Both the position numbers and the translations under genes were made by a program. The notes under the pieces are model-generated. The model did not search any database, was not told the origin of the DNA, and saw only the letters and a list, made by a program, of their open reading frames with translations. From Lysobacter sp. CFH 32150 (GTDB lineage Bacteria; Pseudomonadota; Gammaproteobacteria; Xanthomonadales; Xanthomonadaceae), in assembly GCF_022758295.1 (NCBI RefSeq), contig NZ_JALDWJ010000007.1, positions 148,940 through 212,939 of the forward strand: a DNA stretch of 64,000 nucleotides, in the 5' to 3' direction. Shown here one piece after another: positions 1-64,000 of this stretch. How positions within the stretch are numbered: the stretch's first letter is position 1; every line of letters begins with the position of its first letter.

Positions 1-1729
1 GCACGATCGGTGACAACACGCCGACGTGGCGCGGGGTGCGGATCACGTGCACGCCTTCCGATTCGCCGAAGCGGCTGTCGGCATCGGCGAACACGAACAT
101 CTCGCCGCCGCGCGCGCGCACTTCCTGGATGTTGGACTTGACCTTCTCCAGCAGGCTGTCGTTCGGCGCGATCACCACCACCGGCATCGCGCTGTCGACG
201 AGCGCCAACGGTCCGTGCTTGAGTTCGCCGGCCGGATAGGCCTCGGCATGGATGTACGAAATTTCCTTCAGCTTCAACGCGCCCTCAAGCGCGATCGGAT
301 AGTGCATGCCGCGGCCGAGGAACAGCGCGTGCTGCTTCGGCGCGAAGCGGTCCGACCAGACGATGATCTGCGGCTCCAGGTTCAGCGCGTGCTGCACACT
401 GCCCGGCAGCTGGCGCAGCGCGTCGAGATAGCCGGTTTCCTGTTCCGCCGAGAGCAGCCCACGCAGTTTCGCGAGCGTGCCGGTGAGCACGAACAGCGCG
501 ACCAGCTGCGTGGTGAAGGCCTTGGTCGAAGCCACGCCGATCTCGGCACCGGCACGGGTGTAGTACACCAGCTTGCTCGCGCGCGGAATCGCGCTTTCCG
601 GCACGTTGCAGATCGACAGCGTCTTGTCGTGGCCGAGCGACTTGGCGTACTTGAGCGCTTCCATCGTGTCGAGGGTTTCGCCCGATTGCGAGATGGTCAC
701 GATCAGCTGCTTCGGGTTGGCGACGACCTTGCGATAGCGGTATTCGCTGGCGACTTCGACCGAACACGGCACGCCGGCGATCGCTTCGATCCAGTAACGC
801 GCGGTCAGGCCGGCGTAGTAACTGGTGCCACAGGCGAGGATCTGCACGGCTTCGACGTCGCGCAACACCGTCGCGGCGTCGCGACCGAACAGTTCCGGCG
901 TGAAGCCGTTGTTGTCGATCACCGCCTCGATGGTGTCGGCGACGGCGCGCGGCTGTTCGTGGATCTCCTTCTGCATGAAATGGCGATACGGGCCGAGCTC
1001 CAGCGAGGCCAGCGACACGTCGGAGACATGCACCTCGCGCTGCACCTCGTTGTCGGCGGCGTCGAACACGCGCACCGCCGTACGGGTGAGCTCGGCGGTG
1101 TCGCCCTCTTCGAGGAAGATCACCCGGCGCGTGGACGACACGATCGCGGAGACGTCGGAAGCGATGAAGTTCTCGCCTTCGCCGAGGCCGACCAGGAGCG
1201 GACAGCCCACGCGCGCGGCGACCATGCGCTCGGGATCGCGTTTGTCGATGACGGCGATGGCGTAAGCGCCGTCGAGTTCGCGCACGGCCTTCTGCAATGC
1301 CACGAGCAGATCATCGCCCTGCGTGCGGTAGTAATGGATCAGGTGCGCGATGACTTCGGTGTCGGTCTGCGACTCGAATTCGTAACCGAGCGCGCGCAGG
1401 CGTTCGCGCTGCTCCTCGTGGTTCTCGATGATGCCGTTGTGGACCAGTGCGAGCTCGCCGTGGCTGATGTGCGGGTGCGCATTGCCTTCGGTGACGCCGC
1501 CGTGCGTCGCCCACCGGGTGTGGCCGATGCCGAGCGTGGCGGTGAAATGCTCGGCCAGCGCCGCGGCTTCCATTTCAGCGACGCGACCAGTGCGACGCAC
1601 GCGACGCACTCCGCCATCGACGACCGCGATGCCGGCCGAATCGTAGCCGCGGTATTCCAATCGCTTCAGTCCTTCGATCAGGACCGGGACCACATCGCGA
1701 TTCGCGATCGCGCCAACGATGCCGCACAT
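1..1729 (-). CDS. glmS: Glutamine--fructose-6-phosphate aminotransferase GlmS. The C-terminus is truncated by the window edge. The N-terminus reads [13 protein letters not shown]... from the reverse complement, with the start codon at about 1727-1729.
   Basis: Reverse-complement translation gives the class-II glutaminase N-terminus (MCGIVG) and two SIS domains. It runs off the window, so it is absent from the ORF track. The plus-strand ORF 26..1762 is its antisense shadow. Confidence 0.9.
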
Positions 1730-1776
1730 GTTCTGCAGATTCCTTGCCAGGCCGGCGCCTAGTGTAGCCGGCACGC

Positions 1777-1818
1777 CGTCCGCGGACGCCGCAGTGTCCG
1801 CGCGGACGCCCTGTCCGC
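1777..1818 (+). promoter_or_regulatory. Candidate upstream activator sequence. Two perfect 12-bp palindromes, CGTCCGCGGACG (1777-1788) and GTCCGCGCGGAC (1796-1807), plus a third GTCCGC half-site at about 1813.
   Basis: Palindromes read directly. They lie 50-90 bp upstream of a sigma-54 -24/-12 element, and the cluster encodes its own sigma-54 enhancer-binding protein. Confidence 0.4.
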
Positions 1819-1852
1819 CCACGGCAAACCCATAAGAATCAATCAGTTGAAG

Positions 1853-1869
1853 TTGGCACGCGCCTTGCT
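1853..1869 (+). promoter_or_regulatory. Sigma-54 (RpoN) promoter TGGCAC-N5-TTGC, 40 nt upstream of the HlyD-family gene.
   Basis: The sequence gTTGGCACgcgccTTGCttt has GG and GC at canonical -24/-12 spacing. Confidence 0.6.
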
Positions 1870-1908
1870 TTACTTCTAGCAAGACCGTACTCGCGCAACA
1901 GGACCCGC

Positions 1909-3195
1909 ATGAGCATTCGTGACACTTCCGGACAGGACCGCGTAGTCGCCTCGGCACCCGCCGAAGTGCGGAACCGCAAGCTGCGCCAGCGCCTGCTCGT
2001 GACCGCAGGCGGCGGCACTGTGGTGTTGCTCGCGGCATGGCTGATCATCGGTTGGGGCGCCGGCGCGCGTTCGCTCGATGCCTCGCGCGTTCGCATCGCC
2101 GAGGTCAAGCGCGGCGATCTGGTGCGCGACATTTCCGCCGACGGCCGCGTGATCGCGGCGAACAACCCGACCCTGTACGCGATCGCCGGCGGCACGGTCA
2201 CGCTGAAGGTCGTCGCCGGCGATGCGGTGAAGAAGGACCAGCCGCTGGCCGAGATCGACAGCCCGGAACTGCGCAGCAAGCTCGCGCAGGAGCAGGCGAC
2301 GCTGGCCGGCCTGGAAGCCGAAGTCAGCCGCGCCGGGCTCGATGCACAGCTGTCGCGGGCGAACGCACGCAAGTTGTTCGACCAGGCGCAGATCGATCGC
2401 CAGTCCGCGCTGCGCGACCTGGAACGCAACCAGCGCGCCTTCGACGGCGGCGCCGTAGCGCAGATCGACGTGGCGCGCGCCCAGGACAACCTGAAGAAGG
2501 CCGATATCGGCCTCGCTCATGCGCGCGGCGACCTCGGCCTGCAGAGCGAAGGCGCGGGCCTCGATACCCGCAACAAGCGCTTGCTCGCCGATCGCCAGCG
2601 CGCGGTCGTCGCCGAATTGCAGCGCCAGGTCGATGCGCTGACCTTGCGTGCGCCATTCGATGGCCAGGTGGGCCAGGTCATGGCAGCACAGCGTGCGAAT
2701 GTTGCAGTCAACGCACCGGTGTTGAGCGTGGTCGACCTCAAGGTGTTCGAAGTCGAGATCAAAGTGCCGGAAAGCTTTGCCCGCGATCTCGCCATCGGCA
2801 TGCCGGCACAACTCACCGGTTCAAGTGGCACCTTTGCCGCGCAGCTCTCGGCGATCTCGCCGGAAGTGGTCGGCGGCGAAGTCACCGGGCGGCTGCGTTT
2901 CAAGGGCAAGCAGCCTTCCGCGCTGCGCCAGAACCAGCGCCTCAGCGCACGCATCCTGCTCGATACGCGCCGCAACGTGCTGATGGTGGAGCGCGGCCCG
3001 TTCCTCGAGCAGAGCGGCGGCAACAGCGCCTACGTGATGGATGGCAACAGCGCAGTGAAGCGCGCGATCCGCACCGGCGTCAGCAGCCTCGACGCGGTGG
3101 AAATCCTCGAAGGACTACAGGCGGGCGACCGCGTCGTGGTCTCCGGCGCCGACGGTTTCGGCGATGCCGAACGTATTCGAATCTCTGGAGAGTAA
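1909..3195 (+). CDS. HlyD-family periplasmic adaptor (membrane fusion protein) of a tripartite ABC efflux pump.
   Basis: 428 aa with one N-terminal TM, a long coiled-coil ([29 protein letters not shown]...) and a C-terminal beta-barrel, which is MacA/HlyD-like. Confidence 0.85.
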
Positions 3196-3197
3196 AC

Positions 3198-3410
3198 ATG
3201 AACACCCATTCCTTCCCCTTCGACCTGAGTTGGACGCCGCAAGACCTCGCCGACGCAGTGCCGCTGCGCCTGTCGGAACTGGTCGCCTTCGATGCTGGCG
3301 ACGTCGATGCAGCCAATGCAGCCGCGAGTGCCCCCATGCGGCGTGACTGGCGTCAGCGCAGTTACCTGCAGGCCGCCGAGTTGCCGGCATTCATCCGCAT
3401 CCGCCAATGA
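3198..3410 (+). CDS. Hypothetical small acidic protein (70 aa), translationally coupled to the adaptor gene.
   Basis: The ATG lies 2 nt after the HlyD TAA (gagTAAacATG). There is no TM. It sits in the same frame window as the spurious ORF 2037..3410. Confidence 0.4.
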   Translation: MNTHSFPFDLSWTPQDLADAVPLRLSELVAFDAGDVDAANAAASAPMRRDWRQRSYLQAAELPAFIRIRQ

Positions 3411-3417
3411 CACTGTT

Positions 3418-3502
3418 CTCGTCATTCCTGCGAAAGCAGGAATCCAACGACTTTGTCTCTACACGATAAGGCACTGGATCCCTGCTTTCGCAGGGATGAC
3501 GA
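3418..3502. repeat. Pair of inverted 28-bp hairpin repeats (ctcgtcattcctgcgaaagcaggaatcc / ggatccctgctttcgcagggatgacgag) flanking a 29-bp spacer, inside the operon.
   Basis: Each unit is itself a stem-loop and the two units are inverted relative to each other. This is REP/BIME-like and lies in the 130 bp gap between the small ORF and the ATPase. Confidence 0.6.
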
Positions 3503-3539
3503 GCAAAACAAAACCACATCCCATCCAAGGATCAAAGCC

Positions 3540-4271
3540 ATGCTGGACATGCAAGCCGTCTCCAAGGTCTATCGCACCGAACTCGTCGAAACCCACGCGC
3601 TGCGCTCGCTCGACCTGCATGTGCGTGAGGGCGAATTCGTCGCCGTCACCGGTCCGTCCGGCTCCGGCAAGACCACCTTCCTCAACATCGCCGGCCTGCT
3701 CGAAGACTTCACCGGCGGCACTTACAAACTCGATGGCGAGGACGTTCGCGGCATGTCCGACGATGCCCGCAGCAAGCTGCGCAATCGCAAGATCGGTTTC
3801 ATCTTCCAGAGCTTCAACCTGATCCCCGACCTCAACCTGTTCGACAACGTCGACGTGCCGCTGCGCTACCGCGGCATGACCGCTGCCGACCGCAAGCAAC
3901 GCATCGAGCAAGCGCTGGCGCAGGTGGGCCTGGGTTCGCGCATGAAGCACTACCCGACGGAACTCTCCGGCGGACAGCAGCAACGCGCCGCGATTGCGCG
4001 TGCACTCGCCGGCAGTCCGCGCCTGCTGCTCGCCGACGAACCCACCGGCAACCTCGATTCGCAGATGGCACGTGGCGTGCTGGAACTGCTCGAGGAGATC
4101 AACGCCAAGGGCACCACCATCGTGATGGTCACCCACGACCAGGAACTGGCCGCACGCGCACAACGCAACGTGCACATCGTCGACGGCATGGCTACCGATC
4201 TCTCGGTCGAACCGAGCCTGATCCGCGCGCGTGACCTCGCTGCGGCCGAATCCAACGCATCGATCGCGTAG
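3540..4271 (+). CDS. ABC transporter ATP-binding protein (MacB/LolD-type ATPase).
   Basis: Walker A GPSGSGKT, signature LSGGQQQRAAIARAL, and Walker B LLLADEPTGNLD. The start was moved from 3453 to the ATG at 3540, which has an AAGGA RBS. The upstream part of the ORF is encoded by the hairpin repeat. Confidence 0.9.
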   Translation: MLDMQAVSKVYRTELVETHALRSLDLHVREGEFVAVTGPSGSGKTTFLNIAGLLEDFTGGTYKLDGEDVRGMSDDARSKLRNRKIGFIFQSFNLIPDLNLFDNVDVPLRYRGMTAADRKQRIEQALAQVGLGSRMKHYPTELSGGQQQRAAIARALAGSPRLLLADEPTGNLDSQMARGVLELLEEINAKGTTIVMVTHDQELAARAQRNVHIVDGMATDLSVEPSLIRARDLAAAESNASIA

Positions 4272-4336
4272 GGCGGGTCTTGACCCGCCTTCCTGCAAAT
4301 CGATGAATCAAAAAAGCGGCGGGTCAAGACCCGCCC
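4271..4336. repeat. REP family A pair, GGGCGGGTCTTGACCCGCC and GGCGGGTCAAGACCCGCCC in inverted orientation.
   Basis: Palindromic units read directly. The same unit recurs at 17222-17323. The ATPase TAG stop abuts the first unit. Confidence 0.7.
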
Positions 4337-4349
4337 TACGGAGACCAGG

Positions 4350-5669
4350 ATGTTCGCTTATTACCTCGATCTCGCCCTGCGCAGCTTCCGCCGCAACAAG
4401 GTGCTGACCGCGCTGATGGTGCTGGCGATCGCGCTCGGCATCGGCGCCAGCATGACCACGCTCACGGTGTTCCATGTCCTGTCCGGGGATCCATTGCCGG
4501 GCAAGAGCAGCACGCTGTTCTACCCGCAGATGGACCCGACGAGCATGGATGGCTACGTTGCGGGCGAAGAACCCGACAGCCAACTCACCCGCTTCGATGC
4601 CGAAACCTTGTTGCGCCAGGCGCGGGGCGATCGCCAGGCGTTGATGACGGGCGGTGGCGTGGGCGTGCAACCGCAGAAGCAGGGGCTGTCGCCGTTCGCG
4701 ATCGAGGCGCGCTACACCTCCGCCGATTTCTTCCCGATGTTCGATGCACCGTTCCTCCATGGCAACGGCTGGAGCAAGACCGAGGACGAACGTCGCGATC
4801 GCGTCGCCGTCATCACCAAGCCGCTCAACGACAAGTTGTTCGACGGCGGCAACAGTGTCGGCAAGTCCGTGCGACTCGACGGGACCGACTTCCGCATCGT
4901 CGGTGTCGTCGCCGACTGGCGGCCGACGCCGAAGTTCTACGACCTCAATTCTGATCGCTACGGCGAGGTCGAACAGGTTTTTCTGCCCTTCTCCACCTCG
5001 CGCGACCTCAAGATGGGGCGTAACGGCAGCATGAACTGCTGGGACGCCGGCGACGACGCCGAAGACGATCCCGAAGGCGAAACCGGCGTCAACGCGCCCT
5101 GCACCTGGATGCAGTACTGGGTGCAACTCGACACGCCGGAAAAAGCCGAGGCCTACAAGAAGTACCTCACCAACTATTCCGACCAGCAGCGTGCGAGCGG
5201 CCGCTTCCAGCGTCCGACCAACGTGCGCCTGCGCAACCTGATGGAATGGCTGGACTTCAACGAGGTCGTGCCGAGCGACGTACGCCTGCAGGTGTGGCTG
5301 GCGTTCGGGTTCCTGCTGGTCTGCCTGCTCAACACCGTCGGCCTGCTGTTGGCGAAATTCATGCGGCGCAGCGGCGAAATCGGCGTACGTCGCGCGCTCG
5401 GGGCGTCCCGGCGCTCGATCTTCGCCCAGTGCCTGATCGAAGCGGGCACCGTCGGCCTCGTCGGCGGCATCCTCGGGCTCGGACTCGCAGCGCTCGGCCT
5501 ATGGGCGGTGCGTCAGCAACCCGCCAGCTATGCCGATCTTGCGCAACTCGACCCGGTGATGCTGTTGACCACGTTCGTGCTTGCCGTGGCTGCAAGCGTG
5601 CTGGCCGGGCTCGTGCCCGCCTGGCATGCCTGCCAGGTCACGCCCGCCATCCAGCTCAAGAGCCAGTGA
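4350..5669 (+). CDS. ABC transporter permease, FtsX/MacB-type, with an N-terminal TM, a large periplasmic domain and a C-terminal four-TM FtsX core.
   Basis: 439 aa. The topology is read from hydrophobic segments, and the motif GVRRALGASRRSIFAQ is typical of FtsX-family permeases. Confidence 0.85.
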   Translation: MFAYYLDLALRSFRRNKVLTALMVLAIALGIGASMTTLTVFHVLSGDPLPGKSSTLFYPQMDPTSMDGYVAGEEPDSQLTRFDAETLLRQARGDRQALMTGGGVGVQPQKQGLSPFAIEARYTSADFFPMFDAPFLHGNGWSKTEDERRDRVAVITKPLNDKLFDGGNSVGKSVRLDGTDFRIVGVVADWRPTPKFYDLNSDRYGEVEQVFLPFSTSRDLKMGRNGSMNCWDAGDDAEDDPEGETGVNAPCTWMQYWVQLDTPEKAEAYKKYLTNYSDQQRASGRFQRPTNVRLRNLMEWLDFNEVVPSDVRLQVWLAFGFLLVCLLNTVGLLLAKFMRRSGEIGVRRALGASRRSIFAQCLIEAGTVGLVGGILGLGLAALGLWAVRQQPASYADLAQLDPVMLLTTFVLAVAASVLAGLVPAWHACQVTPAIQLKSQ

Positions 5670-5677
5670 GGCCTGTC

Positions 5678-6910
5678 ATGCTTGATATCCGCCCCATCCT
5701 GTCGACCCTGCGTCGCCACAAGACCGCCTCCGCGCTGATCGTGCTTGAGATCGCATTGAGCTGCGCCATCATCTGCAACGCCCTGTTCCTGATCGGTGGT
5801 CGCCTCGAGCGCATGGAGCGCGTCAGCGGCATAGCCGAGAATGAAATGGTCCGCGTGTACATGACGGGCATCGGCAACGACGACAATGCCACTGCGCTGA
5901 CCAAGAGCGACCTCGCCGCGCTGCGTGGCCTGCCTGGCGTGAAGTTCGCCTCCGCCGCCAACCAGATCGTCTACGGCAACGGTTCCTGGAACAGCTCGGT
6001 CAACCTCACCAAGGACCAGACGCACCAGACGCTGAGCTCGACGATCTACATGGGCGACGAACAACTGCTCGACACCATGGGTCTTAACCTGGTGGCAGGC
6101 CGACGCTTCACGCCCGACGAGTTCGTCGAATGGGATGCACTTGCCGCGCCCAACAGCAAGGTCCAACCGCGGAGCGCGATCATCACCCGCAGCATGGCCG
6201 AGAAGCTGTTCCCGGGACAGAATCCGGTCGGCAAGCAGTTCTTCAGCTGGGGCGACGATCCGACCACCGTCGTGGGCATCGTCGAGCACCTGGTCCGCCC
6301 GAACGAACAGGGCGGTCCGACGGCGCACGAATACTCGATGCTGCTGCCGGTGCGCGTGCCCTACACCGTCGGCGGCAACTACCTGCTGCGCGTCGAGGAC
6401 CCGGCACTTCGCAGCGAGGTACTGAAGGCGGCGGTCGCAACGCTCCAACGCAACAATCCCAATCGCATCATCCTCGAGCAGCAGACGTTCACTACCCTTC
6501 GGGAACACTATTACCGCCAGGATCGGGCGATGGCCTGGTTGCTGGTGGCGGTGTCGATCGCACTGCTGGTCGTCACCGCGCTCGGCATCGTCGGCCTCGC
6601 CAGCTTCTGGGTGCAGCAGCGCACCAAGCAGATCGGTGTGCGGCGCGCGCTCGGGGCAACCCGCGGACAGGTCCTGCGCTACTTCCAGACCGAGAACTTC
6701 CTGCTCGCGACCATCGGAATCGTCATCGGCATGCTGCTCGCCTACGGCATCAACCAGTTGTTGATGGGCAAGTACGAATTGCCGCGGTTGCCGCTGCTGT
6801 ACCTACCGGTCGGCGCGGTGGTCCTGTGGTTGCTCGGACAACTGTCGGTGCTGGGTCCGGCGCGACGTGCCGCGGCGGTGCCGCCGGCAGTGGCTACACG
6901 CTCGGTTTGA
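5678..6910 (+). CDS. Second FtsX/MacB-type ABC permease, paralogous to the first.
   Basis: The start is taken at the ATG at 5678 (MLDIRPILSTLRRHK...) rather than 5246. It has the same architecture and a GVRRALGATRGQVL motif. Confidence 0.85.
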   Translation: MLDIRPILSTLRRHKTASALIVLEIALSCAIICNALFLIGGRLERMERVSGIAENEMVRVYMTGIGNDDNATALTKSDLAALRGLPGVKFASAANQIVYGNGSWNSSVNLTKDQTHQTLSSTIYMGDEQLLDTMGLNLVAGRRFTPDEFVEWDALAAPNSKVQPRSAIITRSMAEKLFPGQNPVGKQFFSWGDDPTTVVGIVEHLVRPNEQGGPTAHEYSMLLPVRVPYTVGGNYLLRVEDPALRSEVLKAAVATLQRNNPNRIILEQQTFTTLREHYYRQDRAMAWLLVAVSIALLVVTALGIVGLASFWVQQRTKQIGVRRALGATRGQVLRYFQTENFLLATIGIVIGMLLAYGINQLLMGKYELPRLPLLYLPVGAVVLWLLGQLSVLGPARRAAAVPPAVATRSV

Positions 6911-6931
6911 GGAAGCAGGTAACCTTGCACG

Positions 6932-8287
6932 ATGCCGACGATCCTGGTCATTGATGACAACCCCGCGGTTGCGACCGCACTGGAAACCCTGTTCTCGTTG
7001 CAGGCATTGACCACGCTGGCGGCATCGACGCCGCAGCGTGGGCTGGCCCTGCTCGAACGCGAACAGGTCGATCTCGTCGTGCAGGACATGAACTTCCAGG
7101 CCGACACCACGTCGGGCGAGGAAGGCGTGGCGCTGTTCGGCGAGATCCGCGCGCGCTTTCCGGACCTGCCCGTCGTACTGCTGACTGCATGGACGCACCT
7201 GGAAAGCGCGGTCGACCTGGTCAAGGCCGGCGCCGCCGATTACCTCGCCAAACCGTGGGACGACCGCAAGCTGCTGGCGACGGTCAACAACCTGCTGGAA
7301 CTGTCGGAGACGCGGCGCGAACTCGCACAGGTGCGCGCAGGCGAGCGCCGACGCCGCGACGAGCTCGCACGCGACTTCGACCTGCGCGGCTACGTGTTTG
7401 CCGACGCCGCGAGCGAACGCGTGCTGTCGCTGGCGTGCCGGGTCGCGCGCTCGGAACTGCCGGTGCTGATCACCGGCCCGAACGGCGCGGGCAAGGAGAA
7501 GATCGCCGAGATCGTGCACGCCAATTCGACGGTCAAGGATGGCCCGTTCGTCGCGCTCAACTGCGGTGCACTGCCGGGGGAGTTGATCGAGGCCGAGTTG
7601 TTCGGCAGCGAGGCCGGCGCGTACACGGGCGCCCAGCGCGCGCGCGAAGGCAAGTTCGAAGCGGCCGATGGCGGCACCCTGTTCCTCGACGAGATCGGCA
7701 CGTTGCCGCTGGCCGGACAGGTCAAGCTGCTGCGCGTGCTCGAAACCGGCCGCTTCCAGCGTCTTGGCAGCAACAAGGAACGCCAGGTCAGCGTGCGTGT
7801 GCTCAGCGCCACCAATGCCGACCTGCCCGCGCTGATCCGTGCAGGACACTTCCGCGAAGACCTGTTCTATCGCCTCAATGCGATCGAACTGCAGTTGCCG
7901 CCGCTCGCCGAACGCCGCGACGACATCCTGCCGCTGGCACGGCATTTCCTGCCCACGGGCAAACGCCTGACGGAAGATGCCGAGCGTGCGCTGCTGGCAC
8001 ATCGCTGGTCCGGCAACGTGCGTGAGTTGCGCAACGTGGTGCAGCGCGCTGCACTGCTTGCACGCGATGCGACGATCACCGCCGAAGCGCTCGGTTTGCC
8101 GACATCGACGCCGACCAATGGAAACCACGTCGTGTTCGACGAACCGGACCGCGTTGCGATCGAGGCTGCATTGCAACGTAATGGTGGCGTACTGGCACAA
8201 GCCGCGAGCGACCTCGGCCTGTCGCGGCAAGCGCTATACCGCCGATTGGAGCGCCTGGGCATCAAGCGCGACGAAGGCCGGGACTAG
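6932..8287 (+). CDS. Sigma-54-dependent response regulator, with REC, AAA+ enhancer-binding and Fis-type HTH domains (NtrC family).
   Basis: REC aspartate context (DLVVQDMNF), Walker A GPNGAGKE, a GAYTGA variant of GAFTGA, and a C-terminal HTH ([15 protein letters not shown]). Confidence 0.9.
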
Positions 8288-8551
8288 GGCCTGTTAACAC
8301 TTATGGAGCATGCCGCGTTGTTTCCCAACGGTCGTCAGGTGGTGTTGCACCGCGCAGCGCCTTGCCGCCTGCAAGGTCAAGCGGTGCGGCGCCGCATGGC
8401 GGCCGTTGGGAAACAACCCAAAGGGCCGGGCCTGAAGCCGCGCGGTGCCGCGTCATCGCTCGGTTGCGTATCGACATACGCGCCCTCACTCTTCCTTGCC
8501 CCGCGCGGCTTCAGGCCCGGCGCGGCATGCTCCATAAGTGTTAACAGGCCC
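8288..8551. mobile_element. MITE-like element copy 1, 264 bp, with 31-bp perfect terminal inverted repeats GGGCCTGTTAACACTTATGGAGCATGCCGCG and flanked by TAG on both sides.
   Basis: The TIRs and a nested internal long hairpin were read directly. It is homologous to the elements at 40390-40655 and 41011-41136, in inverted orientation. Confidence 0.6.
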
Positions 8552-8556
8552 TAGCA

Positions 8557-9872
8557 TGCGCTGGCGTCAACGGCTGCCGTTAAGCCTGCAATTCAGCGCG
8601 GTCGCGCTGGGTTACATGGTGCTGGCCGCGGTCTTGACCCTGTTGCTCTCGCAATGGCTCGCCAACCGCTGGCTCGCCGCGGCCATCGCCGTGGTGGTCT
8701 TGCTGCCGTTGCTCGTCTATCACGTCAGCCGCGCTTTCGCGCCGATGCATTCGCTGTTCCGCGCGCTCACAGGCACGGTCAGCAGTTATCGCGACGGCGA
8801 CTACAGCTTCGGCCTGTCCTGGGACGGCGGCGGTGAACTTGGTGCACTCGTTGCCAGTCACAACGCCCTCGGCGATGCACTGCGCGACCAGCGCCTGGCA
8901 CTGGTGCAACGCGAACTGCTGCTCGACACCATGGTGCAGAACACGCCGGTGGCGATGCTGCTGGTGGATCCGGGACGCCACATCGTCCATGCCAACATCG
9001 CCGCACGCAAATTGCTGGGCGAGGGCCACAAGCTCGAGGGACACGCCTTCGACGCGCTGCTGCAAGCCGCACCTGCTGCCATGCAGCAAGCGTTCGCCAA
9101 TGGTGGCGACGGCATGTTCAGCGTCGGCGATGAAGACGACGAGGACATCTACCATCTCTCGCGCCGGCAATTCCGCCTCAACGGACGCCGCCACGAACTG
9201 ATCCTGCTGCGCCAGCTCACCGCCGAGCTGCGCCGACAGGAAGTGCATACCTGGAAGAAAGTGATCCGGGTGATCAGCCACGAACTCAACAATTCGCTCG
9301 CGCCGATCGCCTCACTGGCGCATTCCGGCGCCGAATTGTTGCGTCGTGGCCAGCTCGAGCGCTTGCCGGTCGCGTTGTCCACGATCGAGGAACGCGCGCG
9401 CCACCTCGAAGGCTTCATCCGCGGTTATGCCCGTTTCGCCAAGCTGCCGGCACCTCGCTATGAACCCGTCGCGTGGCCGCGCTTCATCGAGCAGTTGCGC
9501 GGACAAGTCGCGTTCGCGTTCGATGGCCCGGTTCCAGAAGGCAACATCCGCGTCGATGCCGCGCAGTTGGAGCAGGCGTTGCTGAACCTGCTCAAGAACG
9601 CCCACGAGTCCGGCTCCGGACCGGAGCACGTGCAACTCGCGTTGCGGCGCCTGCCCGATGCCTGGCGGATCGATGTACTCGATCGGGGCCAGGGCATGAA
9701 CGCCGCGGTGCTCGCCAATGCACTGCTGCCCTTCTATTCGACCAAGCGCAACGGCACCGGCCTGGGGCTGGCGCTGGCACGCGAGATCGCCGAAGCACAC
9801 GGCGGCCGCATCGCCCTGCTCAACCGCGAGGGTGGCGGATTGTGCGTGAGCCTGACGCTGCCTACGGCTTAG
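8557..9872 (+). CDS. Sensor histidine kinase with two N-terminal TMs, a PAS-like domain, HisKA and HATPase_c; partner of the sigma-54 regulator.
   Basis: H-box VISHELNNSLAPI, N and G boxes (LLNLLKNAHES, GTGLGLALAREIAEAHGG). The start is taken at the first ATG (8557) after the MITE. The track ORF starts at a GTG (8538) that lies inside the MITE. Confidence 0.8.
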
Positions 9873-9934
9873 ATGTGCAGATCCAACCAGGCCGAAGCAA
9901 ACACCATGTACTAAACAGCACCGGCGCCGTAGCG

Positions 9935-11305
9935 CTATTTCGGCGTCTTCACCGGCCGCTGCCATCCTTCGATGGTTTGCTGGCGGCCGCGCGCGACGGT
10001 GAGCTTGCCTTCCGGCGCCGGCTTGCTGATCACGGAACCGGCGCCGATCGTCGCGTTCCTGCCGATCGTCACCGGCGCCACCAATGACGAGTTCGACCCG
10101 ATGAAAGCGCCATCCTCGATCGTGGTCGTGCTCTTGTTCACGCCGTCGTAATTGCAGGTGATCGTACCAGCGCCAACGTTGACGCCTGCGCCGATCACGG
10201 CGTCGCCAAGATAAGCGAGATGGTTGGCCTTGCTGCCGACGCCGAGCTGCGCGTTCTTGGTCTCGACGAAGTTGCCGATGTGCACGCCATCGGCAAGCAC
10301 GGTACCGGGACGCAAGCGCGCAAACGGGCCGATCAGTACCGCGCCTTCGCTTCGCGCACCGTCGAGATCGCAATGGGCGCGCACTTCGGTGCCCGCAGCG
10401 AGTCTGACGTCCTTCAAGCGGCAAAACGGGCCGATGCGGACGCCATCGCCGAGCTCGACCCGGCCTTCCAGCACCACGTCGACATCGATCTCGACATCGC
10501 GGCCGACCGTGACCGTGCCGCGGATATCCAGCCGGGCCGGATCCACCACGCGTGCGCCCTGCAGGCATAGCGCGCGCGCGCGGCGCAGCTGGAGCGCACG
10601 TTCGAGTTGCGCGAGCTGCCACGGATCGTTGGCGCCTTCGGTCTCCATCGGGTCGGCGACCTGCACGATTTCGGCCGCGCTGAACTCGGCGGTGGCCATG
10701 GCGAAGATATCGGTGAGGTAGTACTCGCGCTGCGCGTTGTCGTTGGAAAGGCCATTGAGCCAACGCTTCAGCGCCGTCGCTTCGGCGGCGATCACGCCGG
10801 TGTTGATCACGCGGATGCGACGTTGTTCTTCGTCGGCGTCCTTCTGCTCGACGATCGCGGCGACGCGGCCTTCGGCATCGCGCAGGATCCGGCCGTAGCC
10901 GTCGGGGCTCGCCGGTTCCGCGGCCAGCACCGCAAGGCGGCCCGGTGTGGCGAGCAGGCGCTGCAGGGTTTCCGGCGTGATCAACGGGACGTCGCCGTAC
11001 AGGACCAGCACCTGGACGCCGTCGGGTACGTTCGACATCGCCTGCTGCACGGCGTGGCCGGTGCCGAGTTGCTGCGCCTGTTCGGCCCACTGCAGATCGG
11101 TCTGCTCCTCGAATGCGGCGCGCACTTGTTCGCCGCCGTGGCCGAAAACCACATGGATGCCAGCCGGGTGCAGTGCGCGCGCAGTGTCGATCACCTGTGC
11201 CAGCATCGGTCGACCGGCGATCCGTTGCAGCACCTTCGGCAACGCCGATTTCATGCGTTTGCCTTCGCCGGCGGCGAGGATGACAACGTGGAGAGGAGCA
11301 GTCAT
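9935..11305 (-). CDS. glmU: Bifunctional UDP-N-acetylglucosamine pyrophosphorylase / glucosamine-1-phosphate N-acetyltransferase GlmU.
   Basis: N-terminus [20 protein letters not shown] and C-terminal hexapeptide (LbH) repeats. The start was reset from the TTG-extended ORF (11494) to the internal ATG, giving about 457 aa. Confidence 0.9.
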
Positions 11306-11372
11306 GCGAGCCTCGGCGATATGCCTCGCGGGTGTCTGCGACAATCTTAGCAACCCCCGACACGTCGCCCGC

Positions 11373-12938
11373 ATGAACCCTTCGCTGCCGGCCAGGCTAT
11401 TTTCCCTCCGCAGCTGGATCGTGGCGTTGAGCATCGCGCTGCCGCTGCTTGTGCTCGTTCGCCAGGGACAGGACGCGAACTGGGATCTGCGCAACTACCA
11501 CCTCTACAACCCGCACGCGTGGTTACACGGGCGCCTGGCGATCGACATCGCCCCGGCGCAGCTGCAGAGCTGGCACAACCCGTTGCTCGACCTTCCGTTT
11601 TACCTGATGGCGCAAGCCGGCTGGCCCGGCTTGGTGGTCAGCCTGTGGCTGACTTTGCCCTTCATCGTCTCGTTGTACTGCCTGCTGCGTATCCAGCAGC
11701 GCATGACCGGCGGCGGCGCAACCCGGATCGGAGCCGTTGCGCTTGCCGCGATCGCGATCACCGGGGCTGCCACCCACCCTTCGCTGGGCACTACCCTCAA
11801 CGATGGCTTCGTCGCGGCCGTAGCGATGGCGAGCTTGTTCCTGCTGTTGCGTCGCGACGCGCCGAAGCCCAGCGATTGGCTGTGGGCGGGCGTGCTGGGC
11901 GGTGCGATGGCCGGTCTCAAACTGACTGCGGCGATCTATTGCCTGGGCCTGGCCGGCGCGGCGTTGGTCGCGTGCCGTTGGCAGGACGCGCCCAAACGAT
12001 TGGCCATGCTGATGCTGGGCGGTATCGCCGGGTTCATCCTGACCTATGGCTATTGGGGATGGACCGTGCAGCAGATGCATGGCAATCCGATGTTTCCTTA
12101 CTTCAACCAGATATTCCATTCGCCCGGCGCATTGCCGACCGCGCACGCGGACGCCCGGTTCCGTCCGCAAACCCTGATTGACGCCTTGCTGACGCCATTC
12201 CGGTTGTTGCAGATGTCGAATCGTTACTCCGAACTTGAATTGCGCGATCCGCGCCTGCTGACCGGCATCGTCTGCTTCCCACTGCTGTTGTGGCTGGGCA
12301 AGCACTGGCCAGAGCACAAGGAGAAGCTGCGCATGCTCGCGGCGTTCTTCTTCGTCTCGCTCGTGGTCTGGCTGTACCTCTACGGCATCTACCGCTACGC
12401 CCTGCCGCTCGAGATGCTGGCGGCGTTGCCGTTGGTGTTGCTGCTGCAGCGGCTTCCGCAACCATGGGCACGCATCGCGCTGATCGTGGCGGCGTTGGCG
12501 TTTGTCAAAGTCACCATCCGTCCGGACTGGAACCACACCCGCTTCACCACGCCCATGGTCCAGGTCGACATGCCCACGTTGCCGGTTGGATCGATGCTGG
12601 TCGTCAGCAGCCAGGAGCCGCTCGCTTACGCGTTGCTCGCCATAGCCGATGACGTTCCCGTCGTCTCCATCTACAACAATTTCATGATCCCGGAGCGTTG
12701 CACCGGCCTGCAGGCGCAGGCAGAGCGACGGATTGCCTCGCACCAGGGGCCGCTATGGCTGTTGCGCACGCCATCGGAAGCCGACGACGTGGGCGAAACG
12801 ATCGCGCGGCAGTACGGGTTGACGAGTGCCGGCTGCCAGCAGGTGCCGACTAGCCTTGGCGAGTTGCGACTGTGCCGGTTGCAGCACCGGCCGGCTCCGA
12901 TTGCATGCCAGGTCCCCGCGCCAGCACCTGGTCGGTGA
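11373..12938 (+). CDS. Polytopic membrane protein, probably a GT-C-type glycosyltransferase (ArnT/PMT/DUF2029-like).
   Basis: 521 aa with at least 10 predicted TM helices. Start reset to [10 protein letters not shown]. It is adjacent to GT2 and GtrA genes. The family assignment is inferred, not motif-proven. Confidence 0.55.
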
Positions 12939-13839
12939 TCAGGCGTAGCAGTTCCTGGCTACGGCGGTTGACCGTGTCGAGGATCAGGCCCGTGGCCAAC
13001 GACAGCATGCCCGCCAGGACCAGGGCCACCGCGAGCACCGCGGTCGACGGATGGGTGACCGAACCGGTCAGGGCGAATTCGCGCACCACGAAGGCGCCGA
13101 AGGACAGTCCCGCCGCCATGCAGGCCATGGCGATCGCGCCGAAGAAGAACAACGGACGATAGTCCTTGTACAAAAACAGGATCGTGCGCAGGACGCGCAA
13201 ACCATCGCGGTAGGTATTGAGCTTGGAATAACTGCCTTCCGGCCGCGATCCGTATGCGACCGGCACTTCCCGCATGTGCAATCCCTGCGCCAGGGCGAAG
13301 ACGGTCATCTCGGTCTCGATTTCGAACCCGTGCGACAGCACCGGCATCGACCGCACGAAGCGCCTGCTGAAGGCGCGGTATCCGGACAGGACATCGGCCA
13401 GCGAGGCATTGAACAGGCGCGATATCACCGCGCGTACGAGCCGGTTCCCGATGCCATGGAAGCGACGGAATGCACGCGCATCATGGTCTTCCAGACGCGT
13501 GGCCACCACCATGTCGGCGTCGCCGGAAAGGACGGGCTGCAGCAGCAGCCGGGCGCTGTCGGCCGGATAGGTGTCATCGCCATCGACCATCAGCAGCACG
13601 TCGGCGTCGATCTCCCGAAACATCCACCGCACCACATGCCCCTTACCCTTGCTGGCGACGGTATGCACCCGTGCACCGGCTTCGCGCGCGCGCGCAGCCG
13701 TGGCATCCGTGCTCGCGTTGTCGAAGACATGGATCGTCGCCTCCGGCAGCGCGGCGCGAAAATCAGCGACCACCTTGGCCACGGTCTGTTCTTCGTTGTG
13801 GCACGGGATCGCGACGGCGATCGAAGCAATGGAGGCCAT
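12850..13839 (-). CDS. GT2-family glycosyltransferase (polyprenyl-phosphate sugar transferase, GtrB/ArnC/DPM1-like).
   Basis: N-terminal motif IAVAIPCHNEE, DGDD (DXD), and two C-terminal TM helices. It overlaps the 3' end of the convergent membrane-protein gene by about 89 bp. Confidence 0.8.
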   Translation of the reverse strand: MASIASIAVAIPCHNEEQTVAKVVADFRAALPEATIHVFDNASTDATAARAREAGARVHTVASKGKGHVVRWMFREIDADVLLMVDGDDTYPADSARLLLQPVLSGDADMVVATRLEDHDARAFRRFHGIGNRLVRAVISRLFNASLADVLSGYRAFSRRFVRSMPVLSHGFEIETEMTVFALAQGLHMREVPVAYGSRPEGSYSKLNTYRDGLRVLRTILFLYKDYRPLFFFGAIAMACMAAGLSFGAFVVREFALTGSVTHPSTAVLAVALVLAGMLSLATGLILDTVNRRSQELLRLITDQVLARGPGMQSEPAGAATGTVATRQG

Positions 13840-13934
13840 GTCGGATCCTGCTTGGGTGCGAGTCATTATCCGTTATCCGTTGGCGGGCGGTGCACTGGTA
13901 GCATTCCCGCGGACATGATTGCCCCATACGAACA

Positions 13935-14330
13935 ATGGACGACGCCATGAGCCTGGGCCGACAGGGCAGGAACTATCTACTGCTCGGCGGTTTGCAGTGG
14001 CTGGTGGATTGTGCCGTGATGATGGCATTGAGCCATGCCGGCATGCCGGTGGAACCCGCCAACATCGCCGGCCGCATCAGCGGTGCGCTGCTCGGTTACT
14101 GGCTCAACGGCCGCATCACCTTCGCCAGCGAGCACAATACGCTCGGCCGCACGCAGTTCATGCGTTTCCTGGCGATGTGGCTCTGCACGACCGCGATCAG
14201 CACCTCGGCCCTGGGCGTCATCGATGACCTGGCGGGACTGAAATGGGCCTGGGTCGCGAAGCCGGGATTGGAAGTGTTGCTGGGCGCCCTCGGATTCGTG
14301 ATCTCGCGGCACTGGGTCTACCGACGCTGA
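13935..14330 (+). CDS. GtrA-family small membrane protein (polysaccharide or lipid-linked sugar translocation).
   Basis: 131 aa with four TM helices and a GtrA-like pattern. An alternative start is at 13947. Confidence 0.65.
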   Translation: MDDAMSLGRQGRNYLLLGGLQWLVDCAVMMALSHAGMPVEPANIAGRISGALLGYWLNGRITFASEHNTLGRTQFMRFLAMWLCTTAISTSALGVIDDLAGLKWAWVAKPGLEVLLGALGFVISRHWVYRR

Positions 14331-14337
14331 GATACGA

Positions 14338-14370
14338 ATAAAAACGCCGGCGCGAGGCCGGCGTTTTTAT
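14338..14370. terminator. Bidirectional intrinsic terminator aaaaacgccggcgcgaggccggcgttttt between the convergent GtrA and atpC genes.
   Basis: GC-rich stem with A and T runs on both sides. Confidence 0.7.
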
Positions 14371-14394
14371 GTACATCGCCGCGGTAGCGGGGGC

Positions 14395-14820
14395 TCAGTG
14401 CTTCATGCTCTTGCGCAAACGCTCGAGCGCCTGCAGCTGCACCAGGCTCATGGCCAGCTGTGCTTCGGCTTCCTGCGCGCTCATCTTCGGATCCTTCTGC
14501 GCCAGTACGCGTTCGGCTTCGGCCTTGGCGGCAAGCACTGCGGCTTCGTCGATATCCTGCGCACGCACGGCGGTGTCGGCCAGCACGGTCACGACCTGCG
14601 GCTGCACCTCGAGGATGCCGCCGGAGATCGCGAAGTCGAGCTTCTCGCCGCCCGGCAGCGTGACCACGACCTTGCCCGGCTTCAACCGGGTGATCAGCGG
14701 TGCGTGCTTCGGCGCGATGCCGAGTTCGCCGAGCTCGCCAGTGGCGACGACCAGTTCCGCCTCACCGTGGAAGATCTCGGCTTCGGCGCTGACGATGTCG
14801 CAACGGATTGTGGATGCCAT
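14395..14820 (-). CDS. atpC: F0F1 ATP synthase subunit epsilon.
   Basis: 141 aa, [21 protein letters not shown]..., directly downstream of atpD. Confidence 0.95.
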
Positions 14821-14845
14821 GGTGATTCCTCGGTAAGGCGATCGA

Positions 14846-16335
<1,490 letters not shown>

Positions 16336-16347
16336 GAGTGGTTAGGT

Positions 16348-17211
16348 TTAGACCGCCGCGGCGCCGCCGACGATTTCGGAAATTTCCTGGGTGATCGCCG
16401 CCTGGCGAGCCTTGTTGTAGACCAGTTGCAGCGTGCCGATCAGCTTGGTGGCGTTGTCCGACGCCGACTTCATCGCGACCATGCGCGCGGCATGCTCGGA
16501 GGCGACGTTTTCCATCACCGCCTGGTACACCAGCGACTCGACGTAGCGGGTCAGCACGTGCTCCAGCACCGCCTGCGCATCGGGTTCGTACAGGTAATCC
16601 CAGTCGTGGTGCGCGATCGTCGTCTCCGCGGCCGGCAACGGCAGCAGCTGATCGAACGTCGCGCGCTGGGTCATGGTGTTGACGAAATCGTTGTAGGCCA
16701 GGAAGACCTTGTCGACCTTGCCGGCGCTGTACGCATCGAGCATGACCTTGATCACACCGACCAGTTGCTCGACATGCGGCACGTCGCCCAGATGGGTGAC
16801 CGACGCGAGCATCTCGACCTTGATCCGGCGGAAGAACACCGAAGCCTTCTGACCGATGGTGACGACGTCGACTTCGACGCCCTGCTCCTGCCACCTGCGG
16901 AACTCGCCCAGCAGCTTGCGGAACAGGTTGTTGTTGAGTCCGCCGGCCAGGCCGCGGTCGGATGACACGATGATGTAGCCGACGCGCTTGGTTTCGGCGC
17001 GTTCGACCAGGTAGGGATGCTTGAACTCGGAATTGGCCTGCGCCAAGTGTCCGATCACCTGCTTCATCGCGCGCGCATATGGGCGCGACGCCTTCATCCG
17101 ATCCTGCGCCTTGCGGATCTTGGAGGCCGAGACCATCTCGAGCGCGCGCGTCACCTTGCGGGTGTTCTGCACGCTCTTGATCTTGGTTTTGATTTCTCTG
17201 CCGCCGGCCAT
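16348..17211 (-). CDS. atpG: F0F1 ATP synthase subunit gamma.
   Basis: 287 aa, [31 protein letters not shown]. Confidence 0.95.
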
Positions 17212-17221
17212 GTCTTTTCTC

Positions 17222-17323
17222 GTGTAGGGCGGGTTTCAACCCGCCGTCTCGATCTGTATTTCTTCGCGATGGCGGGTCAAGACCCGCTTCGCGTCGTCAG
17301 GGCGGGTCAAGACCCGCCCTGCG
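17222..17323. repeat. Cluster of three REP family A units (GGCGGGT(T/C)(AA/TT)GACCCGCC) between atpG and atpA.
   Basis: The units gggcgggtttcaacccgcc, ggcgggtcaagacccgc and gggcgggtcaagacccgccc were read directly. Confidence 0.7.
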
Positions 17324-17324
17324 G

Positions 17325-18875
<1,551 letters not shown>

Positions 18876-18942
18876 GGGTGGTTCCCTATGTGCCGACGTT
18901 GCCGCCGGCGTGTGCAAATGAATTCTGTTTTTAAAAATGCAA

Positions 18943-19470
18943 TCAGTTAGCTAGTGCGGACTGCAGGCGGCCGAGCTTGCCCTTGAGCGAGCCGTCGATG
19001 ACGACGTCGCCAGCATCGATCACCGCGCCGCCGATCAGGCTTTCATCGACGGCCGTCTCGAGCTCGACCTCGCGGCCGAAGCGCTTCTTCAGCGCAGCCT
19101 TGATGGTGTCGAGTTCGCCGGCCGGCAATGCCGTCGCCGAGGTCACCCTCGCCTTCACGACGCGCTCGGCTTCGAAACGCAGCTCGTCGTACAGACCGGC
19201 GATTTCCGGCAGCAGGGCGAGACGACGGTTGTCGGCGAGCAGCGCGAGGAAGCGACCGAAGTTTTCGTCCGCGCCGTCCGGCGACAGCAAGGTCACCGCA
19301 TCGGCGTGGGTCAGCTTCGGGTTGCCGAGCAGCGTCTGCACCTGCGGATCGACAGCGACGCGCGCAGCAAAGCCGAGCGCGTCCGACCATGCGGCGAGCT
19401 TGCCGGCGTCGCGCGCGAGCGAGAACCCGGCACGGGCGTAGGGGCGGGCGAGGGTCAGGGCCTGGCTCAT
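18943..19470 (-). CDS. atpH: F0F1 ATP synthase subunit delta.
   Basis: 175 aa, OSCP/delta-like, positioned between atpA and atpF. Confidence 0.9.
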
Positions 19471-19494
19471 CGTGATGCTCCTAAAAGGCCCGTT

Positions 19495-19965
19495 TTAGAG
19501 CTGCGCGGCCAGTTCGTCGATCAACGCCTTGTGGGCGTTGGCGTCGATCTCGCGCTTGAGCAGCTTTTCGGCACCGCTGACCGCGAGCGCGGACACCTGC
19601 TTGCGCAGGTCTTCCTTGGCACGGTTGGCGGCGGCAGTGATCTCGGCCTCGGCCAACGCCTTCTGCCGGTTGGCTTCGGAGATGGCGTCGTTCTTGGCCT
19701 GGTCGATGATCTGATTGGCGCGGTGATGCGCCTGATCGATGATCTCGTTGGCCTTCACGCGGGCGTCCTTCAACGCCTCGTTGACCTTGTCCTGCGCCTG
19801 CGCCAGGTTCTTCTGCGCGTTGTCGGCAGCGGCGAGGCCTTCAGCGATCTTCTGCTGACGCTCCTCGATCGCCGACATCAACGGCGGCCAGATGAACTTG
19901 ACGGTGAACCAGATGAGGATCGCGAACGAGATCATCTGGCCAAGCAGGGTGTAATTCAGATTCAT
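19495..19965 (-). CDS. atpF: F0F1 ATP synthase subunit b.
   Basis: Start reset to [20 protein letters not shown], a single N-terminal TM followed by a long helical region. Confidence 0.9.
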
Positions 19966-20049
19966 GTCGTGACCTGCAAATCGGGTGGCGCCGCGGCAGC
20001 ACGCCGCGGCACTTCTGCAACAGCGCGGGCGCAATGCCCGCGCTTCGGC

Positions 20050-21593
<1,544 letters not shown>

Positions 21594-21914
21594 GCGCGTG
21601 ATCCGGGGGAGTGGCAGGGGCTGCGGGCAGGCTTTGCAATCAAAACCTCCCCGCGGAGCCGCAAAAGTATAGCAGTCGGCCATTTTCAGCGGCAACCGCC
21701 GAAAGGCGTGAATTTCCATACGGGGTGCACCTGTAGGCGTATGCGCGCCGGCGCTGCACGCATTCGTGCACGGAACCTTTGCTCGCCCTCCGGGTCAGTC
21801 CTGCGGAGGCCTGCTTCTACTTCCTCGTCGGTCCTCGTGGCAGGTCTTCGGAAGCCCCGGCGTTCGCGTCGGGGCTTCGCTTTTTGCAGGAGCTGTGTGG
21901 GGGGCTATGGCATT

Positions 21915-21983
21915 TGTGGGAGCGACGCAAGTCGCGATGGGGGAGCTCAACGACCACTTGATCGCTACTTACGTCGCTCCCAC
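21915..21983. repeat. REP family B pair (gtgggagcgacgcaagtcgcga ... tcgctacttacgtcgctcccac) in the atpI-lpd intergenic region.
   Basis: Inverted 22-bp units read directly. Confidence 0.7.
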
Positions 21984-22013
21984 AAACCCCACAAAACAGG
22001 AAGAGGTGCAGCC

Positions 22014-23789
22014 TCAGCCCTTCTTCCTGGGCACGTACAGGTCGGTGATCGTGCCTTCGTAGACCTCGGCCGCCATGCCGACGGATTCGCTCAACGTCGG
22101 ATGCGGATGGATGGTGTGGCCGATGTCGGCGGCTTCGGCGCCCATCTCGATCGCGAGCCCGATTTCACTGATCAGGTCGCCGGCATGCGGGCCGACGATG
22201 CCACCACCGATCACGCGATGCGTGGCTTCGTCGAAGATCAACTTGGTGAAACCCTCGGTGCGCCCGATGCCGATCGCGCGGCCACTCGCCGCCCACGGGA
22301 ACTTGCCTACGCCGTAGTGCAGGCCTTTGGCCTTCGCCTCGGTTTCGGTGACACCAACCCATGCGATCTCCGGATCGGTGAATGCGACCGACGGAACTAC
22401 CCGCGCAACCCATTCGCGCTTCTGACCAGCCGCGACTTCGGCCGCGAGATGGCCTTCATGCGTTGCCTTGTGCGCGAGCATCGGCTGTCCGACCAGATCG
22501 CCGATCGCGAAGATGTGCGGCACGTTGGTGCGCATCTGCCGGTTCACCGGGATCAGGCCGCGCTCGGTCACGTTGACGCCAGCCTTATCGGCGGCGAGCT
22601 TGCCACCGTTCGCGGCACGACCAACTGCGACCAGCACGCGGTCGAACAATTTCGTTTCTGGAATGCTGGCACCGTCGAAAGCGACGCTGATGCCATCCTT
22701 CTGCGCCTTGGCTTCGACGACCTTGGTTTTCAGGTGGATCGCGACGCCCTGCTTCTTCAGGCGATCGGCGAGCGGCTTGACCAGGTCGAGGTCGGCGCCG
22801 GGCATCAGCTGATCCATCAATTCGACGACGGTCACTGCACTGCCGAGTGCGCGGAACACCGTCGCCATCTCCAAACCGATGATGCCACCGCCGACGACGA
22901 GCAGCTTGTTCGGAATCTCGGCGAGCTCAAGCGCGTCGGTGGAATCCATCACGCGCGCATCGTCCCAGGGGAAGCCCGGCAACTTCACCGGCTGGCTGCC
23001 GGCGGCGATGATGCATTGCTCGAAACGCAGCAGTTTCTTCCCGTCGGCGCCGTCGATCTCGATTTCATTCGCCGACACGAACTGCGCCACACCCGTCGCC
23101 ACGCGCACCTTGCGCTGCTTGGCCATGCCGGTCAGGCCCTTGGTCAGCTGGCCGACGACCTTGCCCTTGTAGTCGCGCAACTTGTCGAGCGTGATCTTCG
23201 GTTTGCCGAAGTCGACACCGTAGTCGCTGGCGTGCGCGGCTTCATCGATCACCGCAGCGGCATGCAGCAACGCCTTCGACGGAATGCAGCCGACGTTGAG
23301 ACAGACGCCGCCGAGTTGCGGGAAGCGCTCGACCAGTACCGTGTCGAGACCGAGGTCGGCCGCACGGAACGCGGCGCTGTAACCACCCGGACCGGCGCCG
23401 ATCACGACGATGCGGCATTCGATATCGGCCTTGCGGCCGCTGGCTGACGCAGCCTTGGGCGTGGGCGCTGCGGGTTGTGCGGCAGGCGGCGCAGCGGGTG
23501 TCGGCGCTGCAGGCTTCGGTTCGGCCTTTGCCACAGGCGCCACGCCCGCATCCACGCTTTCGACGATCGCCACGACGCTGCCTTCCGACAGCTTGTCGCC
23601 GACCTTGACCTTCAATTCCTTGACCACGCCCGCCACCGACGACGGCACTTCCATCGTCGCCTTGTCCGATTCCAGCGTGACCAGGCCCTGGTCCTTCGCC
23701 ACGGTGTCGCCGACCGCGACCAGTACTTCGATCACTGGCACATCGTCGTAGCCACCGATATCGGGAACCTTGACTTCGATCATGGGCAT
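22014..23789 (-). CDS. lpdA: Dihydrolipoyl dehydrogenase (E3) with an N-terminal lipoyl domain.
   Basis: Lipoyl motif [11 protein letters not shown]; FAD and disulfide motif [13 protein letters not shown]; C-terminal HAHPTLSE. Start reset to MPMIEVKV. The longer ORF N-terminus is Pro/Arg-rich and implausible. Confidence 0.9.
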
Positions 23790-23814
23790 GGCTGAAACGT
23801 CCTGTCGGGGCCGA

Positions 23815-24564
23815 TTAGGGCTTGGGCGGGTTGGCGGTTTGGGACGACACGGTGTCCTTGGGTGCGTCCGGATTGGTCCAGTCGTCACCCCAGTCGAGAT
23901 CCTTGGCAACAGTGGGGAAATCGGCCGCGAGCGTTGCCGACAATTCGTCGGTGAGCGTTTGCAGCTGCTCCCAACGGCGCTCGCGCTTTCCCGCGCGCTC
24001 GTCGCTGGCTTCGATCAACAGCTCGACCTGCTCGCGCATCTTCGCGAAGGCGCCGCATCGCGGCGGCGGACCACTCGCGCGCAGGCTGCCGATCGCGAAT
24101 GTCCAGGCTTCGGTGTCGTCGAACATCGCGGGCGCGCCTACCGGCGAGGCGACCGACAGCGCGCGATACCAGACATCCAGCAATTCCGTCGCCACGGCGG
24201 CCGGGATCGGCACATCGTTGATCTCCGGTTCCTGCTCGACCCGCAACACCAGGTTGTCGCCTTTCCAGTAGCGCACGCGCTTGTCGGCTTCTACATAGCG
24301 CAGCGTCCAGTCATCGCCACTGGCGATGCCCGCGGCGCTCGGAATCAGCATGAGCCCGCTTTCGTTGTCTTTTTCCGGCAGGCGCGTGAGCGAGAGCGCC
24401 GGCGGCTCGGTGAGTCCGGCCGAGAACAACTGCTCCACGGCCGCGCCCCAGTTCTGCCCCGCCACTGGCCACCCACGGCCCAGCGTGTTGGCGCAGGAGC
24501 CCTTTTGCGCGCTGGCCAGCGGGGCCGCCAGCAATGCCACGATCAACAACAAAACCCGTCTCAT
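23815..24564 (-). CDS. Hypothetical secreted protein (249 aa) with an N-terminal signal peptide.
   Basis: [20 protein letters not shown] has Sec-signal character. No recognisable catalytic motif. Confidence 0.55.
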
Positions 24565-24576
24565 CTCAACATCACC

Positions 24577-24702
24577 TTAGAGCAGTACGCGGCGCATATC
24601 CGCGAGGAGCTGCGCAAGATACGCGGTGAATCGCGCCGCCGCTGCGCCGTCGATCACACGGTGGTCGTAGCTCAGCGACAGCGGCAGGATCAGGCATGCC
24701 AT
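24577..24702 (-). pseudogene. Orphan 3' fragment of aceF: a 41-codon [44 protein letters not shown], duplicating the E2 C-terminus.
   Basis: Its protein matches the C-terminus of the intact aceF at 25599 almost exactly (one G/A substitution). Nucleotides 24604-24695 match 25626-25717 at 91/92. Confidence 0.6.
24604..24695. repeat. Direct repeat copy B (92 bp). It matches copy A at 25626-25717 with one mismatch and flanks the lepB-like insertion.
   Basis: Read by direct alignment: gaggagctgcgcaagatacgcggtgaa[t/a]cgcgccgccgctgcgccgtcgatcacacggtggtcgtagctcagcgacagcggcaggatcaggc. Confidence 0.8.
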
Positions 24703-24711
24703 GGGGCGTCC

Positions 24712-25602
24712 TTAACGTGCATGCGCGGCGGACAGCGAGCCGATCCGCGCAGTTTCGATGGTGTGCGTGATAGGGGAATACGAGAACCAGATGGCTTTCA
24801 CCTTGCCGCGCAAGGCTGAGACAGGGACAGGTCCCTGGAATCGACTGTCTGCGGCATTGAGGCGGTTGTCGCCCATCAAGTAAACCTCGTCGGACCCGAG
24901 TTTCGCGGAGGGAAACGGAATTGCTTCGACAGGAATCGGATTGCCTTCAATTTGGATGTAGGGCTCATCGAGGACGTTGCCATCGATGGCGGCGCGGTTG
25001 TCGCGCGTCACGATCGTCTCGCCGGGCAGGCCGATGATGCGCGCAATCCACATCTGTTCTGGATGTTCCGCGGGCACGTAAGTCACGATCTCGCCGCGAC
25101 GCAACGCAGTCCGCTCACCGGAACGCGCGTCGACGGTAACGAAGTCGCCTAGTCGCAGCGTTGGCTGCATGCTGGTCGATGGGATTCGATACGTTTCGTA
25201 GCCGAACACTTCCCCGCGATGCCTGACAAACCAGTCCGCGAAAAGCCAGTTGACCAGGACCACGCTGGCGATCGCCAGCCAGACATAGTGGTACCAGCGG
25301 TTGTACCAACGCGGCGGCGTGCCAACGGGCATCGCGCGCGCGAAACGGAACGCGAGCACCAGGGCGGCGATGGCCGCCAAGATCAGGAGCGCCAGAAGCC
25401 CGTAATACCCCAACAGCGATGCCGGCAGGCCGAGCCGACCACCCACCAGCATCAGCAACGGTGCGATCGCCACGAACACAAAGCCCCACGCCATCCTCCG
25501 CACGTAGGCGAAGCCGACCACGGGCAGGAAGAACGTCAGCAGCAGCGCCAGTGCTCCGCTGCGGCGCGAGAGCCCCCCAGGACTTGCGACCGCTTCGTTC
25601 AC
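24712..25602 (-). CDS. Signal peptidase I (S26 family) homologue. The catalytic serine box is present, but the general-base lysine is replaced by alanine.
   Basis: S26 boxes IPSTSMQPTL, RRGEIVTYVP, ARIIGLPGE and GDNRLNAADSRFQGPVPV. The position equivalent to E. coli K145 / B. subtilis K83 (YVKRIIGLPGD) reads WIARIIGLPGE. The GTG start overlaps the aceF stop (GTGA). Only the 3' third of the 786-aa track ORF 24712..27072 is real. Confidence 0.75.
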   Translation of the reverse strand: MNEAVASPGGLSRRSGALALLLTFFLPVVGFAYVRRMAWGFVFVAIAPLLMLVGGRLGLPASLLGYYGLLALLILAAIAALVLAFRFARAMPVGTPPRWYNRWYHYVWLAIASVVLVNWLFADWFVRHRGEVFGYETYRIPSTSMQPTLRLGDFVTVDARSGERTALRRGEIVTYVPAEHPEQMWIARIIGLPGETIVTRDNRAAIDGNVLDEPYIQIEGNPIPVEAIPFPSAKLGSDEVYLMGDNRLNAADSRFQGPVPVSALRGKVKAIWFSYSPITHTIETARIGSLSAAHAR

Positions 25603-27008
25603 AACAACACCCGGCGCATGTCGCCGAGGAGCTGCGCAAGATACGCGGTGAAACGCGCCGCCGCTGCGCCGTCGATCACACGGTGGTCGTAGCTCAGCGA
25701 CAGCGGCAGGATCAGGCGCGGGGCGAACTGCTTGCCATCCCACACCGGGCGGATGGCCGACTTCGATACGCCGAGGATGGCGACTTCGGGCGCATTGACG
25801 ATCGGCGTGAACTTGGTGCCGCCGATACCGCCGAGCGAGCTGATCGAGAAGCAGCCGCCGCTCATCTCCGCCGGGCCCAGCTTGCCTTCGCGCGCCTTGG
25901 CGGCGAGCTCGCCGGTTTCCCTGGCGATCTCGATCACACCCTTCTGGTCTACGTCGCGCACCACGGGCACGACCAGGCCATTCGGCGTGTCGGCGGCGAA
26001 GCCGATATGGAAGTACTTCTTCAGCGTGAGGTTCTCGCCGCTGGCGTCGAGCGATGCGTTGAAGTTCGGGAATTTCTGCAGCGCGGCGACGGACGCCTTC
26101 ATCAGGAAGGCGAGCATGGTGAGCTTGATGCCCGCCTTTTCGTTTTCCTTGTTGAGGGCGACCCGCAGTGATTCCAGTTCGGTGATGTCGGCATCGTCGT
26201 GCTGGGTGACGTGCGGGATCATCGCCCAGTTGCGCGCAAGGTTGGCGCCGCTGAGTTTCTGGATGCGCGTGAGCGGTTTGGTTTCGATCGGGCCGAACTT
26301 GGCGAAGTCGACCTTGGGCCACGGCAGCAGGTTCAACCCACCACCACCCGCCACCGGCGCAGCGCCGGCAACCACGCCACTGGCCAGTGCATCCTTGACG
26401 AAGCGCTGCACGTCTTCCTTGCCGATGCGACCGCCGCGCTCGCTGCCCTTGACCTGGGCGAGATCGACGCCGAGTTCGCGCGCGAACATGCGCACGGCGG
26501 GACTGGCGTAAGGCACTTTGTCTGGCAAGAGTTCGTCGGCGGTGAACGCGATGGGCGGCGTACGCGGCGGTGCGGCTTCGGGATCGACACCGGGCTTGCC
26601 GTCGAGCGTGGTGGGCGCCTCGATGGAGCGCTGCGCCAGTTTGTCGGGTTGCGCCGCGACGATGGCCGGCTCGACCTTCGCACCGGTTTCCGCAGTTGCT
26701 GTCGTCGCCTGCGGCGCCACTGGTTCCGCCCGTTGCGGGGCTGCCGGCTTGGCTTCGGCAGCGGCCGCGCTGGATTCGATCACTGCGACCACGCTGCCTT
26801 CCGACAACTTGTCGCCGACCTTGACCTTCAATTCCTTGATCACGCCCGCGAACGGCGCCGGCACTTCCATCGTCGCCTTGTCCGACTCCAGCGTGACCAG
26901 GCCCTGGTCCTGCTGCACCGTGTCGCCGACCGCGACCAGCAGTTCGATCACAGGCACGTCGTCGTAGCCGCCGATGTCGGGGACGCGCGCTTCCTTGAGT
27001 TCTGCCAT
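25599..27008 (-). CDS. aceF: Dihydrolipoamide acetyltransferase (PDH E2) with a single lipoyl domain.
   Basis: Lipoyl motif [11 protein letters not shown], an E3-binding domain, and the catalytic motif [12 protein letters not shown]. Start reset to MAELKEARVPDIGG. Confidence 0.9.
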   Translation of the reverse strand: MAELKEARVPDIGGYDDVPVIELLVAVGDTVQQDQGLVTLESDKATMEVPAPFAGVIKELKVKVGDKLSEGSVVAVIESSAAAAEAKPAAPQRAEPVAPQATTATAETGAKVEPAIVAAQPDKLAQRSIEAPTTLDGKPGVDPEAAPPRTPPIAFTADELLPDKVPYASPAVRMFARELGVDLAQVKGSERGGRIGKEDVQRFVKDALASGVVAGAAPVAGGGGLNLLPWPKVDFAKFGPIETKPLTRIQKLSGANLARNWAMIPHVTQHDDADITELESLRVALNKENEKAGIKLTMLAFLMKASVAALQKFPNFNASLDASGENLTLKKYFHIGFAADTPNGLVVPVVRDVDQKGVIEIARETGELAAKAREGKLGPAEMSGGCFSISSLGGIGGTKFTPIVNAPEVAILGVSKSAIRPVWDGKQFAPRLILPLSLSYDHRVIDGAAAARFTAYLAQLLGDMRRVLL

Positions 27009-27165
27009 GGGGCTCAACCGTGCTGGAACAGGACCGCCATTGTCGCCGCCAGCGCGTGCGCACGCCAAGCACAAAAAAACTCCCGCGGTGCGCGGGAGTG
27101 GGGAATACGCCATTGCAGGCGTGGGGATAGTTTCTGGAGATACCAACCCGCGATCGTTCGCGGGA

Positions 27166-27903
27166 CTATTTGTGGCGATTGACCTTGGCTTCGAGTAGCT
27201 CGAGGCGCTGCCCATTCGGCAGTCGATACTCCAGCGCATCGTCGATCGCGTCGAGGGCTTCCATGCGCTGGCACAGCGTTTCGGCGCGCCGTTCCAGCGC
27301 CCTCGCCCGCGGTTCGACGCGGGCTTCGATGTCCTTGTCCATGTTCTCCATGCGCTGCAAGCGCATGGTGTCGCCACTGAGGGCCGCCCGCACGGCGCCG
27401 CCGACGATGTCGCCGATCAGGCTGGGCAGTACGTCGCTGACGGCGCTGCCGATACCCTGGCCGAGATCATGGCCATTGAAACGGGTCGGCGTGACCGAGC
27501 GCGACAGGCGCGCATCGAGTTGCGCGCGTGCCTTGCCCAGCTTTGCGCGAGTCTCCTTGGGGTCGCTGCTGAAACCGGCAGCGACTTCGCCAAGCGTGAC
27601 GAATGCGATCTCGGCGGCATCGTGGCCGATTTGCTGCGCGACCACCATCGTCGCGCGCGCATCTCGTTCGTAGTCCCTGATGCGCTTGCTGTCGGCCGCA
27701 GTCAACGTGACCCATTGGTCGTCGATGAACAGGCGGCCTTCCCGCATCACGATGGCCTTTGGCGTATCGCTTTCGCGGGTGAAGATCACGCTTTTCGGGG
27801 TGATGTGGAAGTCGTAGTCGCTGTCGACGTCGCAGCTGATTTCCTTTGCCCCCGCATGCCCAGCAAACAGCAATAGAACGCTCGCAAACACCATGCCACG
27901 CAT
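27166..27903 (-). CDS. Hypothetical periplasmic protein with a signal peptide (start reset to MRGMVFASVLLLFAGHAGA).
   Basis: Signal peptide followed by a charged, helical C-terminus. No motif recognised. Confidence 0.55.
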   Translation of the reverse strand: MRGMVFASVLLLFAGHAGAKEISCDVDSDYDFHITPKSVIFTRESDTPKAIVMREGRLFIDDQWVTLTAADSKRIRDYERDARATMVVAQQIGHDAAEIAFVTLGEVAAGFSSDPKETRAKLGKARAQLDARLSRSVTPTRFNGHDLGQGIGSAVSDVLPSLIGDIVGGAVRAALSGDTMRLQRMENMDKDIEARVEPRARALERRAETLCQRMEALDAIDDALEYRLPNGQRLELLEAKVNRHK

Positions 27904-28078
27904 CGTGCACTCCTTCGGGCATCTGCCCGCACGCCTGCAGCATGCGCGCGCCGGCCCGGCAACGTCAGTGCCGATCGATGGCATGACTCTCGTCATAGGG
28001 CGTCCGGCACTGCAACCCTGGCCTGCAACGGCGCATCTTTAGCTGTGTGGATCCCCCAACCACAGCGAGGTATCGGTC

Positions 28079-28282
28079 ATGCGTTCCCTTCAGCACGTAA
28101 TGTGGCGCGGCGTGATGGCGCTGAGCCTGCTGATGCTGGGCATCGGCAGCGGCTTTGGATTCCAGGAGGCGCCGGTGGCGGACATCGCGACGCCAGCCTG
28201 CGATGGCGATGCGATGGCTGCGCGCGAGGACATTAAGATCGAGCCCGTCGCACAGACGGACGCCCTGCCTGCACGCGGTTGA
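28079..28282 (+). CDS. Possible small secreted peptide (67 aa). Weak call.
   Basis: A GAGGT RBS lies 8 nt upstream, with a hydrophobic N-terminus MALSLLMLGIGSGFG. No homologue recognised. Confidence 0.25.
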   Translation: MRSLQHVMWRGVMALSLLMLGIGSGFGFQEAPVADIATPACDGDAMAAREDIKIEPVAQTDALPARG

Positions 28283-28458
28283 GATTGCAAGCGCAATCCT
28301 GAAGCACGCGTCAGCGAAGTGATCTGTCGGTGAAATCCACGCAGTGAATGCGCGCCGTGGTGAAGATCATGCGCGCGGCGTAGTGGAGGTTCATGCGTCT
28401 CTGGCTACGGTGTTCACTGCCCTACTCCCGGGCAGCTTGAACAGAAGAGGAGATCTGC

Positions 28459-29115
28459 ATGCTGAATATCCGACATTTTCATTTGCGAACCTTGAGCCTC
28501 GCCACCGTCGCCGCGATTGCATTCGCGCCGACAGTCTTTGCGCAGGACACCACGACCAGCCAGCGCCGCTTCTCGGTGGTCGGCGGTTACGCCCACATGG
28601 TGCCGAAGTCGAATCCTGACGGCACCGTGTTGGGTTCCAAGACTGACCTCGACGGCAGCGGCGCACCGACCCTGAGCGGCAGCTGGTACCTCAACGACAA
28701 CTTCGCAATCGAGTTGTGGGGCGCGGCCGACCGCTTCGAGCACGACGTGAACCTCGCCAACGGTTCCCGCGGCACGATCAAGCAGCAGCCGGTGGCGTTG
28801 AGCGGCCAATATCACTTCGGCGCACCGGACAAGACGGTCCGTCCGTTCGTGGGCTTGGGTTACTACCAGTCCAACATCAACGATGAGCAGTTCGATCCGG
28901 CACTCACCGGCAATCGCCATGTCGGTTTTGGCACCCCGAACGGCCCGATCGCCACGGCCGGCGTCGATTTCAACATCACCGATCGCTGGTTCACCCGCGC
29001 CGATGCCCGTTACATGAAGGGCGACGCGGAGGTGAAGCTGGCTGGCCAGGAGACGGGTGAGGAAGTGCAGCTCGATCCGTGGACGGTCGGTGTCGGCGTT
29101 GGCGTGCGGTTCTGA
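28459..29115 (+). CDS. ompW: OmpW-family outer-membrane beta-barrel protein.
   Basis: 218 aa with a signal peptide, alternating amphipathic beta-strands and C-terminal VGVGVRF. Confidence 0.85.
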   Translation: MLNIRHFHLRTLSLATVAAIAFAPTVFAQDTTTSQRRFSVVGGYAHMVPKSNPDGTVLGSKTDLDGSGAPTLSGSWYLNDNFAIELWGAADRFEHDVNLANGSRGTIKQQPVALSGQYHFGAPDKTVRPFVGLGYYQSNINDEQFDPALTGNRHVGFGTPNGPIATAGVDFNITDRWFTRADARYMKGDAEVKLAGQETGEEVQLDPWTVGVGVGVRF

Positions 29116-29210
29116 CGACCGCAATGCCATGCAACCGCAACGGGCCCGATCGGGCCCGTTGCTATTAGCGTCTGCGGTTGGCTTCGTTCGTTACGGTGAT
29201 CGCAGCAGGA

Positions 29211-30119
29211 TCAAGGATGCTCGGCCTCGACATGCACGCGTTCGCGCCGCAGCAGGTACAGGCCACTGGCCACGATGATCGCCGCACCGAGCCAGGTCAC
29301 CGCATCCGGCAGCACGCCCCAGAGTGCGAGATCGAGACCGACGCCCCAGACCAGTGCCGTGTATTCCAGAGGCGCGATCAGCGATGCCTCGCCGAGGCGG
29401 AACGCTTCGGTGATCGTGTACTGCCCGAGTGCACCGCCCAGACCGATGCCGAGGATGATCCACAGGTCCTCGCTCCGCAGCGGCACCCAGCCGGGCCACG
29501 CCAGCGCGCCAGCACCGAGCGCCATCAATGCCATCAGCCACACCACCATCGCCTGGGTGGAATCGGTGCGCGCCAGGATGCGCACGGTGATCGCCGATAC
29601 CGCGTACCCCAGTGCAGCGAGCAGGACCGCGAGACCCGCAATGGTCAGTACGCCTTCGCCAGTCGGCCGCAGCACCACCAGCACGCCGAGCAAGCCGATC
29701 GCGATCGCGATCCAACGCCGCGGCCCGACGTGTTCGCGCAGGAACGGCACCGACAACGCGGTGATCAGCAATGGCGCAACAAAGAAGATCGAGTACGCAG
29801 TCGTCAGCGGCAACGTACGCAGCGCATAGACGAAGCCCGCCATCATCGCGATGCCTAGTACGCCGCGCAGCAGGTGCAGCGACCAACGCACGCGGAGCAA
29901 TGGCCCGACCCCGGTCGTCGCCAGCGCCCACACCAGTACGAACGGCAACGACGAGGCGCCGCGCAGGGTCGCAACCTGGAATGGCGGGTAGTGCGCCGTC
30001 AGCAACTTGAGGCCTGCATCCATCAGTGCAAACAGGCCGACCGCGGTCAGCATCAGGAAGATCGCGCGCGTGCGGCGCGCAGCGGTGTGGGCGGAAGTCG
30101 TGGCGGTGTCCATCGCCAT
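29211..30119 (-). CDS. DMT-superfamily (EamA) transporter.
   Basis: Ten TM helices with two EamA repeats. Start reset to the internal ATG (MAMDTATT...). Confidence 0.8.
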   Translation of the reverse strand: MAMDTATTSAHTAARRTRAIFLMLTAVGLFALMDAGLKLLTAHYPPFQVATLRGASSLPFVLVWALATTGVGPLLRVRWSLHLLRGVLGIAMMAGFVYALRTLPLTTAYSIFFVAPLLITALSVPFLREHVGPRRWIAIAIGLLGVLVVLRPTGEGVLTIAGLAVLLAALGYAVSAITVRILARTDSTQAMVVWLMALMALGAGALAWPGWVPLRSEDLWIILGIGLGGALGQYTITEAFRLGEASLIAPLEYTALVWGVGLDLALWGVLPDAVTWLGAAIIVASGLYLLRRERVHVEAEHP

Positions 30120-30487
30120 AGGATGGAGCAAGCCGTGTGCGAATGCTCGCACTGCGGCTTCGTCGATCGATGCAAAGAACTTCTTCCCGTTCTTTCTTGC
30201 ATGCAAGCAATCGACCGTTCGTCGGAAAAACACTTGCAAGTAAATTTGCATGCGCGTAACGTGCGCGCCCTCGCCACGTGGCGATAGATTTTTTCAGAGA
30301 ACGACTTCCATGCGACCCGCCTTCGACATCGCGAACAAGCTAACGCTGCGGCCATCCGGCCACGGCACGGCTGCGTGCGCGCCGACGAGCTGCGCGCTGG
30401 TTATCAGCGGCCGCGGCATGGAAGACGCGCTGACCATCGACTGATCTCCAATTCGCGGAGGTCGGTCACCCCGACCTCCGAGGCACG

Positions 30488-30530
30488 CGAACGCCCTCGG
30501 ACTCGATATCCGGGGGCGTTTTGTTTTTGC
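30488..30530 (+). terminator. Intrinsic terminator aacgccctcggactcgatatccgggggcgttttgttttt.
   Basis: GC stem followed by a U-run. It follows a 44-codon ORF (30310-30444). Confidence 0.5.
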
Positions 30531-30818
30531 CGTTCGCAAACGGAGAGTCACAGTTGTCGCGATGTTGCATCGCGCCCCGAAGCATCCGGACAGTGCTGGT
30601 CCGAGTCAGGGAAGACCGCTGAGGCGCGCAAGCGCTGTGCCTGGATGCTTCGGCACGGGCGGTGGGTGATGCGGCATCGCAAACGAATTGGCGCCTGATA
30701 GCAGGCGCCAATGCGAAACATCGATCGGACAGTTTTCAGCGGCCTGGACTCGTGAGTTCCAGCCGGTGCGCGCGGCATTGCCGTGGCGTATGCCGAGGCT
30801 GCGAGGCGGTGTTTCGAA

Positions 30819-30890
30819 GCGACGGTAGCTCAGAGGTTAGAGCAACGACTTCGAGTCGTGTGTCGCCGGTTCGAATCCGGCACGTCACCA
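30819..30890 (+). tRNA. tRNA-like element 1. The D arm (TAGCTCAGAGGTTAGAGCA) and T arm (GCCGGTTCGAATCCGGC) are canonical, but the acceptor stem has two mismatches and the anticodon region is 2 nt too short. Possible tRNA pseudogene; isotype undetermined.
   Basis: Hand folding: the acceptor GCGACGG / ACGTCAC pairs at 5 of 7. The anticodon arm has either a 5-nt loop or a 3-nt variable loop. Confidence 0.35.
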
Positions 30891-30962
30891 CTGGATAGCT
30901 CAGTCGGTTAGAGCATCGGACTTGATTCCGAGAGTCGCGGGTTCGATTCCCGCTCCAAACCA
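30889..30962 (+). tRNA. tRNA-like element 2. Canonical D arm (TAGCTCAGTCGGTTAGAGCA) and T arm (GCGGGTTCGATTCCCGC). The anticodon stem TCGGA/TCCGA encloses a 6-nt loop, and the acceptor pairs at 4 of 7. Possible tRNA pseudogene or fragment.
   Basis: Hand folding. The 3' arm resembles tRNA-Asp/Lys-type T arms. Confidence 0.35.
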
Positions 30963-31204
30963 ACGACCTTTCACGTCGTTTGTCAGGGACGCAAGTCCCA
31001 CACCAGGAAACGCCCCGTGCGGCGTTTCGCCAAACGATGCGCTTCGGCGCATCGCGCAACGGAACGCCACAGCGGTGATGTCGCCGGGCCTGCGCCCTTG
31101 AAGCAGGCCGGTCGTTGGCGGAACACGCAACGCGACAGCGGGATCGTCGCGTTCGTCGGAAGGCAGCGATCGCCCTGCGGAAAGCACGCGGGCTCCGCGG
31201 CATC

Positions 31205-31400
31205 GGCGTCAGGGGCGTTTCCACCTTTTTCTTCTCCTCCCTTTCGCCAAAGGCGAAGGGGAGGGTTGGTGAGGGTGCTTTTGATCTTGCTTATGCAACC
31301 GCAAAGTCAAAAGCACCCCCTCCCAACCTCCCCCTGCGCTTCGCGCAAGGGGAGGAGCAAAAGCAACGCGCGACAACCGATCCATCGCGCAATCAATTCA
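31205..31400 (+). promoter_or_regulatory. Three consecutive strong GC hairpins in the 5' leader of the SPFH gene, each carrying CCUCC and GGAGG.
   Basis: The hairpins are cctccctttcgcc-aaa-ggcgaaggggagg; ggttggtgagggtgcttttgat...gtcaaaagcaccccctcccaacc; and ctccccctgcgc-ttcg-gcgcaaggggag. Confidence 0.4.
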
Positions 31401-31438
31401 TCGGGTCGGACCACCCAGAACCACAAGGAGAACGTGCC

Positions 31439-32563
31439 ATGTTCTGGAACAAGAGGATCGTGATCGGCGACGGCGAGCGCGGCCTGATGTATCGCAACCG
31501 TCGATTCGAGCGTGTGCTCACCGCGGGCGTGTACCGCATCTTCGACCCGTTGAAGCGCGTCGACATCGTCGTGCACAACATCGCCAGGCCGGAATACAAC
31601 GGCAGCGATGCCGATGCACTGATCGTCGCGCTCGGCGACAAGCTCGGCCAGACCTTCGTGCTCGCCAACTTCGGCATGCAGGAAGTCGGCCTGGTGTTGA
31701 AGAACGGCAAGCTCGAGGACGTGCTCGCACCAGGTACCCGCAAGCTGTATTGGAAGGGCCTGGTGCCGGTCGAGGTGCAGGCGGTATCGCTGGCGGACGG
31801 CCTGGAAATGCAGGCCGACGTCGTGAAGCGCCTGCGCCAGCTCGGCGTGCTCGAGAAGGTCGCGGTGTCGCTGGTCGTGCCGGCGGAGTCGGCGGGCCTG
31901 GTGTTCATCGACGGCAAGCTCGCGCGGTTGCTCGAGGCCGGTGCCTACGCCTTCTGGAACTTCCAGAAGAACGTGAGCGCCGAGGTGATCGAGTTGCGTG
32001 TGCAGTCGGTCGAGGTATCGGGCCAGGAGTTGCTGACCAAGGACAAGGTTTCGCTCCGCGTCAACCTCGCCGCCAGCATCCGCGTGACCGACCCGGTCGC
32101 CGCGCGTACCAAGGTCGCCAAGTACGGCGACTACGTGTACCGCGAGCTGCAGTACGGCCTGCGCAAGGCGATTTCCGCCAAGACGCTGGACGAGCTGCTC
32201 GGCGACAAGGCTTCGCTCGACGCCGACATCTTCGGCTACGTGCGCGGTCGCGTGAACGAGCTCGGTGTCGAAGTGCTCGGCGTGGGTGTCAAGGACGTGA
32301 TCCTGCCGGGCGAGATGAAGGAGATCCTCAACAGCGTGGTGCAGGCTTCGATGGCGGCCCAGGCCAACGTCATCCGTCGTCGTGAGGAGGCGAACGCCAC
32401 GCGTTCGTTGCTCAACACCGCCAAGCTGATCGAGGAGAGCCCGGTGCTGATGCGGTTGAAGGAGCTGGAGGCTCTGGAGAAGGTCACCGAGAAGATCGAC
32501 AAGCTCACCGTGTTCGGCGGCCTGGATGGCGTGCTGAAGCAGCTGGTCAGCTTGAAGCAGTAA
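31439..32563 (+). CDS. SPFH/Band-7 domain protein (stomatin/flotillin-like) with a C-terminal coiled coil.
   Basis: Start reset to MFWNKRIVIGDGERGLMYRN, which has an AAGGAGA RBS. An SPFH fold pattern is followed by heptad-rich KELEALEKVTEKIDKL. Confidence 0.8.
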   Translation: MFWNKRIVIGDGERGLMYRNRRFERVLTAGVYRIFDPLKRVDIVVHNIARPEYNGSDADALIVALGDKLGQTFVLANFGMQEVGLVLKNGKLEDVLAPGTRKLYWKGLVPVEVQAVSLADGLEMQADVVKRLRQLGVLEKVAVSLVVPAESAGLVFIDGKLARLLEAGAYAFWNFQKNVSAEVIELRVQSVEVSGQELLTKDKVSLRVNLAASIRVTDPVAARTKVAKYGDYVYRELQYGLRKAISAKTLDELLGDKASLDADIFGYVRGRVNELGVEVLGVGVKDVILPGEMKEILNSVVQASMAAQANVIRRREEANATRSLLNTAKLIEESPVLMRLKELEALEKVTEKIDKLTVFGGLDGVLKQLVSLKQ

Positions 32564-32620
32564 CTCGGCGCGGTCGGAGGGAACCGACTGCGTCGATCTT
32601 TAATCTAAGGAAGGACGACC

Positions 32621-33835
32621 ATGAATACGCAATACGAATTCCTGCACGCCGAAGGCGCCACGCCGATCAAGGGCTGGGTGCGCGGCGTGCCGCTGGAAAC
32701 AAAGGCGCACCAGCAACTGCAGAACATCGCCTCGCTGCCGTTCGTCGGGCCGTGGGTGGCCGTGATGCCCGACGTGCACCTCGGCATCGGCGCAACCGTC
32801 GGCTCGGTGGTGCCCACGCGCGGCGCGATCATTCCGGCCGCAGTCGGCGTCGACATCGGCTGCGGCATGGCCGCGGTACGGACCACGCTGCGCGCGAACG
32901 ACCTGCCCGATGACCTCGCGCAACTCCGCAACTCGATCGAGCGCAGCGTGCCGGTCGGCAACGGACCGGGTGGCGATCATCGTCGCATCCCGGACAGCAT
33001 CGACACGCGGCTGGAGCAATCGCACCTGATGGTGCGGCTCGACGCCATCCGCGCCAGGCATCCGAAAATCCGCCCCGACAAGGTCGACAAGCAGATCGGC
33101 ACGCTGGGCGGCGGCAATCACTTCATCGAAATCTGCCTCGACGAAGCGGACGCAGTGTGGGTGATGCTGCACTCGGGCTCGCGTGGCACCGGCAACCTGA
33201 TCGGCACCTACTTCATCGAGCTCGCGCGCAAGCAGTTGGAACAGCGCGTGCTCGGCTTCCACCTGCCGGACAGGGACCTTGCGTTCTTCCTGGAAGGCGA
33301 GCCGTTGTTCGACGACTACGTGGAAGCGGTGTCGTGGGCGCAGGACTACGCACGCAACAACCGTGAAGCGATGATGTCGCGGGTGCTGCACGAGATGCGC
33401 CACCGTTTGCCGAAGTTCCAGCTGGAGAAGCTGGCGGTGAACTGCCATCACAACTACGTGCAGCGCGAGCAACACTTTGGCGAGTCGCTGCTGGTGACGC
33501 GTAAAGGTGCGGTCAGCGCACGCGAAGGCGAACTCGGCATCATCCCGGGCAGCATGGGCACGTGCAGCTACATCGTGCGTGGCCTCGGCAACGCGGACAG
33601 CTTCCACAGCTGCAGTCACGGCGCCGGGCGCGTGATGAGCCGGACCCAGGCGCGCCAGCAGATCACGCTGAAGCAGCACCGCGAGGCCACGGCCCATGTG
33701 GAATGCCGCAAGGACGCGAGCGTGATCGACGAATCGCCGGCCGCCTACAAGTCGATCGACGCGGTGATGGCCGCGCAGGCCGACCTGGTGGAAGTGGTGC
33801 ACACCTTGCGTCAGGTGGTGTGCATCAAGGGTTGA
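32621..33835 (+). CDS. rtcB: RtcB-family RNA 3'-phosphate ligase.
   Basis: 404 aa with conserved metal and GMP-binding histidines (GGNHFIE, MLHSGSRGTGN, CHHNY, HGAGR). Confidence 0.9.
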   Translation: MNTQYEFLHAEGATPIKGWVRGVPLETKAHQQLQNIASLPFVGPWVAVMPDVHLGIGATVGSVVPTRGAIIPAAVGVDIGCGMAAVRTTLRANDLPDDLAQLRNSIERSVPVGNGPGGDHRRIPDSIDTRLEQSHLMVRLDAIRARHPKIRPDKVDKQIGTLGGGNHFIEICLDEADAVWVMLHSGSRGTGNLIGTYFIELARKQLEQRVLGFHLPDRDLAFFLEGEPLFDDYVEAVSWAQDYARNNREAMMSRVLHEMRHRLPKFQLEKLAVNCHHNYVQREQHFGESLLVTRKGAVSAREGELGIIPGSMGTCSYIVRGLGNADSFHSCSHGAGRVMSRTQARQQITLKQHREATAHVECRKDASVIDESPAAYKSIDAVMAAQADLVEVVHTLRQVVCIKG

Positions 33836-33837
33836 AC

Positions 33838-33868
33838 CACGCCGCTCCGGATGGGGCGGCGTTTTTTA
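33838..33868 (+). terminator. Intrinsic terminator ccgctccggatggggcggcgtttttta after rtcB.
   Basis: Stem followed by a U-run. Confidence 0.7.
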
Positions 33869-33930
33869 TATGCGTCGACAAAAGAACGGCGACGATGTCC
33901 GTCGCCGTTCTCAGGGCTACCGACTATGGA

Positions 33931-34380
33931 TCAACGCGCCGGCTTGATATGGAAAGAGCCGACATCGACGCCGATGTTCACGCCTTCGCCGCTGCCGGCC
34001 AAGGCGAGCGACACCGTGCCCTTGGTGAGCAGGTTCGTCTCGGCGGACTTGACGATGCCAGCACTCGCGCCAGCCTGGGCGTAGCGTCCGTACACTTCCT
34101 TGATGTTGTGCACATCGGTGAAGCGGCCGTTGCCGTTGTCGATCTTCCATTTGCCCGCGGTCAGGCCGAGGCCCTTGGCGGTGATGCGCACCGGCAGTGT
34201 CTCGCCGTTCTCGCAGCGCACCGTGCCGGTGCCACTGGCGTGCTTGTAGACCAGCGACCAGTTGGTGAGCTGGTAATCCAGCTTGCAGTCGAGGTCGTTG
34301 CCAGCGTAGGCCTGGGTGGAGAAGGCCAAGCCGGTCGCGCACGCGATCGATGCGAGCGTTGCGATCATGGTCTTTTTCAT
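33931..34380 (-). CDS. Hypothetical secreted protein (149 aa, signal peptide).
   Basis: MKKTMIATLASIACATGLAFSTQAYA signal. Two cysteines are present. Confidence 0.55.
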   Translation of the reverse strand: MKKTMIATLASIACATGLAFSTQAYAGNDLDCKLDYQLTNWSLVYKHASGTGTVRCENGETLPVRITAKGLGLTAGKWKIDNGNGRFTDVHNIKEVYGRYAQAGASAGIVKSAETNLLTKGTVSLALAGSGEGVNIGVDVGSFHIKPAR

Positions 34381-34552
34381 GTTGCCTCCTCTGTATGTGT
34401 TCTTTGTAGAACACGCGCACAGTGTCCACCTTGCGCCTGAACCTCATGAAACGGCGCGCGTTTTCTTCAGCGCAATGTCGATGAGTTGATCGTGGCGTGA
34501 AAAAGAAACGGCGGCCGAAAGGCCGCCGTCTGCATCACGCCATGTTGACGAA

Positions 34553-35359
34553 TCAGAACGCGTGCGAGAACGACACGCCGCCGCCCCAGTCCGGGCTGCC
34601 ATCGGACAAGCCCTTGGTGGCGTACACCTGCCACTTGCTCGCCTCGCTGGCCTTGACGCTGTAGAAGCCGGTGATCTCGCTGCGATCGTCGCTGGTGGTG
34701 GTCGCCGCTTCGCGCCAGTCGTACATCACGCCGAAGCTGTTGCCTTCGCCGACGGCCCAACTCAGGCCGGCATTCGCGCCCCACACGCTGTCGGCATCGA
34801 TGAATTCCGAATCGCCGAGCACCGTATGCGAGACGCCGCCAAACACCGTGGTGCCACCGACGTCGCCATAGAGGTCGAGGGCGATCCCATAATCGTTCTC
34901 GCCGGTGCCCAGGCCCTTGTCTTCATCGGCGGTGGCGATCTTGGCGTTCGCGGTGAGATCGACGCCGACCGCGCCTTCGGTGTTGAACGCATAGGTCGCC
35001 GCCAGGCGCAGGTCGCCGATACCGGAAGCGGTGCCGGTTTCGGTGCCGGTCGGTGCAGTGTTGCCACCACGGCCGCGGCCGCGCGGATTCGAGTTGCCGA
35101 CATTGCCCAGGCCCGGCACGACGCTGGCGTCGCCATCGATGCGCATCCACGGCACGCTCGCCTTCCAGGTCCAGTTGCCGCTGTTGTACTTGAAGGTCAG
35201 CGGCACCGAGGTGATCTCGGTGGTGGTGTCGGTGCCGTAATCGCCGCTGCTGTAATCGACGCCAATGCCGAACGAAGGACCATCCTCGGCGTAGGCGGCG
35301 CTGGCTGCCAACACGCCCGCGCACAGGATTGCAGCACTCTTGATTGAAACGGACTTCAT
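34553..35359 (-). CDS. Outer-membrane beta-barrel protein (MetA-pathway/OmpP1-like transporter family).
   Basis: Signal peptide, Gly/Thr-rich amphipathic strands and a C-terminal aromatic ...SFSHAF. Start reset to MKSVSIK. Confidence 0.65.
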   Translation of the reverse strand: MKSVSIKSAAILCAGVLAASAAYAEDGPSFGIGVDYSSGDYGTDTTTEITSVPLTFKYNSGNWTWKASVPWMRIDGDASVVPGLGNVGNSNPRGRGRGGNTAPTGTETGTASGIGDLRLAATYAFNTEGAVGVDLTANAKIATADEDKGLGTGENDYGIALDLYGDVGGTTVFGGVSHTVLGDSEFIDADSVWGANAGLSWAVGEGNSFGVMYDWREAATTTSDDRSEITGFYSVKASEASKWQVYATKGLSDGSPDWGGGVSFSHAF

Positions 35360-35429
35360 CGGAACTCCCCTATGGATTGACAGCAAGACGGGCGCCGTTG
35401 GGCGCCCGTCGTCATGACGAAACTATGGA

Positions 35430-36257
35430 TTACGGACGACCGCCGCGCTCGGGCTTGCTCGGACGTTCCGGGCGCTCGGGCTTGCTCGGACGCTCGACGC
35501 GCTCCGGGCGACTCGGACGATCGACCTTGGCGACGCGTTCCGGCTTGCCATGGTCGGCCTTGGCGCTGCGCTCGGCCTTCGCGGTGCGATCGGTCTTGCC
35601 CTTGGCGGTGTCGCTCTTGCCCTTGGCCTTGGCGGTGGTTTCCGTGGTGGTGGCGTCGGTTTCCTCATCGCTGGTGGTCGGGGTCTTGCCCTTGCCCACC
35701 ACTGAACCAAGCTTGAAACCCAACTCCTTGGCGATCTTGCCCCAACCCATGCCGTCGGCGCGCATCTGCAGGAGGCCGTCGGTGGTCGTGACGGTGCCAT
35801 CAGCGTTGGTGACCGAGGTACCCGTCAGCGCTTCATCGAGGCTTGCCGCATCGCCGGAGGCGATCAGCTTTTCGGCCATCGCCAGGGTGATATTCACTTC
35901 ACCCCAACCCATCGGGCCATTTGGGTTTTCGATGGTTGCGGTGGTCGTCACCGTTTCGAACTTGAGACTGCCGTCCGGGTTGGTGGCCTGGGTGCCGTCC
36001 GCGTTGAGGACGGGCTTGGTTTCCGTCGTGGTGGTGGTGAAATCACCGCCGCTGCGCAGGTCGGTCACGATGTCCGTCGCATCTTCCGGGAAACCTTCGA
36101 CACCGGAATAGCGATCGACGAGGCGATCCTTCGGCACGCTGGCATCGGTTTCGACCGTGTTGTCGGTCGCGGTGTCCTGCGCGAACGCAGGTACGGCCGC
36201 GAACAGCGCAAAGCTCAGCGCGGCCGGCAGCAACAGGATCTTCGTCTTCACGTTCAT
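35430..36257 (-). CDS. Secreted protein with a Thr/Asp-rich body and a C-terminal basic tandem repeat ((P)ERPSKPER)n.
   Basis: Signal peptide MNVKTKILLLPAALSFALFAAVPAFA. The DNA at 35440-35560 contains imperfect tandem repeats of about 18 bp. Confidence 0.55.
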   Translation of the reverse strand: MNVKTKILLLPAALSFALFAAVPAFAQDTATDNTVETDASVPKDRLVDRYSGVEGFPEDATDIVTDLRSGGDFTTTTTETKPVLNADGTQATNPDGSLKFETVTTTATIENPNGPMGWGEVNITLAMAEKLIASGDAASLDEALTGTSVTNADGTVTTTDGLLQMRADGMGWGKIAKELGFKLGSVVGKGKTPTTSDEETDATTTETTAKAKGKSDTAKGKTDRTAKAERSAKADHGKPERVAKVDRPSRPERVERPSKPERPERPSKPERGGRP

Positions 36258-36452
36258 GGCATAGGTCCTTTTTTGACCGAACTGGGAAGCCGTCTGGGAA
36301 CATCGGCTGGCGCAACGATGCGCGGCGAAGAGCACTGCGACAAGGCATTTCAGGCGTCGCGTTCAGTCTAGGTTCGAGCTGACCGCGAATGCGTGACAGA
36401 GCGCACGTCAGCTTCGTGTCGCGTTACTCTGCACGCCCTTCGATCGCGCGTG

Positions 36453-37001
36453 ATGTTCATGAATGAGGCTCACGAAGACGCCATCGGCGCGACCCGGCAC
36501 TGGCTCGAACGCGCGGTGATCGGGCTGAACTTGTGCCCGTTCGCGAAGGCGGTGTACGCCAAGCAGCAGGTGCGCTTCGTGCTCAGCATGGCGACGACTC
36601 CGGAAGCATTGCTGGAGGAGCTCGGCAACGAACTCGTGCTGTTGCGCGACACGCCTGCGGAGGAAATCGACACGACCTTGCTGATTCACCCGCAAGTGTT
36701 GGGCGAGTTCCTCGACTACAACGATTTCCTCGACGATGCCGATGCGCTGATCGAGGCGCTGGAACTAGACGGTGAGATCCAGGTCGCCAGCTTCCACCCG
36801 CAGTATCAGTTTGCCGGCACCGACCCCGACGATATCGAGAACTGCAGCAATCGTTCGCCATATCCGATGCTGCACCTGCTACGCGAGGACAGCGTGGCGC
36901 GTGCGGTGGAGGCATTTCCTGACCCGGATGCGATCGTGGAGCGCAATCTCGAGACGTTGCGCCGGCTCGGCCGCGACGGCTGGGAAAAACTGCTCCTGTA
37001 G
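36453..37001 (+). CDS. DUF1415-family protein.
   Basis: N-terminal VIGLNLCPFAKAVY and overall similarity to DUF1415. Start at MFMNEAHED. Confidence 0.6.
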   Translation: MFMNEAHEDAIGATRHWLERAVIGLNLCPFAKAVYAKQQVRFVLSMATTPEALLEELGNELVLLRDTPAEEIDTTLLIHPQVLGEFLDYNDFLDDADALIEALELDGEIQVASFHPQYQFAGTDPDDIENCSNRSPYPMLHLLREDSVARAVEAFPDPDAIVERNLETLRRLGRDGWEKLLL

Positions 37002-37120
37002 GAGCGACGTAAGTCGCGAGCTTTCGGTCGCTGAAGCAATCGCGACTTACGTCGCTCCCACAAGGGGCGAGCTTTTCGGTGGTCGAAGCAGTCGCGACTT
37101 ACGTCGCTCCCACAGGGGTG
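36994..37120. repeat. Two REP family B copies (gtaggagcgacgtaagtcgcga...tcgcgacttacgtcgctcccaca, twice).
   Basis: Read directly. The second copy overlaps the 3' end of rsuA. Confidence 0.7.
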
Positions 37121-37812
37121 AACAGGCGATCCAGGTCGCCCGCATCCAACGCACGCCAATCACCGGATGGCAGATCGCCAAGTTCCAGCCCGCCGATCCG
37201 GCTGCGATGTAGTGCGGTGACATGGTTGCCAACCGCGGCAAACATCCGTCGCACCTGGTGGTAGCGGCCTTCGGTGAGCGTCAGCGCTGCATGGCGCGGA
37301 TCGACGACTTCCAATCTCGCCGGCGCCAGCGGCGTCGGTTCCGATTCCAGCAGCAACGTGCCGCTGGCGAAGAGGCCTGCTTCGTCGCCACGCAGATCGT
37401 GCGCCAACGTCGCTTCGTACACCTTCGACAACTGCGATTTCGGCGACACTATCCGGTGCAGCAGCGCACCATCGTCGGTCAGCAGCAACAGGCCGCTGGT
37501 GTCGCGATCCAGCCGCCCCACCGTCGACAGCAGCGGCGAGCGCAGGCGATAGCGCGGCGGCAGCAGGTCATACACGATGCGGCCGGGATCCTTGGTCGAG
37601 CACGTGTAGCCGACGGGCTTGTGCAGCATCAGCACCAGCCCGGCGGGCGGATCCAGCGGTTCGCCGTCGATGCGGATGTCGGCGTGGCTCACTTTGTCGT
37701 CGGCGTACAGCACTTCGCCCTGCGGATCGGTGATGCGGCCTTCGCGGAACATCAGGGCCACATCCTTGCGGCTGCCGTAGCCGAGGTTGGCGATCAGCTT
37801 CACCAGTTTCAT
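37099..37812 (-). CDS. rsuA: 16S rRNA pseudouridine synthase RsuA (S4 domain plus RluA/RsuA catalytic domain).
   Basis: N-terminal MKLVKLIANLGYGSRKDV (S4), catalytic-aspartate context GRLDRDTSGLLLLTDDG, and RYHQVRRM. Confidence 0.85.
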   Translation of the reverse strand: MKLVKLIANLGYGSRKDVALMFREGRITDPQGEVLYADDKVSHADIRIDGEPLDPPAGLVLMLHKPVGYTCSTKDPGRIVYDLLPPRYRLRSPLLSTVGRLDRDTSGLLLLTDDGALLHRIVSPKSQLSKVYEATLAHDLRGDEAGLFASGTLLLESEPTPLAPARLEVVDPRHAALTLTEGRYHQVRRMFAAVGNHVTALHRSRIGGLELGDLPSGDWRALDAGDLDRLFTPVGAT

Positions 37813-38858
37813 CGCGTGGCCTTCACTGCTTCGATCACCTTGAACCCGTCCTGCTGCGCGACGATGCGCACGCGGCCGAAATTCGCATCCAGCACGGATT
37901 CGTACGGCAGGTGCCGGTTGGCGACCAGCCATAACCGTCCGCCCGGCTTGAGCGCTTCGGCTGCTGCGGCAATGAAGCGGCGGCCAATATCGGGCCGGTC
38001 GGCACGGCCCTGTGCGTGGAACGGTGGATTGCTGACGATGAAGTCGTAACGCTGCGGCAAACCGGTGGTCACGTCATGCCAATGGAAGCCGAGCGTGGCA
38101 CGTGCCGCATGCACTGCGAGATTCGCGCGGGCCAGTTGCAGCGCCCGTGCTTCGGCCTCGTACAGATCGAGCGCGGTCACGGCGGGGCAATGCGCCAGCA
38201 CTTCCGTTGCGAGATAGCCGTAGCCTGCCCCCAGGTCCGCGCCGCAGCCGGCGAAATCGTGCGGCAGGTGCGCGGCCAACAAGGCCGAGGCACGATCGAT
38301 GCGATCCCAGGCGAACACGCCGGGACGGCTGAGGTACCGACCGTCGAGGATCGGGCGCGGTGCATCCAGCGCGCGCCATTCCGCCGCCAGCGCCGGATCG
38401 ACTGCGCCTCGCGGAGGCTGCGTCCAGAACACCCGGCAATGGTTTTTCGACAACGTCTGCACTGGTCCGGCGATGCGGACCAGGTCGGCTTCGCCGGATT
38501 TGGCGCCTTCGCTGTTGGGCATGCAGGCGATCACGGTGCCACCCGCTTGCGTGCGTTCGAGCGCACGCGCGAACAAGGCGCGCGCTTCCTCGCGCTGGCG
38601 CGGCGGTAGCAGCAAGACCAGCGGATAGGTCGCGCGGTCGTCCTCGTCCATCAGCGTGCCGCCGGAATGCTGCAAGGCATCGGCTTCAGGCTTGAAGCTC
38701 TGTTCGCACACCAGCCCCGGCAACGCGCGCTGGTGCAGCGGCCAGCCGTCGCGTGCGCGCAGGAACAAGGCGCCGCCCGCCTGCGGCCACGCCAATGCGC
38801 CCGTCACGAACGGGAGCATCAGGGTTTCGAGCGCGGGATCGCCGTGGTCAGTCGCCAC
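37809..38858 (-). CDS. rsmC: 16S rRNA (guanine-N2) methyltransferase, RsmC/RlmG-like class I SAM MTase.
   Basis: C-terminal MTase domain with DLGAGYGYL and NPPFH motifs. It overlaps the rsuA start by ATGA. Confidence 0.75.
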   Translation of the reverse strand: MATDHGDPALETLMLPFVTGALAWPQAGGALFLRARDGWPLHQRALPGLVCEQSFKPEADALQHSGGTLMDEDDRATYPLVLLLPPRQREEARALFARALERTQAGGTVIACMPNSEGAKSGEADLVRIAGPVQTLSKNHCRVFWTQPPRGAVDPALAAEWRALDAPRPILDGRYLSRPGVFAWDRIDRASALLAAHLPHDFAGCGADLGAGYGYLATEVLAHCPAVTALDLYEAEARALQLARANLAVHAARATLGFHWHDVTTGLPQRYDFIVSNPPFHAQGRADRPDIGRRFIAAAAEALKPGGRLWLVANRHLPYESVLDANFGRVRIVAQQDGFKVIEAVKATR

Positions 38859-38903
38859 GGCACGAGGAAACGGAGGACATGCCGCGATTTTACGCGGCAG
38901 GAC

Positions 38904-39329
38904 TCAGGCGTGGTGCCGGCTCGACGTGTTGCGCACCTGCTCGACCAGCCACGAAGCACCAACGCAGGCAGCCAAGGCCATGGCCCAATTGAGCGCGACG
39001 CCCGAGGACAACGGCAGCAACTCCGCGATCGCCGGCCACCAGCTTTGTCCATACAGCGCCGCAACCACCGCCCCGGACAGGGCCATCAGGGTCACCAGCG
39101 CGCGCATCAGGCCTTGCTCGACCCGCGTATCGAGGGGCGCGTTCTGCACCTGTGCGGCCAGTGTTCGCGCGAAGTCCGCTGGCAGCGCATCCGGCAATGG
39201 CTGTCGCAACGCGCGGGCGATCACGCGATAGCGGGAGACCAGCGGGTCGTTGGTGCTGGCCGCGCCCGCGCGCTCGTCCTGCAGTGCGCGCTCCTGTGCC
39301 AGCCATTCGTTGTCTTTGTCGATGTTCAT
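38904..39329 (-). CDS. Putative anti-sigma factor (141 aa, C-terminal TM), coupled to the ECF sigma gene.
   Basis: ATGA overlap with the upstream ECF sigma. Hydrophobic segment LMALSGAVVAALYGQSWW. Confidence 0.5.
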   Translation of the reverse strand: MNIDKDNEWLAQERALQDERAGAASTNDPLVSRYRVIARALRQPLPDALPADFARTLAAQVQNAPLDTRVEQGLMRALVTLMALSGAVVAALYGQSWWPAIAELLPLSSGVALNWAMALAACVGASWLVEQVRNTSSRHHA

Positions 39330-39892
39330 GCGGCGACTCCTATCCGCGGTTCCAGCGCTTCACGCAGGCGCAGGCGGGTGCGGAACAGATGACTCTTGAT
39401 GGTGCCTTCGGCGAGGCCGGTGATCCTGGCGATCTCGCTGATCGGCACTTCATCCAGGTGATACAGCGTCAACAGCGTGCGCTGCAAGGGTGGCAGGCGT
39501 TCGATCTCGGCGTGCAGGCTGCGGGCGATTTCCTCGTCGGCGCAGGCGGCTTCGAGGTCGAACCCGTCGCCAACGCTTTCCAGCAGCGACAGCCCATCCT
39601 CGTCCGCAGTCGGTTCCAGCAGTGGAATGCGCTTGCGCTCCAGGTGGCGCTTGGCCACCGAATAGGCCACCTGCCCGATCCACGACTTCAGCGCGCTCTC
39701 GTAACGGTACTGGTGCAGGCACTGGTGCACGCGCAGGAATGTGTCCTGGCACAGCTCGCGGGTATCGTCGGGGTGCCGGACCATCCGTTGGATGATGTGC
39801 CAGCACAGGCCCTGGTACTCGCGCACCAGGCGCTCGAACGCGCCCGGCGCATTGGCCAGCACGGCATCCACCAGGGCGCGGTCTTCACTCAT
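39326..39892 (-). CDS. ECF-family RNA polymerase sigma factor.
   Basis: Region 2 (FLRVHQCLHQYRYESALKSWIGQVAYSV) and region 4 (LPPLQRTLLTLYHLDEVPISEIARITGLAEGTIKSHLFRTR). Confidence 0.85.
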   Translation of the reverse strand: MSEDRALVDAVLANAPGAFERLVREYQGLCWHIIQRMVRHPDDTRELCQDTFLRVHQCLHQYRYESALKSWIGQVAYSVAKRHLERKRIPLLEPTADEDGLSLLESVGDGFDLEAACADEEIARSLHAEIERLPPLQRTLLTLYHLDEVPISEIARITGLAEGTIKSHLFRTRLRLREALEPRIGVAA

Positions 39893-40015
39893 TCCCGTCT
39901 GGATACGCCCAGGAGGCGTCCGGTTGCAATCACCCGATTACGGCCTGGCTGCAACCGGCTCTTGCCTGCCCGTATCTCTAGCCCCGTAACCCCAAAAACC
40001 CTGCGGAGCCCACCC

Positions 40016-40351
40016 ATGAATTTCGAAATCCTGATTCCCATCACCCTGTTCATCTGCATCACCTATGCGATCAAGGCCGTGGTCGACGCCCGCTTCCGCC
40101 GGCAGATGGTCCAGTCCAACGGCTCGCAGGACCTGATCCGCGCCATGCTGCAAGGCGAAGAGGCGCGCCAGCGCCACGGTTCGCTGCGCTGGGGCATCAC
40201 CCTGGTGGCGGTTGCGCTGGGCTTCGGTCTGATCGAAGCGGCCGGCTGGACCGAAATCACCCCGGGCGTGATCGCCGTGCTTGCCGGCGCCACCGGCTTG
40301 GGCAACCTCGCCTTCTATGCGCTGTCGCGCAAGATGGGTCTGAACGCCTGA
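40016..40351 (+). CDS. Small membrane protein (111 aa, three TMs), divergent from the ECF sigma gene.
   Basis: MNFEILIPITLFICITYAIKAVV..., within the long track ORF 39152..40351. Confidence 0.55.
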   Translation: MNFEILIPITLFICITYAIKAVVDARFRRQMVQSNGSQDLIRAMLQGEEARQRHGSLRWGITLVAVALGFGLIEAAGWTEITPGVIAVLAGATGLGNLAFYALSRKMGLNA

Positions 40352-40374
40352 TCGCGCTATCGAGGCTTCGCATC

Positions 40375-40669
40375 CGCAACGCCGCACCAGGGCCTGTTAA
40401 CGCTATCCGAGCAGGTCGCGCCGGGCCTGACGGCGTGCGAGGCAAGGAAGAGCGAGGGCGCGTATGTCGATACGCAACCGAGTGATGACGCGGCATCGCG
40501 CGTCCTCAGGCCCGGCCCTCCGGGTTGCTCCTCAGTGGCCGCCAGCCGGCGCCGCGCGCCTTGTCCTTGCAGCAAGCAAGGCGCTGCGGCACGCAACACC
40601 ACCTGGCAGCCACTGAGGAGCAACGCGACCTGCTCGGATAGCGTTAACAGGCCCTGGTGCGGCGTTGCG
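40375..40669. mobile_element. MITE-like element copy 2. The core (40390-40655) is bounded by GGGCCTGTTAACGCTATCCGAGCAGGTCGCG TIRs, extended to 46-bp inverted repeats.
   Basis: TIRs read directly. The internal region is about 80% identical to copy 1 (inverted) and includes a long hairpin with compensatory changes. Confidence 0.6.
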
Positions 40670-40744
40670 TCGCTAACACCGGCTTTATGAAATCGCAACA
40701 TCGTTGGCGTCACCATGCTCGCGAACCCACCCTGGAGCAAAGCG

Positions 40745-41011
40745 ATGCGAGCACTCTTCGTCGGCGGCATGGTGGACAACAGCGAACTGGATCTCGACGC
40801 AGCCCAGCCGCCTGCGCATTACCCCGAAAACACTGGCGCCGGCCGGCCGCGCTACCGGCTGCACCACATCGGTGAACACAATAGCGATGGCGAGATCGCC
40901 TACGTGGTCTATGCCGCACCGGAGCTGGCCGATTACGAGGTCGAGCGCATTGCCAGCGAGCGCGGCTATCCGCGCCGTTTTGACGCCACCCCCGCGCTCG
41001 TGACCAGCTAG
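40745..41011 (+). CDS. Hypothetical protein (about 88 aa) lying between two MITE copies. Its TAG stop is the first three bases of MITE copy 3.
   Basis: ORF with GC3 bias; MRALFVGGMVDNSELDL.... No homologue recognised. Confidence 0.35.
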   Translation: MRALFVGGMVDNSELDLDAAQPPAHYPENTGAGRPRYRLHHIGEHNSDGEIAYVVYAAPELADYEVERIASERGYPRRFDATPALVTS

Positions 41012-41136
41012 GGCCTGTTCACGCTATCCGAGCAGGTCGCGCCGGGCCTGAGGCCGTGCGAGGCAAGGAAGAGCGAGGGCGCGTATGCCGATACGCAACC
41101 GAGCGATGACGCGGCATCACGCGGCATCAGGCCCTA
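41011..41136. mobile_element. MITE-like element copy 3 (truncated). It has the left TIR GGGCCTGTTCACGCTATCCGAGCAGGTCGCG, about 90 bp of internal core, and a short right end caggcccTA.
   Basis: It aligns to copy 2 with an internal deletion between caggccc microhomologies. Its right-end TA(G) is the stop codon of the minus-strand PQQ dehydrogenase gene. Confidence 0.5.
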
Positions 41137-42459
41137 CTTCGGCGCAATGCGCCAGATGACGTCGCCGACATCGTCGGCGACCAGCAGCGCGCCATCCTTG
41201 CCGACCGCAACACCGACCGGGCGCCCGCGTGCGTTGCCGGACGTGTCGAGAAAATCGGTCAGCACGTCTTCGATGTCGCCGGCCGGACGGCCATCCGCGA
41301 ACGGCACGAACACTACCTTGTAGCCAGCCGGCGGATCGCGATTCCACGAACCATGCAAGCCAACCAAGGCGCCATTCGCATAACGCGAGGGCAACAGCTT
41401 GCCGGTGTAGAACGTCAGGCCCAGCGGCGCGACATGCGAGCCCAGCGCGTAGTCGGGCGGGATCGCTTTCGCCACCAGATCGGGCCGCGGTGGCTGCACG
41501 CGGCTATCCACATGTTGGCCGTAATAGCTGTAAGGCCAACCATAGAACGCGCCTTCGCGTACTGAAGTCAGGTAATCGGGCACCAGGTCGCTGCCGAGTT
41601 CGTCGCGCTCGTTGACCACCGCCCACAACACCCCGCTCTGCGGTTGCCAGGCGATGCCGACCGGATTACGCAAACCGGAGGCGAACAAACGCCGGCTGCC
41701 GGTCGCCGCATCGATTTCGAGGATCGCAGCGCGATCGGTTTCGATCTCCATGCCGTGTTCGGCGACGTTGCTGTTGGAGCCGACACCGACGTACAACTTC
41801 GAGCCGTCCTTGCTCGCGACCAGGCTTTTAGTCCAGTGATGGTTGCGCGGTAGACCCGGCAGATCGGTGACCTTGGTCGGCGCAGCGGTGATCTGCTTGT
41901 CGCCGCTGCGGTACGGAAAGCGCACCACTGCATCGGCATTGGCGACATAGAACGTCTCGCCGACCAGTGCCATGCCGAACGGCGACATCAGGTTCTGCAG
42001 GAACACGCTGCGGGTCTCGGCGACGCCATCGCCATCGGTATCGCGCAGCAGCGTGATGCGATTGGGGCTGGACATGGAGGCGCCGGCCTTCGCGAAGGCC
42101 CTGTTCACGAACCACCTGCGCAACACGCCCAGTGGCGGATCTTCGGTGGGCGGCCGATTGGTTTCCGCCACCAGCACGTCGCCGTTGGGTAGCACGTACA
42201 CCCAACGCGGATGCACGAGGTCGCGTGCATAGGCGTTGACCGCAAGCCCTGCAGCCGGTGTCGGCATTGCGCCGGCAGGCCAACCGACCGCTGTAGCGAT
42301 CTTGACCGTGGGGATCAGTGTCTTGGTCGGCGCTGGCAGCATCGGATGCGGTCCGGTGCCGGCCTTCGTCGACAAGCGCGCGGTCTCGCCGCAACCGACT
42401 ATGCCGATCAGCAATAACGCGAAGGTGTGACGCGCATGGGGATGGACGATGCTGTTCAT
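41134..42459 (-). CDS. PQQ-dependent soluble sugar (aldose) dehydrogenase, YliI/Asd beta-propeller family, lipoprotein-type signal.
   Basis: 441 aa with an N-terminal [10 protein letters not shown] lipobox and a beta-propeller repeat pattern. Confidence 0.75.
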
Positions 42460-42593
42460 AGCGACCTCCTGTGCGTGACAGGTGAGCCGCAGGCCACGCC
42501 TGTCGAGGCGTCACGGTGAACCCGCGACTATGAAGTCCATGTGAGACGGCGACACGCCGTGAACGTGGCGTCAAAGCTTTCAACTGCGCCATG

Positions 42594-44717
42594 TCAATCG
42601 CGCCATCGCCACTCGATGCCGACGGTCGCCTTGCGCCCCGGCGCCGGTTCGTAATAACGGCGATTGCCTTCGTTGACGATCACCGAACCGGCATAACGTC
42701 GATCGAACGCGTTACCGACGGCGAAGAACACCCGGCCTTCGCTGCGCGCGTCGCGAAAACCGTAACCGGCACTGGCACCGAATACCGCGTACGCATCGGC
42801 GCGCTCGTCATCAAGATTGTTCACCGGCACCGCCCCCCCGTATTGCCCATCGAAGCGCACGTGCCAGCCGATCTCGTCACCCCAATGCAGCGCCGCATAC
42901 AGCGTGTTGCGTGGCACACCGGGAATTCGCGTATCCGGCGCCACCACGATGGTCGCTTGCGCGCACGGTGTGGTCACGCAGGTGAGGAAGCCGTCGCGAA
43001 AACGCGCGTTGACATGGGTGTAGGCGAATAGCGCGCGCCAGGCGCCTGCCAGCGGCAGGCTCGCCGACCATTCCGCGCCGAAGCGGCGCGCATCGCCGGC
43101 ATTCTGGAACGTCGTGCGGCCACCGCTGCTGGTGTTGACCGTGAGTTCGTCGCGGGTGTCGGCGCGGAACAGAACGACCTCGGTGCGCAAGCCGGCATCG
43201 TCTTGCAGCTTCATGCCGACCTCGCCGCTGCGCGTACGCGCCGGGCGCAAGCCGAAATTCAGCCCGCTGCCGCCATCGGCGCGATAACCGAGTTCGTTGA
43301 ACGTCGGCGTCTCGAAACCGTGCCCATAGGATGCGTACACATGCAGCGAAGGGCGCGGTTGCCAACCGAGGCCGAACACCGGCGAAGTCGCGCGATAGGT
43401 CACGCGGCCGCTGTCGTCTGGATTGGCGGTGGTGATGTAGCGATCGCGCGAGCGGAAGGCGATTTCACTGCGGCGCACACCAGCCATCAGCGACCAGGCT
43501 TCGTCCGGTCGCCACGTCGCCTGCGCGTATTGGTCGAGGGCGGCGACGCGATCGTCCTGTTGCAGGCGCAGCGCGCCGCGCACGCCGAGCTGGCTGCCGA
43601 CGAAATTCTCGTAGCCGCGCCGATCCTGGCGTAGCTGGTCGTAGCCGAGACCGACGACGACTTCCAGTGGCTTTCCCGCCAGCGTCGCGGTCTGCGTCCA
43701 GCGCGCATCGAGGCCCGCATACGGTGCGCGCAGATCGATCACGCCGCCGCCGCTGAGCGGATTGCGTTGCGTCGCGACCGGGATGGCGAGGAACTGGGTG
43801 ACCTCGCGCTCACCGGCATAGGCCAGCAGCCGCAACTGCGCATCGCTCGTGAAATCGTGCGCGAGCACCGCGCCCAGTTGTCGCTGCGATACCGACTTGC
43901 GGGTGTTGAACAGGTGCGCGCCCTCCGTGGCCTGGCGCGGATCGGCTTCGAACTGCACGCGGCTCAGGCCGAGTGGATCGAGCGTGCCGGGCGCCGACAA
44001 TGCATTCGCCAGCAGGGTCACCGTCGTGTTGCCCCGCGACAGATTCGCCTTGCCGTTGAAGGCAGTGCGTTCTGCGCGGCTGTGGTCGCGAAAACCATCG
44101 GTGGCGAAATGATTGAGGCCGAGGCTGTAGTCGAATCTATCTGCCTGCGCCCCGCGCAGATCGACGCCCAGCCGCCGGCTGTCGTCGCTGCCACCGGCTG
44201 ATGCAATGCCGATGTTCGTCGGTGCCGTTCCGTCCGCAGTGAACAACTGGATCACGCCACCAGAGGCATTGCCGTACAACGCCGAGAACGGCCCGCGCAG
44301 CACTTCGATGCGCTCGGCGGTAGCCAGCGGGAAATGCGAAACCTGCCCCTGTCCATCCGGCATCGTCGCCGGGATCCCGTCGACATACAGGCGCACGCCG
44401 CGAATGCCGAAGCTGGCGCGCGTGCCGGAGCCGCGAATCGACAGTTGCTCGTCCTGTGCGTAGTTGTGCCGGTTACGTGCCAACAGGCCCGGGATCGTCG
44501 CCAGCTTTTCCGAGAGGCTCGCACCCAGGGTGTCGGTGCGGTAATCCGGGCCTTCCACCACGCTGATCGAAGCCGGCACGTCCTGCGCCGCGTGCGGCGT
44601 GCGCGTCGCCGTCACCTGGATGCGATCGAGCTCCTCGAGCTTGCGTTGCGGCCCGGCTGCGAAGACCGGGCCGCAGAGGGTGAGCATTCCAGCCAGGGCG
44701 AGGGCGCATTTCGACAT
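42594..44717 (-). CDS. TonB-dependent outer-membrane receptor.
   Basis: Signal peptide, TonB box/plug (QVTATRTP...), and a 22-strand barrel ending IEWRWRD. Confidence 0.9.
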   Translation of the reverse strand: MSKCALALAGMLTLCGPVFAAGPQRKLEELDRIQVTATRTPHAAQDVPASISVVEGPDYRTDTLGASLSEKLATIPGLLARNRHNYAQDEQLSIRGSGTRASFGIRGVRLYVDGIPATMPDGQGQVSHFPLATAERIEVLRGPFSALYGNASGGVIQLFTADGTAPTNIGIASAGGSDDSRRLGVDLRGAQADRFDYSLGLNHFATDGFRDHSRAERTAFNGKANLSRGNTTVTLLANALSAPGTLDPLGLSRVQFEADPRQATEGAHLFNTRKSVSQRQLGAVLAHDFTSDAQLRLLAYAGEREVTQFLAIPVATQRNPLSGGGVIDLRAPYAGLDARWTQTATLAGKPLEVVVGLGYDQLRQDRRGYENFVGSQLGVRGALRLQQDDRVAALDQYAQATWRPDEAWSLMAGVRRSEIAFRSRDRYITTANPDDSGRVTYRATSPVFGLGWQPRPSLHVYASYGHGFETPTFNELGYRADGGSGLNFGLRPARTRSGEVGMKLQDDAGLRTEVVLFRADTRDELTVNTSSGGRTTFQNAGDARRFGAEWSASLPLAGAWRALFAYTHVNARFRDGFLTCVTTPCAQATIVVAPDTRIPGVPRNTLYAALHWGDEIGWHVRFDGQYGGAVPVNNLDDERADAYAVFGASAGYGFRDARSEGRVFFAVGNAFDRRYAGSVIVNEGNRRYYEPAPGRKATVGIEWRWRD

Positions 44718-44790
44718 CGCACCAGCCTAGCGTGGCCGTGTTCAGGCCGTGCGATCCCCCGCCAGCCCGCGGTTTCGATCACGCTACCTT

Positions 44791-44979
44791 TCAGCGGCAG
44801 CGGAAATAGGTCTGGCCGCGGGTATCGATGTAACGGCGGTTCGAGGCGTAGCCGCTGCTGTTGCCGTAGCCGACACCGAAATCGCGCTCGCGGTGGATAT
44901 GGGCCGGGGCGGCGTTGCGGGTGGTCGTGGCGCTGGTGCGCGGGGTCTTGCGGCGTTCGATATAGAGGGCAGTGGTCAT
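44791..44979 (-). CDS. Small hypothetical protein (62 aa) immediately upstream of the TonB-dependent receptor.
   Basis: ATG preceded by AAGGA with 8-nt spacing; MTTALYIERRKTPRTSATTTRNAAPAHIHRERDFGVGYGNSSGYASNRRYIDTRGQTYFRCR. Confidence 0.45.
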   Translation of the reverse strand: MTTALYIERRKTPRTSATTTRNAAPAHIHRERDFGVGYGNSSGYASNRRYIDTRGQTYFRCR

Positions 44980-45092
44980 GGCGGTCGTCCTTGTGAATTG
45001 GTGTGTTGGTAGACTACAACACCAGACACCTCTTCGCCATAGGCCGGAAGTCACCCTGCCCGAAATCGCCGGGACTGAGACTGCCGGCGGGT

Positions 45093-45527
45093 CTAGCGCC
45101 GATCGAGCATGGTCCGCAGCACCGGCACCGTGGTGACGTCGTCGACGCCCTTGAACCCGGCGATCCGTTCGCGGAGGTCGGCCAGTGCACCGGGCGTCTC
45201 CGCCTGCACCAGCACCAGCAGGTCGATCTCGCCTGCAACGCTGTAGCACTGCTGCACCTGCGGCAGTTCGGTGAGCAGCGGCATGACGTCGTCGCAACTG
45301 AAGCCGTCGGCATAACGCAGCCACAACCACGCCTGCAGCGGATCACCGTTGCTGCCGAGGCGCACCGTGTACTGCGCGATCACACCGGCGCTTTCCAGGC
45401 GTTGCAGGCGTTCCTGCACGGTGCTGCGCGACAGACCGACGGCCTTGGCCAACGCGACGGTCGACAACCGCGCGTTGTCCTGCAACAACGCGATCAACTT
45501 GCGGTCGATGGCATCGAGGGCTTTCAT
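45093..45527 (-). CDS. Lrp/AsnC-family transcriptional regulator.
   Basis: N-terminal HTH (LDAIDRKLIALLQDNARLSTVALAKAVGLSRSTVQERLQRLE) plus a RAM domain. Confidence 0.85.
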   Translation of the reverse strand: MKALDAIDRKLIALLQDNARLSTVALAKAVGLSRSTVQERLQRLESAGVIAQYTVRLGSNGDPLQAWLWLRYADGFSCDDVMPLLTELPQVQQCYSVAGEIDLLVLVQAETPGALADLRERIAGFKGVDDVTTVPVLRTMLDRR

Positions 45528-45624
45528 CGTTGGTCACCCGGGGCCGACAAGACCGGCATTCTGCCGGGTTGAGACCGGCGTGCGCGACCACGCACAGTGC
45601 GCGCCTCGCCCAGCGGACGCCGCC

Positions 45625-46185
45625 ATGACCTTCGACCACACCACCGTCCTCATTCCGATCGACGTGCAGCAAGGCTTCGATTACGCGCCGTGGCCGCAAC
45701 GCAACAACCCGGTGATGGAAGCCAACGGCCAGCGTCTGCTCGCCGCCTGGCGTGCACGCGGGCTACCGCTGATCCATGTGCGCCATGATTCGATCCACGT
45801 CGGCTCGTCGCTGCATCCGCAGCATCCGGGCAACGCCTTCCGATCTGGATTCGAGCCGCAGGACGACGAACCTGTCGTCAGCAAGTCGGTCAACGCGGCC
45901 TTCATCGGCACCGACCTCGAACTGCGCTTGCGCCGCCTCGGCGTGACTGGCGTGGTGCTGTTCGGCATCAGCACCGACATGTGCGTGTCGACCACTGCGC
46001 GCGTCGCCAGCAACCTCGGCTACCGCACGCTGGTCGTCGGTGATGCCTGCGCTTGCTTCGACCTGAAGGACGCCGACGGCAGCGTGATCGCCGCCGACGT
46101 CATCCAGCGTGCGCACCTGGCCACGCTGCGCACGGAATTCGCCGAGGTGCTCGACACCGACGCCTTGCTCGCGGCGCTGGGCTGA
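45625..46185 (+). CDS. Isochorismatase-family cysteine hydrolase.
   Basis: 186 aa with catalytic cysteine context VVLFGISTDMCVSTTA. Divergent from the lrp-like gene. Confidence 0.75.
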   Translation: MTFDHTTVLIPIDVQQGFDYAPWPQRNNPVMEANGQRLLAAWRARGLPLIHVRHDSIHVGSSLHPQHPGNAFRSGFEPQDDEPVVSKSVNAAFIGTDLELRLRRLGVTGVVLFGISTDMCVSTTARVASNLGYRTLVVGDACACFDLKDADGSVIAADVIQRAHLATLRTEFAEVLDTDALLAALG

Positions 46186-46207
46186 GCCGCCGCGAGCAAG
46201 GCAATCC

Positions 46208-46633
46208 TCAATCCTTCTCTTTCCCGATCACCTTGCCGGTATTCGGATCGATCTTCAGTTCGACGTCCTTGCCTTCCGGATCATCGGCCTCGGCATTCCA
46301 GATGCCGTCCTCGTAATCGACATCGTGCACGTTGGTGTAACCGGCCGCTGCCAGTTGCGCACGCACGTCCTTCTCGTTCAACTGCGCGACCCCCGTGTTG
46401 GGATAGACCTTGCCGGTCTTCGGGTCGATCCGCACTTCCATGCGGTTGCCATCGGCGCTGCGCGCGTCGGCCAACCATACGCCGTCGCTGAACTTCACGT
46501 CGTTGACCTTGGTGTAGCCCTGCTCGGCGAGCGCTTCGCGCACCTCGTGCTCGGTCAACGCTTCTTGCGCCATGACGGCGCCGGAAGCGAACACGGTCAG
46601 GGCGAGACTCAATGCAGCGATCTTCTTCATCAC
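46208..46633 (-). CDS. Secreted protein with two PepSY-like repeats.
   Basis: Signal peptide plus two about 55-aa repeats (EQGYTKVNDVKFSDGVW... / AAGYTNVHDVDYEDGIW...). Confidence 0.65.
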   Translation of the reverse strand: MMKKIAALSLALTVFASGAVMAQEALTEHEVREALAEQGYTKVNDVKFSDGVWLADARSADGNRMEVRIDPKTGKVYPNTGVAQLNEKDVRAQLAAAGYTNVHDVDYEDGIWNAEADDPEGKDVELKIDPNTGKVIGKEKD

Positions 46634-46830
46634 AAGCTCCTACTGGCAGGAGCCTTGAGTTTTGGTCGCGCTGCGCGAACTGGCGGTGAATGTCGTCAGC
46701 ATGTCCTGGCTGTCCCAGTTCACGCTTTAATGCAATCTTCAAATGGCCTTGACATGCCTTTAAGCAACCAAGGCTGGAAAACAAACGCCGCTCCCTGAGA
46801 AGCGGCGTTCCTTAAACTTGAATACTGGCG

Positions 46831-47157
46831 TTACTGCACGCGCGCAGTCGAACCCACCCTAACGATTATCGGCTTTGCTGGCTCGGCTTTGCCGTCTGCA
46901 TGTGTGATGGTAACGACATACTCACCCGAGGGCACCGCTCGCACCTGGAACTTGCCATCTTTCTTGATGGTTAGTTCACGATGCCATCCCGTGTCACTGC
47001 CTTGGATGACCACGGTATCTCCCGCTACTGCTGTACCGGCGATATTGCCGTTCGAATGTTGCGCGTTCGCACCGAAGGCGATCGCCATGGTGATGGACGC
47101 CCCCATGATGAGGCGCTTCAAGGTGTTGTTTTGCGAAGACATGCGAGTTCTCTTCAA
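46831..47157 (-). CDS. Small secreted beta-sandwich protein (carboxypeptidase-regulatory/Big-like); hypothetical.
   Basis: Signal peptide followed by about 80 aa of beta-strand pattern. Confidence 0.45.
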   Translation of the reverse strand: MKRTRMSSQNNTLKRLIMGASITMAIAFGANAQHSNGNIAGTAVAGDTVVIQGSDTGWHRELTIKKDGKFQVRAVPSGEYVVTITHADGKAEPAKPIIVRVGSTARVQ

Positions 47158-47253
47158 TGATCAGGACGTGGTGCTGGCAGTCTAGGCGCACGACTGGAAG
47201 TGCCAACCGTGCCGAAGGTCACCGGTTAGCTGACAAATTCAGCAGAGGCGAAG

Positions 47254-49134
47254 TCATGATTCTGCGGCCGCTTCCGCCGCCGCCGCGCGTTGCGCCTGTT
47301 GCTGCAACCGCCACATCTGCGCGTAGTGGCCATCGACGGCGAGGAGATGTGCGTGGTGGCCGCGTTCGACGATCCGGCCGGCATCCATCACCAGGATCTC
47401 GTCGGCGCCCATCACCGTCGACAGCCGGTGCGCGATCACCAGCGTAGTGCGGCCAACCGCGATGCGGTCGAGCTCGGCCTGGATCGCCTTCTCGGACTTG
47501 GAATCGAGCGCGGAGGTCGCTTCGTCGAAGATCAGGATCGCCGGGTTCTTCAGCAACGCGCGTGCAATGGCGACGCGCTGTTTTTCGCCGCCGGAGAGCT
47601 TGAGCCCGCGCTCGCCGACTTCGGACTGATAACCGTCCGGCAGCGACACGATCAGGTCGTGGATGTGCGCGGCACGTGCCGCCTGTTCGACTTCCTCACG
47701 GCTCGCTTCCGGGCGGCCGTACTGGATGTTGTAGAAGATGGTGTCGTTGAACAGCACCGTGTCCTGGGGAACGATGGCGATGGCGCTGCGTACCGAGGCC
47801 TGGGTGTAGTCGCGGACGTCGCGTACCGCACCTTCGGCATCGGTGATGCGGATGTGCCCGGCGTCGACGTCGTAGAAGCGGTACAGCAATCGCGCCAGCG
47901 TCGATTTCCCGGAACCCGAATGCCCGACCACGGCGACGGTGCCCCCGGGCGGGATCGTGAAGCCCACGTCCTGCAGGATCGGCCGGCGCGCGTCGTAGGC
48001 GAACTGCACGTTTTCGAACGTCACCCGCGGATGCAGCGCATGCAGCGGCACCGCGTCGGGACGGTCCTGCACGTCCTGGCGCTCGTCGAGCAGGCCGAAC
48101 AGGCGTTCGAGGTTGGTGAATGCCTGCTTCACCTCGCGATACATCATGCCGAGCATGTTCAATGGCGCGGACAGCTGCAGCAGGTAGGCGTTGACCAGCA
48201 CCAGGTCGCCGATGGTCATGTGGCCAGCGACCACGCCGGCGGCAGCGCGCCACATCATCGCGGTCACGCCGATCGCGACGATCGCGGTCTGTCCCAGGTT
48301 GAGCACCGCCAGCGTCTTGCGGCTCATCACCTGGGCATTCTCCAGGCGCACCAGGTTTTCGTCGTAGCGACGCGCCTCGTGTTCCTCGTTGCCGAAGTAC
48401 TTGACCGTTTCGTAGTTGAGCAGCGAGTCAACCGCCCGCTCGTTGGCATGCGTGTCGGCTTCGACCGAAGCGCGGTAGTAGCGCGTGCGCCACTCGGTGA
48501 TCGCGACCGTGAACACGATGTAGGCCGCGAGCGTCGCCAGGGTGATGAAGGCGAAGCCCCAGTCGTAAAGCCGCACCAGCACCGCGGTGACCAGCACCAC
48601 TTCAAGCACGGTCGGCACGATGGTGTACAGGGTCCAGTCGAGCAGGTCGGAGATCGCGCTGCCACCGCGTTCGACATCGCGCGCCACGCCGCCGGTGCGG
48701 CGCGCCAGGTGGAAGCGCAGCGACAGCGCATGCAGGTGGCGGAACACCTGCAGCGTCACCCGCCGCGACACGCGTGCCATGACCCGCGCGAACACCACTT
48801 GCCGCAGCTCGGTGAACAGCGTCACCGACAAGCGCGAGGCGCCGTAGGCGACCAGTAATGCGACCGGCAGGACCAGCAACGTCGGCGCCACATCCAGCCC
48901 GTCGACGAGTTGCTTCAGCACCATCGGCACGGCCAAGTTGGCGAGCTTGCCGGCGACGACCAGGGCCAGGGCCAGGGCGATGCGGCCGATGAATGGCCGC
49001 AGGAACGGCACCAGCTCGCGGACGACCTGCCATTCGCTGCGCGCGGTCGTGGCGCGGGCGACAGGCGCGTTGCCGTCGTCGCTGCCGGCAGCATCGGTAA
49101 CAGGCAGCGGCGCGGATTCGGTGGGCAGGGTCAT
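47254..49134 (-). CDS. ABCB-type exporter (fused six-TM permease plus ATPase; Atm1/HMT-like).
   Basis: Walker A GHSGSGKST, signature LSGGEKQRVAIARAL, Walker B ILIFDEATSALD. Start reset to MTLPTESAP. Confidence 0.85.
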   Translation of the reverse strand: MTLPTESAPLPVTDAAGSDDGNAPVARATTARSEWQVVRELVPFLRPFIGRIALALALVVAGKLANLAVPMVLKQLVDGLDVAPTLLVLPVALLVAYGASRLSVTLFTELRQVVFARVMARVSRRVTLQVFRHLHALSLRFHLARRTGGVARDVERGGSAISDLLDWTLYTIVPTVLEVVLVTAVLVRLYDWGFAFITLATLAAYIVFTVAITEWRTRYYRASVEADTHANERAVDSLLNYETVKYFGNEEHEARRYDENLVRLENAQVMSRKTLAVLNLGQTAIVAIGVTAMMWRAAAGVVAGHMTIGDLVLVNAYLLQLSAPLNMLGMMYREVKQAFTNLERLFGLLDERQDVQDRPDAVPLHALHPRVTFENVQFAYDARRPILQDVGFTIPPGGTVAVVGHSGSGKSTLARLLYRFYDVDAGHIRITDAEGAVRDVRDYTQASVRSAIAIVPQDTVLFNDTIFYNIQYGRPEASREEVEQAARAAHIHDLIVSLPDGYQSEVGERGLKLSGGEKQRVAIARALLKNPAILIFDEATSALDSKSEKAIQAELDRIAVGRTTLVIAHRLSTVMGADEILVMDAGRIVERGHHAHLLAVDGHYAQMWRLQQQAQRAAAAEAAAES

Positions 49135-49301
49135 GGCGCCAACATGGTGACTCGCCGGCGACGTTGCAAGCCGATGGCCGATGGACGCTGCTTTTCTCGG
49201 TCTATTAACGCCGGGAAGCGAATCATCGTTTGGCTTGCTCGACCTTGCATCAATAGACCCGCACAGGTGCGGCTTTTCCACTGCAGCAAGGGGAACCCAT
49301 C

Positions 49302-51467
49302 ATGTACAGAAACAAGATCCTGACGGTTGGCCTGTTGTCGGCCAGCCTCGCGCTGGCCGTGCATGCGGCCGGCAATCCGGTCACCCCCGGCGTACTGACG
49401 ACACGCACGGCGCTGGCCCCGGGCGGCCGCGCGCTGACCCTGCCTTCGCAGGCGGCCCCTGCGGCCATTGCCGCCACCTACCTGCGCCAACACGGCCATT
49501 CCGACACTACGGTAGCTTCGCTGAAGCTCAGGTCGGACAGCCGGCATGACGATCGCCGCCACCTGCGCATGACGCAGGAAGTCGGCGGGTTGATGGTGTA
49601 CGACACCTACGTCAAGGCCACGATCAATCGGCGCGGCGAACTGTTGGGCATGATCGAAAACCTCGCGCCCGTGCCCGCCGGCGGCGGCGTCACGCGCGCA
49701 GCCGTTGGTGAAGCGACAGCACTGGCCGCGGCGTTCAGGGAACTGAAGATCGCGGGCGCAGTACCGCAGGTAGTGACCCGTCGCGGCAATACGACCAGCT
49801 TCGCCAAGGCCCGTGGCTTTTATGCAGCACCCACGGTGACGCGCGTGGCACTCCCGATGCCCGACGGCACATTGTCGACCGGCTTCCTGGTCGAGACGTG
49901 GCGCCTGTCCGGCAACCTGCTGCATGAGACTGTCGTCGACGGCAACGGTCGCGTGATCGAAGTAGTCAAGCGCACCAATACCGACTCCTACAACGTATTC
50001 ACCGTCGATCCCACCGCAACCCCACAGGCGATCGTGGCAGGGCCCGGCGGCTGGTTGTTCGGCGGGACGCACCGCTCGATCGACATCGCCGGCAACAATG
50101 CGCACGCCTATCTCGATGCGGTCAACGATAGCGTGCCGGATGCAGGCGGTACGAGTGTCGCCGACGGCAACTTCCTCACCGCATTCGATACCGGCATCCA
50201 GCCTTCGGCTGGCGAGAACCCCAATGTCGCGGTGCAGAACCTGTTCTATCTCAACAACGTGATCCACGACCGGCTCTACCTCGCCGGTTTCGACGAGGCC
50301 GCGGGCAACTTCCAGGAAGACAACTTCGGACTCGGCGGTCGCGGCAGCGATTCTGTCAACGCCGAAGCGCAGGACGGTGGCGGCACCGACAACGCCAATT
50401 TCGCCACGCCGCGCGACGGCAACAATCCGCGCATGCAGATGTACCTGTGGTCCTCACCGCTGCCCGACCATGAAGTGCTGATCAATGCACCGGCGGAGCT
50501 TGCCGGCACTTCGTATGCCGCCCGCCGTGCCGCTTTCGGCGGCTCGCTCGACGCCACTGGCCTCACTGACGACGTGGTGTTGGTCAACGATGGCACAGGC
50601 ACCACCACCGATGCCTGCGAGCCGATCGCCAATGCTGCCGACGTCGCGGACAAGGTCGCCCTGATCGACCGCGGAACCTGTACTTTCGTCATCAAAGTGA
50701 AGAACGCGCAGAACGCCGGCGCGGTCGGCGTCATCATGGTCAACAACCAGGGTAACAACCCGATCGTGATGGGTGGGACTGATGCCACCATCACCATTCC
50801 CGCGGTCATGATCGGCCAGTCGAACGGGGGCATCCTGAAAGCAGCGACAGGCGTGAATGCCACCCTGCGCCTCCTCGATCCGGCGCCGATCATGCAGGAC
50901 AGCGCCCTCGACTCCGACATCGTCTGGCACGAATACGGCCATGGCCTGACCTGGCGGATGATCGGACACATGAGCGGCCCGCTGTCCGGTGCCATCGGCG
51001 AAGGCATGAGCGACGTGCTCGCGATCATCATCAACGATGATGACGTCGTGGCCGAGTATTCGTTCGCTGACCCGGGCGGCATCCGTTCCGCGCCTTACGC
51101 CAACTATTCGCGCACCTACGGCGACATCGTCGGCGCGGAAGTGCATTTCGACGGCGAGGTCTACGGCGCTATCGGCTGGCGGCTGTGGAAGAACTTCCAG
51201 GGCGCGGGGGTGAGCAAGGACGATACGCTCGCCTTCATCGTCGACGGCATGAACTACACGCAGGCGTACCCAAGCTTCGAGAACATGCGTGATGGCATTC
51301 TCGCGGCCACTGCGGGTAGCGGCCACGAATGCCTGGTGTGGGATGCATTCGCCGACTACGGCGTCGGCGTCGGCGCCAGGGGCAAGGCCAAATCCTCGGC
51401 GCTTGGCGTGAGTGTGATCGTGACCGAGTCGTTCGCGCTGCCGGCGGGGTGCACCGCAATTCCGTAG
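49302..51467 (+). CDS. Secreted M36 (fungalysin-type) zinc metalloprotease with a PA domain.
   Basis: Signal peptide, FTP/PA region, HEXXH (VWHEYGHGLTWRM) and downstream ...EGMSD... glutamate. Confidence 0.8.
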   Translation: MYRNKILTVGLLSASLALAVHAAGNPVTPGVLTTRTALAPGGRALTLPSQAAPAAIAATYLRQHGHSDTTVASLKLRSDSRHDDRRHLRMTQEVGGLMVYDTYVKATINRRGELLGMIENLAPVPAGGGVTRAAVGEATALAAAFRELKIAGAVPQVVTRRGNTTSFAKARGFYAAPTVTRVALPMPDGTLSTGFLVETWRLSGNLLHETVVDGNGRVIEVVKRTNTDSYNVFTVDPTATPQAIVAGPGGWLFGGTHRSIDIAGNNAHAYLDAVNDSVPDAGGTSVADGNFLTAFDTGIQPSAGENPNVAVQNLFYLNNVIHDRLYLAGFDEAAGNFQEDNFGLGGRGSDSVNAEAQDGGGTDNANFATPRDGNNPRMQMYLWSSPLPDHEVLINAPAELAGTSYAARRAAFGGSLDATGLTDDVVLVNDGTGTTTDACEPIANAADVADKVALIDRGTCTFVIKVKNAQNAGAVGVIMVNNQGNNPIVMGGTDATITIPAVMIGQSNGGILKAATGVNATLRLLDPAPIMQDSALDSDIVWHEYGHGLTWRMIGHMSGPLSGAIGEGMSDVLAIIINDDDVVAEYSFADPGGIRSAPYANYSRTYGDIVGAEVHFDGEVYGAIGWRLWKNFQGAGVSKDDTLAFIVDGMNYTQAYPSFENMRDGILAATAGSGHECLVWDAFADYGVGVGARGKAKSSALGVSVIVTESFALPAGCTAIP

Positions 51468-51534
51468 ACCGTGGACATTGCACGCATCGACGGGGGCGCG
51501 CGGGCGCCCCCGTTCTTTTTGCACATGCAACCAA

Positions 51535-52440
51535 TCAGGCCTCCACCGGCACCGAGCGCGCCCAGCTCCACTTCAGGTTCACACCGAGCGTGCCAAGGAC
51601 GATCAGGGAAACACCCACCGTCTGGATCGGGCTCAGTGCCTGGCCATACAACAGATAATCGAGCAACAACGCGATCACCGGATAGACGAAGGCCAGCACC
51701 GCAATCGTGACCACCGGCAGACGCGGGTAAGCGGAATAGAACAGCACATAGCAAATGCCGCTGTGGATCAGGCCGAGGCCGGCCAGCCAGACCCAATGCG
51801 AACCCATGCCGGCCACCGCTGAGTAATCCGCGAACGGTGCCAGCATCGCCACGCCGACCAGACACTGGATCAGCACCACCGCAAACGGACGCTCGCGACT
51901 GATCTGGCGCGACAGCAGCATCGAGGCGCCGCAAAGGATCGCCGCGACGAACACCAGGCCGACGCCAAGCAGGTAACTGGCGTCGGCGCTGCCGAACAGC
52001 TTGATCGGATCAGCGGACAGCACCACCCCGGCAAACGCGAGGCTGGTCCAGGCCAGGTCTGCGGGTCGCGTGCGTTCGCCGTAGAACAGCGCCGCCAACG
52101 CCAGCATCGCAAACGGGAAGAAGTGATAGACCAGCGTGGCGACGCCGATCGACGAGCGCGCCATGCCGGCGAACAGCGCGACCCAGTTCAGCACCAGCAC
52201 CACGCCGCTGACCACGGCCGCCTTGATCAGCGCGCGCTCTGCGAGCAATCCGCGCAGATGACCCCGCGCGATGCCCCACGCGATCAGGAACAGGCTGCCG
52301 AACACGCAGCGGAAGAACACTGAGGTGGTCGCATCCTGCCCACTTTCATGGACGAAGACGCCGACCGACCCGATCAGGATCTCGGCGACGAACAACTGGA
52401 TCAGCGCGGTACGCGATTCACGGCTGGAAGCGGCGTTCAT
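51535..52440 (-). CDS. DMT/EamA-family transporter.
   Basis: 301 aa with ten TM helices. Confidence 0.8.
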   Translation of the reverse strand: MNAASSRESRTALIQLFVAEILIGSVGVFVHESGQDATTSVFFRCVFGSLFLIAWGIARGHLRGLLAERALIKAAVVSGVVLVLNWVALFAGMARSSIGVATLVYHFFPFAMLALAALFYGERTRPADLAWTSLAFAGVVLSADPIKLFGSADASYLLGVGLVFVAAILCGASMLLSRQISRERPFAVVLIQCLVGVAMLAPFADYSAVAGMGSHWVWLAGLGLIHSGICYVLFYSAYPRLPVVTIAVLAFVYPVIALLLDYLLYGQALSPIQTVGVSLIVLGTLGVNLKWSWARSVPVEA

Positions 52441-52526
52441 GCAGGGGGCCGGGCGGGGGAACTGCAGGCTAGGCCGTGACTGAACGCCAGTACAGATGCA
52501 GCTATCATATAATTTGACCAGTACAG

Positions 52527-53954
52527 ATGCCCATGCCCGAAACCCTGCTCTATGAGCGCCTAGCCGAACGCCTGCGCGGACAGATCCAGCGCGGCGTGCT
52601 GCGCGCGGGCGAACGCATGCCTTCCCTGCGACGGCTCGGCCGCGAGCAACGGGTCAGCCTGGCGACGGCCGTCGAGGCGTACCTGCATCTCGAACGCGAA
52701 GGCCTGGTCGAGGCGCGGCCGCGCTCGGGCTATTACGTCCGCGCACCCCATGCATCGCTACCACGCGGCCTCACCCCGGCGCGCACACGCGCCCCGCAGC
52801 CCATCCGCAACCCGGCCTTGCTCGGTGTCCTCGACGTGCTCGGGCGCAAGGACGTCCTGCCGTTCCACGCCGCCACGCCCTCGCTCGAGTTGCTGCCCAG
52901 TGCTGCACTAGCCACCGCCACGACACGCGTCCTCCGCCGCGACCCGGGTGTCGCGCTGAGTTATGCGGTGCCGCAGGGCATCGCCGAATTGCGCCAGCGC
53001 ATTGCACAGCGCTATGCGCAATGCGCAGTCGACGTCGATCCCGACGAGATCATCATCACCGCCGGCGCGATGGAGGCGATCACCCTGGCGTTGCGTACCG
53101 TCACGAAGCCCGGCGACATCGTGCTGCTGGAGACGCCGACGTATTACGGCTTGCTGCAGGCGGTCGCAGCCCTCGGCCTGCGCGTGATCGAGGTACCGAA
53201 TCGGGCTGGTGCCGGCATCGACGCCGCATGCGCAGCGGAATTGCTGGATCGCCATTCCGTCCGCGCTGCAGTCCTGGTGCCGAACTTCAACAATCCCAGC
53301 GGCAGCCTCACCAGCGATGTCGACAAGCGCGCCCTGGTCGCCGCCTGCACGGCGCATGACGTCGTGGTGATCGAAGACGACCTCTATGGCGAGCTCGCCT
53401 ACTCAGGCGAGCGTCCTGCCCCGTTGCGTCGCTTCGATGGTGGCCGCGGCCACGTGATCACCTGCGGCTCGTTCTCCAAGATGCTCGCGCCGGGCTTCCG
53501 CGTCGGCTGGGTGCTCGGGGGACGGTGGGCCACGGAGTTGCTACGCGCGAAATGCTTTTCGACCGTGGCCACGGCAACGTTGCCGCAACTGGCGATCGCC
53601 GAATACCTGTCGCGCCACGATTTCGATCGCGCCCTGCGCCGCCTGCGCCGCGAACTCGCCACCAACGCGCAACGCTACCGCGAAGCCATCGCCCATCACT
53701 GGCCCGAAGGCACGCGCGTCTCTGAACCGACCGGCGGCATGGCGCTGTGGCTGGAATTGCCGGCGCCACTCGAGGGCCAGGCCTTGTTCGAGGCCGCCCT
53801 CGCGCGCGGCATCGGCACCCTGCCCGGCCACCTGTTCTCCAATCGTGGCGATTACCGCCACCACCTGCGCCTGAGCTGCGGCCTGAAATGGGACGCGCCT
53901 GTCGAAGCCGGCCTGCGTACCGTCGGCAGCCTGGCGCAGCGCCTGCTCGCATAG
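52527..53954 (+). CDS. MocR/GabR-family regulator (GntR HTH fused to a class-I aminotransferase-like PLP domain).
   Basis: N-terminal wHTH (LPSLRRLGREQRVSLATAVEAYLHLEREGLV) and a C-terminal fold-type I domain with SFSKMLAPGFRVGW (PLP lysine). Divergent from the DMT gene. Confidence 0.85.
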   Translation: MPMPETLLYERLAERLRGQIQRGVLRAGERMPSLRRLGREQRVSLATAVEAYLHLEREGLVEARPRSGYYVRAPHASLPRGLTPARTRAPQPIRNPALLGVLDVLGRKDVLPFHAATPSLELLPSAALATATTRVLRRDPGVALSYAVPQGIAELRQRIAQRYAQCAVDVDPDEIIITAGAMEAITLALRTVTKPGDIVLLETPTYYGLLQAVAALGLRVIEVPNRAGAGIDAACAAELLDRHSVRAAVLVPNFNNPSGSLTSDVDKRALVAACTAHDVVVIEDDLYGELAYSGERPAPLRRFDGGRGHVITCGSFSKMLAPGFRVGWVLGGRWATELLRAKCFSTVATATLPQLAIAEYLSRHDFDRALRRLRRELATNAQRYREAIAHHWPEGTRVSEPTGGMALWLELPAPLEGQALFEAALARGIGTLPGHLFSNRGDYRHHLRLSCGLKWDAPVEAGLRTVGSLAQRLLA

Positions 53955-54015
53955 GGTGCGAGGCTACAATTCACGCGAACGTGGTCGTAGCGACCACAGC
54001 CACTGAGCTCGAACG

Positions 54016-54282
54016 ATGACCGATACCCTTCCCGATCGCCTCTCCACCGATCCCCGCAGCCCGCATTACGACGCCGCCATCCTCGAACGCGGCATCGGCA
54101 TCCGCTTCAACGGCGTGGAGAAGACCAACGTCGAGGAATACTGCGTCAGCGAAGGCTGGGTGCGCCTGCCGGTCGGCAAGTCGCTCGATCGCCGCGGCCA
54201 GCCGATGACGATGAAGGTCAAGGGCGAAGTCGTGCCCTACTTCCTCGACACGAAGCACGCAGAGCCAGACCCCGCAGGCTGA
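54016..54282 (+). CDS. DUF3297-like small protein (88 aa).
   Basis: Family pattern ...IRFNGVEKTNVEEYCVSEGWVRL.... Confidence 0.55.
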   Translation: MTDTLPDRLSTDPRSPHYDAAILERGIGIRFNGVEKTNVEEYCVSEGWVRLPVGKSLDRRGQPMTMKVKGEVVPYFLDTKHAEPDPAG

Positions 54283-54297
54283 TGTGCGGATGCGGGC

Positions 54298-54582
54298 ATG
54301 ACCGTCTACGTCGACGATGCAGTCACCCTCTGGCGCGGCCAGCGTTGGGCGCATCTGATGGCCGACACACTGGACGAGTTACACGAGATGGCGGCACGGC
54401 TCGGCATCCCGCACCGCGCGTTCCAGAACAAGACCAGCGGCGCGCACTACGATGTCCCCGCGCCTGTGCGCGAAGAGGCGATCCGCCTTGGTGCCGTCGC
54501 CATCTCGCGCCATCACGATCGCGAGCTGGTGCGCACCGTGATCCGCAACGCCAAGGCGCAGGGACGCGGCGAACACGCGTGA
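54298..54582 (+). CDS. DUF4031-like small protein (94 aa).
   Basis: MTVYVDDAVTLWRGQRWAHLMADTLDELHEMAARLGI... matches the DUF4031 N-terminal pattern (M-VYVDD...HLMAD). Confidence 0.55.
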   Translation: MTVYVDDAVTLWRGQRWAHLMADTLDELHEMAARLGIPHRAFQNKTSGAHYDVPAPVREEAIRLGAVAISRHHDRELVRTVIRNAKAQGRGEHA

Positions 54583-54628
54583 GATCCGGCCAGCCGGCTA
54601 TCATCCTTGCATTGCCACCGCACCGAGG

Positions 54629-55009
54629 ATGCCGATGCAGTACCTGATGCTGATCAATATCGACCAAAGCCTGCTCGACGCCCTGCCTGCGGGCGAATAT
54701 GACACCATGATGCGTGGCTGCATCGGCAAGGCCGATGAACTGCGTGACGCCGGCCATCTACTCGAATCACAGCAGCTCGAAGCGCCGGCAACCGCACGCA
54801 CCTTGCGCGTGCGCAGCGGACGCAGCACGGTGATCGACGGTCCTTTTGCCGAAACCAAGGAAGTCCTCGCCGGCTTCAACCTGATCGAAGCCCCGGACAT
54901 CGACGCAGCGATGCGCATCGCCGCCGACTTCCCCTGGGCAGGCTACGGCAGCATCGAGGTGCGCCCAGTGCGGGATTTCGAAGCGGTGCGACGCCTGGTC
55001 GGCGCGTAA
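54629..55009 (+). CDS. YciI-family (DGPF domain) protein.
   Basis: 126 aa in the YciI-like dimeric alpha+beta barrel family (MQYLMLIN...GPF...EAPD). Confidence 0.65.
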   Translation: MPMQYLMLINIDQSLLDALPAGEYDTMMRGCIGKADELRDAGHLLESQQLEAPATARTLRVRSGRSTVIDGPFAETKEVLAGFNLIEAPDIDAAMRIAADFPWAGYGSIEVRPVRDFEAVRRLVGA

Positions 55010-55129
55010 CGGCCCCCATCCCATTCAGGTGACACGAACCGTCGCAGAGGGCGCATAGTGGGGGCACGCGCCGCAATCGTGCCCGCCCCTTCCAGGCGGG
55101 CGTGCGGGCGCCGAAAGCGAAGGAACCCC

Positions 55130-55363
55130 ATGTCCAGTAGCAAGGGTCGCGGCAATCAACGGGACAACACCCGTGGCACGCAGCCCGGTGGCGATGCCAA
55201 CCACAAGCGCATGGAGAGCCGCCGCATCTCCGATCACATCGCCGATTTCGAACGCAGCGGTGGCCGCGTCGAGAAGCTCGGTACGACCCGCGTGTTGCAG
55301 AAGGTCGACTCCACGGCCGCGACGGGCACGCCGCCGCCCAAGCCGCCGGCACGCAAGCGCTAG
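55130..55363 (+). CDS. Small basic hypothetical protein (77 aa).
   Basis: Start reset to MSSSKGRGNQRDN. Lys/Arg/Gly-rich with a C-terminal PPPKPPARKR. Confidence 0.35.
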   Translation: MSSSKGRGNQRDNTRGTQPGGDANHKRMESRRISDHIADFERSGGRVEKLGTTRVLQKVDSTAATGTPPPKPPARKR

Positions 55364-55493
55364 CCGCATTCGGACAGGTGCCGAAGCGCTTCCGCTCGGT
55401 TTTTTGGCCGCTCCAACCCTGCCTTAAGTCGTGCTGCAACCCCAGACTTTTCGGAGTAGTGTTCGCGCGTCGACGCCATTCCGGAGAGCCGCC

Positions 55494-56438
55494 ATGCCTG
55501 CTCACTCACGACTGGTCCGCGTTGCATGCGGCAGCGCGCTGTTGGTCCTTGCGACGGCAGTCTGCGCCGATGGTGGCGGCGGCGGCAACATGCCGAGCGG
55601 TGCACCGCCGAGCATGAGCGCGCCGCGCTTCGACCCGACCGTCGAATACAAGAAAGGCCTCGAAGCACTACAGGCTGAAAATTACAAAGACGCCGACCGC
55701 GCCTTCGGCCGCGTGCTGCAGGTCATCCCACGCGACGCCAACAGCAATTTCATGGCGGGCCTGGCTCGTACCGGACTGGGCAAGCTGAAAGACGCGCGTC
55801 GTTATTACGAAAAAGCCGTGAAGTACGACGAGAACCTGATTCCCGCGCACCAGGAACTCGGCATTACCCTCGCCAAGCTCGGCGAAGCCGACAAGGCACG
55901 CGCCGTGCTCGATGACCTCAAGCAACGCGCCACCACGTGCGCCGACACCTGCGCGCAAGCCGCCGACCTGAAGGCCGCGGTTCCCGCCGTCGAAGCGGCG
56001 CTCGGCACCACGCCACCGCCGACGTCATCCGTACCGACCGCGTCGGAGTTCCTGTTCGCCAGCGCCGATCACGGTGACCGCGCCTATCTTGAGGCGGTCG
56101 CGCTGATCAATGAAAAACGCTACGAGGATGCGATCGTCGCCTTGAGCGCATCGGCGCGCGTGTTCGGCCCGCACCCTGACATCCTCACCTACCTTGGCTT
56201 TGCCAATCGCAAGCTCGGCCGCTTCACGGTGGCCGAGGATTACTACCGGCAAGCGCTGGCCGCAGCGCCCGATCATCTCGGCGCAACCGAGTATTACGGC
56301 GAGCTGATGGTCGAACGCGGCGACCTGACCGGCGCACGTCGCATGCTCGCGAAACTCGAAGCCACGTGCAGCTACGGTTGCGCGCAGGCGGATGAATTGC
56401 GTCGATGGATCGTCGCCGCAACGCCCGACGCTTCCTGA
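55494..56438 (+). CDS. Tetratricopeptide-repeat protein with a signal peptide or lipobox.
   Basis: Start reset to MPAHSRLVRVACGSALLVLATAVCADGG. At least four TPR-like helical pairs and paired CxxxC in the helices. Confidence 0.65.
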   Translation: MPAHSRLVRVACGSALLVLATAVCADGGGGGNMPSGAPPSMSAPRFDPTVEYKKGLEALQAENYKDADRAFGRVLQVIPRDANSNFMAGLARTGLGKLKDARRYYEKAVKYDENLIPAHQELGITLAKLGEADKARAVLDDLKQRATTCADTCAQAADLKAAVPAVEAALGTTPPPTSSVPTASEFLFASADHGDRAYLEAVALINEKRYEDAIVALSASARVFGPHPDILTYLGFANRKLGRFTVAEDYYRQALAAAPDHLGATEYYGELMVERGDLTGARRMLAKLEATCSYGCAQADELRRWIVAATPDAS

Positions 56439-57379
56439 TCGGCTTCGCCCTCGCCGCCAGCCTCGCGCTGGCGGCAGCATCGCCATTGGGAGCGGCGGCG
56501 GAGTTGCCGCTGCGTGCCGCACGCTGGTTGCCGCAAGAACGGCAAGCACACGCGCTAACGCATGAACCCACCGAATGCCTGTCGCTATCCGCCGACGCGC
56601 AAACCGCACATCGCCTCGCCATCGGCCGCGCTGCGTTTCGTACGCCGTTGCTGTTGGGCGGCCAAGCCGCGCGCGCAGGCCTGTCGTGCAACAGCTGTCA
56701 TCGCAACGGGCGCGGCAATCCGGATTTCCAGTTCCGCGGATTCTCGGGCGCGCCGGGCACCGCAGACGTCACCTCGTCGCTGATGAGTTCGCACCGCGGC
56801 GATGGTCGCCACAACCCGACGCCCATTCCTGACCTGAGTGGGCCGGCACAGTTGCTGAAAGTGCCCAGGGACCCTGCGAATCGCGCGCTGGAAACCTTCA
56901 TCCGCGGCCTCATCGTCGAAGAATTCGATGGTCCGGAACCATCGCGGTTGACCCTCGACAGCGTGGCCTCGTACGTGCGCATGCTCTCGCCTGGCGCGTG
57001 CCCATCCACTCCCGTGCAACCGACACGACTCGCGAATGCCATCGCCGATGCGCGCGCTGCCGCGCAAGCCGCGGGCTACGCACTCGATGCGAAGGAACCC
57101 GCCACCGCGCGTTTGATGCTGGCAAGCGCACGCACGGCGCTCGGCACGATCAATGAGCGCTACGCCGCGGCTGCACTCGCCCACGACCGCCAACGGTTGC
57201 GCGAAGCCGATCGCGAACTCGCGGCGATCCAGAACGCGATCGATCTCCGCAAACCTGACGTCGCATCGCGCATCGCCGCGTGGCTGGCGAAAGTCCCGCG
57301 CTGGGCGGAACCGCTCGCGCGCGACGAACCGCTATCCCTCTTCAACCCCGAGCAGCTGGCGGCAGCAGCCGCACATTGA
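56405..57379 (+). CDS. Putative c-type haem protein (single CXXCH, CNSCH) with an N-terminal RRFL twin-arginine-like motif.
   Basis: GLSCNSCHRNG read directly; N-terminus MDRRRNARRFLIGFALAASLALAAA. It overlaps the TPR gene end by 34 nt. Confidence 0.5.
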   Translation: MDRRRNARRFLIGFALAASLALAAASPLGAAAELPLRAARWLPQERQAHALTHEPTECLSLSADAQTAHRLAIGRAAFRTPLLLGGQAARAGLSCNSCHRNGRGNPDFQFRGFSGAPGTADVTSSLMSSHRGDGRHNPTPIPDLSGPAQLLKVPRDPANRALETFIRGLIVEEFDGPEPSRLTLDSVASYVRMLSPGACPSTPVQPTRLANAIADARAAAQAAGYALDAKEPATARLMLASARTALGTINERYAAAALAHDRQRLREADRELAAIQNAIDLRKPDVASRIAAWLAKVPRWAEPLARDEPLSLFNPEQLAAAAAH

Positions 57380-57405
57380 TGCGTGGCAAGCGATAGACCA
57401 AAGCC

Positions 57406-58163
57406 TCAAGCCTTGAGCTTCCAACCGGTGCGGAAGATCCACCACACCGATGCCAGGCACAACGCGAGGAAGCCGAGAATCGCGGTCACGCTGATGCCAA
57501 CATTGACGTCGGCCACGCCGTAGAAGCTCCAGCGGAAACCGCTGATCAGGTACACGACCGGATTGAACAGCGTGATCTTCTGCCATACCGGCGGCAGCAT
57601 GTTGATCGAATAGAACGCGCCGCCAAGGAAGGTCAACGGCGTCACGATCATCAGCGGGATGACCTGCAGCTTCTGGAAGTCGTCCGCCCACAGGCCGATG
57701 ATGAAGCCGAACAGGCTGAAGGTCACCGCCGTCAGCAGCAGGAAGCAGACCATCCACACCGGATGCGCGATCTCGTAGGGCACGAAGAAGCGCGCCGTCA
57801 CCAGGATCAGTACGCCGAGCATCACCGACTTGGTCGCCGCCGCGCCGACGTAGCCGACCACCACCTCGACGAACGACACCGGCGCCGACAGCAGCTCGTA
57901 GATCGTGCCCGACCATTTCGGCAGGTAGATGCCGAACGAGGCGTTGGAAATGCTCTCGTTGAGCAACGTGAGCATGATCAGGCCGGGAATGATGAAGGCG
58001 CCGTAGCTGACGCCGTCGATCGCGCCCATGCGCGAACCGATCGCCGCGCCGAATACGACGAAGTACAGCGATGTCGACAGCACCGGCGAGGCGATGCTCT
58101 GGGTGATGGTGCGGAAAGTACGCGCCATTTCGAAGCGGTAGATCGCGCGGATCGCAGGCAGGT

Positions 58164-58167
<4 letters not shown>
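57406..58167 (-). CDS. ABC-2-type transporter permease.
   Basis: 253 aa with six TM helices and an ABC-2 pattern. Confidence 0.8.
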
Positions 58168-59102
<935 letters not shown>

Positions 59103-59109
59103 GTTGACC

Positions 59110-59901
59110 TCATTCGCACGAAAGGTGGGCGACCGCTTGCGGAACGATCGCAACGCGGTCGCCGGCAGATAGGCGCTCCAGTTCCCGCACGACCGTGGGC
59201 CATGCCGGGCTGAGCGGATCGATGAGGGCGAAGTGCCCACACGCCTCGAGACGCAGCAGCTGGATGGCTGCATGCGTCGCCTGGTAGGACTCCGAAATGG
59301 CGAGTGGCACGACGGCATCGTCCTCGCCATGCACGAAGATCGTAGCTACCGATGGCGTATCCAGTTGGCGCGGATCGAGGTCGACGCGCGCATCCGGCGT
59401 GGTGCCGAGGAAGGCGTGGACGGCACCGTTGCCCAGTCCAAGTTCATCGGCCAGTTGCAGATCGGCAGCCGGCGCCAATGCCAGGACGCCCGACAAGGCG
59501 GGAGTCGCGTGCTTCGTCGCTGCCAACAGCGCCAGATGGCCACCCGCGGAGTGACCGATCAGGATGACGCGGCCATCGTGCTGCGCCACTTGCGCTGGCA
59601 GGCGCTCGAGCGCCAGCGCGACATCCGCGACGGTCGCATCGGGGAGGCCCGGTATCCGTCGGTAGCCGATCGCCGCCGCTGTCCACCCCAGCGCCGCCAC
59701 TTCGGCTGCCATCGGTCCGGTCTGCGCGCGATCGTATTGCGGGCGCCAGAATCCACCATGGATGAGCAGCACCAATGGCCGCAACCTTGCGCGTTGATCG
59801 CCGAATCGAACGTCAGCGGCCTGATCGACCGCGTCGCCGTACTTCACGACTTCATCGGGAGGAGATGCGGCTCGGTCCAATACGGAGAGATCTTCGGTCA
59901 T
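59110..59901 (-). CDS. Alpha/beta-hydrolase-fold esterase.
   Basis: Oxyanion LIHGGFW and nucleophile elbow GHSAGG. First gene of a three-gene minus-strand operon. Confidence 0.7.
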
Positions 59902-59930
59902 GCGTCACTCGAGACGTGGAGGTATTGCGC

Positions 59931-60191
59931 TTAGCCCATGTCGCCAAGCTGCCTTCCCATCGAAGTCGTCTCCCGGGTCAACCGCGCCAGCAACGCGCGC
60001 ACGGACGGCACGATCACCCAGGCCGTCGGCAGGGCGACGACGAAGGCGATCGCCCAGTTGTACAGCCATATCGCGGTCAAACCAGGCGCGAACCCATGAT
60101 GCAACAACGTCATGACAAGGCTGATGATGCCGGACATGGCCGTGACCATGAGCGGAACAAAGGCCAGCTGGGCTTGGCGGGGCGTGAGCAT
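59931..60191 (-). CDS. DUF2798-like small membrane protein.
   Basis: Two TM helices; MLTPRQAQLAFVPLMVTAMSGIISLVMTLL. Confidence 0.45.
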   Translation of the reverse strand: MLTPRQAQLAFVPLMVTAMSGIISLVMTLLHHGFAPGLTAIWLYNWAIAFVVALPTAWVIVPSVRALLARLTRETTSMGRQLGDMG

Positions 60192-60325
60192 GGGGGAATG
60201 CCTCGAATGCGGAGCGCATAGCCTAGGCATCGCACGGTGCGCCGATAAGCCCGCAATCGAGGGAAGGATCGTCCCATCGACGGGGCAATCGCGTTTGTCA
60301 CAGGGTTTCGGCGACGACTCGTACG

Positions 60326-60697
60326 TCAGCTGTGCGAGTTCGACTTCGGTGCCGGCGGCATCGGATCGTGCGCCGGTGGCTGACTCGGCTGCGGGACATC
60401 CGGTGCCGGAATCTCCGGTCCCGGGAGCGGTGGTTGTGGCGTCGGTGGCTCGGGCACTTCCGGCTGCGGTTGCTCGGGCATGGGTTCGGGACGTTGTGGC
60501 ACTTCTGGCGATGGCGGTGCGGGTATGGGCTGCTCCGGTATCGGCGGTGCAGGCGCGGGCGCATCCGGCTTCGGTTCATCCGGCGATGGCGTGATCGGTT
60601 CACGCGTCGGCGTGGTGGGCTCCGGCCGCGGAGTGACCGGCTCGCGTTGGGGTTCGGTCGGTTCCTGGACCGGCGTGGGTGTGGGCGGCGTCTGCAT
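60326..60697 (-). CDS. Proline-rich low-complexity protein (123 aa; PEP/PTP/PxP repeats).
   Basis: An AAGGA RBS lies 7 nt upstream of the ATG. 38% Pro. No TM or signal peptide. Confidence 0.45.
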   Translation of the reverse strand: MQTPPTPTPVQEPTEPQREPVTPRPEPTTPTREPITPSPDEPKPDAPAPAPPIPEQPIPAPPSPEVPQRPEPMPEQPQPEVPEPPTPQPPLPGPEIPAPDVPQPSQPPAHDPMPPAPKSNSHS

Positions 60698-60802
60698 CGT
60701 TGGTCCTTGGCATCGGCGTCATGCAGTCCAAACGCGCCCACGGCACGCGAGGGCGTGCGTCGTTGGGCACGGCAACAAGCACGAGCTATCTGCACCTCGT
60801 GT

Positions 60803-61045
60803 TCACTGCCGCCGCCTTTGCAGCTTCCGACTTGTTGCGTTGTCGCCATCGTCAGCGACTGGAAGACCACTGCTGCGTCGATCGCGCAACTGGTCCTCCA
60901 CGACGTCGCCCAGCTCTTCGAGGCTCACCACATGCAACGCCCTTTCGATACGCTCGGCATCGCTGGGCCGACGCAGGCCCTGATGCCGGCCGCTCGCTTC
61001 ACCACTGCGCAGGCCTTCGGGTGCATTGGCACGTTGGTTCATCAT
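60803..61045 (-). CDS. Small hypothetical protein (80 aa).
   Basis: Strong RBS TAAGGAGcaagATGATG. Charged, with no motif recognised. Confidence 0.5.
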   Translation of the reverse strand: MMNQRANAPEGLRSGEASGRHQGLRRPSDAERIERALHVVSLEELGDVVEDQLRDRRSSGLPVADDGDNATSRKLQRRRQ

Positions 61046-61085
61046 CTTGCTCCTTACATGCAGGATGCGTGCATCCCGTCTGGAT

Positions 61086-61556
61086 TCATGTGCCGCTGTC
61101 TTGCTTGGCTTCCGGCTTCTCCTTTTTCATCATCCGGTGTCCAGCCTGCATCTCCTCTCGGGACAGGCTGCCATTCTTGTCGGTGTCCATTTCGCTGAAC
61201 TTCTGCTGCGCGCCGGCGTCGTGCTCCGCCGCGGACAGCATGCCGTCACCGTTGGTATCCATAATCTTGATCTTGTCGGCCGAGGACATGGCATGACGCA
61301 TGCCCTTGTCGTCCTTCATCTTCATCTTGTGGCTGGCATCCATTTCGACAGCAGTGACATTGCCGTCGACATCGGTGTCCATCTTGGCGAACATAGTCTT
61401 GACGCCGGCCGCGTGTTCCGCCGCGGACACCATGTTGTCGCCGTTGGTGTCCATGGTCTTGAACATGTCATTGGCATGGTTCGCCCAGACGGAAAACGTC
61501 ATGCCGCCCAACAACGAACATGCAAACAGCATGCCGCGATTCTTCTGGTGATTCAT
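61086..61556 (-). CDS. Secreted calcium-binding protein with four EF-hand loops.
   Basis: Loops DTNGDNMVSAAE, DTDVDGNVTAVE, DTNGDGMLSAAE and DTDKNGSLSREE. Signal peptide MNHQKNRGMLFACSLLGGMTFSVWA. Confidence 0.75.
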   Translation of the reverse strand: MNHQKNRGMLFACSLLGGMTFSVWANHANDMFKTMDTNGDNMVSAAEHAAGVKTMFAKMDTDVDGNVTAVEMDASHKMKMKDDKGMRHAMSSADKIKIMDTNGDGMLSAAEHDAGAQQKFSEMDTDKNGSLSREEMQAGHRMMKKEKPEAKQDSGT

Positions 61557-61754
61557 TGCGATGACTCCTGCCAGACGTACCCGCGATCCGGCACGCTCAT
61601 TGCCCATCGCTTAGCGTGCGCTCCATGCGGTTAGCGGTCCGTCAAAAAAACGGCGCATGCTTCATTCACCGTCCTGAATGGCGTCATCCGATGCGCGCGA
61701 CGAAGGCCACAATGACCTCGCATGAGCGGACAGGCTTGTGTCGTTAAGTGATGC

Positions 61755-62315
61755 TCAATACGCATCGCTCGCTGCACGCAACTCGATCCCCAGCGCGGGC
61801 GCAATCACCCGCATCGCCTCGTCATCGCGGCTAAGCGTGATCCAGCCGGCATGAGCGTCGCCATTGGTGTTCCAGGTCCACAGCGTGTAGCCGTATTCAC
61901 GCAGGCGGTCGTACGCGATCGCCATCAATGCGGGTACGTCGGTGTCGTTGAGGAACTCATCGTCGGTCGGGTCTTCCACGCCCCAGTCGATGCGCAGGTT
62001 CCAGCGCGCGACCAACTCGTTGATGCTGTCGATCAACGTCGCGACGTCCGTCCAGTCGACGTAGAAGCCCGACTTCCAGTCGATCACGTCCTTGAGCAGC
62101 CATACGGGCTCGGTATCATCCGCCCCGGTTTCCGCCAACGCGTCGCGGTATGCGGTGAACTGCTGCAGCGCCGTTTCCTCGTCGCCGGGATTGATCAGCA
62201 ACAGCAACTGCCAAACCAGCGCTTCCGGCGTTTCCTCGTCGTCGGCATCCGCACCGGCCTCGAAGCTATGGGCGAAGTTGTCATCCGGATCGAATTCGAT
62301 GTCGGGAGTATTCAT
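61755..62315 (-). CDS. Acidic hypothetical protein (186 aa), translationally coupled (ATGA) to the upstream flavin reductase gene.
   Basis: MNTPDIEFDPDDNFAHSFEAGADADDEETPEALVWQLLLL.... The upstream part of the track ORF 61755..62924 is an out-of-frame artefact. Confidence 0.55.
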   Translation of the reverse strand: MNTPDIEFDPDDNFAHSFEAGADADDEETPEALVWQLLLLINPGDEETALQQFTAYRDALAETGADDTEPVWLLKDVIDWKSGFYVDWTDVATLIDSINELVARWNLRIDWGVEDPTDDEFLNDTDVPALMAIAYDRLREYGYTLWTWNTNGDAHAGWITLSRDDEAMRVIAPALGIELRAASDAY

Positions 62316-62893
62316 GGCCCACGCTGCTCCTGCACAGCCTTGCCTTGCGCTACAAACTGGACGAATCCGGCGAGGAAATCCCGCAACTGCGTGCGCACGG
62401 TCTCGTCCACCAACGCGCCATCGGCGTCGAACACATTGCCCGCGCGCGAAACCATCAGGCGGCCACCGAACCATGTGTTTGCGCGCAGCGTGCGCAGCAC
62501 CGGCCACCACGCGTTCTGCGACAGGATGGTGCCGAACCCACCGGGCGAGGCCCCCATCACCGCCACCGGACGATTGCCGAACACCTGTGGGATCTCCGAT
62601 GCCGGACGCGACAGCCAGTCGATCGCGTTCTTGAACACGCCGGGGATGCCATTGTTGTATTCGGGCGTCGCCAGCAGCAGGCCGTCGCAGGCGAGCACTT
62701 GCCCCTTCAGTATCTGCACGGACGGCGGCAGGCCTTCGGCGGCTTCCACGTCGCCGTCGTACAAGGGAATGCCACGCACGGTTGCGGTCTCCAGCGTGGC
62801 CCCATCCCCCATCAGGTCGACACCTGCCCGCAACAGCGCCGTGTTGTAGGAGCCGCTGCGCAGGCTGCCCGAGATTCCAAGAATGCGCACCAT
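62312..62893 (-). CDS. NAD(P)H-dependent FMN reductase (flavodoxin-like fold).
   Basis: MVRILGISGSLRSGSYNTALLRA... is typical of the SsuE/ArsH/YieF class. Confidence 0.85.
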   Translation of the reverse strand: MVRILGISGSLRSGSYNTALLRAGVDLMGDGATLETATVRGIPLYDGDVEAAEGLPPSVQILKGQVLACDGLLLATPEYNNGIPGVFKNAIDWLSRPASEIPQVFGNRPVAVMGASPGGFGTILSQNAWWPVLRTLRANTWFGGRLMVSRAGNVFDADGALVDETVRTQLRDFLAGFVQFVAQGKAVQEQRGP

Positions 62894-62973
62894 CGACCGC
62901 TCCTGTCGTCACCGTGGACGACATGCTGCGCTTCTTGGCGGGCCGCTACAAACCGGCGGCCATGTCGCGGTAT

Positions 62974-63897
62974 CTAGCCACGCGTGTTCAGTCCGTCCAG
63001 GAAGCGCGCCAGCACCCGCGAAAATTCCTTCGGCTGATCGAGGAAGACTGCATGGCCGGCGTCGTCCACCACATGCAGCGTCGCATCTGGAATGTCCGCA
63101 GCCATCTGCTTCTGCGCCGCGAGCTCGCCCGACGTCGCCGATGCGATCACCAGCGTCGGTTTGTCGATCTTTGCGACCACACCACGTCGATCCCTGGTCA
63201 GCACATCCGACACGAGCATCGATAGCCCGGTGCTGGTAGGTGTCTTCCGCGCCAGTGCGACGAGTTGCGCCTTCTCGTCCGCGGTAAACGGATGCGTGCG
63301 GCTCGCGTCCATCATGCCGGCCAGGTATTCCGCGGGGTACCGGACGTAGATGCCCATGCGATCGAGCAATTGCCTGGTCCCTTCGCGATCGACATCGATG
63401 CTCGCCGAGCCCGCAGCCAGCGCCGAATCCACGAGCACGATGCCCGCCAGGCGATCCGTGCCGGACTGCTCGATATAAGCGGCGATGTCCTGCACGCCCT
63501 GCGACCAGCCCACGAGCACGACCGGCGAATCGCCCAACTGCTGCAACAGCGCCGCAATGTCTTCGGCCCTGCCTTCGGGCGTATTGCGCTCCGTCGTCTT
63601 CGCGGAATCCCCTTGCGAACGCGGATCCATGGCAACGACCCGACGCCCCGACGCCAGCATCGTCATCTGTGGCCCCCAGATCGACGCCGACCACGTCCAC
63701 CCTGGAATGAAGACGACGGCGGGCAGCGAGTTCATCGTTCCGCCATGCAAGTAGTGGATCCTGGCCTCATCCGGCGCCGTCACGAACGCGCTTGAAACTT
63801 GCGCAGTTCGCGCGACGTCGTTCGCGAACACCAGCGACGGAAGCAGGCATATCACCAGGAGCATGTGGTGGGAGCACCGAAGAAACGCGGTCGTCAT
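62974..63897 (-). CDS. Secreted alpha/beta-hydrolase.
   Basis: Signal peptide MLLVICLLPSLVFA and nucleophile elbow GWSQG. Start reset from 63981. Confidence 0.7.
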   Translation of the reverse strand: MTTAFLRCSHHMLLVICLLPSLVFANDVARTAQVSSAFVTAPDEARIHYLHGGTMNSLPAVVFIPGWTWSASIWGPQMTMLASGRRVVAMDPRSQGDSAKTTERNTPEGRAEDIAALLQQLGDSPVVLVGWSQGVQDIAAYIEQSGTDRLAGIVLVDSALAAGSASIDVDREGTRQLLDRMGIYVRYPAEYLAGMMDASRTHPFTADEKAQLVALARKTPTSTGLSMLVSDVLTRDRRGVVAKIDKPTLVIASATSGELAAQKQMAADIPDATLHVVDDAGHAVFLDQPKEFSRVLARFLDGLNTRG

Positions 63898-64000
63898 GGT
63901 CGAGTCTCCAGATGGAAGCGGCCCGTAGATTAGCCTTGCATCGGGCGAAACCCGCGTGCGATTGGTCCCGACCGCTTGCAACGAATTGGCACCCGGACCC

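Follow-up and report, generated by a model that had tools for sequence, protein, structure and literature searches.

A probable sigma-54-controlled, MacB-type export cassette conserved between glmU and glmS in Lysobacteraceae

The MacAB-TolC efflux system pairs a 4-TM FtsX-type permease, which carries a MacB-like periplasmic core domain, with a HlyD/MacA-class adaptor that has an N-terminal transmembrane helix; its operon lacks a gene for the outer-membrane factor, and it is under two-component control by PhoPQ (PMC5985334). In LolCDE the two paralogous FtsX-type permeases LolC and LolE work with a separate ATPase (PMC5985334). E. coli YbbP and the permeases of the ADOP family (TIGR03434) contain two FtsX permeases fused into one protein, and the partner of YbbAP is the lipid hydrolase TesA rather than an adaptor (PMC12646458). 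BceAB-BceRS, which senses and detoxifies antimicrobial peptides in Firmicutes, is a type VII-related ABC transporter linked genetically to a two-component system (PMC5985334). These are among the closest known systems to an operon of Lysobacter sp. CFH 32150, for which a literature search found no paper.

The operon is a plus-strand block of 8 kb within the window (the whole 64-kb stretch of DNA that was analysed). It lies between glmS and glmU, which are both on the minus strand, so that it is transcribed against both neighbours. An earlier note on this DNA had described a self-contained sigma-54 circuit (upstream activator sequence, -24/-12 promoter, enhancer-binding protein and kinase) driving an exporter made of a HlyD adaptor, an ABC ATPase and two permeases. 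Every element it named was found in the block with small corrections only, and the domain content agrees; an IHF-like site, a REP-like repeat and a MITE-like insertion had been missed. The features, in order, are:

1-1729, minus strand: glmS, 5' 576 codons (the gene runs past the window start); translation begins MCGIVGAIA; Pfam GATase_6/7 and two SIS domains
1761-1766, minus strand: TACACT, the likely glmS -10 hexamer, ~31 nt upstream of the glmS ATG
1777-1818, plus strand: putative upstream activator sequence of GTCCG/CGGAC palindromes and a half-site, identified by motif scan and conservation in orthologous loci
1778-1787, within the upstream activator sequence: palindrome GTCCGCGGAC
1796-1807, within the upstream activator sequence: palindrome GTCCGCGCGGAC
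1813-1818, within the upstream activator sequence: half-site GTCCGC
1837-1849, plus strand: IHF-like site AATCAATCAGTTG, matching WATCAA-N4-TTR, 17 nt upstream of TGGCAC
1854-1868, plus strand: predicted sigma-54 -24/-12 promoter TGGCACGCGCCTTGC, the sole exact TGGCAC-N5-TTGC match in the window
1909-3195, plus strand: membrane fusion (HlyD-type) periplasmic adaptor, 428 aa; Pfam HlyD_3 and HlyD_D23
3198-3410, plus strand: conserved small protein, 70 aa, of no named family; GGAG Shine-Dalgarno 7 nt upstream
3418-3503, unstranded: REP-like inverted repeat pair inside the operon, 36-nt arms, 86% complementary
3540-4271, plus strand: ABC ATPase, 243 aa, a separate polypeptide; Pfam ABC_tran
4272-4335, unstranded: inverted GC-rich hairpin pair between the ATPase and permease 1 genes
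4350-5669, plus strand: permease 1, 439 aa; Pfam MacB_PCD and FtsX
5678-6910, plus strand: permease 2, 410 aa; Pfam MacB_PCD and FtsX
6932-8287, plus strand: NtrC-type sigma-54 enhancer-binding response regulator; Response_reg, Sigma54_activat with GAYTGA, HTH_8
8285-8554, unstranded: MITE-like insertion, 270 bp, with perfect 34-bp terminal inverted repeats and CTAG on both sides
8556-9872, plus strand: sensor histidine kinase, 438 aa; Pfam PAS_8 (borderline), HisKA, HATPase_c
9935-11305, minus strand: glmU; Pfam NTP_transf_3 and Hexapep

The block is probably a family-conserved envelope export module of the Lysobacteraceae, a kinase-regulated MacB-type pump under sigma-54 control. Judging from homology, the pump would be a type VII (MacB-like) ABC machine with two copies of the ATPase and a heterodimer of paralogous 4-TM permeases, the split equivalent of the duplicated 'ADOP' permease, coupled to the HlyD-type adaptor. 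On the model of MacAB-TolC, this adaptor would take substrates from the periplasm or the outer leaflet and pass them to an outer-membrane channel encoded elsewhere. Transcription from the sigma-54 promoter would be silent until activated: the cassette's kinase would phosphorylate its NtrC-type activator, the activator would bind the palindromes centred at about -97 and -78, and a bend at the IHF-like site (about -43 to -31) would loop it onto the sigma-54 holoenzyme. For the substrate, the likeliest candidates are a toxic compound that acts on the envelope and an endogenous metabolite, either of the envelope or secondary.

Taken singly, the promoter motifs are statistically unremarkable (at least one match in 21-27% of shuffles), and the weight of the promoter evidence therefore lies in how they cluster, in the order in which they stand and in their being conserved at 38 orthologous loci. 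TGGCA[CT]-N5-NTGC is found 48-114 nt upstream of the aligned adaptor start in 37 of the 38 (the distance is 337 nt in L053), and GTCCG-N0-4-CGGAC palindromes, often two of them ~21 bp apart, precede the adaptor gene in 34. The IHF-like motif stands at a fixed offset of 17-18 nt in 21/38 loci, compared with 0.3% of shuffled controls, and most of the remaining loci have one-mismatch variants. This phylogenetic conservation of promoter, IHF-like site and palindromes is strong comparative support for the sigma-54 circuit. In its GG/GC elements with canonical spacing, its IHF-like bend site between enhancer and promoter, its palindromic enhancers roughly two helical turns apart and its activator with REC, AAA+ and HTH_8 domains, the cassette resembles UAS-IHF-sigma-54 promoters of the NtrC, NifA and XylR type. 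Unlike these, it is compact, with an IHF-like core that ends 4-5 nt upstream of TGGCAC and enhancers at about -78 and -97, and its activator orthologues have GAYTGA instead of GAFTGA (52/53). GAYTGA is also the sigma-54-contacting motif of HrpS (PMC8657755). Since the activator and kinase genes lie downstream of the very sigma-54 promoter that they would control, a basal promoter for these two is needed; a search for one found none, which counts against the proposed circuit.

The activator reaches the threshold of no named NCBIfam equivalog. In the kinase, two adjacent transmembrane helices joined by a loop of ~6 residues are followed by HAMP-like, PAS, HisKA and HATPase_c regions. Lacking a periplasmic sensor domain, the kinase would have to sense its signal inside the membrane or with the HAMP and PAS regions in the cytoplasm. 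The Bce kinase likewise has a pair of transmembrane helices with hardly any extracytoplasmic loop, but the cassette kinase differs in having the cytoplasmic HAMP-like and PAS regions. Furthermore, BceB is a single 10-TM permease that works without an adaptor, and the Bce regulator, of the OmpR type, depends on sigma-70. Conservation within the cassette kinase is lowest in its transmembrane region (0.37), which lends no weight to a conserved contact between kinase and pump in the membrane.

The adaptor, which has one N-terminal transmembrane helix at 28-50 by hydropathy, exceeds the cut-off of the efflux adaptor model TIGR01730 (124.8 bits; cut-off 94.9). The ATPase probably starts at the ATG at 3540 and not at the TTG at 3453, which falls within the REP-like repeat; its best NCBIfam models (DarD, LolD, FtsE and the MacB nucleotide-binding domain) are all below cut-off. 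The Pfam domains confirm the two paralogous FtsX/MacB-type permeases of the earlier note, which are distant relatives at 24% identity. Permease 1 consists of TM1, a periplasmic domain of ~265 aa and TM2-4, and its invariant C230 and C251 lie on either side of an acidic loop. The solved structures nearest to the permeases, by sequence and by fold, are those of MacB, followed in fold by Spr0695, LolC/E, YbbP, BceB and FtsX; the structure model behind the fold ranking is of low confidence (pLDDT 57.5, TM-scores 0.3-0.4), which also counts against the preferred reading. Permease 1 aligns to positions 7-401 of the 803-position ADOP model (163.7 bits) and permease 2 to positions 410-801 (194.9 bits); the cut-off of the model is 622.3. 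In eight relatives the operon contains additional permease genes: a whole second permease 1-permease 2 pair, ordered alike, in four of them, a third gene that is permease-2-like in three, and in L040 an extra permease 2 followed by the end of the fetched DNA. That each permease matches one half of ADOP and that relatives duplicate the two pairwise, as an obligate heterodimer would predict, suggests that they form a heterodimer. Conservation is lower in the periplasmic domains (0.46-0.57) than in the transmembrane regions (0.74-0.86), as expected of parts that contact substrate.

This pump departs from MacAB-TolC in its separate ATPase, its two permeases in place of a homodimer, its additional small-protein gene, its equivalog scores far below cut-off (MacA 60 vs 342; MacB 55 and 38 vs 966) and its predicted control by sigma-54 and an NtrC-type activator instead of an OmpR-type regulator. 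Its permeases differ from ADOP in being two genes, and they are not 'orphan', since ATPase and adaptor genes adjoin.

The earlier note had likened the block to LolCDE, and a Lol- or YbbAP-like extractor is the principal alternative to an efflux pump. The permease heterodimer would then pull a lipid, lipoprotein or glycolipid from the inner membrane and hand it to a periplasmic partner without a TolC span, the adaptor acting as a mechanotransmission partner. The LolCDE likeness holds for the subunit arrangement, the fused relative YbbP is among the fold matches, and every characterised type VII system uses a periplasmic partner (PMC12646458). The cassette also contains no outer-membrane factor gene, which makes tripartite assembly an assumption; unlinked TolC, however, serves MacAB as well. 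The likeness does not extend to sequence and fold, which are nearer to MacB: LolD reaches 220.9 bits where its cut-off is 307.75, and neither LolC nor LolE models match at E <= 1e-5. Moreover, the cassette includes a membrane fusion protein that satisfies an efflux model, and it appears to be sigma-54-inducible, whereas LolCDE is an essential housekeeping system. Extraction is thus an unlikely reading. Still less probable is that the pump exports the 70-aa protein as a secreted peptide or peptide precursor. The gene sits between those of adaptor and ATPase, the top model of the ATPase is the darobactin exporter ATPase DarD, and the product is small and disordered (AlphaFold2 pLDDT 58.8, disordered for the most part) with a conserved C-terminal motif, LPAF[IV]RV[RH]. 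But MacB-type pumps load substrates from the periplasm, and neither a signal peptide nor a transmembrane segment was found in this protein; modification enzymes are absent nearby, and many orthologous cassettes have the whole pump without the 70-aa gene, which is missing from the Xanthomonas, Stenotrophomonas and Arenimonas loci. For the last reason the protein cannot be a core subunit either. 

Homologues of the 70-aa protein occupy the same slot at more than 20 loci, and a profile search gathered 148 clusters, nearly all of 64-93 aa. Its invariant residues are W12, D16, L17, A20, P22, L25 and Y56. The ORF itself has no Pfam match, and the 36 database homologues, also without one, are all named 'hypothetical protein'. 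The protein thus represents a genuine small-protein family, narrow in range and largely disordered. Its most likely role is in the cytoplasm, as an accessory or regulatory partner for either the pump or the two-component system, within the Lysobacter-Luteimonas-Thermomonas branch.

The block had also been taken for an accessory insertion, which would have been horizontally acquired by this strain or lineage and would have split a normally adjacent glmU-glmS pair. Among 80 relatives' loci retrieved with GlmU as query, these genes are indeed adjacent in five (Rudaea L078, of the Rhodanobacteraceae; the uncultured bins L073 and L079, of unresolved placement; and L004 and L024 within the family), and this, with the opposite strand of the cassette, indicates that an insertion did occur at some past point. 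A recent insertion, however, is already refuted, and we give the accessory reading very little credence. The cassette holds the same position in ~60 of the 80 loci (complete between glmU and glmS in 34; ~26 more run to the end of the fetched DNA), spanning Lysobacter, Luteimonas, Thermomonas, Pseudoxanthomonas, Stenotrophomonas, Xanthomonas and Arenimonas, and at least 12 Lysobacteraceae genera share this exact position, so that its presence there is essentially universal in the family and points to long-term selection. Its G+C of 62-68% equals that of the flanks; no integrase, transposase, tRNA borders or mobility genes were found, the sole mobile DNA being the later MITE inside. In L038 nothing but a kinase remnant lies between glmU and glmS, showing that absence can come from secondary loss. 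On this comparative evidence the block is old and conserved in the genomes of Lysobacteraceae, Xanthomonas and Stenotrophomonas among them. The same constancy of location could mean that the two-component system chiefly regulates glmS, and hence amino-sugar supply, by a logic like that with which GlrK/GlrR controls glmS in enterobacteria, with the pump a co-regulated passenger. The palindrome nearest glmS (1778-1787) lies 11 nt upstream of the -10-like hexamer, a TAnAnT whose spacing to the glmS ATG is the same in essentially every relative aligned, and this palindrome likely overlaps the glmS -35 region, an overlap that recurs in many relatives. The activator also has a strong, though sub-threshold, score with the GlrR model (285.6 vs 763). 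In eight loci (L001, L028, L032, L041, L048, L053, L054 and L061), though, extra DNA parts the palindromes from the glmS promoter; the hexamer remains, and the palindromes keep with the pump promoter. A search of the glmS strand showed no -24/-12 element, and an Rfam search of 1-12000 no GlmY/GlmZ-type RNA. We therefore consider control of glmS as the chief role very unlikely, and retain the sigma-54-controlled export module as the preferred reading.

The MITE-like element, present in none of the 80 related loci, separates the activator stop codon from the kinase ATG. Its RNA is predicted to fold at -215 kcal/mol (z = -17.5), and the hairpin may uncouple activator and kinase expression in this strain. 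Related copies lie elsewhere in the window, at 40388-40656 and from 41009.

Between glmS and glmU lies a cassette of seven plus-strand genes, identified with Pfam and NCBIfam models, and the atp operon is found further along the minus strand, beyond glmU. All of the cassette elements described in the earlier note are confirmed. The genes and their flanks are:

Start at 1729, minus strand: glmS (translation begins MCGIVGAIA)
1909-3195, plus strand: HlyD/MFP adaptor (HlyD_3, HlyD_D23; TIGR01730)
3198-3410, plus strand: 70-aa ORF, no family match in Pfam or NCBIfam
3540-4271, plus strand: ABC ATPase (Pfam and NCBIfam), the ATG at 3540 being the best start
4350-5669, plus strand: permease 1 (MacB_PCD and FtsX)
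5678-6910, plus strand: permease 2 (MacB_PCD and FtsX)
6932-8287, plus strand: activator (REC, sigma-54 AAA+ domain, HTH_8)
8556-9872, plus strand: kinase (PAS_8, borderline; HisKA; HATPase_c)
9935-11305, minus strand: glmU

Permease 1 is 100% identical to a protein of Lysobacter sp. CFH 32150, a member of the Lysobacteraceae; the window derives from this strain or closely matches it. The cassette is predicted to encode a family-conserved, uncharacterised, adaptor-coupled heterodimeric MacB-type exporter under sigma-54 and two-component control. It had previously been taken for an accessory insertion, a claim that is refuted by a tblastn survey of all window proteins against 80 related loci fetched with GlmU as query. 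In 34 of these loci a complete cassette is flanked by glmU and glmS, with its genes in the same order and orientation, and in about 26 further loci the cassette runs to the end of the fetched DNA; in total, about 60 of the 80 carry it at the same site. Among the genera represented are Lysobacter, Luteimonas, Noviluteimonas, Thermomonas, Pseudoxanthomonas, Stenotrophomonas, Xanthomonas, Marilutibacter, Solilutibacter, Cognatiluteimonas, Coralloluteibacterium, and Arenimonas, and the cassette is thus present at this position essentially family-wide. Its G+C content (62-68%) is like that of the flanks; neither an integrase nor a transposase ORF is present, and mobility genes are lacking. Direct adjacency of glmU and glmS is seen in five of the 80 loci: Rudaea of the Rhodanobacteraceae (L078), two uncultured bins without settled placement (L073 and L079), and, within the family, a Luteimonas bin (L004) and Aerolutibacter (L024). 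In a Lysobacter bin (L038), a kinase fragment of 185 codons (positions 1725-2279 of L038) remains between glmU and glmS as a deletion scar, and therefore absence of the cassette can be secondary. The synteny points to an ancient insertion, at or near the base of the Lysobacteraceae.

The DNA between glmS and the adaptor gene contains the following elements:

1761-1766, minus strand: TACACT, a -10-like hexamer of glmS, from conservation in relatives
1778-1787: palindrome GTCCGCGGAC
1796-1807: palindrome GTCCGCGCGGAC
1813-1818: half-site of the upstream activating sequence
1837-1849: IHF-like site AATCAATCAGTTG
1854-1868, plus strand: sigma-54 promoter TGGCACGCGCCTTGC, an exact TGGCAC-N5-TTGC

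The -24 GG/-12 GC element lies 41 nt before the adaptor ATG, and TGGCACGCGCCTTGC is the sole exact TGGCAC-N5-TTGC within the 64 kb window; a second sigma-54-like match, at 27884-27898, was dropped because it lies inside an ORF. Taken singly, the promoter and palindrome motifs are not significant, with at least one match arising in 21-27% of shuffles. To compare orthologous promoters, the regions upstream of the adaptor gene were aligned for the 80 loci (GlmU query, one genome per species), of which 38 were usable. All 38 contain TGGCA[C/T]-N5-NTGC; its distance to the aligned adaptor-gene start is 48-114 nt in 37 of them and 337 nt in the other (L053). Palindromes of the form GTCCG-N0-4-CGGAC, which are conserved putative activator binding sites, lie just upstream of the promoter in 34 of the 38 loci, often as two copies about 21 bp apart. 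The sequence WATCAN-N4-TTR, which we take to be the IHF consensus, occurs at a fixed 17-18 nt upstream of TGGCAC in 21 of the 38 loci, versus 0.3% of shuffled controls, and most of the remaining loci have one-mismatch versions. The classical sigma-54 layout consists of an enhancer, then an IHF site, then the -24/-12 element.

The activator matches Sigma54_activat of Pfam at 217.5 bits, and 52 of 53 orthologues have GAYTGA as the predicted loop that contacts sigma-54; in HrpS, GAYTGA is likewise a natural variant of the motif that contacts sigma-54 (PMC8657755). Taken together, the promoter, the palindromes, and the GAYTGA loop strongly support the sigma-54 circuit proposed in the earlier note. 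What decides the matter is motif conservation across orthologous loci, rather than single-motif statistics. The activator falls below every named NCBIfam equivalog cut-off tested, namely NtrC (339 versus 559), PrsR of the PEP-CTERM system (331 versus 503), AtoC (319 versus 714), GlrR (286 versus 763), and ZraR (274 versus 760), and it represents a distinct NtrC-family subgroup.

The pump itself resembles MacAB-TolC in having 4-TM FtsX-fold permeases, a MacB periplasmic core domain, and a membrane fusion protein as adaptor. The adaptor scores 124.8 bits with TIGR01730 (cut-off 94.9), which places it in the membrane fusion protein class, and hydropathy gives it one N-terminal transmembrane helix. 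By the same analysis each permease has, as expected, TM1, a big periplasmic domain, and then TM2-4; both match MacB_PCD (81.6 and 50.8 bits) and FtsX (67.4 and 61.6 bits). In MacB, however, the ATPase is fused to the permease and the protein is a homodimer, whereas the cassette has a separate ATPase gene and two paralogous permeases that are 24% identical to each other. Scores with the MacA equivalog model (adaptor, 60.1 versus 342) and the MacB model (permeases, 55 and 38, and ATPase, 207, versus 966) are below the cut-offs, and there is no outer-membrane factor gene within 1740-9872. The likeness to LolCDE that had been suggested holds for the arrangement of subunits, but not for sequence or fold. 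Among solved structures MacB is the first match of both permeases, with LolC much weaker, and Foldseek orders the matches to a permease 1 model as MacB, Spr0695, LolC/E, YtrF, YbbP, BceB, and FtsX, a result used as a ranking only since this AlphaFold2 model is of low confidence (pLDDT 57.5). In NCBIfam, the ATPase is below the cut-offs for DarD, LolD, FtsE, and MacB (for the LolD models, 220.9 versus 307.75 and 199.8 versus 360), no LolC or LolE model is matched at E <= 1e-5, and LolCDE lacks a membrane fusion protein, whereas the cassette has an adaptor gene. The best NCBIfam model for both permeases is instead TIGR03434 (ADOP), a double-FtsX permease that is a single fused polypeptide of about 800 aa. 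Permease 1 covers positions 7-401 of this model and permease 2 positions 410-801, one half each, with scores (163.7 and 194.9 bits) well short of the 622.3 cut-off; the pair is a split ADOP homologue, not an ADOP member. The predicted architecture therefore combines MacAB-like adaptor coupling, a LolCE-style heterodimer, and a separate ATPase. In a review of the family, MacB and FtsX are homodimers, LolCE is a heterodimer, and BceB and YbbP are fused forms, while the representative tripartite homologues MacB, PvdT, AatP, DevC, and CexP have a single permease gene each (PMC5985334).

Additional evidence for a heterodimer comes from eight relatives whose operons contain additional permease genes, with one ATPase and one adaptor for all of them. 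A complete second permease 1-permease 2 pair, in the same order, is present in four of the eight (L014, L019, L050, and L056); in a fifth (L040) an extra permease 2 gene is followed by the end of the fetched DNA, and a third permease-2-like gene is present in the other three (L006, L036, and L042). Paired duplication of both genes is what an obligate heterodimer predicts, and it suggests that the extra pairs are exchangeable heterodimeric permease modules. Within the permeases, conservation is lowest in the periplasmic domains (0.46-0.57, versus 0.74-0.86 in the membrane-spanning parts). Permease 1 has two periplasmic-domain cysteines, C230 and C251, that are invariant among homologues that are at least 76% identical and flank an acidic loop, WDAGDDAEDDPEGETGVNAP (residues 230-251; window 5037-5102), whose sequence is poorly conserved across the wider orthologue set (0.42); the loop may be a disulfide-stapled, cation-binding feature and a clue to the substrate. 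In L049, L055-L057, and L061-L069, which have the cassette at the same locus, the kinase and activator are 57-79% identical to those of the window and the adaptor and permeases 39-56%. Thus, the transporter part evolves faster than the regulators or was swapped relative to them.

The 70-aa ORF is a genuine gene, preceded at 7 nt by a GGAG Shine-Dalgarno sequence. In more than 20 loci an ORF of 65-94 aa is found at the equivalent position and shares its motifs, W-x3-DLADAVPLRL and, at the C terminus, LPAF[I/V]RV[R/H]. Its 36 database homologues are annotated only as hypothetical protein and contain no Pfam domain, and a profile search of 1.84 billion representative proteins yielded just 148 clusters, nearly all of them stand-alone proteins of 64-93 aa. 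The cassettes of Xanthomonas, Stenotrophomonas, Pseudoxanthomonas, and Arenimonas lack the gene and have an adaptor-ATPase gap of only 35-110 nt. AlphaFold2 predicts little structure (pLDDT 58.8, low confidence), and hydropathy reveals no signal peptide or transmembrane segment. We read the protein as a cytoplasmic partner, accessory or regulatory, that is specific to the lineage; it is unlikely to be cargo.

Hydropathy of the kinase gives two overlapping hydrophobic stretches, residues 7-36 and 34-64, which we read as two helices (approximately 10-32 and 38-60) with some 6 loop residues between them; consequently, the kinase would have no periplasmic sensor domain. Such an arrangement would recall BceAB-BceRS, in which an intramembrane-sensing kinase with two transmembrane helices and a minimal loop is linked to a transporter. 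That system, however, has a 10-TM BceB-type permease and an OmpR-type regulator, whereas the cassette has 4-TM permeases and an NtrC-type regulator. In addition, the transmembrane region is the least conserved part of the kinase (0.37, versus 0.84 for the DHp domain), which weakens the idea that a Bce-like transmembrane contact with the pump is conserved, and favours HAMP-like plus PAS sensing. As for expression, the activator gene begins 21 nt after the permease 2 gene in the window and is therefore probably co-transcribed with the pump, which would give the activator positive autoregulation. In many relatives other genes lie between the two (DUF885, extra permeases, and, in Xanthomonas, a small PDZ-like protein), so the two-component system may in many cases be transcribed on its own. 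Expression of the activator and kinase requires a basal promoter; a sigma-70 consensus scan gave none for the two-component system and none for glmS.

The -10 element of glmS was consequently taken from conservation: essentially all relatives have a TAnAnT hexamer some 30 nt ahead of the glmS ATG, and TACACT is probably this element in the window. In the window and in many relatives, the -35 position that goes with this hexamer is covered by the palindrome nearest glmS (1778-1787), the one most distant from the pump promoter, so glmS could be affected when the activator binds. At least eight relatives, though, have extra DNA between the palindrome and the hexamer, so the overlap is not a conserved requirement, and cross-regulation of glmS by the activator is given a low probability. 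No known RNA was detected with Rfam in 1-12000. A broader proposal is that the pump, the loop-less kinase, and the small disordered protein are a Gram-negative counterpart, via sigma-54, of the Firmicute Bce "transporter-as-sensor" modules, with the same signal also tuning amino-sugar (UDP-GlcNAc) supply through the enhancer sites on the glmS promoter. We regard this as a long shot; if true, one switch would couple efflux to envelope precursor synthesis for envelope repair, conserved in Xanthomonas, Stenotrophomonas, and Lysobacter.

Literature searches gave no study of the operon. Every part of the predicted sigma-54-controlled exporter belongs to a known family, and at that level there is no surprise. 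The module is conserved beside glmS in the plant-pathogenic Xanthomonas, in Stenotrophomonas, an opportunistic and multidrug-resistant pathogen of humans, and in biocontrol Lysobacter. These bacteria have very few sigma-54 circuits, and knowing the signal and substrate of the module would give one of them a function and would provide a first characterised adaptor-coupled heterodimeric MacB-type pump. [quoted passage not shown] XibR, another NtrC-family protein of Xanthomonas, was rejected as the orthologue because it is an orphan regulator with no linked sensor (PMC5130282). The neighbourhood also has practical relevance, since mini-Tn7 integration in Lysobacteraceae uses glmS-proximal sites (bioRxiv 10.64898/2026.02.02.703240).

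Several repeats are found within the cassette. A MITE-like element of about 270 bp (8285-8554), with perfect 34-bp terminal inverted repeats and flanked by CTAG, is inserted exactly between the TAG stop codon of the activator gene and the ATG of the kinase gene. It is absent from all 80 related loci, and its insertion is therefore recent; it could affect kinase expression. As RNA, it folds at -215 kcal/mol (z = -17.5). Related copies are present at 40388-40656 and from 41009, and share the terminus (C/T)AGGGCCTGTT(A/C)AC; exact-match scans for the MITE terminus in metagenomes gave nothing, or only six single 18-mer matches. The small ORF is followed by a REP-like inverted repeat (3418-3503), formed by CGTCATTCCTGCGAAAGCAGGAATCC and a partner copy, with a spurious TTG start at 3453 inside it, and an inverted GC hairpin pair, GGCGGGTCTTGACCCGCC and GGCGGGTCAAGACCCGCC (4272-4335), separates the ATPase and permease 1 genes.

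Variation is also seen around the cassette. Between the atp operon and glmU, the window has a PMT_2/ArnT-like membrane glycosyltransferase (about 11400-12938, plus strand) and a GT2 glycosyltransferase (12850-13866, minus strand). Of the 80 relatives, only three (L018, L022, and L036) have this pair at the same position, and L075 has the PMT_2-like gene alone; it is the glycosyltransferase pair, not the efflux cassette, that is the patchy, and plausibly accessory, insertion of this neighbourhood. Finally, the junction between permease 2 and the activator gene is an insertion hotspot for different, apparently secreted proteins in different genera: a 609-aa DUF885 protein with a signal peptide in L031, L045, L018, and L022, a protein with a weak DUF1349-like match in L002, and a 183-aa protein with a weak PDZ_2 match in a Xanthomonas locus (L026).

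Follow-up and report, generated by a model that had tools for sequence, protein, structure and literature searches.

What lies between the two genes of a two-component pair in Lysobacter sp. CFH 32150, and does it alter how they are expressed together? The window, by which we mean the whole 64,000-nucleotide stretch of DNA that was analysed, carries the two genes on the same strand:

6932 to 8287, plus strand: NtrC-type response regulator gene, from the ORF list and Pfam; stop TAG at 8285-8287
8556 to 9872, plus strand: sensor histidine kinase gene, 438 aa from the ATG at 8556

The regulator contains Response_reg, Sigma54_activat and HTH_8 domains (Pfam E-values 1e-64, 1e-20 and 1e-10) and ends, in agreement with the first-pass annotation of this DNA, at the TAG of the ORF 6932-8287; the kinase contains HATPase_c, PAS_8 and HisKA (Pfam). 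In the close relative L001 the regulator C-terminus is identical, the protein end being unaltered by the insertion described below, and the kinase N-terminus, MRWRQRLPLSLQ, is the same as in P0001/L001. The dN/dS values against L001 (0.10 for the regulator, 0.05 for the kinase) span the entire divergence from that relative, and not just the time since insertion; judging from the sequence, both genes are intact and constrained overall. The kinase ATG had been placed at 8557 and in fact occupies 8556-8558, 5 nt after ...GGCCC and 2 nt after the 34-nt repeat described below. The GTG at 8538, in frame with the kinase, does sit inside the intervening element as had been stated, within the right arm of its repeat; this matters for annotation, as ORF callers start the kinase there and give it six extra repeat-encoded residues.

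Very probably, 8286-8552 is a copy of a non-autonomous, TA-flanked foldback transposon (MITE), from a family spread through the Lysobacterales. Its parts and borders are:

8285 to 8286, no strand: left TA, the target dinucleotide; first two bases of the regulator stop
8286 to 8552, plus strand: MITE copy 1, 267 nt, A-GGGCCTG...CAGGCCC-T; missing from L001-L003
8287 to 8317, plus strand: left terminal inverted repeat (TIR), 31 nt; its first G completes the regulator TAG
8317 to 8417, plus strand: internal hairpin I2, arms 8317-8353/8381-8417
8425 to 8521, plus strand: internal hairpin I3, arms 8425-8448/8498-8521; the base of its stem repeats the terminal GGGCCTG
8450 to 8501, plus strand: near-invariant core GCGTCATCGCTCGGTTGCGTATCGACATACGCGCCCTCACTCTTCCTTGCC in the I3 loop (alignments A1 and A3)
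8521 to 8551, minus strand: right TIR, 31 nt; carries GTG 8538 and AGG 8546-8548
8552 to 8553, no strand: right TA, second copy of the target dinucleotide
8554 to 8555, no strand: GC without counterpart in the L001-L003 empty sites (TAGCATG here vs TAATG there)

Copy 1 is ~68% G+C and the whole of it is a dyad made of two hairpin halves. Its ends belong to a perfect inverted repeat, 8284-8317 / 8521-8554, whose arms of 34 nt (including the CTAG) are 100% complementary and 203 nt apart; within it the TIR 31-mer GGGCCTGTTAACACTTATGGAGCATGCCGCG reads at 8287-8317 on the plus strand and at 8521-8551 on the minus strand, and a shuffle control gave matches in 0/100. The RNA fold of 8260-8600 reaches -239 kcal/mol (z = -16.9 vs shuffles), which, together with the perfect repeat, bears out the high stability that had been attributed to the 31-bp terminal stems and internal hairpin. 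The element had been taken to start at 8288; since the G that closes the TAG already belongs to the repeat, as its first G, the start is at 8287, or at 8286 counting the conserved A. The conservation of the core is partly ascertained, because 23 nt of it served as search bait. An Rfam 15 search of the element returned only chance-level miRNA and lncRNA matches, far under the gathering score.

That a mobile element inserted precisely between regulator and kinase, as claimed, is borne out by the nearest relatives, three contigs (L001-L003) with a 97%-identical kinase, which are without the element and read GGGACTAATGCGC. In these empty sites the regulator TAA overlaps the kinase ATG by one base (TAATG) and there is a single TA; the filled site has TA on each side. 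More distant relatives are also without the element and have gaps of 31 nt (L004) and 9 nt (the P0003 contig), so that relatives have overlapping or closely spaced genes, just as had been predicted. Loss in the relatives, rather than gain here, is ruled out by these three nearest and two more distant empty sites. The element entered the TA of a stop/start overlap, a TAATG-type junction, between the two genes; before insertion the site of copy 1 would have read ACTAGC, and the insertion adds 269 nt between the genes. At the right junction the kinase ATG is kept 3 nt beyond the second TA, and the extra GC at 8554-8555 may reflect either lineage divergence (92% nucleotide identity) or an imprecise junction. 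At the left junction, TA on both sides and an element starting with G yield TAG, so that the codon at which the regulator terminates is still the ancestral one. The stop codon was therefore not donated by the element, as the first-pass annotation had it, because the TAA of the relatives ends the regulator at the same codon; the T and A are the ancestral target dinucleotide, and the third base alone, the G, comes from the element.

The window holds three copies of the family, the other two being:

40389 to 40655, minus strand: MITE copy 2, 267 nt, ~81% identical, of the other TIR subfamily
41011 to 41134, minus strand: MITE copy 3, a half element with one TIR plus hairpin I3

Copy 3 was rightly said to adjoin TAG stops on both sides: its flanking TA at 41009-41010 is part of the TAG of the ORF 40715-41011, and that at 41135-41136 belongs to the TAG with which the dehydrogenase gene (41134-42459) ends on the minus strand. 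The empty sites L032/L033 show the convergent pair overlapping at xTAG, with a single TA, a comparison which places the insertion of copy 3 in a TA common to two convergent stop codons. Since GTAG stands on one side of copy 3 and CTAG on the other, TA alone is common to its flanks, and a 4-bp CTAG or a 3-bp duplication is ruled out. Both TA-flanked filled sites show small junction indels against their nearest empty sites, +GC at copy 1 and -CGT at copy 3. Copy 2 is flanked by CA...TG, not by TA, and occupies the loop of an intergenic hairpin, for which the empty sites L032/L033 show GCAACGCCGC-loop-GCGGCGTTGC. GTAG-type REP palindromes are present in the same window.

Beyond the window, the family is found at 25 genome loci in at least seven genera, the hosts being Pseudoxanthomonas, Luteimonas, Lysobacter, Agrilutibacter, Rehaibacterium, Dyella and a Rhodanobacteraceae MAG; among the hits, Luteimonas salinilitoris C3-2-a3 and Pseudoxanthomonas sp. 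CCNWLY206-1 carry 4-5 copies. Several members occupy operon junctions that are conserved between species (L011/L021, L013/L027 and L020/L030/L048/L049). Full copies are mostly 264-268 nt, with longer variants of 291, 291 and 315 nt (+24, +24 and +48) and one of 292 nt (L023). Three helices show strong compensatory changes: 96.3% of alignment cells are paired, and double changes occur in 55/103 pairs, where shuffles give 27.6 and slid controls 10-15. The TIR ends are paired across 14 aligned copies, with double changes in 24 of the 31 pairs, and I2 has compensatory changes in 18 of its 35 pairs across the family, together with many G.T pairs on this strand only. Element ends read GGGCCTGTTAAC..., or TA-GGGCCTGYTARC in the TA-flanked form. 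TA is the flanking dinucleotide at ~27/43 ends and the base preceding it is C at most of them, such that the ends are mostly CTA-GGGCC, with GTAG at just a few. The base adjoining the element (A/T) is kept at 41/43 ends, the outer base being T at only 27/43. A literature search by sequence strings gave unrelated matches only.

Why should such a repeat be found so often at the ends of genes? Roughly one element in two touches a genuine stop codon, and at ~11-12 of 42 ends the element border falls on the stop of a long ORF with high GC3; with the empty sites of copy 3, this supports the view that insertions of this family repeatedly hit and re-create stop codons. TA occurs 850 times against 1986 expected (43%; genome 65% G+C), and CTAG 22 times (~10%) where base composition predicts about 208, a figure calculated from the G+C value. 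This shortage of TA, and still more of CTAG, would account for the accumulation of copies at stops and boundaries: harmless insertions in a 65% G+C genome would be those in stop codons and gene boundaries. The G-first end makes stop-codon hits silent for the upstream protein, and the family shows how a TA-seeking repeat persists in a G+C-rich, gene-dense genome.

Our best guess at what the element does to the pair is that it is a tolerated insertion, mildly polar or neutral, rather than an evolved regulator. In the transcript, the regulator stop (8284-8287) would be base-paired within the 34-bp stem to 8551-8554, immediately ahead of the kinase ATG. To finish the regulator, a ribosome would have to open the base of this stem, and would thereby free the kinase start region, including the element-supplied AGG at 8546-8548, 7 nt upstream of the ATG. 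The element is also traversed by an open frame:

8303 to 8554, plus strand: open frame through the element, 83 codons, from ATG 8303 to TAG 8552-8554

It begins within the left repeat, at element position 17, with an ATG 15 nt past the regulator stop; its TAG combines the final T of the element with two flanking bases and leaves 1 nt before the kinase ATG. The suggested uncoupling of the kinase may occur, but the layout would equally let translational coupling persist, through either the terminal stem or the ORF.

One could take this further and suppose that the element is built for operon junctions, with ribosomes translating through the hairpin and handing over to the downstream gene. We consider this doubtful, for all that in co-oriented copies the frame closes at the junction or runs into the following ATG (TAG-1 nt-ATG in the window; TAATG in L013/L027 and L011; TGATG in L012; ATGA in L009 and L021). 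The L030/L048/L049 subfamily has this same frame open from a TTG, called as an 87-aa gene, and ending in TGATG; the length variants of 291, 291 and 315 nt differ by multiples of three; and between co-oriented genes, sense copies number 11 and antisense copies 4 (by eye). However, this orientation bias is not significant (one-sided binomial p ~0.06), L023, at 292 nt, breaks the rule of three and is frameshifted, the frame of L024 closes after only two codons, and the ATG is missing from the second TIR subfamily, that of copy 2 and L018. Open frames are moreover common in G+C-rich DNA, with several on both strands in most copies, and we estimate a chance of ~0.1 that ATG, stop-free repeat and junction frames would coincide. 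The ATG at 8303 has no good Shine-Dalgarno sequence and is buried in the 34-bp stem, zero Pfam families match, and just 3 database proteins do; the protein search with the 83-aa frame that returned these three led to two further copies of the L030-type junction. For annotation, the frame matters in that 'hypothetical proteins' of 83-87 aa are called inside copies (P0241-P0243). A minus-strand ORF behind an SD-like AAGGAAGAG was also tried as a gene and rejected: although open in most copies, it shares this with other frames, and there is no Pfam match.

The broader proposition, that the 267-nt repeat family is adapted to colonise operon junctions without breaking them, strikes us as equally hard to credit at present. 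On this proposition the first base would regenerate the upstream stop and the last bases would give an AGG ~7 nt before a start that used to overlap the target TA, whilst the terminal stem would join the old stop to the old start. The ATG in the repeat would open a frame across the entire element, closing on or next to the downstream ATG, with ribosomes traversing the loop or re-initiating across it. If true, structure and core would be kept by selection on the transcribed sense strand, beyond transposition alone.

Rather unlikely, too, is that the element acts as an RNA processing and stability module, in which RNase III would cut the terminal stem, the regulator and kinase messages would then be independent, and their ratio would change. 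The 34-bp perfect stem, the two further helices and a pairing conserved across the family all suit such a role, and Correia repeats are cut at their terminal repeats in Neisseria (PMC10969869, PMC2229807). The sense strand of I2 carries 68 G.T vs 8 A.C pairs, which points to a strand-specific single-stranded form, in contrast to the TIR (10/10) and I3 (3/6), where G.T and A.C are symmetric. Yet four ancestral columns account for most of this excess, and the sense strand was the one folded, which favours G.U pairs; ends that pair would be expected just as much if a transposase recognised both of them. This is, moreover, a lineage-specific insertion, missing at 97% kinase identity, and there is hence no sign of long-term retention at the site. 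The locus offers a natural experiment, with an overlapping pair in the relatives, a pair here held apart by an RNA fold that ranks among the most stable that could be inserted, and both genes intact; comparing the filled and empty states would show how far the stoichiometry of the pair depends on the overlap.

How the element moves is a related question. A Pfam search of its internal ORFs gave no match, and the 267 nt hold no transposase gene. Nor did a parent transposase element with matching ends turn up in the window or 49 loci, or on plasmids or viral contigs: neither TIR matches in the window and all loci nor a scan of the window for long inverted repeats spaced by up to 3.5 kb yielded a parent, a metagenome scan with the TIR gave 14 loci, every one a small element or a solo end, and scans of plasmids and of viral sequences gave no match. 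A DDE/TA-duplication mechanism rests on analogy for this reason, and by that analogy the mover is probably a DDE transposase of the IS630 or IS5/IS427 type, supplied in trans. IS5/IS427-group elements use the same TA/CTAG target as IS630, so the two are not separable. Likewise, a 2-bp TA duplication and a blunt A...T insertion between T|A would look identical, and a conserved inner A/T with a varying outer base is odd for pure target duplication.

A foldback repeat moved as single-stranded DNA by an HUH/tyrosine-type enzyme (REPIN/RAYT-like or IS200/IS605-like), and inserted at T|A without duplication, would accommodate that variable outer flank base and conserved inner A/T, as well as the missing parent IS, the dyad of two hairpin halves and the strand-asymmetric G.T pairs of I2; the REP palindromes in the window, being of the GTAG type, also mean that a RAYT-type system may exist in the genome. 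We nevertheless regard such an enzyme as decidedly improbable: long perfect TIRs flanked by TA at each end, against a single TA in the empty sites, make up the classic DDE/TA signature, no conserved GTAG marks the ends, where C precedes TA in most cases, 267 nt with 31-nt repeats is far above the size of a REP/REPIN unit, and neither a RAYT nor a TnpA gene was seen beside any copy.

There remains transcription, for which the first-pass annotation had suggested a terminator or promoter in the element. Consensus scans of 8100-8750 on both strands gave 0 intrinsic-terminator and 0 sigma-70 sites, and the sequence after the stem is CUAGCAUGCGC / CUAGCAUGCGCUGG / CTAGCATGCGCTGG, without a U run, which leaves the suggestion unsupported. 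The element may also be too tightly folded to give Rho a loading site. Because the terminator and promoter consensus is missing and the fold is too tight for Rho, regulator and kinase are most likely still co-transcribed. That the element instead supplies a terminator or an outward promoter, the kinase being transcribed apart from the regulator, is very improbable indeed, despite the very stable hairpin between the two genes and the promoters or terminator-like ends of some MITEs elsewhere (PMC10969869), given not just the empty scans and a stem followed by CUAGCAUGCGCUGG with no U tract, but also a best -10-like hexamer (CATAAG, 8533-8538) that lacks the final T and leaves a leader of only ~10 nt, and the family members in conserved operon junctions, which argue against strong termination.

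The element has several counterparts. The Correia repeats of Neisseria (CREE/NEMIS) are, like the present element, non-autonomous, with TA ends and many copies at gene boundaries, and their TIRs are ~26 nt vs 31 nt here. They are 100-157 bp, A+T-rich and found in Neisseria only, with an IHF site and known outward promoters, whereas the element described here is 267 bp and ~68% G+C, with two internal hairpins, an invariant core, a home in the Lysobacterales and no promoter consensus. We know of no sequence relation between the two. Correia repeats are co-transcribed with their neighbours, and their terminal stem is cut by RNase III (PMC2229807, PMC10969869). Chunjie of Geobacter uraniireducens is reported to have one copy inside an operon that stays an operon (PMC10969869 and PMC3184786, citing Chen et al. 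2008); it has a similar size (178-235 bp) and very stable predicted RNA folds, but an A+T-rich composition, 21-bp repeats and 9-bp direct repeats, as opposed to the 2-bp TA flanks and G+C-rich sequence seen here. The bcr1 repeats of the Bacillus cereus group are predicted to form, as RNA, a cruciform-like fold with two independent stem-loops within paired ends (PMC3184786), a three-way layout like that of the present element, and differ in length (~155 bp), host (Firmicutes), sequence (unrelated) and target. Closer to home, the RAYT-associated REP/SMAG palindromes and REPINs are also G+C-rich palindromic repeats, located at gene ends in Xanthomonadales relatives, where they affect upstream message stability (PMC3184786); REPs are, however, 20-40 nt long with a conserved GTAG and neither TIRs nor TA flanks, and the element here has no conserved GTAG. 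RUP of Streptococcus pneumoniae, for which movement in trans by an IS630-family transposase is better supported than for any other bacterial MITE (PMC2229807), shares the TA target and terminal repeats; it is 107 bp with repeats that match a known IS, whereas no matching IS was found here in the sequences scanned. With bacterial TA-ended MITEs and RUP/IS630-Spn1 as precedents (PMC2229807), the element is an additional member of an already known type, the TA-flanked MITE, and a clean yet fairly ordinary example of repeats settling at gene boundaries.

Copy 1 is an insertion between the regulator and kinase genes. Three metagenome contigs encode P0001, the closest database relative of the kinase (97% identical), and on all three the two genes overlap by one base, the last A of the regulator's TAA being common to the kinase ATG (GGGACTAATGCGC). 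At exactly this overlap the window carries 269 additional bases (8287-8555), with the final regulator codons and first kinase codons identical in the filled and empty states, and the target dinucleotide TA on both sides of the element (8285-8286 and 8552-8553). More distant relatives have spacers of 31 nt and 9 nt without the element. The first-pass annotation had placed a MITE precisely at this boundary and expected overlapping or closely spaced genes in relatives lacking it, as is indeed found. Its proposal that the element donates the regulator's stop codon is overstated: the last codons match those at the empty sites, so the position of the stop is ancestral, and T and A belong to the target dinucleotide; the codon was rather re-created, with only its third base coming from the element. 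Overall, the observation is confirmed and its interpretation supported in part.

A GC at 8554-8555 follows the right-hand TA in the window and is absent from the empty sites, and the pre-insertion site inferred for the window lineage under every duplication model is GGGACTAGCATG, which contains CTAG, not GGGACTAATG. DNA identity between the two lineages is only 92%, so this extra GC may be ordinary divergence, or it may reflect imprecise insertion. Against L001, one of the nearest empty sites, dN/dS is 0.10 for the regulator and 0.05 for the kinase, indicating strong purifying selection; these values span the whole divergence, and therefore show only that neither gene decayed.

In the window, the junction reads GGC CGG GAC TAG/GGCCTGTTAACACTTATGGAGCATGCCGCG ... 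CGCGGCATGCTCCATAAGTGTTAACAGGCC/CTAGC ATG CGC, with the following features:

6932-8287, regulator open reading frame, TAG stop at 8285-8287
8284-8317 and 8521-8554, perfect inverted repeat of 34 nt
8556-8558, kinase ATG, one base earlier than the 8557 first annotated

By Pfam, the regulator comprises receiver, sigma-54 AAA+ and HTH_8 domains, and the kinase PAS/HisKA/HATPase_c. The 31-mer beginning GGGCC occurs at the two repeat sites only (0 matches in 100 shuffles). The very stable structure suspected between the genes is borne out by the perfect stem and two internal hairpins, I2 and I3: the RNA fold of 8260-8600 reaches -239 kcal/mol (z = -16.9), and the DNA fold of the element -125 kcal/mol (z = -16.2). 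The GTG at 8538 does lie within the element, in its right arm, and the ORF list uses it as the kinase start. This is an annotation artefact of the longest-ORF rule, adding six repeat-encoded residues (8538-8555), and the 52-87-aa hypothetical proteins that gene callers name inside element copies (P0241-P0243) are likewise artefacts of the repeat.

What might this mean for the gene pair? The suggestion of a terminator or promoter is not supported, as a consensus scan found no terminator or sigma-70 match in or beside copy 1 and the stem is not followed by a U tract; with the predicted fold so tight, Rho would also find no unstructured C-rich stretch, so that read-through transcription across copy 1 would be expected. 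In the empty-site relatives, regulator stop and kinase start overlap, with GAAGG 9 nt upstream of the latter; in the window the start is preceded by ...AACAGGCCCTAGC, with an AGG 7 nt upstream that is supplied by the element. The bases before the kinase start make up the 3' side of the 34-bp stem; its 5' side starts at the regulator stop codon, and a ribosome terminating at 8285-8287 would melt the stem base, leaving the kinase start exposed. Unmasking of a downstream start by a terminating ribosome is classical translational coupling, and we infer that the copy 1 stem may permit coupling of this type. By analogy with Correia repeats, where RNase III cutting of the stem has been shown (PMC10969869), RNase III could also cut the copy 1 stem. 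We consider it unlikely that frame 8303-8554 is translated across the element: it runs from a repeat ATG to 1 nt short of the kinase ATG. This geometry recurs among family copies, but this DNA is rich in open frames, and several copies depart from the bridging pattern.

Two further copies lie elsewhere in the window:

40389-40655, minus strand, copy 2, 81% identical, flanks CA...TG
41011-41134, copy 3, one repeat and hairpin I3 only

Both are absent from L032 and L033, loci whose dehydrogenase is 91% identical. Copy 3 had been described as abutting the TAG of an ORF and, on the opposite strand, that of the dehydrogenase, and both TAGs prove to be TA plus the element's G: at the empty site, the dehydrogenase and a convergent 88-91-aa ORF overlap at their stops (TTAG or CTAG) and have the TA in common, while at the filled site each gene has its own TA. 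One codon, CGT, is missing before copy 3 (41006-41010), which could be lineage divergence or imprecise insertion; at both TA-flanked copies (1 and 3), the junction itself shows a small indel relative to the nearest empty sites. The other end of copy 3 is GGGCCTG, which forms the I3 stem base, and the copy either stems from a short derivative that transposed or was left by a deletion between two direct GGGCCTG heptamers. Copy 2, with GGGCCTGTTAACGCTATCCGAGCAGGTCGCG on each arm, represents another repeat subfamily and sits in the loop of what is, in L032/L033, a 10-bp hairpin (GCAACGCCGC-loop-GCGGCGTTGC).

Using 23 nt of the I3 loop as bait (exact match, one genome per species), we found 25 loci in Pseudoxanthomonas, Luteimonas, Lysobacter, Agrilutibacter, Rehaibacterium, Dyella and a Rhodanobacteraceae MAG. 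Full copies mostly measure 264-268 nt; those that exceed this (291, 291, 315 and 292 nt) contain nested 24-nt hairpin inserts, either one or two. These inserts (AGAGCCTGCCCC...GGGG; in L011, L012, L021 and L023) occupy two positions, the I2 loop and the central linker, with both filled in L021, and begin AGAGCCTG, resembling the ends of the L010-type subfamily. The consensus fold of 14 full copies (alignment A3) is a three-way junction of terminal stem, I2 and I3, with 96.3% of cells paired and two-sided changes in 55 of 103 pairs, against 27.6 in shuffles and 10-15 with slid partners. Terminal repeats differ wholly among subfamilies (GGGCCTGTTAAC..., AGAGTCTGCTTTC..., AGAGCCTGACTAATG..., AGGGCGTGCTGGCC...), and about 50 nt of the I3 loop scarcely vary, a conservation that is partly ascertainment given that the bait lay there. 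G.T/A.C pairs number 10/10 in the terminal stem, 3/6 in I3 and 68/8 in I2 (window 8317-8417, A3 columns 33-133). This excess hints that the I2 helix may matter on just one of the strands, whether as RNA or as single-stranded DNA, although most of it comes from four ancestral columns and the fold was predicted on that same strand.

Scanning metagenomes with the repeat's first 21 nt gave 14 loci, only three of them of the window element's family. Four others match that family in their 21-24-nt terminal repeat (AGGGCCTGTTAACACTTATGG) but have unrelated interiors:

L034:1893-2160, 268 nt
L042:745-1011, 267 nt
L044:2759-3076, 318 nt
L047 ~496-728, minus strand, 233 nt

All four are dyads built from two hairpin halves, with loops of the pattern CAAGG...GAG...small hairpin...AAC, and the first two match the window family in size too. 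L042, far richer in A+T, probably comes from a different host. There are also 52-nt mini versions with little beyond the two terminal repeats (L037:681-733, L041:4821-4873) and solo ends; one solo 25-nt end (L024 ~1728-1754) adjoins a gene's stop. Judging from these sequences, the shared ends seem to define a wider superfamily of foldback elements.

Outside GGGCC on either strand, the dinucleotide is TA at ~27 ends, CA at 10, GA at 3, CG at 2 and AA at 1, usually preceded by C. That insertion repeatedly lands on or re-creates stop codons is upheld: the junction is TAG at 26 of 42 scanned ends, and ~11-12 of these close a long ORF with high third-position G+C, i.e. a real gene stop (including the window's three, L007, L009, L020, L022, L025, L029 and L030). 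Several right ends adjoin a start codon as TAATG (L013/L027) or TGATG (L012, L030, L048, L049), or lie a few bases before one (L009, L011, L021, L025). TA is scarce in the window (850 observed, 1986 expected), as is CTAG (22 against ~208, by arithmetic from 64.8% G+C), and 3 of the 22 CTAGs are element junctions. The simplest reading is that the target is TA, with CTAG preferred. Since the element starts with G, insertion into TAA or TAG leaves the upstream protein unchanged, and purifying selection would leave mainly insertions in stop codons and gene boundaries.

Some junctions are occupied across species or genera: L020/L030/L048/L049, where a large upstream ORF (882-952 codons in L020/L030) precedes a Mur-ligase-domain gene; L011/L021, upstream of a LysR-like gene; and L013/L027, upstream of a ribF-like gene (the latter two named by eye). 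They have the look of old insertions retained within or next to operons. At L019:4453-4716, the copy interrupts a small membrane-protein gene, presumably of GlsB/YeaQ/YmgE type, whose N-terminal part (MTLQSLLVVLLVGGIAGWLAG) enters the element and then stops, and an ORF beginning MKGRGFGILGNIVVG opens directly after it.

No transposase-bearing element with these ends was found in the window, the 49 loci, plasmids or viral contigs. TA flanks with CTAG preference suit IS630-family transposases and the IS427 group of IS5. RUP/IS630-Spn1 is a documented bacterial analogue (PMC2229807). The inner A/T is conserved at 41 of 43 ends, the outer base is more variable, and the CA...TG flanks of copy 2 are unlike a TA duplication; insertion may proceed either with a 2-bp duplication or by blunt entry of A...T between T and A, with a small chance of another enzyme class.

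The window also holds a second repeat family, unrelated to the MITE, and long imperfect palindromes:

16283-16334, 21908-21991, 36995-37116 and 4267-4340, short G+C-rich REP-type palindromes
3418-3503, long imperfect palindrome, 36-nt arms, 86%
31229-31362, long imperfect palindrome, 62-nt arms, 73%

Some of the REP-type palindromes are preceded by GTAG (TGTAGGAGCGACGTAAGTCGCGA, CGTAGGGCGGGTCTTGACCCGCC), and the unit also occurs inside the L026 and L029 loci.

Copy 1 has no Rfam match, and searching the literature by sequence turned up no account of this MITE family. The case is well documented and its anatomy testable, if unsurprising to a specialist in bacterial repeats. REP/SMAG identity was ruled out, as the element differs from those units in having no conserved GTAG. 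It shows the features that define a bacterial MITE, an identified parent IS being the one exception, and works like Correia, RUP and ERIC-type elements (PMC2229807, PMC3184786, PMC10969869); one copy of Chunjie likewise lies within an operon (PMC3184786, PMC10969869), and the two-stem-loop fold is like that of bcr1 (PMC3184786).

Follow-up and report, generated by a model that had tools for sequence, protein, structure and literature searches.

Correia elements (CREE/NEMIS) of Neisseria are non-autonomous, TA-duplicating MITEs of the Betaproteobacteria with stable hairpins; they exist as long and as short variants, and their insertions lie beside genes or between them. They are the closest functional counterpart of the family described here, which has each of these properties and whose short forms are 147-bp one-hairpin derivatives. 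In Neisseria, transcripts that contain these folded MITEs are processed by RNase III (PMC10969869). The two families also have the short internal motifs GGCGTTGC, CGCCTTG and CAAGGCG in common, but Correia elements have another terminal repeat, are 105–156 bp long and are confined to one genus. To our knowledge, no cognate IS or transposase has been assigned to Correia elements, whereas the family described here has an evident one.

The enterobacterial ERIC/IRU and YPAL-type elements also insert at TA. Like the present family they are small, fold into hairpins and lie in transcribed intergenic regions in either orientation, but their sequences are unrelated, they form single hairpins of ~127–170 bp and their taxonomic range is narrow. 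TIMEs, which derive from Tn3 (PMC4133298), are non-autonomous elements of ~250 bp that have only the terminal repeats in common with their partner and are mobilised in trans, as we propose below for our family. They differ in their Tn3-family 38-bp ends and 5-bp duplications, and we know of no report of deep covariation in an internal fold of TIMEs. Among autonomous elements, the IS427 group (IS1248 and ISPaes1-type elements of Paracoccus; PMC3281130) agrees with our family in the terminal 15–24 bp, the TA duplication, the YTAR target and the taxa in which it is found. These IS are 806–865 bp long, whereas the MITE is ~265 bp long, lacks a transposase and has an interior without detectable similarity to them. 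An IS of this group is the presumed source of the transposase that moves the MITE.

Here we analysed a 64,000-nt stretch of DNA from Lysobacter sp. CFH 32150 (the window) that holds three copies of this family. The response regulator encoded beside copy 1 shows 100% identity to the protein of this strain. The family is real and widespread, and we found no published name for it. Literature searches with the terminal sequence matched only unrelated primers and returned no publication that contains the terminus, and searches on structured MITEs, on MITEs resembling Correia elements, and on those of Polaromonas or of the IS5 type in Xanthomonas gave no description of the family. The genome paper of Polaromonas JS666 reportedly mentions a MITE. 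Taken as a whole, it is highly probable that this is a folded MITE family moved in trans by an IS427-group transposase, with its pairing kept by selection in the lineages that propagate. The result is a MITE family that extends across several phyla, with an identified partner IS and documented empty sites. At present, annotators leave such 265-bp blocks unlabelled or call spurious small ORFs over them.

Three copies in the Lysobacter window

The window contains two full-length copies of 265 bp each, in opposite orientations, and one half-copy, in line with the three-copy, MITE-like family proposed in the initial annotation. The terminal sequence GGGCCTGTTAAC occurs five times with at most one mismatch, against 0.11 matches expected; the five matches are both ends of copies 1 and 2, plus a left end at 41011. 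Copy 1 lies at 8287–8551 on the plus strand, which we take as the reference orientation, and is matched over its full length by nhmmer with 108 bits. It therefore begins one base before the 8288 first given, but the perfect 31-bp terminal repeat ascribed to it was correct. This inverted repeat is 31 nt long within the element and 34 nt long with the CTA/TAG flanks included, and two long hairpins lie inside it.

Copy 2 (265 bp; 40390–40654, minus strand) belongs to a different subfamily. Its identity to copy 1 is 80.8%, and it was rightly described as about 80% identical and inverted. Copy 3 (41011–41134, minus strand) is a 124-bp half-element with one terminus and the P3 hairpin (model positions 140–266). 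It is 94% identical to the corresponding half of copy 2 and falls in the same subfamily, and the window copies represent at least two subfamilies. The boundary of copy 3 is an internal CAGGCCC that repeats the terminal CAGGCCC, as expected from its earlier description as a partial element bounded by this motif; the observed product would result either from a deletion between the two CAGGCCC repeats or from transposition with the internal site serving as a pseudo-end. A 28-nt core is common to all three copies and is present nowhere else in the window, and the family profile found no further copies there.

ORFs of 83 aa (8303–8554) and 140 aa (40357–40779) cross copies 1 and 2, respectively. 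These are composition artefacts of a genome with 65% G+C, because other family members do not keep the frame: each of the reading frames is open in at most 25% of the copies, and the 83-aa ORF across copy 1 does not persist as a frame. They are nonetheless liable to be annotated as 'hypothetical protein'. The only Rfam matches in the window are two adjacent tRNA genes (30819–30957).

A widespread family with a YTAR target

We scanned one genome per species for two 12-nt termini spaced 226–256 nt apart. Elements of 254–274 bp with GGGCCTGTTMAC termini were found in at least 119 genome stretches from well over a hundred bacterial species. The matches listed include Beta-, Gamma-, Zeta- and Alphaproteobacteria and Acidobacteriota, and single MAGs with the element are labelled Bacteroidetes, Chitinophaga and Longimicrobiales. 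These stretches (at least 119) and the window provided 123 full copies of 254–274 nt (median 266), which form the set for the alignment and the counts below; IMG/VR contigs contain four more. Clearly, then, the window copies are not the sole members of the family, nor is the element ordinary conserved DNA: among the loci compared, we found neither shared flanking DNA nor retention at orthologous loci across species. No neighbouring gene is shared between loci, and clustering of flanking ORFs gave only common paralogous families and no transposase.

The perfect run of the inverted repeat has a median of 23 nt in the 123 copies. Of 122 copies, 105 have TA as their left flank, 98 have it as their right flank and 88 have it at both ends. 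The target reconstructed from these 88 reads YTAR in 85/88 cases and CTAG in 44/88. Copies within one genome are up to 99.6% identical in some genomes and only 64–86% identical in others, which indicates that several subfamilies coexist and that some of them moved recently. Derivatives of 147 bp retain both termini and a single long hairpin, either P2 with P1 (L009, 3739–3885) or P3 with P1 (L064, 6999–7145). One further element (L052, 955–1218) has both termini around a rearranged interior, which the profile matches in four pieces on both strands. A blastn search of plasmids with copy 1 gave no match, and one with an Acidovorax copy gave a single, unannotated match in Variovorax.

Insertion sites, empty sites and gene context

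Copy 1 sits inside a regulator–kinase operon. Its left duplicated TA (8285–8286), together with the first G of the element, forms the TAG stop codon of an NtrC-type response-regulator gene (6932–8287), and its right duplicated TA (8552–8553) lies 2 nt before the ATG (8556) of a sensor kinase gene. Five metagenomic relatives (L133–L137), whose regulator is 87–95% identical, have the corresponding empty site, and their regulator and kinase genes abut or overlap. The junction reads GGGACTAATGCGC in L135 and GGGACTGAGCACGTGCGC in L133, compared with GGGAC-TA-(265 bp)-TA-GCATGCGC in the window.

Copy 3 occupies the stop-codon TA of a conserved small gene (40715–41011), where the small gene and the 3′ end of a convergent gene for a PQQ-dependent sugar dehydrogenase (41134–42459, minus strand) overlap. 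The TA at 41009–41010 and the first G of the element make the TAG stop of the small gene, which ends with TAG or TAA at the same place in relatives. At the other end, the TA at 41135–41136 and the last C of the element (41134) make a minus-strand TAG stop for the dehydrogenase gene, whose product has 441 aa, compared with 444 and 447 aa in the closest relatives. Its last codons were replaced by the insertion, which also provided the new TAG stop. Copies 2 and 3 are missing from two relatives (L186 and L187), which have empty sites at both positions. The empty sites of relatives hold a single TA or the matching stop codon. Clean empty sites at all three positions demonstrate insertion with duplication of TA, and all three copies were inserted after the split from relatives with 91–95% identical flanking proteins.

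The TA or TAG flanks first attributed to every copy are present around copies 1 and 3, but copy 2 is flanked by CA and TG and has no TA direct repeat. Outside this copy, the left arm of a host hairpin (GCAACGCCGCAC) and the altered flank CA together occupy 40376–40389, and the altered flank TG and the right arm (GTGCGGCGTTGC) occupy 40655–40668. The host hairpin (GCAACGCCGC..GCGGCGTTGC) is present without the MITE in L187, where it reads GCGCAACGCCGCCTCAGTGCGGCGTTGCG. Copy 2 landed in the loop of this pre-existing hairpin, and the host arms add 14 bp to give an apparent 46-bp inverted repeat, which had been mistaken for an extended repeat of the element. Palindromic flanks are seen at copy 2 only (1/123 copies), and we rejected a preference for palindromic targets on this count.

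The host hairpin of copy 2 carries GCAACGCC/GGCGTTGC, which the internal loops of the MITE family also conserve. The rest of the window shows no enrichment of this motif (4 matches, 1.4 expected), and the overlap between host hairpin and MITE loops may be coincidence. A REP-like family with the GCAACGCCGC motif was likewise rejected for want of enrichment in the window. At the junctions of copy 2 (40388–40392 and 40652–40656), CTAGG is replaced by CCAGG and CCTAG by CCTGG. The same T-to-C change is the commonest departure from TA in the whole family (CA on the left seven times, TG on the right twelve times) and is what very-short-patch-type repair at CTWGG/CCWGG would be expected to produce.

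Both ends of the element read TA+G. When a TAA or TAG stop codon is hit at its TA, a TAG stop is restored, and insertions at gene ends and inside operons are therefore tolerated. Insertion at the TA of YTAR, combined with these TA+G ends, explains how the element can sit on stop codons and in operons without destroying genes. With a crude gene caller, 109 genes were found to have their 3′ end towards an element, and 47 of these ends are a TA+G stop. The same crude calls place 63 of the 106 classified elements between co-directional genes, 39 in sense and 24 in antisense orientation to their neighbours, which is not a significant bias. In L089, a MITE copy (4838–5103) is preceded, at a distance of 70 nt, by a TPP riboswitch (4668–4767, 71 bits), and the copy apparently separates this riboswitch from the gene under its control.

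A conserved three-way junction

Copy 1 is predicted to fold as a three-way junction with −214 kcal/mol as RNA (z = −19.8) and −122 kcal/mol as DNA (z = −16.4). The two ends of the element form P1, from which two long hairpins, P2 and P3, emerge on either side of a central CCC-GNA-GGG mini-hairpin. On the plus strand, the 5′ arm of P1 (helix 1) spans 8287–8317; its first 16–18 nt (GGGCCTGTTAACACTTAT) are the transposase-type terminal inverted repeat found in the IS as well, and covariation sets in beyond them. P2 (8318–8416; helices 2–4) has double changes at all of its pairs, and its internal loop is CAAGGCG/GCAACGC in most family members and a variant of this in the Lysobacter copies. The mini-hairpin at the junction (8417–8425; helix 5) reads CCC-AAA-GGG in copy 1, is paired in 99.5% of cases and has the nearly invariant family consensus CAACCC-GNA-GGG. 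P3 (8426–8520; helices 6–8) ends in the apical hairpin GCGTATCGACATACGC and mirrors P2 with motifs of the CGTTGC/GCCTTG type. The 3′ arm of P1 (8521–8551) is the right terminal inverted repeat.

RNAalifold returned the same architecture for the 123-sequence alignment. In these copies, standard pairs fill 92.3% of cells, against 64.9% in shuffles and 35–45% with slid partners, and the covariation score is 0.650, against 0.168 in shuffles and at most 0.126 with slid partners. Both sides have changed at 63 of the 76 pairs, and one-sided states of the G-U type are few beside these double changes. The only pairs that never vary belong to the first 12 positions of P1, where they comprise its outer nine pairs and two more, and they correspond to the transposase-type repeat. 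The initial annotation had noted compensating substitutions between the hairpin arms of copies 1 and 2 and had proposed that structure rather than sequence is preserved. The substitutions are real and hold across the 123 copies, and the strong covariation across phyla supports the proposal.

Several unpaired motifs are conserved as well: GCGTTG follows P1, P2 contains CAAGGCG and GCAAC, the centre has CAACCC-GNA-GGG, and P3 contains CGTTG and GCCTTG, the last two being the reverse complement of the P2 motifs. The family profile matches every copy over its full length in both orientations, which identifies the element as a quasi-palindrome of two halves of ~130 bp. The loop of the central mini-hairpin (alignment columns 156–163) is GAA in most copies and the reverse complement, TTC, in several (L002, L006, L013 and L020 among them), as if the piece enclosed by the stem arms had been flipped.

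Pairs of copies within one genome differ in a way that depends on their age. Young pairs show single changes that often break a base pair, and old pairs show mostly compensated doubles (11 doubles and one single in L049; 16 doubles and three singles in L005/L108). This pattern indicates that pairing is maintained in the lineages that propagate while individual insertions decay. The conservation of the fold is unusually deep and also strand-symmetric. Folding energy differs between the two strands by a mean of −0.3 kcal/mol (p = 0.43), and in the 63 co-directional contexts the transcribed and non-transcribed strands differ by −0.19 kcal/mol (p = 0.98), with 301 and 293 G-U pairs, respectively.

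What the fold may be for

The interior of the element is not derived from the IS, yet its complex fold has been kept through hundreds of compensated, strand-symmetric changes. The basic model of mobilisation does not account for this, since a DDE transposase acting on double-stranded ends has no obvious need of internal hairpins. The lack of strand asymmetry, the rarity of G-U states, the absence of orientation bias and the lack of a conserved frame, promoter, terminator or Rfam match all argue against a gene for an RNA of one strand, which is the less likely interpretation. Most likely, the fold acts at the DNA level or in either orientation, and we infer that it matters strand-symmetrically for propagation or for tolerance. 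Extrusion as a cruciform or single strand would bring the ends of this very short element together for synapsis. Alternatively, compactness of the transcript in either orientation would make insertions harmless.

A more specific proposal, which we put forward tentatively, is that propagation of the element depends on the three-way junction as a functional nucleic-acid structure, for example because the extruded cruciform or single-stranded form is the substrate of the IS427-group transposase or of a host factor. In that form, P1 would hold the ends together, and the internal loops and the CCC-GNA-GGG hairpin would serve as recognition points. If this were so, a DDE enzyme would carry out structure-dependent transposition, and Correia-type elements would gain both a model and a candidate enzyme class. 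A requirement of the fold for transposition would likewise make the family an accessible system for studying structure-dependent recognition by an IS5-family transposase.

The strand symmetry and the scarcity of one-sided, G-U type states would also be expected if the covariation were a mutational by-product, with one arm serving as template for the other during intrastrand template switching or hairpin-templated repair. The GAA and TTC states of the central loop are what flips of a palindrome should leave, and the flanks of copy 2 show matched changes (CA for TA at the left end, TG for TA at the right) although they lie outside the transposed unit. These flank changes may instead be explained by a repair bias at CTAGG/CCTAG, however, and young copies bear pair-breaking changes that have gone uncorrected. 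Furthermore, the positions and lengths of the helices, the three-way architecture and the unpaired motifs are conserved across phyla, which repair alone would not achieve. We therefore regard a purely mutational origin of the covariation as unlikely.

A role as a structured non-coding RNA that is mobile only incidentally, whether as a module for mRNA processing or stabilisation or as an insulator of coupling, is somewhat harder still to sustain. The extreme stability of the predicted RNA fold (−214 kcal/mol, z = −19.8) would suit such a role, as would the 63 of 106 classified copies between co-directional genes and the place of copy 1 inside the regulator–kinase operon, and RNase III processing of Correia-containing transcripts in Neisseria is a precedent (PMC10969869). 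Against this, the transcribed strand has no folding advantage, the orientation bias is not significant (39 vs 24) and no copy is retained at orthologous loci. Rfam 15 gave no covariance-model match to the element in the window at the gathering threshold and no credible one at the E-value threshold, nor any in 18 other copy-bearing loci, and no promoter or terminator was found in the element. Selection on a fold that serves propagation or tolerance on either strand is accordingly the reading that we retain.

Relationship to Correia elements

A distant kinship with Correia elements (CREE/NEMIS), either as a member of that family or through one ancestral TA-duplicating MITE, appears improbable. 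Both families duplicate TA, have TTAAC at positions 8–12 of the terminus, occur in Betaproteobacteria and include long forms and short forms with one hairpin. There is also a local match of GCGGCTTCGT-CGCCTTGTCCTG to GCGGCGTCGTCCGCCTTGCCCTG, a 21/23 motif, and the mean local score of 20.3 marginally exceeds the 17.0 ± 0.6 of shuffles. However, one of 60 shuffles reached the observed mean, and the maximum of 29 lies within the null range, which extends to 30. The profile of our family gives no match to nine real Correia copies, and its termini differ from the 26-bp Correia repeat (TATAGTGGATTAA...) at 6 of the first 12 positions. At the level of sequence, membership in the Correia family is not supported.

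An IS427-group partner with the same ends

The initial annotation had called for a search for an IS with matching terminal repeats, and this search succeeded. Viral contigs were scanned for TA followed by the terminus, and pairs of inverted termini were then inspected. Besides the MITE, these contigs contain recurrent pairs of inverted termini 808–817 bp apart. Overall, the elements so delimited are 806–824 bp long, have GGGC[C/G]TGTT[A/C]AC ends and an inverted repeat of ~18 bp, are flanked by yTA...TAr and encode two overlapping ORFs (orfA and orfB) in different frames. The fused orfA/orfB product scores 227–241 bits against the NCBIfam model of IS5 family transposases (NF033580; cut-off 110) and contains the Pfam domains DUF4096 and DDE_Tnp_1.

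By tblastn, plasmids of Polaromonas JS666, Burkholderia, Cupriavidus, Variovorax, Pseudomonas and Paracoccus encode proteins with 66–80% identity to this product that carry the annotation IS5 family transposase. The four plasmid copies inspected (Polaromonas, Burkholderia, Pseudomonas and Paracoccus) measure 811–824 bp and have MITE-type ends with yTA...TAr flanks. The partner IS was also found in MAGs of Lysobacteraceae (812 bp), Lysobacter (823 bp) and Terracidiphilus (806 bp). The taxa named for transposase homologues with at least 75% identity are Xanthomonas, Hydrogenophaga, Variovorax, Burkholderia, Dyella, Lysobacter and Acidobacteriota, and the MITE has this taxonomic range as well. 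Elements of the IS427 group are ~0.8–0.87 kb long, with an inverted repeat of 13–21 bp, a 2-bp direct repeat and frameshifted ORFs (PMC3281130, Table 2). In size, inverted repeat, 2-bp duplication and frameshifted ORFs the partner matches this group, which places it in the IS427 group of the IS5 family.

The outer 16–18 bp of each MITE end (GGGCCTGTTMACRCTA) are the terminal inverted repeat of the partner IS. By nhmmer, the sequence match between MITE and IS is limited to the terminal 15–24 nt (model positions 1–24 and 240–266), which on the IS are positions 1–24 and the last ~25. A simple internal-deletion derivative of the IS was rejected as an origin, the ~215-bp interior of the MITE being unrelated to it. 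The initial annotation had noted no transposase in the window, and indeed none of the IS5/IS427 type lies there. Because an IS427-group element or transposase is absent both from the 64-kb window and from the 119 loci, we infer from the matching ends that the DDE transposase of an IS427-group IS mobilises the MITE in trans.

The origin had first been sought among Tc1/IS630-like or IS5-like elements, and the second suggestion held: the partner belongs, by its termini and TA/YTAR flanks, with the IS5 family. IS630-family elements target CTAG and duplicate TA. The TA duplication and CTAG preference of the MITE would fit an IS630/Tc1 origin, but this can be set aside with near certainty, since every autonomous element recovered with these ends is ~0.81–0.82 kb long and encodes an IS5-family transposase (NF033580; DUF4096 and DDE_Tnp_1), and no IS630-family element of ~1.1–1.2 kb was found with these termini.

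One IS427-group copy (L140, 2254–3286) is 1033 bp long rather than 815 bp. It holds a 219-bp insertion with inverted ends CCTGATTAGCCCTGACC...GGTCAGGGCTAATCAG and a 9-bp direct repeat, TTAAACTAT; this insertion is another small MITE, nested in the IS.

Follow-up and report, generated by a model that had tools for sequence, protein, structure and literature searches.

When incoming DNA is homologous to a genome on one side only, it can be captured by homology-facilitated illegitimate recombination or by integration of a circularised fragment, routes known from Acinetobacter, S. pneumoniae, P. stutzeri and E. coli conjugation (PMC3240628). Incoming DNA with such one-sided homology mostly gave, in E. 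coli, duplications of 109-950 bp of the homologous locus, by way of a single crossover of the circularised molecule (PMC3240628). The minimal mobile elements of Neisseria, as far as they are outlined in PMC3787668 (citing Saunders & Snyder 2002), are variable cassettes that lie between conserved flanking genes and are exchanged by homologous recombination. A third class, integrative elements targeting the 3' ends of tRNA or protein genes, provides the gene with a substitute 3' end and leaves an att duplication.

Here we describe, in the window (the whole 64-kb stretch of Lysobacter sp. CFH 32150 DNA analysed), a locus between aceF and lpd that resembles each of these systems in part. The 3' end of aceF recurs downstream of an S26-like gene, the sole gene between the two copies, in a repeat unit of 1,022 bp (Table 1) which is likely to be the scar of a single, old recombination by which two versions of the aceF-lpd spacer were stacked. 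The unit consists of direct repeats of a target 3' end around an insert, and the target gene is restored by insert-borne sequence. The process is of an ordinary kind and its footprint is unusually clear.

Table 1. Features of the aceF-lpd region of the window, from aceF downstream to lpd.
Feature	Position	Strand	Basis
aceF (PDH E2), complete, 469 aa	25599..27008	-	Translation, start located
Upstream 92-nt repeat copy (a1), within functional aceF	25626..25717	-	1 mismatch to 24604-24695
S26-type aceF tail (a2), last 8 codons and stop, holding the GTGA overlap	25599..25625	-	Tail typing
S26 (signal peptidase I-like) membrane protein gene, 296 aa	24712..25602	-	PF10502, TIGR02227
lpd-derived piece: ribosome site GGACGCCCC and ATGGCAT, the lpd start of S26-type operons	24696..24711	-	Match to locus L085
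41-codon chimeric ORF, NCBI annotation MCI4568397.1	24577..24702	-	lpd codons 1-3 and last 38 aceF codons, in frame
Downstream 92-nt repeat copy (a1')	24604..24695	-	Repeat comparison
Original (hyp249-type) aceF tail (a2')	24577..24603	-	Tail typing
hyp249, secreted or lipoprotein-like	23815..24564	-	No Pfam or NCBIfam match
lpd (E3), with N-terminal lipoyl domain	22014..23789	-	Pfam Biotin_lipoyl, Pyr_redox_2, Pyr_redox_dim

The original prediction had the last 92 bp of aceF recurring with a single mismatch, and one S26 gene between the copies whose GTG overlaps the aceF TGA as GTGA; both observations hold. Positions 25717-25599 recur at 24695-24577, in register over 119 nt down to the stop codons at 25599 and 24577. 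The first 92 nt (25717-25626 against 24695-24604) contain one synonymous mismatch (T at 25653, A at 24631; CGT against CGA), and the last 27 nt contain 8. A repeat search paired 24587-24695 with 25609-25717 (109 nt, 95%) and, since only five families of direct repeats of at least 40 nt exist in the 64-kb window, the aceF-end repeat is no chance match. The 210-nt lipoyl-domain repeat is found in these operons generally and has no tie to the event.

Two versions of the operon occur among relatives. In version S, aceF overlaps an S26-like gene by 4 nt and lpd follows; in version H, hyp249 stands between aceF and lpd. The 4-nt overlap was seen in all sampled S26-homologue contexts with flanking DNA (7/7), the S26-linked aceF genes all end in GTGA or ATGA, and lpd begins 10-12 nt after the S26 gene in L083, L085, L089 and L090. 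When the cargo of 80 species loci was classified by tblastn (E<=1e-5), version H was found in 11 and the S26 gene in none. The S26-like family as a whole is rare, with ~20 clusters in 5.8 billion proteins. Across 80 Lysobacterales and Burkholderiales loci, the identity of aceF to the window gene is 62-87%. Among 50 Lysobacterales loci the aceF-lpd gap is shorter than 150 nt in 22 and at least 600 nt long in 24, and the cargo seen between the two genes comprises hyp249, MscS channels, FG-GAP proteins, CN-hydrolases and the S26 gene. The gap is a variable-cargo site, in which close relatives hold different cassettes between conserved flanks, with no mobility genes.

The empty site is found in L114 (~94% nucleotide identity) and L124 (~92%), both metagenome contigs of low coverage (~3x), in which an intact aceF is followed by hyp249 after a spacer of 11-12 nt. 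The arrangement in the window is, as had been proposed, not the ancestral synteny of this lineage but an insertion-type rearrangement of a site uninterrupted in these relatives. The order expected for relatives, with aceF directly followed by the MRRVLLL gene (hyp249; homologues at 88-96% identity), occurs in 11 of the 80 species loci as well as in L114 and L124. Over 605 nt of aceF the window differs from L114 at 35 evenly spread positions; on this map of uniform divergence we rejected a donor tract in aceF upstream of the repeat.

The two aceF tails resemble different operon types. Tail a2' is identical to the functional aceF tail of L114 (0/27 differences), and differs from that of L124 at 1/27 positions and from L125, a third relative, at 2/27. 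Tail a2 differs from the L114 aceF tail at 9/27 positions and from those of the S26-type loci L081 and L085 at 2/27 and 3/27, respectively. The copies had been thought to have diverged from each other, synonymously, in their last 6 codons; instead the downstream tail is that of L114 aceF, the upstream one is nearest to S26-linked tails, and not all the differences are synonymous (GGC Gly against GCG Ala). Judged from these comparisons, the a2/a2' difference is an inheritance from two parental operon types, not new divergence. Upstream of the tail, a1 shows 2 differences from L114, 5 from L124 and at least 10 from each scored locus outside the clade; at codon 25662/24640, GCG is common to a1 and a1' only, with GCA in L114 and GCC in L124 and L125.

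At the left border, inside aceF, the resident type switches to the S type between 25653 and 25624. On the right, the S26-lpd spacer and lpd start of L085 match without a difference the 15 nt past the S26 stop of the window (GGACGCCCCATGGCA); the first 15 of the 16 nt of the piece at 24696-24711 match L085, and the same motif occurs in L083, L089, L081 and L125. The S26 TAA, previously placed 9 nt from the duplicated fragment, is 16 nt away from the repeat, and the 9-nt distance is that to the ATG of the small ORF. The fusion point of the window reads ATGGCATGC followed directly by CTGATCC. At this join, lpd (ATGGCACGC before ACC) and aceF (CCGCGC before CTG) have CGC in common, and the joined sequence reads ATGGCATGCCTG in the window and ATGGCACGCCTG in L125. 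The duplication measures 119 nt, and compared with L114 and L124 nothing has been deleted.

L125 has the same fusion point, with ATGGCACGC followed by CTGATCC and CGC where the window reads TGC. It is ~85% identical to the window in nucleotides over S26-hyp249-lpd, with 73% amino acid identity in S26, and dS between the two is 0.65 for S26, 0.48 for hyp249 and 0.52 for lpd. As this more distant relative has the same junction, the event is not recent, contrary to the original prediction; it predates the window/L125 split. A relative sharing the arrangement with diverged repeats, as an ancient fixed feature, had been named beforehand as a finding that would refute recency: the shared arrangement is there in L125, and the locus is polymorphic among relatives rather than fixed. 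The L125 contig begins inside the S26 gene, so that the upstream aceF end is missing and concerted evolution of the repeat is read from one genome only. A scan of JGI metagenome contigs for the junction motif ATGGCAYGCCTGATYCTGCC gave 22 matches, all unrelated chance matches, and the start points of Logan short contigs were set aside as evidence, strain variation explaining them as easily as the repeat. The two parental operon types have been recovered, as have the empty site and, in L125, a further carrier of the junction, and the locus can be read base by base as operon content reshuffled without mobile-element machinery.

The downstream copy is part of a leftover ORF (24702-24577). The intact E2 C-terminus of 41 codons originally reported stands as far as the open frame is concerned, but aceF contributes only 38 of these codons; codons 1-3 (ATG GCA TGC), like the AGGA ribosome site, derive from lpd. 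Just as predicted, the next gene (ATG at 24564) begins 12 nt past the end of the ORF, which holds the last 38 E2 residues, among them the DHRxxDG motif of the active site and the C-terminal segment. Between the window and L125 it shows 6 synonymous differences and 1 non-synonymous difference (omega 0.06), and its aceF-derived part 6 and 0 at a dS of ~0.5; the spacers flanking it on both sides contain indels. Given this pattern, the near-identity of the 92 nt would reflect recombinational homogenisation or selection, not youth; for the 27-nt tail, this genome has no identical sequence to act as conversion donor. A repeat can be almost perfect and yet old, and its identity is therefore a poor clock when copies can recombine. 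The ORF probably stays translatable, in which case ribosomes that start at what was the lpd site would still stop translating 12 nt ahead of hyp249. For a gene fragment it is unusually well preserved, intact and apparently translatable over substantial divergence. We think it improbable, however, that it has been selected as a translated micro-protein or serves hyp249/lpd as an obligatory translational relay, instead of being a remnant in decay, and that the fast-evolving S26-like protein without the catalytic lysine is a non-proteolytic membrane partner of the PDH operon.

How might the scar have arisen? Most likely, DNA from an S-type relative entered an H-type genome. The S block has kept its native borders, namely the last ~27 nt of an S-type aceF with the GTGA that starts the S26-like gene on the left, and the ribosome site and first three codons of lpd on the right. 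The left border falls within homologous aceF, and the right one is an illegitimate join at CGC/GC microhomology that puts lpd codon 3 in frame with the last 38 H-type aceF codons. The DNA may have integrated through a homologous crossover at one end and an illegitimate one at the other, or as a circularised fragment through a single crossover, and either route would leave ~119 nt of aceF on both sides. Recombination could then have kept the 92-nt repeat near-identical, through gene conversion or through excision and re-integration by way of the repeat. A simple Campbell insertion was rejected as sufficient, since it predicts, as a simple one-sided replacement would, one donor-type repeat copy and both copies are resident-type; because neither copy is donor-type, an extra homogenisation step or a staggered-join mechanism must be assumed. 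The donor of the S block is unsampled among the S26 homologues found.

Set beside the described systems, the window event shares with homology-facilitated illegitimate recombination and circle integration one border in homologous sequence (aceF), another at a very short microhomology of a few bases, a foreign segment of ~1 kb, and a duplication whose 119 nt fall within the 109-950 bp reported (PMC3240628). It departs from them in being natural, old and inherited, in having no donor-like repeat copy, and in its in-frame junction and conserved leftover ORF. Like the Neisseria minimal mobile elements, as these are summarised in the citing source, it has conserved flanks (aceF and lpd) and no mobility genes, and the cargo of relatives is either nothing or one of the hyp249, MscS, FG-GAP, CN-hydrolase and S26 cassettes; unlike them, so summarised, it has two cassettes stacked in tandem by an illegitimate join in which part of each flank survives. 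With 3'-end integrative elements it has in common the direct repeats of the target 3' end around the insert, and a functional gene that ends in insert-borne sequence with the original end left downstream. In contrast to such elements, it contains no integrase or any gene except the S26-like one, its repeat is 92-119 nt of coding sequence, and its right end includes three codons from the adjacent gene in the donor operon.

The unit between the repeats contains no transposase, the S26-like gene being the sole ORF with homologues or a family match. Terminal inverted repeats were not found at the unit ends, and the duplicated stretch is 92-119 nt long against 2-14 bp for IS; neither the unit nor the DNA next to the repeats encodes a tyrosine or serine recombinase. 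A transposon or integron, lacking transposase, integrase and terminal inverted repeat, was rejected on these grounds. The precise target duplication of the original prediction is likewise not supported: one border lies in aceF, and the other is an illegitimate join at 2-3 nt of microhomology that includes three lpd codons. Plasmids and phages matched the S26-like protein only with generic S26 domains, at no more than 36% identity, and thus no vector is evident.

The direction of transfer, S into H, is not proven, as an aceF'-hyp249 block entering an S-type operon gives the same structure. In that case aceF-S26-lpd would be original, and a hyp249-type block (hyp249 flanked by the last 119 nt of aceF and the 5' part of lpd) would have been imported by homologous recombination in lpd and an illegitimate join at lpd codon 3. 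The order aceF-S26-lpd does occur in related Noviluteimonas/Luteimonas-like genomes, L085 is among the closest loci by flanking genes (atpB-like, 81%), L081 has an independent junction just inside the 5' end of lpd after its S26 gene, and the final structure is symmetrical as to direction. The two closest relatives, however, are plain hyp249-type; version H is common (11/80 loci) and version S rare (0/80, and the few protein clusters given above); and GC3 of the S26 gene (0.76, with 0.70 in the C-terminal half) is below that of aceF, hyp249 and lpd (0.81-0.84). We consider such an import unlikely, though of the alternatives it is the one most worth keeping in mind. Somewhat less probable is a RecA-dependent cassette, consisting of the S26-type tail, S26, the lpd start and the 92-nt repeat, that loops out and re-integrates as a circle at the aceF end of hyp249-type relatives, so that the junction spreads horizontally and repeat identity is reset each time. 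It would account for the same junction in non-sister lineages with empty sites in between and for two resident-like repeat copies in the window, and single crossovers of circles with 109-950-bp duplications have been seen experimentally (PMC3240628). Against this, S26 divergence between the window and L125 is not below that of the flanks, which gives no sign of recent transfer between them, and no copy was found on plasmids or phages.

A recent, precise S26 insertion with target duplication, private to this genome and with its 92-nt identity due to youth, is very unlikely. The single-base difference between the copies, the empty sites at ~94% and ~92% identity and the restriction of the duplication to the window (none in 91 other loci scanned) would all suit it, but the identical junction of L125, whose S26 is only 73% identical (dS 0.65) with flanks at dS ~0.5, does not, and neither do tail differences that come from two operon types. 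The locus is almost certainly no assembly artefact either, in agreement with the original prediction. Nothing specific points to a mis-join or strain mixture, beyond the fact that a 92-nt repeat can confuse short-k assemblers; the 2-3 nt common to the lpd start and aceF end at the join are too few for any k-mer path to have created it, the independent metagenome assembly L125 has the same junction, and all three genes are annotated by NCBI on a 331-kb contig. An old recombination stacking an S-type and an H-type spacer is the reading we prefer to all of these.

The cargo itself matches Pfam Peptidase_S26 (E=1.8e-28), its protein scoring 100 bits for PF10502 (cut-off 22.9) and 99.9 bits for TIGR02227 (cut-off 47). 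The catalytic dyad of E. coli LepB is Ser90/Lys145. Aligned to E. coli LepB structures, the window protein has the serine (Ser144) and an alanine, Ala187, in place of the general-base lysine, and the Ser/Lys dyad of an S26A type I signal peptidase is thus absent from it. L125 also has Ala at the Lys position, and both residues are kept in 2 of 12 family members (family alignment A1), the columns varying between S, N and A for the serine and K and A for the lysine. Sequence alignment to LepB is enough to decide both the fold and the lysine question; a structure model has a pLDDT of 73.6. With LepB (family S26A) the protein shares the signature boxes SM-PT, GLPGE and GDNR--S-DSR, a membrane anchor before the catalytic domain and a TIGR02227 score above cut-off. 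Unlike LepB, it has an extra multi-helix N-terminal domain of ~125 aa with an invariant WYNRW-HY motif, and its gene is without exception coupled to aceF. Searched exhaustively, residues 1-130 returned 21 representatives among 1.84 billion, mostly of similar overall length, and no functional lead. The nearest S26 protein outside the window/L125 clade is 58% identical, and dN/dS of the gene is 0.2-0.3. These proteins form a rare family in which the catalytic dyad is degenerate and translational coupling to the PDH E2 gene is constant.

The end of aceF (PDH E2) is repeated in register over 119 nt, and between the functional end and the leftover copy lies a single signal peptidase I-like gene (S26-like), whose GTG start overlaps the aceF TGA stop; the leftover copy forms most of a 41-codon ORF whose stop is separated by 12 nt from hyp249. 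The first 92 nt (a1 upstream, a1' downstream) contain a single mismatch (25653/24631), whereas the last 27 nt (a2, functional tail; a2', leftover tail) contain eight. The predicted layout of gene and repeat was confirmed. Only five direct-repeat families of at least 40 nt occur across the whole window. The source contig is 331 kb long.

Features of the aceF-lpd region, with exact protein matches and comparison to L125, a more distant second carrier of the junction
Feature	Position	Strand	Exact match	Identity to L125 (aa)	dS to L125
aceF	27008-25599	minus			
119-nt repeat, aceF end	25717-25599				
S26-like gene	25602-24712	minus	WP_242907319	73%	0.65
41-codon ORF	24702-24577	minus	MCI4568397		
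119-nt repeat, leftover copy	24695-24577				
hyp249 (249-aa secreted protein without known family)	24564-23815	minus	MCI4568396	88%	0.48
lpd (E3, with N-terminal lipoyl domain)	23789-22014	minus		94%	0.52

The close relatives L114 (~94% nt identity to the window, dS 0.28) and L124 (~92%, dS 0.33-0.39) possess an uninterrupted aceF, an 11-12-nt spacer and hyp249, which upholds the original interpretation of the arrangement as an insertion scar. Close homologues of hyp249 share 96%, 90% and 88% identity, and aceF is directly followed by hyp249 and lpd (the resident, hyp249-type operon) in 11 of 80 species-representative loci fetched with aceF, all 80 of which lack the S26-like gene. Both a1 and a1' differ from L114 at 1-2 of 92 positions, from L124 at 5, and from every scored locus outside the window's clade at 10 or more, and both belong to the resident lineage. 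The leftover tail a2' is identical to the functional aceF tail of L114 (0/27 differences) and differs from that of L124 at one position; the functional tail a2 differs from L114 at 9 of 27 positions, and from the S26-linked loci L081 and L085 at only two and three. The two tails therefore did not diverge after duplication, as had been proposed; their difference is that between two parental operon types. A GCG at 25662/24640 is common to a1 and a1' (GCA in L114, GCC in L124 and L125), which points to homogenisation within the window's lineage.

Searching for exact matches to the 41-aa ORF retrieved a sister ORF (MARLILPL..., P0168) on L125, where a partial S26-like gene and its TAA are followed by GGACGCCCTC, ATGGCACGC joined to CTGATCC..., then by hyp249, lpd and, last, the atp operon. 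The two genomes have an identical fusion point, and the distance between them exceeds those separating the window from L114 and L124, so the junction predates the window-L125 divergence; with an S26 dS of 0.65, the event can no longer be considered recent, as originally suggested. The window's TGC at the junction is a later change from CGC. Carriers (window, L125) are interleaved with non-carriers (L114, L124), and this polymorphism possibly reflects loss through recombination between the 92-nt repeats, exactly restoring the uninterrupted aceF-hyp249, or possibly allele exchange by homologous recombination.

The 41-codon ORF differs between the window and L125 by six synonymous changes and one non-synonymous change (omega 0.06), the latter being the junction codon. 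All six changes in the 38 aceF-derived codons are synonymous; with ~28% of sites synonymous, the neutral chance of this is ~5e-4. Indels are found in the spacers on both sides of the ORF, and the S26 3' end has diverged; in contrast, the protein sequence of an lpd remnant in L081 has decayed. The functional aceF could have preserved a1' through gene conversion, but this cannot explain the conservation of a2', for which the genome contains no identical partner. Constraint on a2' as the region where translation of hyp249 initiates may account for it, or recombination with hyp249-type strains may have refreshed this tail. The underlying recombination process is of an already known kind. The leftover ORF, being conserved, and the family of degenerate S26-like proteins merit experiments.

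The left border, a switch from resident to S-type (aceF-S26-lpd) sequence, falls inside aceF between 25653 and 25624. At the right border, lpd codon 3 is joined in frame to the codon with which the last 38 residues of aceF begin: the parental sequences are ATGGCACGC/ACC (S-type lpd) and CCGCGC/CTGATC (aceF), the product is ATGGCA(C/T)GCCTGATC, and CGC is common to both parents. These borders are consistent with the integration of DNA that has homology on one side only. In E. coli, the usual outcome with such substrates was a 109-950-bp duplication of the homologous locus, arising by a single crossover of a circularised molecule, and in classical events the illegitimate join has a microhomology of 3-10 bp (PMC3240628). 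In the plain version of either integration route, one of the repeat copies would be donor-type; since neither is, later conversion, a staggered join with two sister chromosomes, or template switching must be assumed. Although the direction is not proven, the S26 block is favoured as the newcomer, because the closest relatives are hyp249-type, the S26-type is rare and the GC3 of the S26-like gene is lower (0.76 vs 0.81-0.84). Window and L114 aceF differ at 35 of 605 positions, evenly distributed, and the comparison revealed no stretch of foreign sequence ahead of the repeat.

Full-length S26-like homologues (46-59% identity) constitute a small family of ~20 clusters among 5.8 billion proteins, and a search with the N-terminal domain retrieved 21 representatives out of 1.84 billion. 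Flanking DNA is available for seven contexts; in each of them the gene and the aceF stop overlap by 4 nt, and the gene is always coupled to aceF in the sampled contexts. Next comes lpd, 10-12 nt away, in four loci (L083, L085, L089, L090); L086 and L088 have an FG-GAP gene ahead of lpd, and in L081 a degraded lpd 5' remnant and then an MscS gene precede lpd. In the window, the S26 stop is followed by 15 nt (GGACGCCCCATGGCA) that recur without change in L085 as its S26-lpd spacer and the start of lpd, so the window block retains the lpd ribosome site and first three lpd codons. In L081, the remnant is a 41-aa ORF (MARIMVKVLDTDG..., 2977-3102), and the lpd beyond MscS is of a different type; here the S26-lpd border carries another recombination junction, independent of that in the window. 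Between L086 and L088, dS is 0.33 for aceF and 1.1 for the adjacent S26-like gene (aa identity 95% vs 60%), and the two genes seem to differ in their history or to be under very unequal constraint.

The S26-like protein scores as signal peptidase I and, when aligned to LepB structures, keeps the nucleophile Ser144 but has Ala187 at the general-base lysine position. Across 12 family members the two columns contain S/N/A and K/A, respectively, and only two members keep both catalytic residues; the protein is probably not a canonical peptidase and probably non-proteolytic. Its dN/dS of 0.2-0.3 nevertheless indicates that it is under selection. Plasmid and phage searches did not find a close relative. 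NCBI holds two models, 206 aa (WP_255746825) and 296 aa (WP_242907319) (window 25333-25602); since the N-terminal 90 residues of the latter are conserved among homologues, the long form starting at the overlapping GTG is the better model. Just before this start, within the S26-type aceF tail, lies a terminator-like hairpin (CTCGGCG-ACATG-CGCCGGG plus a T-rich run; 25610-25628, minus), which could modulate translational coupling.

Among 50 Lysobacterales loci, the aceF-lpd gap is <150 nt in 22 and at least 600 nt in 24, the cargo being hyp249, MscS channels, FG-GAP proteins, CN-hydrolases or the S26-like gene (hyp249 plus MscS in L011). The gap is thus a variable-cargo site, in agreement with how minimal mobile elements are defined (PMC3787668). 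A 210-nt direct repeat of 89% identity (23559-23768 and 26775-26984) corresponds to the lipoyl-domain coding sequences of lpd and aceF; of 17 relatives checked, 16 show such within-genome similarity (74-94%), and concerted evolution of the two domains is therefore suggested. An additional lipoyl-domain-like copy between aceF and lpd in L002 (~7466), L018 (~5843) and L035 (~8565) may have arisen by duplication of the lpd 5' end, or may represent a second lipoyl domain.

Elsewhere in the window, a 125-nt direct repeat (40389-40513/41010-41134; 94%, spacing 621) flanks a 98-aa ORF (40715-41011), with a partial inverted copy near 40620-40660, and looks like a repeated intergenic element rather than a gene-end duplication. 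A REP-like 45-nt element (80-100% identity) is present at 16294-16338, 37022-37066 and 37074-37118.

Follow-up and report, generated by a model that had tools for sequence, protein, structure and literature searches.

A signal peptidase I homologue with a disrupted catalytic dyad, encoded between aceF and lpdA in Lysobacter, and the subfamily to which it belongs

The window that we analyzed, a 64-kb stretch of DNA from Lysobacter sp. CFH 32150, carries between aceF and lpdA, two genes of the pyruvate dehydrogenase (PDH) complex, a gene for a signal peptidase I-like (S26) protein in which the general base of the catalytic dyad has been replaced by alanine. We consider it probable that the product is a membrane-anchored, periplasm-facing pseudo-signal-peptidase, which would lack Ser/Lys catalysis, would bind peptides or proteins without cleaving them and would be translationally coupled to aceF. 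Inactive S26 homologues are already known; what appears to be new here is a large, mostly metagenomic subfamily that has a membrane domain of its own and a recurrently broken dyad.

Active-site residues and predicted structure

The S26 gene lies on the minus strand at positions 24712-25602 and consists of 296 codons followed by TAA, with zero internal stops in its translation. Its GTG start and the TGA stop of aceF have two bases in common within the tetranucleotide GTGA (25599-25602). The 296-aa product matches the Pfam family PF10502 (Peptidase_S26, 1.8e-28), and with TIGR02227 (sigpep_I_bact), the NCBIfam equivalog for 'signal peptidase I', it reaches 99.9 bits, where the cutoff is 47. The nr database holds an identical protein under the name 'signal peptidase I [Lysobacter sp. 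CFH 32150]', which is only 206 aa long and starts at an internal Met. When the 64-kb window was searched by tblastn with E. coli LepB, the S26 protein itself and two further S26 proteins of a generic kind, no other S26 gene appeared.

HMMER aligned the protein unambiguously with the E. coli LepB crystal chains 1b12, 1kn9 and 1t7d, and the S26 fold and boxes B, C, D and E are all present, which bears out the sequence-only reading that every S26 box is recognizable. The segment IPSTSMQPTL corresponds to IPSGSMMPTL in LepB, WIARIIGLPGE corresponds to YIKRAVGLPGD, and MGDNRLNAADSRFQG corresponds to MGDNRDNSADSRYWG. Residue equivalences were assigned with checked E. coli LepB numbering. The nucleophile Ser90 of LepB is kept as Ser144 (codon AGC, 25171-25173, minus strand), while the position of the general base Lys145 is occupied by Ala187, whose GCG codon (25042-25044, minus strand) we read off the window DNA. 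The replacement of the catalytic lysine by alanine, as originally called from the DNA, thus stands, and since it is common to 12 orthologues it is no sequencing error. The catalytic defect is in fact bigger than first noted: LepB Ser278, which holds Lys145 in position, is likewise replaced by alanine (Ala250, codon 24853-24855, minus strand, within GDNRLNAADSR). In contrast, Gly272, Asp280 and Arg282 of LepB have their equivalents in G244, D252 and R254, all of which are invariant in the orthologue clade.

Ser90 and Lys145 form the catalytic dyad of signal peptidase I, with Lys145 as the essential general base; Lys145 is stabilized by Ser278, and space for it is given by Gly272 (PMC4049620). 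With Lys145 replaced by Ala187 and Ser278 by Ala250, the general base and the serine that positions it would both be gone, and we infer from the established Ser90/Lys145 mechanism that the protein would have lost its activity. A lysine elsewhere in register with the catalytic position was looked for in the alignment including the orthologues, and none was found; nor does the clade alignment hold any Lys or His column specific to the members in which Lys has become Ala. Therefore, no alternative in-register base is visible, and the suggestion that the protein is a variant with an alternative base gained no positive support.

By hand mapping from the box alignment, the positions of the S1/S3 pocket of LepB are hydrophobic in the S26 protein (Y138, I140, M145, L149, V155, W185 and I186). 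Because these positions stay hydrophobic, peptide binding without cleavage is plausible, and the protein probably still binds peptides. In some orthologues, the I144-equivalent pocket residue is T, N or Q, which weakens the case for a conserved binding groove.

Structure prediction with AlphaFold2 and the family alignment gave a model with a mean pLDDT of 86 and a pTM of 0.79, in which helices at residues 16-25, 27-33, 37-56, 63-90 and 103-133 precede a beta-domain. The best Foldseek match of this model was E. coli LepB (E 1.6e-9), and it also matched the inactive SipA of Streptococcus pyogenes (4n31) with a TM score of 0.73 and an rmsd of 3.3 A over 138 columns. We divide the protein into an N-terminal membrane domain (residues 1-130; 25213-25602, minus strand) and an S26 beta-domain (residues 131-296; 24715-25212, minus strand) that contains boxes B-E and a small cap region. 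The loop at residues 86-104, just before the last membrane helix, is positively charged (mean Lys plus Arg of 3.6-4.5) and contains an invariant WYNRWYHY motif, and the loop at residues 57-62 has almost no such residues. Given the positive-inside rule, the charged 86-104 loop should be cytoplasmic, and the S26 domain is accordingly predicted to face the periplasm, as in LepB. The helices at residues 16-33 are ambiguous and may either cross the membrane or turn back within it as a re-entrant hairpin. No Pfam match was obtained for the N-terminal domain of the window's S26 protein; borderline matches to DUF6677, DUF5683 and TM2, all of them families without an assigned function, occur in other members of the family.

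Position in the pyruvate dehydrogenase operon

Upstream of the S26 gene lies aceF, which encodes PDH E2 (25599-27008, minus strand; probable start MAELKEARVPD) and whose last codons overlap the S26 start. Downstream lies lpdA, which encodes PDH E3 with an N-terminal lipoyl domain (22014-23789, minus strand, from a probable start). Terminator-like hairpins occur upstream of aceF (27079-27099) and after lpdA (21851-21878), and we saw no convincing terminator between the two genes. The start/stop overlap with aceF, as GTGA or ATGA, recurs in 10/10 orthologue coding sequences examined, the window's included, in agreement with the earlier view that the S26 gene is translationally coupled to aceF. 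The conserved overlap and the lack of a convincing terminator from aceF to lpdA suggest that the S26 gene is expressed. In the Lysobacterales clade, translation of the S26 protein would be coupled to that of aceF on the pyruvate dehydrogenase mRNA that spans aceF and lpdA.

The local sequence of the window raised the possibility that this genome alone gained the S26 gene, recently and by insertion into the 3' end of its aceF. Downstream of the S26 gene, a 41-codon ORF (24577-24702, minus strand) duplicates the aceF 3' end. Its core (24587-24695) is 95% identical to 25609-25717, so that a 109-nt direct repeat flanks the S26 gene. The downstream copy spans the last ~117 nt of aceF and is a complete aceF terminus that ends in its own TAA stop, an arrangement that fits Campbell-type or homology-facilitated integration. 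Between this copy and lpdA lies ORF249 (23815-24564, minus strand), a predicted secreted protein of 249 aa that is genome-specific cargo and for which a metagenome scan returned no relatives.

The orthologous loci argue against such an insertion. The order aceF-S26-lpdA was found in every orthologue locus with enough flank (Lysobacter, Luteimonas and Noviluteimonas), each orthologue locus has the S26 gene at this site, overlapping aceF by the same 4 nt, and none of them has the duplication. The next-nearest relatives, P0121, P0122 and P0125, likewise have the gene between aceF and lpdA, with the 4-nt aceF overlap in P0121 and with starts ~10 nt past the aceF stop in P0122 and P0125. Given this conserved order, the position is ancestral for the clade. 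In addition, the base composition reveals no anomaly, and only the aceF 3'-end duplicate and ORF249, both between the S26 gene and lpdA, are private to this genome. The S26-lpdA junction is variable and carries other cargo elsewhere: L002, L006 and L013 have an FG-GAP protein of 951 aa there, and L008 has an lpdA fragment together with an MscS channel. An equally good explanation of the duplication is that the aceF fragment and ORF249 came in as cargo at this junction. We therefore rejected a private-insertion origin on the synteny of the orthologue and distant-relative loci, considering it very unlikely, and the claim of the sequence-only reading that the S26 gene arrived by an insertion event is not supported.

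Outside the PDH-embedded clade, the gene contexts of related proteins are unrelated to each other and context therefore gives no functional clue. A plasmid search by protein returned only domain-level lepB matches and zero at full length, and nothing relevant to an S26 gene in this position, with aceF and lpdA as neighbors, emerged from a literature search.

Dyad states and constraint in the clade and the wider subfamily

A search space of 5.8 billion proteins yielded ~20 full-length orthologues of 286-295 aa that are 46-58% identical to the S26 protein, the named ones coming from Luteimonas and Noviluteimonas/Lysobacter. A genome scan added Noviluteimonas gilva and one Lysobacterales MAG, and a further metagenome scan with the clade alignment (generic box D pattern) gave no new clade members, its matches all being ordinary S26 genes with 27-39% identity. 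The 23 clade sequences, the window's own among them, divide into 13 in which Ala replaces Lys, eight that combine Ala at the nucleophile position with Lys, and two (P0014 and P0017) with an intact Ser/Lys dyad. The nucleophile Ser is kept in 12/13 of the Lys-to-Ala members, with Asn in its place in P0002. The Ser278 equivalent is Ser in all members that hold Lys, and it is Ala or Val in most of the Lys-to-Ala members. The nucleophile differs even between close sisters, being Ser in P0014 and Ala in P0016 (100% bootstrap), and likewise Ser in P0017 and Ala in its sister P0021/L007. The deep nodes of the NJ trees have bootstraps of 16-35%, at which a single loss of Lys, several losses and a regain are not separable.

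Such labile catalytic positions, with repeated flips between Ser and Ala, might suggest that the gene is a decaying, functionless relic of a once-active accessory signal peptidase, surviving inside an essential operon and behind the aceF overlap. The variable I144-equivalent pocket residue would fit this idea, as would the speed at which the gene evolves: across the same genome pairs, dN was 0.20-0.44 for the S26 gene versus 0.02-0.12 for the aceF catalytic domain, and this large excess indicates weak constraint. However, neither the 23 orthologues nor three outgroup loci contain a single frameshift, stop or truncation, and both the length of the gene and its start overlap are conserved. The 21-sequence clade alignment has 46 invariant columns, some of them in the membrane domain and far from the aceF overlap, and pairwise omega is ~0.2-0.4 in both domains, at a dS near saturation. 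The architecture is, moreover, kept in at least 804 clusters (below). Considering all of these observations, we regard a functionless relic as unlikely; the pattern reads as weak to moderate purifying selection on what appears to be a real protein and not a decaying pseudogene.

We then considered the family beyond the clade. A clade profile searched against 1.84 billion cluster representatives (50% identity clusters) matched at least 804 of them at a cut of E<=1e-30, mostly metagenomic, ~270-300 aa long and mostly matched over positions ~10-283. These proteins share an N-terminal multi-helix hydrophobic domain, a basic (W/P)YN(R/K)WY loop and a small-cap S26 domain, and the window's S26 protein fits this architecture by profile, motif column and model helices. 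Our literature search found no description of this WYNRWY S26 subfamily, which is apparently both large and undescribed, and a search for reports of S26 homologues without peptidase function in Gram-negative bacteria was likewise fruitless.

We read the dyad residues from a keep-length MAFFT addition, in which the boxes look well aligned, for the best 148 of the at least 804 representatives. Of these, 78 have Ser and Lys, 35 have Ser only, 31 have Lys only and four have neither; these 148 are the top scorers to a profile that mixes dyad states, and as the two dyad columns weigh little against 160-300 bits, only a small bias is expected. As a control we took the 95 ordinary S26 matches from the first search that are without a WYNRWY-type N-terminal domain, and 89/95 of these are canonical versus 78/148 in the subfamily (Fisher's test, p ~1e-12). 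Among Ser-only members the Lys position is occupied by R, Q, S, H, G, A, M, E, F or V, and among Lys-only members the Ser position is occupied by A, G, T or N. Judged from this alignment, single loss of either dyad residue has evidently occurred many times in the subfamily. The rest of the scaffold is unaffected, with M91, R146, G272, D273, R275, D280, S281 and R282 equally conserved in non-canonical and canonical members. The reading of the window's protein as a pseudo-peptidase is strengthened by these comparisons, in that the dyad is labile both in the clade and in the wider family while other scaffold residues are conserved.

Alternatively, the S26 protein could still be an active peptidase with a non-canonical mechanism, in which Ser144 would work with a base supplied by the substrate, by another residue or by water, and in which the Ser88-equivalent would be a shifted nucleophile in the Lys-only sisters. 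Several observations could be explained in this way. Ser144 is kept in 12 of the 13 Lys-to-Ala orthologues despite ~50% sequence divergence, a level of conservation reached by just 32% of the columns in the S26 domain. Few non-canonical representatives have lost both dyad residues (4/70; odds ratio 0.29, p=0.027), a Ser at the Ser88-equivalent is kept in 27/31 Lys-only members versus 46/78 canonical ones (p=0.006), and the other parts of the active-site scaffold are fully conserved. Against this, the Lys-to-Ala group has no K or H of its own, and the residues that replace Lys across the family differ widely in chemistry (A, G, R, Q, S, M, E, F and V) and suggest no new base. The Ser278 equivalent also goes together with Lys, being Ser in 108/109 members that hold Lys versus 31/39 of those without it, and Lys145 of LepB has been described as essential (PMC4049620). 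We thus judge continued peptidase activity quite unlikely. The retention of Ser144 after loss of Lys, and of Lys after loss of Ser in the sister group, could nevertheless point beyond mere binding to chemistry that is residual or altered.

We favor instead the non-cleaving pseudo-peptidase described above. Its nucleophile Ser, its box B-E scaffold and its hydrophobic S1/S3 pocket positions are retained, and at the outer face of the inner membrane the protein may serve to bind peptides or other proteins. Its role could be that of a 'natural substrate trap' or of a chaperone-like pseudo-peptidase, after the proposal made for SipA. Loss of a single dyad residue within an intact scaffold is consistent with selection that favored inactivation but preserved the binding geometry, and it may also leave room for non-canonical chemistry.

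Relation to known S26 proteins and significance

The S26 protein resembles LepB and Bacillus subtilis SipS (MEROPS S26A) in its fold, in boxes B-E, in the Ser nucleophile and in the equivalents of Gly272 and Asp280/Arg282. It also shares with them a membrane anchor ahead of the beta-domain and, as noted above, it exceeds the TIGR02227 equivalog cutoff. It differs from LepB in having Ala for both Lys145 and Ser278, in its small cap domain, and in having several N-terminal helices and a WYNRWY loop where LepB has 1-2 transmembrane segments. The genes differ in setting as well: lepB is usually found in the context lepA-lepB-rnc, whereas the S26 gene lies in the PDH operon. Like the ER-type and SipW-type enzymes of S26B, which use a Ser/His pair, the protein has no lysine; unlike them, it has Ala and not His at the Lys position, where His occurs in only 4/148 representatives of the subfamily.

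Two inactive homologues offer a closer comparison. SipA of S. pyogenes (also called LepA; PDB 4n31), a pilus assembly factor, likewise has the S26 fold but no functional Ser/Lys dyad. In SipA the binding cleft is conserved and the catalytic residues are replaced, and non-cleaving, chaperone-like peptide binding has been proposed for it (PMC4049620). The SipA dyad is, however, replaced at both positions (Asp/Gly), with the Gly272 and Ser278 positions remodelled, whereas only Lys and Ser278 are changed in the S26 protein. SipA is also a Gram-positive protein with a single transmembrane segment, encoded in a pilus/sortase cluster, in contrast to the location of the S26 gene between aceF and lpdA. 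The second homologue, SpsA of Staphylococcus aureus, a paralogue of SpsB, lacks both catalytic residues and showed no peptidase activity in assays, and a phenotype has been reported for it (PMC12414704). SpsA is therefore alike in being an S26 homologue with a defective dyad, but it is a Gram-positive protein with a single transmembrane segment whose gene adjoins an active spsB, and it stands outside any family with recurrent single-residue losses. Compared with both SipA and SpsA, the WYNRWY subfamily usually loses one dyad residue and keeps the other catalytic scaffold intact.

Taken further, these patterns might mean that single-residue inactivation, as Ser-only or Lys-only and almost never both, has been selected repeatedly and has produced 'substrate-trap' receptors or chaperones for exported proteins. 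Otherwise, they might mean that it has led to non-canonical catalysis, with Ser and a substrate-assisted base or, in Lys-only members, with the Ser88-equivalent as a shifted nucleophile. In the Lysobacterales clade, stoichiometric co-translation with PDH E2 could also hint at a hitherto unrecognized link between central carbon metabolism and envelope protein handling. We offer this broader interpretation as speculative and doubt that it holds as a whole.

In the literature that we surveyed, inactive signal-peptidase homologues have so far been documented for few Gram-positive proteins (SipA and SpsA). All of the proteins considered here, including this gene's NCBI record, carry 'signal peptidase I' as their automatic annotation, and for many of them this is probably wrong. 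The natural series of Ser-only, Lys-only and intact members provides material for studying the origin of pseudo-enzymes, and the PDH-embedded clade includes the culturable hosts Noviluteimonas gilva and N. lactosilytica.

The S26 gene within the pyruvate dehydrogenase cluster

The S26 gene, which encodes a 296-residue signal peptidase I-like protein with Ala187 in place of the catalytic lysine, lies at 24712-25602 on the minus strand between aceF (25599-27008, minus strand) and lpdA (22014-23789, minus strand), the genes for the E2 and E3 subunits of pyruvate dehydrogenase (PDH). ORF249, a 249-codon reading frame at 23815-24564 on the minus strand, occupies the interval before lpdA. We found a strong terminator-like hairpin directly upstream of aceF (27079-27099) and a second directly after lpdA (21851-21878), and the flanked genes aceF, S26, ORF249 and lpdA are probably a single transcription unit.

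The identical protein in nr, also from Lysobacter sp. CFH 32150, is only 206 residues long and begins at our Met91. Given that residues 1-90 (25332-25602, minus strand) are conserved in all orthologues, as is the overlap of the GTG or ATG start with the stop codon of aceF, the start site in the public record probably leaves the protein too short.

Duplicated aceF sequence and variable cargo

Downstream of the S26 gene, the 3' end of aceF occurs again at 24577-24702 on the minus strand, its counterpart being 25599-25717 on the same strand. The core of this duplication spans 109 nt, over which the copies are 95% identical, and the duplication was absent from all nine relative loci scanned. The downstream copy forms a 41-codon reading frame that reproduces the E2 C-terminus save for one Gly-to-Ala change; it ends in its own TAA stop, and its last four codons are different synonymous ones.

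The beginning of ORF249 (24543-24564, minus strand) also matches the end of aceF (25601-25622, minus strand), at 18 of 22 nucleotides. Its first seven codons, ATG AGA CGG GTT TTG TTG TTG, encode MRRVLLL, and the matching aceF codons, ATG CGC CGG GTG TTG TTG TGA, encode MRRVLL followed by the stop. It is possible from this alignment that the start of ORF249 represents a third copy of the aceF terminus, placed at the head of the next cargo gene; the match could be a recombination scar, or it could be due to chance. The N-terminus of ORF249 resembles a signal peptide, with an ASA|Q site. Among the loci we examined, ORF249 occurs in Lysobacter sp. CFH 32150 only, and a scan of metagenome contigs returned no relatives of it.

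Across the loci compared, the cargo at the junction between S26 and lpdA varies from genome to genome. Three loci (L002, L006 and L013) carry a 951-residue FG-GAP repeat protein there, and L008 has a 41-residue lpdA-derived fragment together with an MscS channel, while the junction is cargo-free and about 10 nt long in L001, L007, L010 and L012.

Similarity between lipoyl domains of aceF and lpdA

The N-terminal lipoyl domain of lpdA (approximately 23550-23789, minus strand) is identical to that of aceF (approximately 26769-27008, minus strand) at 186 of 210 nucleotides (88.6%). Relatives show the same repeat at 81-84%, and its presence both here and in those genomes suggests gene conversion between E2 and E3.

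Active-site residues in S26 relatives

Among the 148 best representatives of the wider S26 subfamily (P0121-P0268), a serine equivalent to Ser88 of E. coli LepB was present in 27 of 31 Lys-only members, which have lost the nucleophilic serine, versus 46 of 78 canonical members (p=0.006). This enrichment could indicate that the Ser88-equivalent serine serves as a shifted nucleophile in Lys-only proteins. A more distant family member, P0022 (325 residues), has Thr, Ala and His at the positions of Ser88, Ser90 and Lys145; it shares with ER-type S26 enzymes the histidine at the lysine position, but it is without the nucleophilic serine.

Three columns of alignment A2 separate Lys-holding from Lys-to-Ala orthologues (query numbering): 215 (Y/W), 256 (Q/T) and 274 (S/H). 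Of these, only column 256 can be read in the four PDH-embedded relatives that are more distant, two of which (P0122 and P0123) have Q, as in the Lys-to-Ala group. On the basis of this shared residue, the Lys-holding orthologue group may be the derived one.
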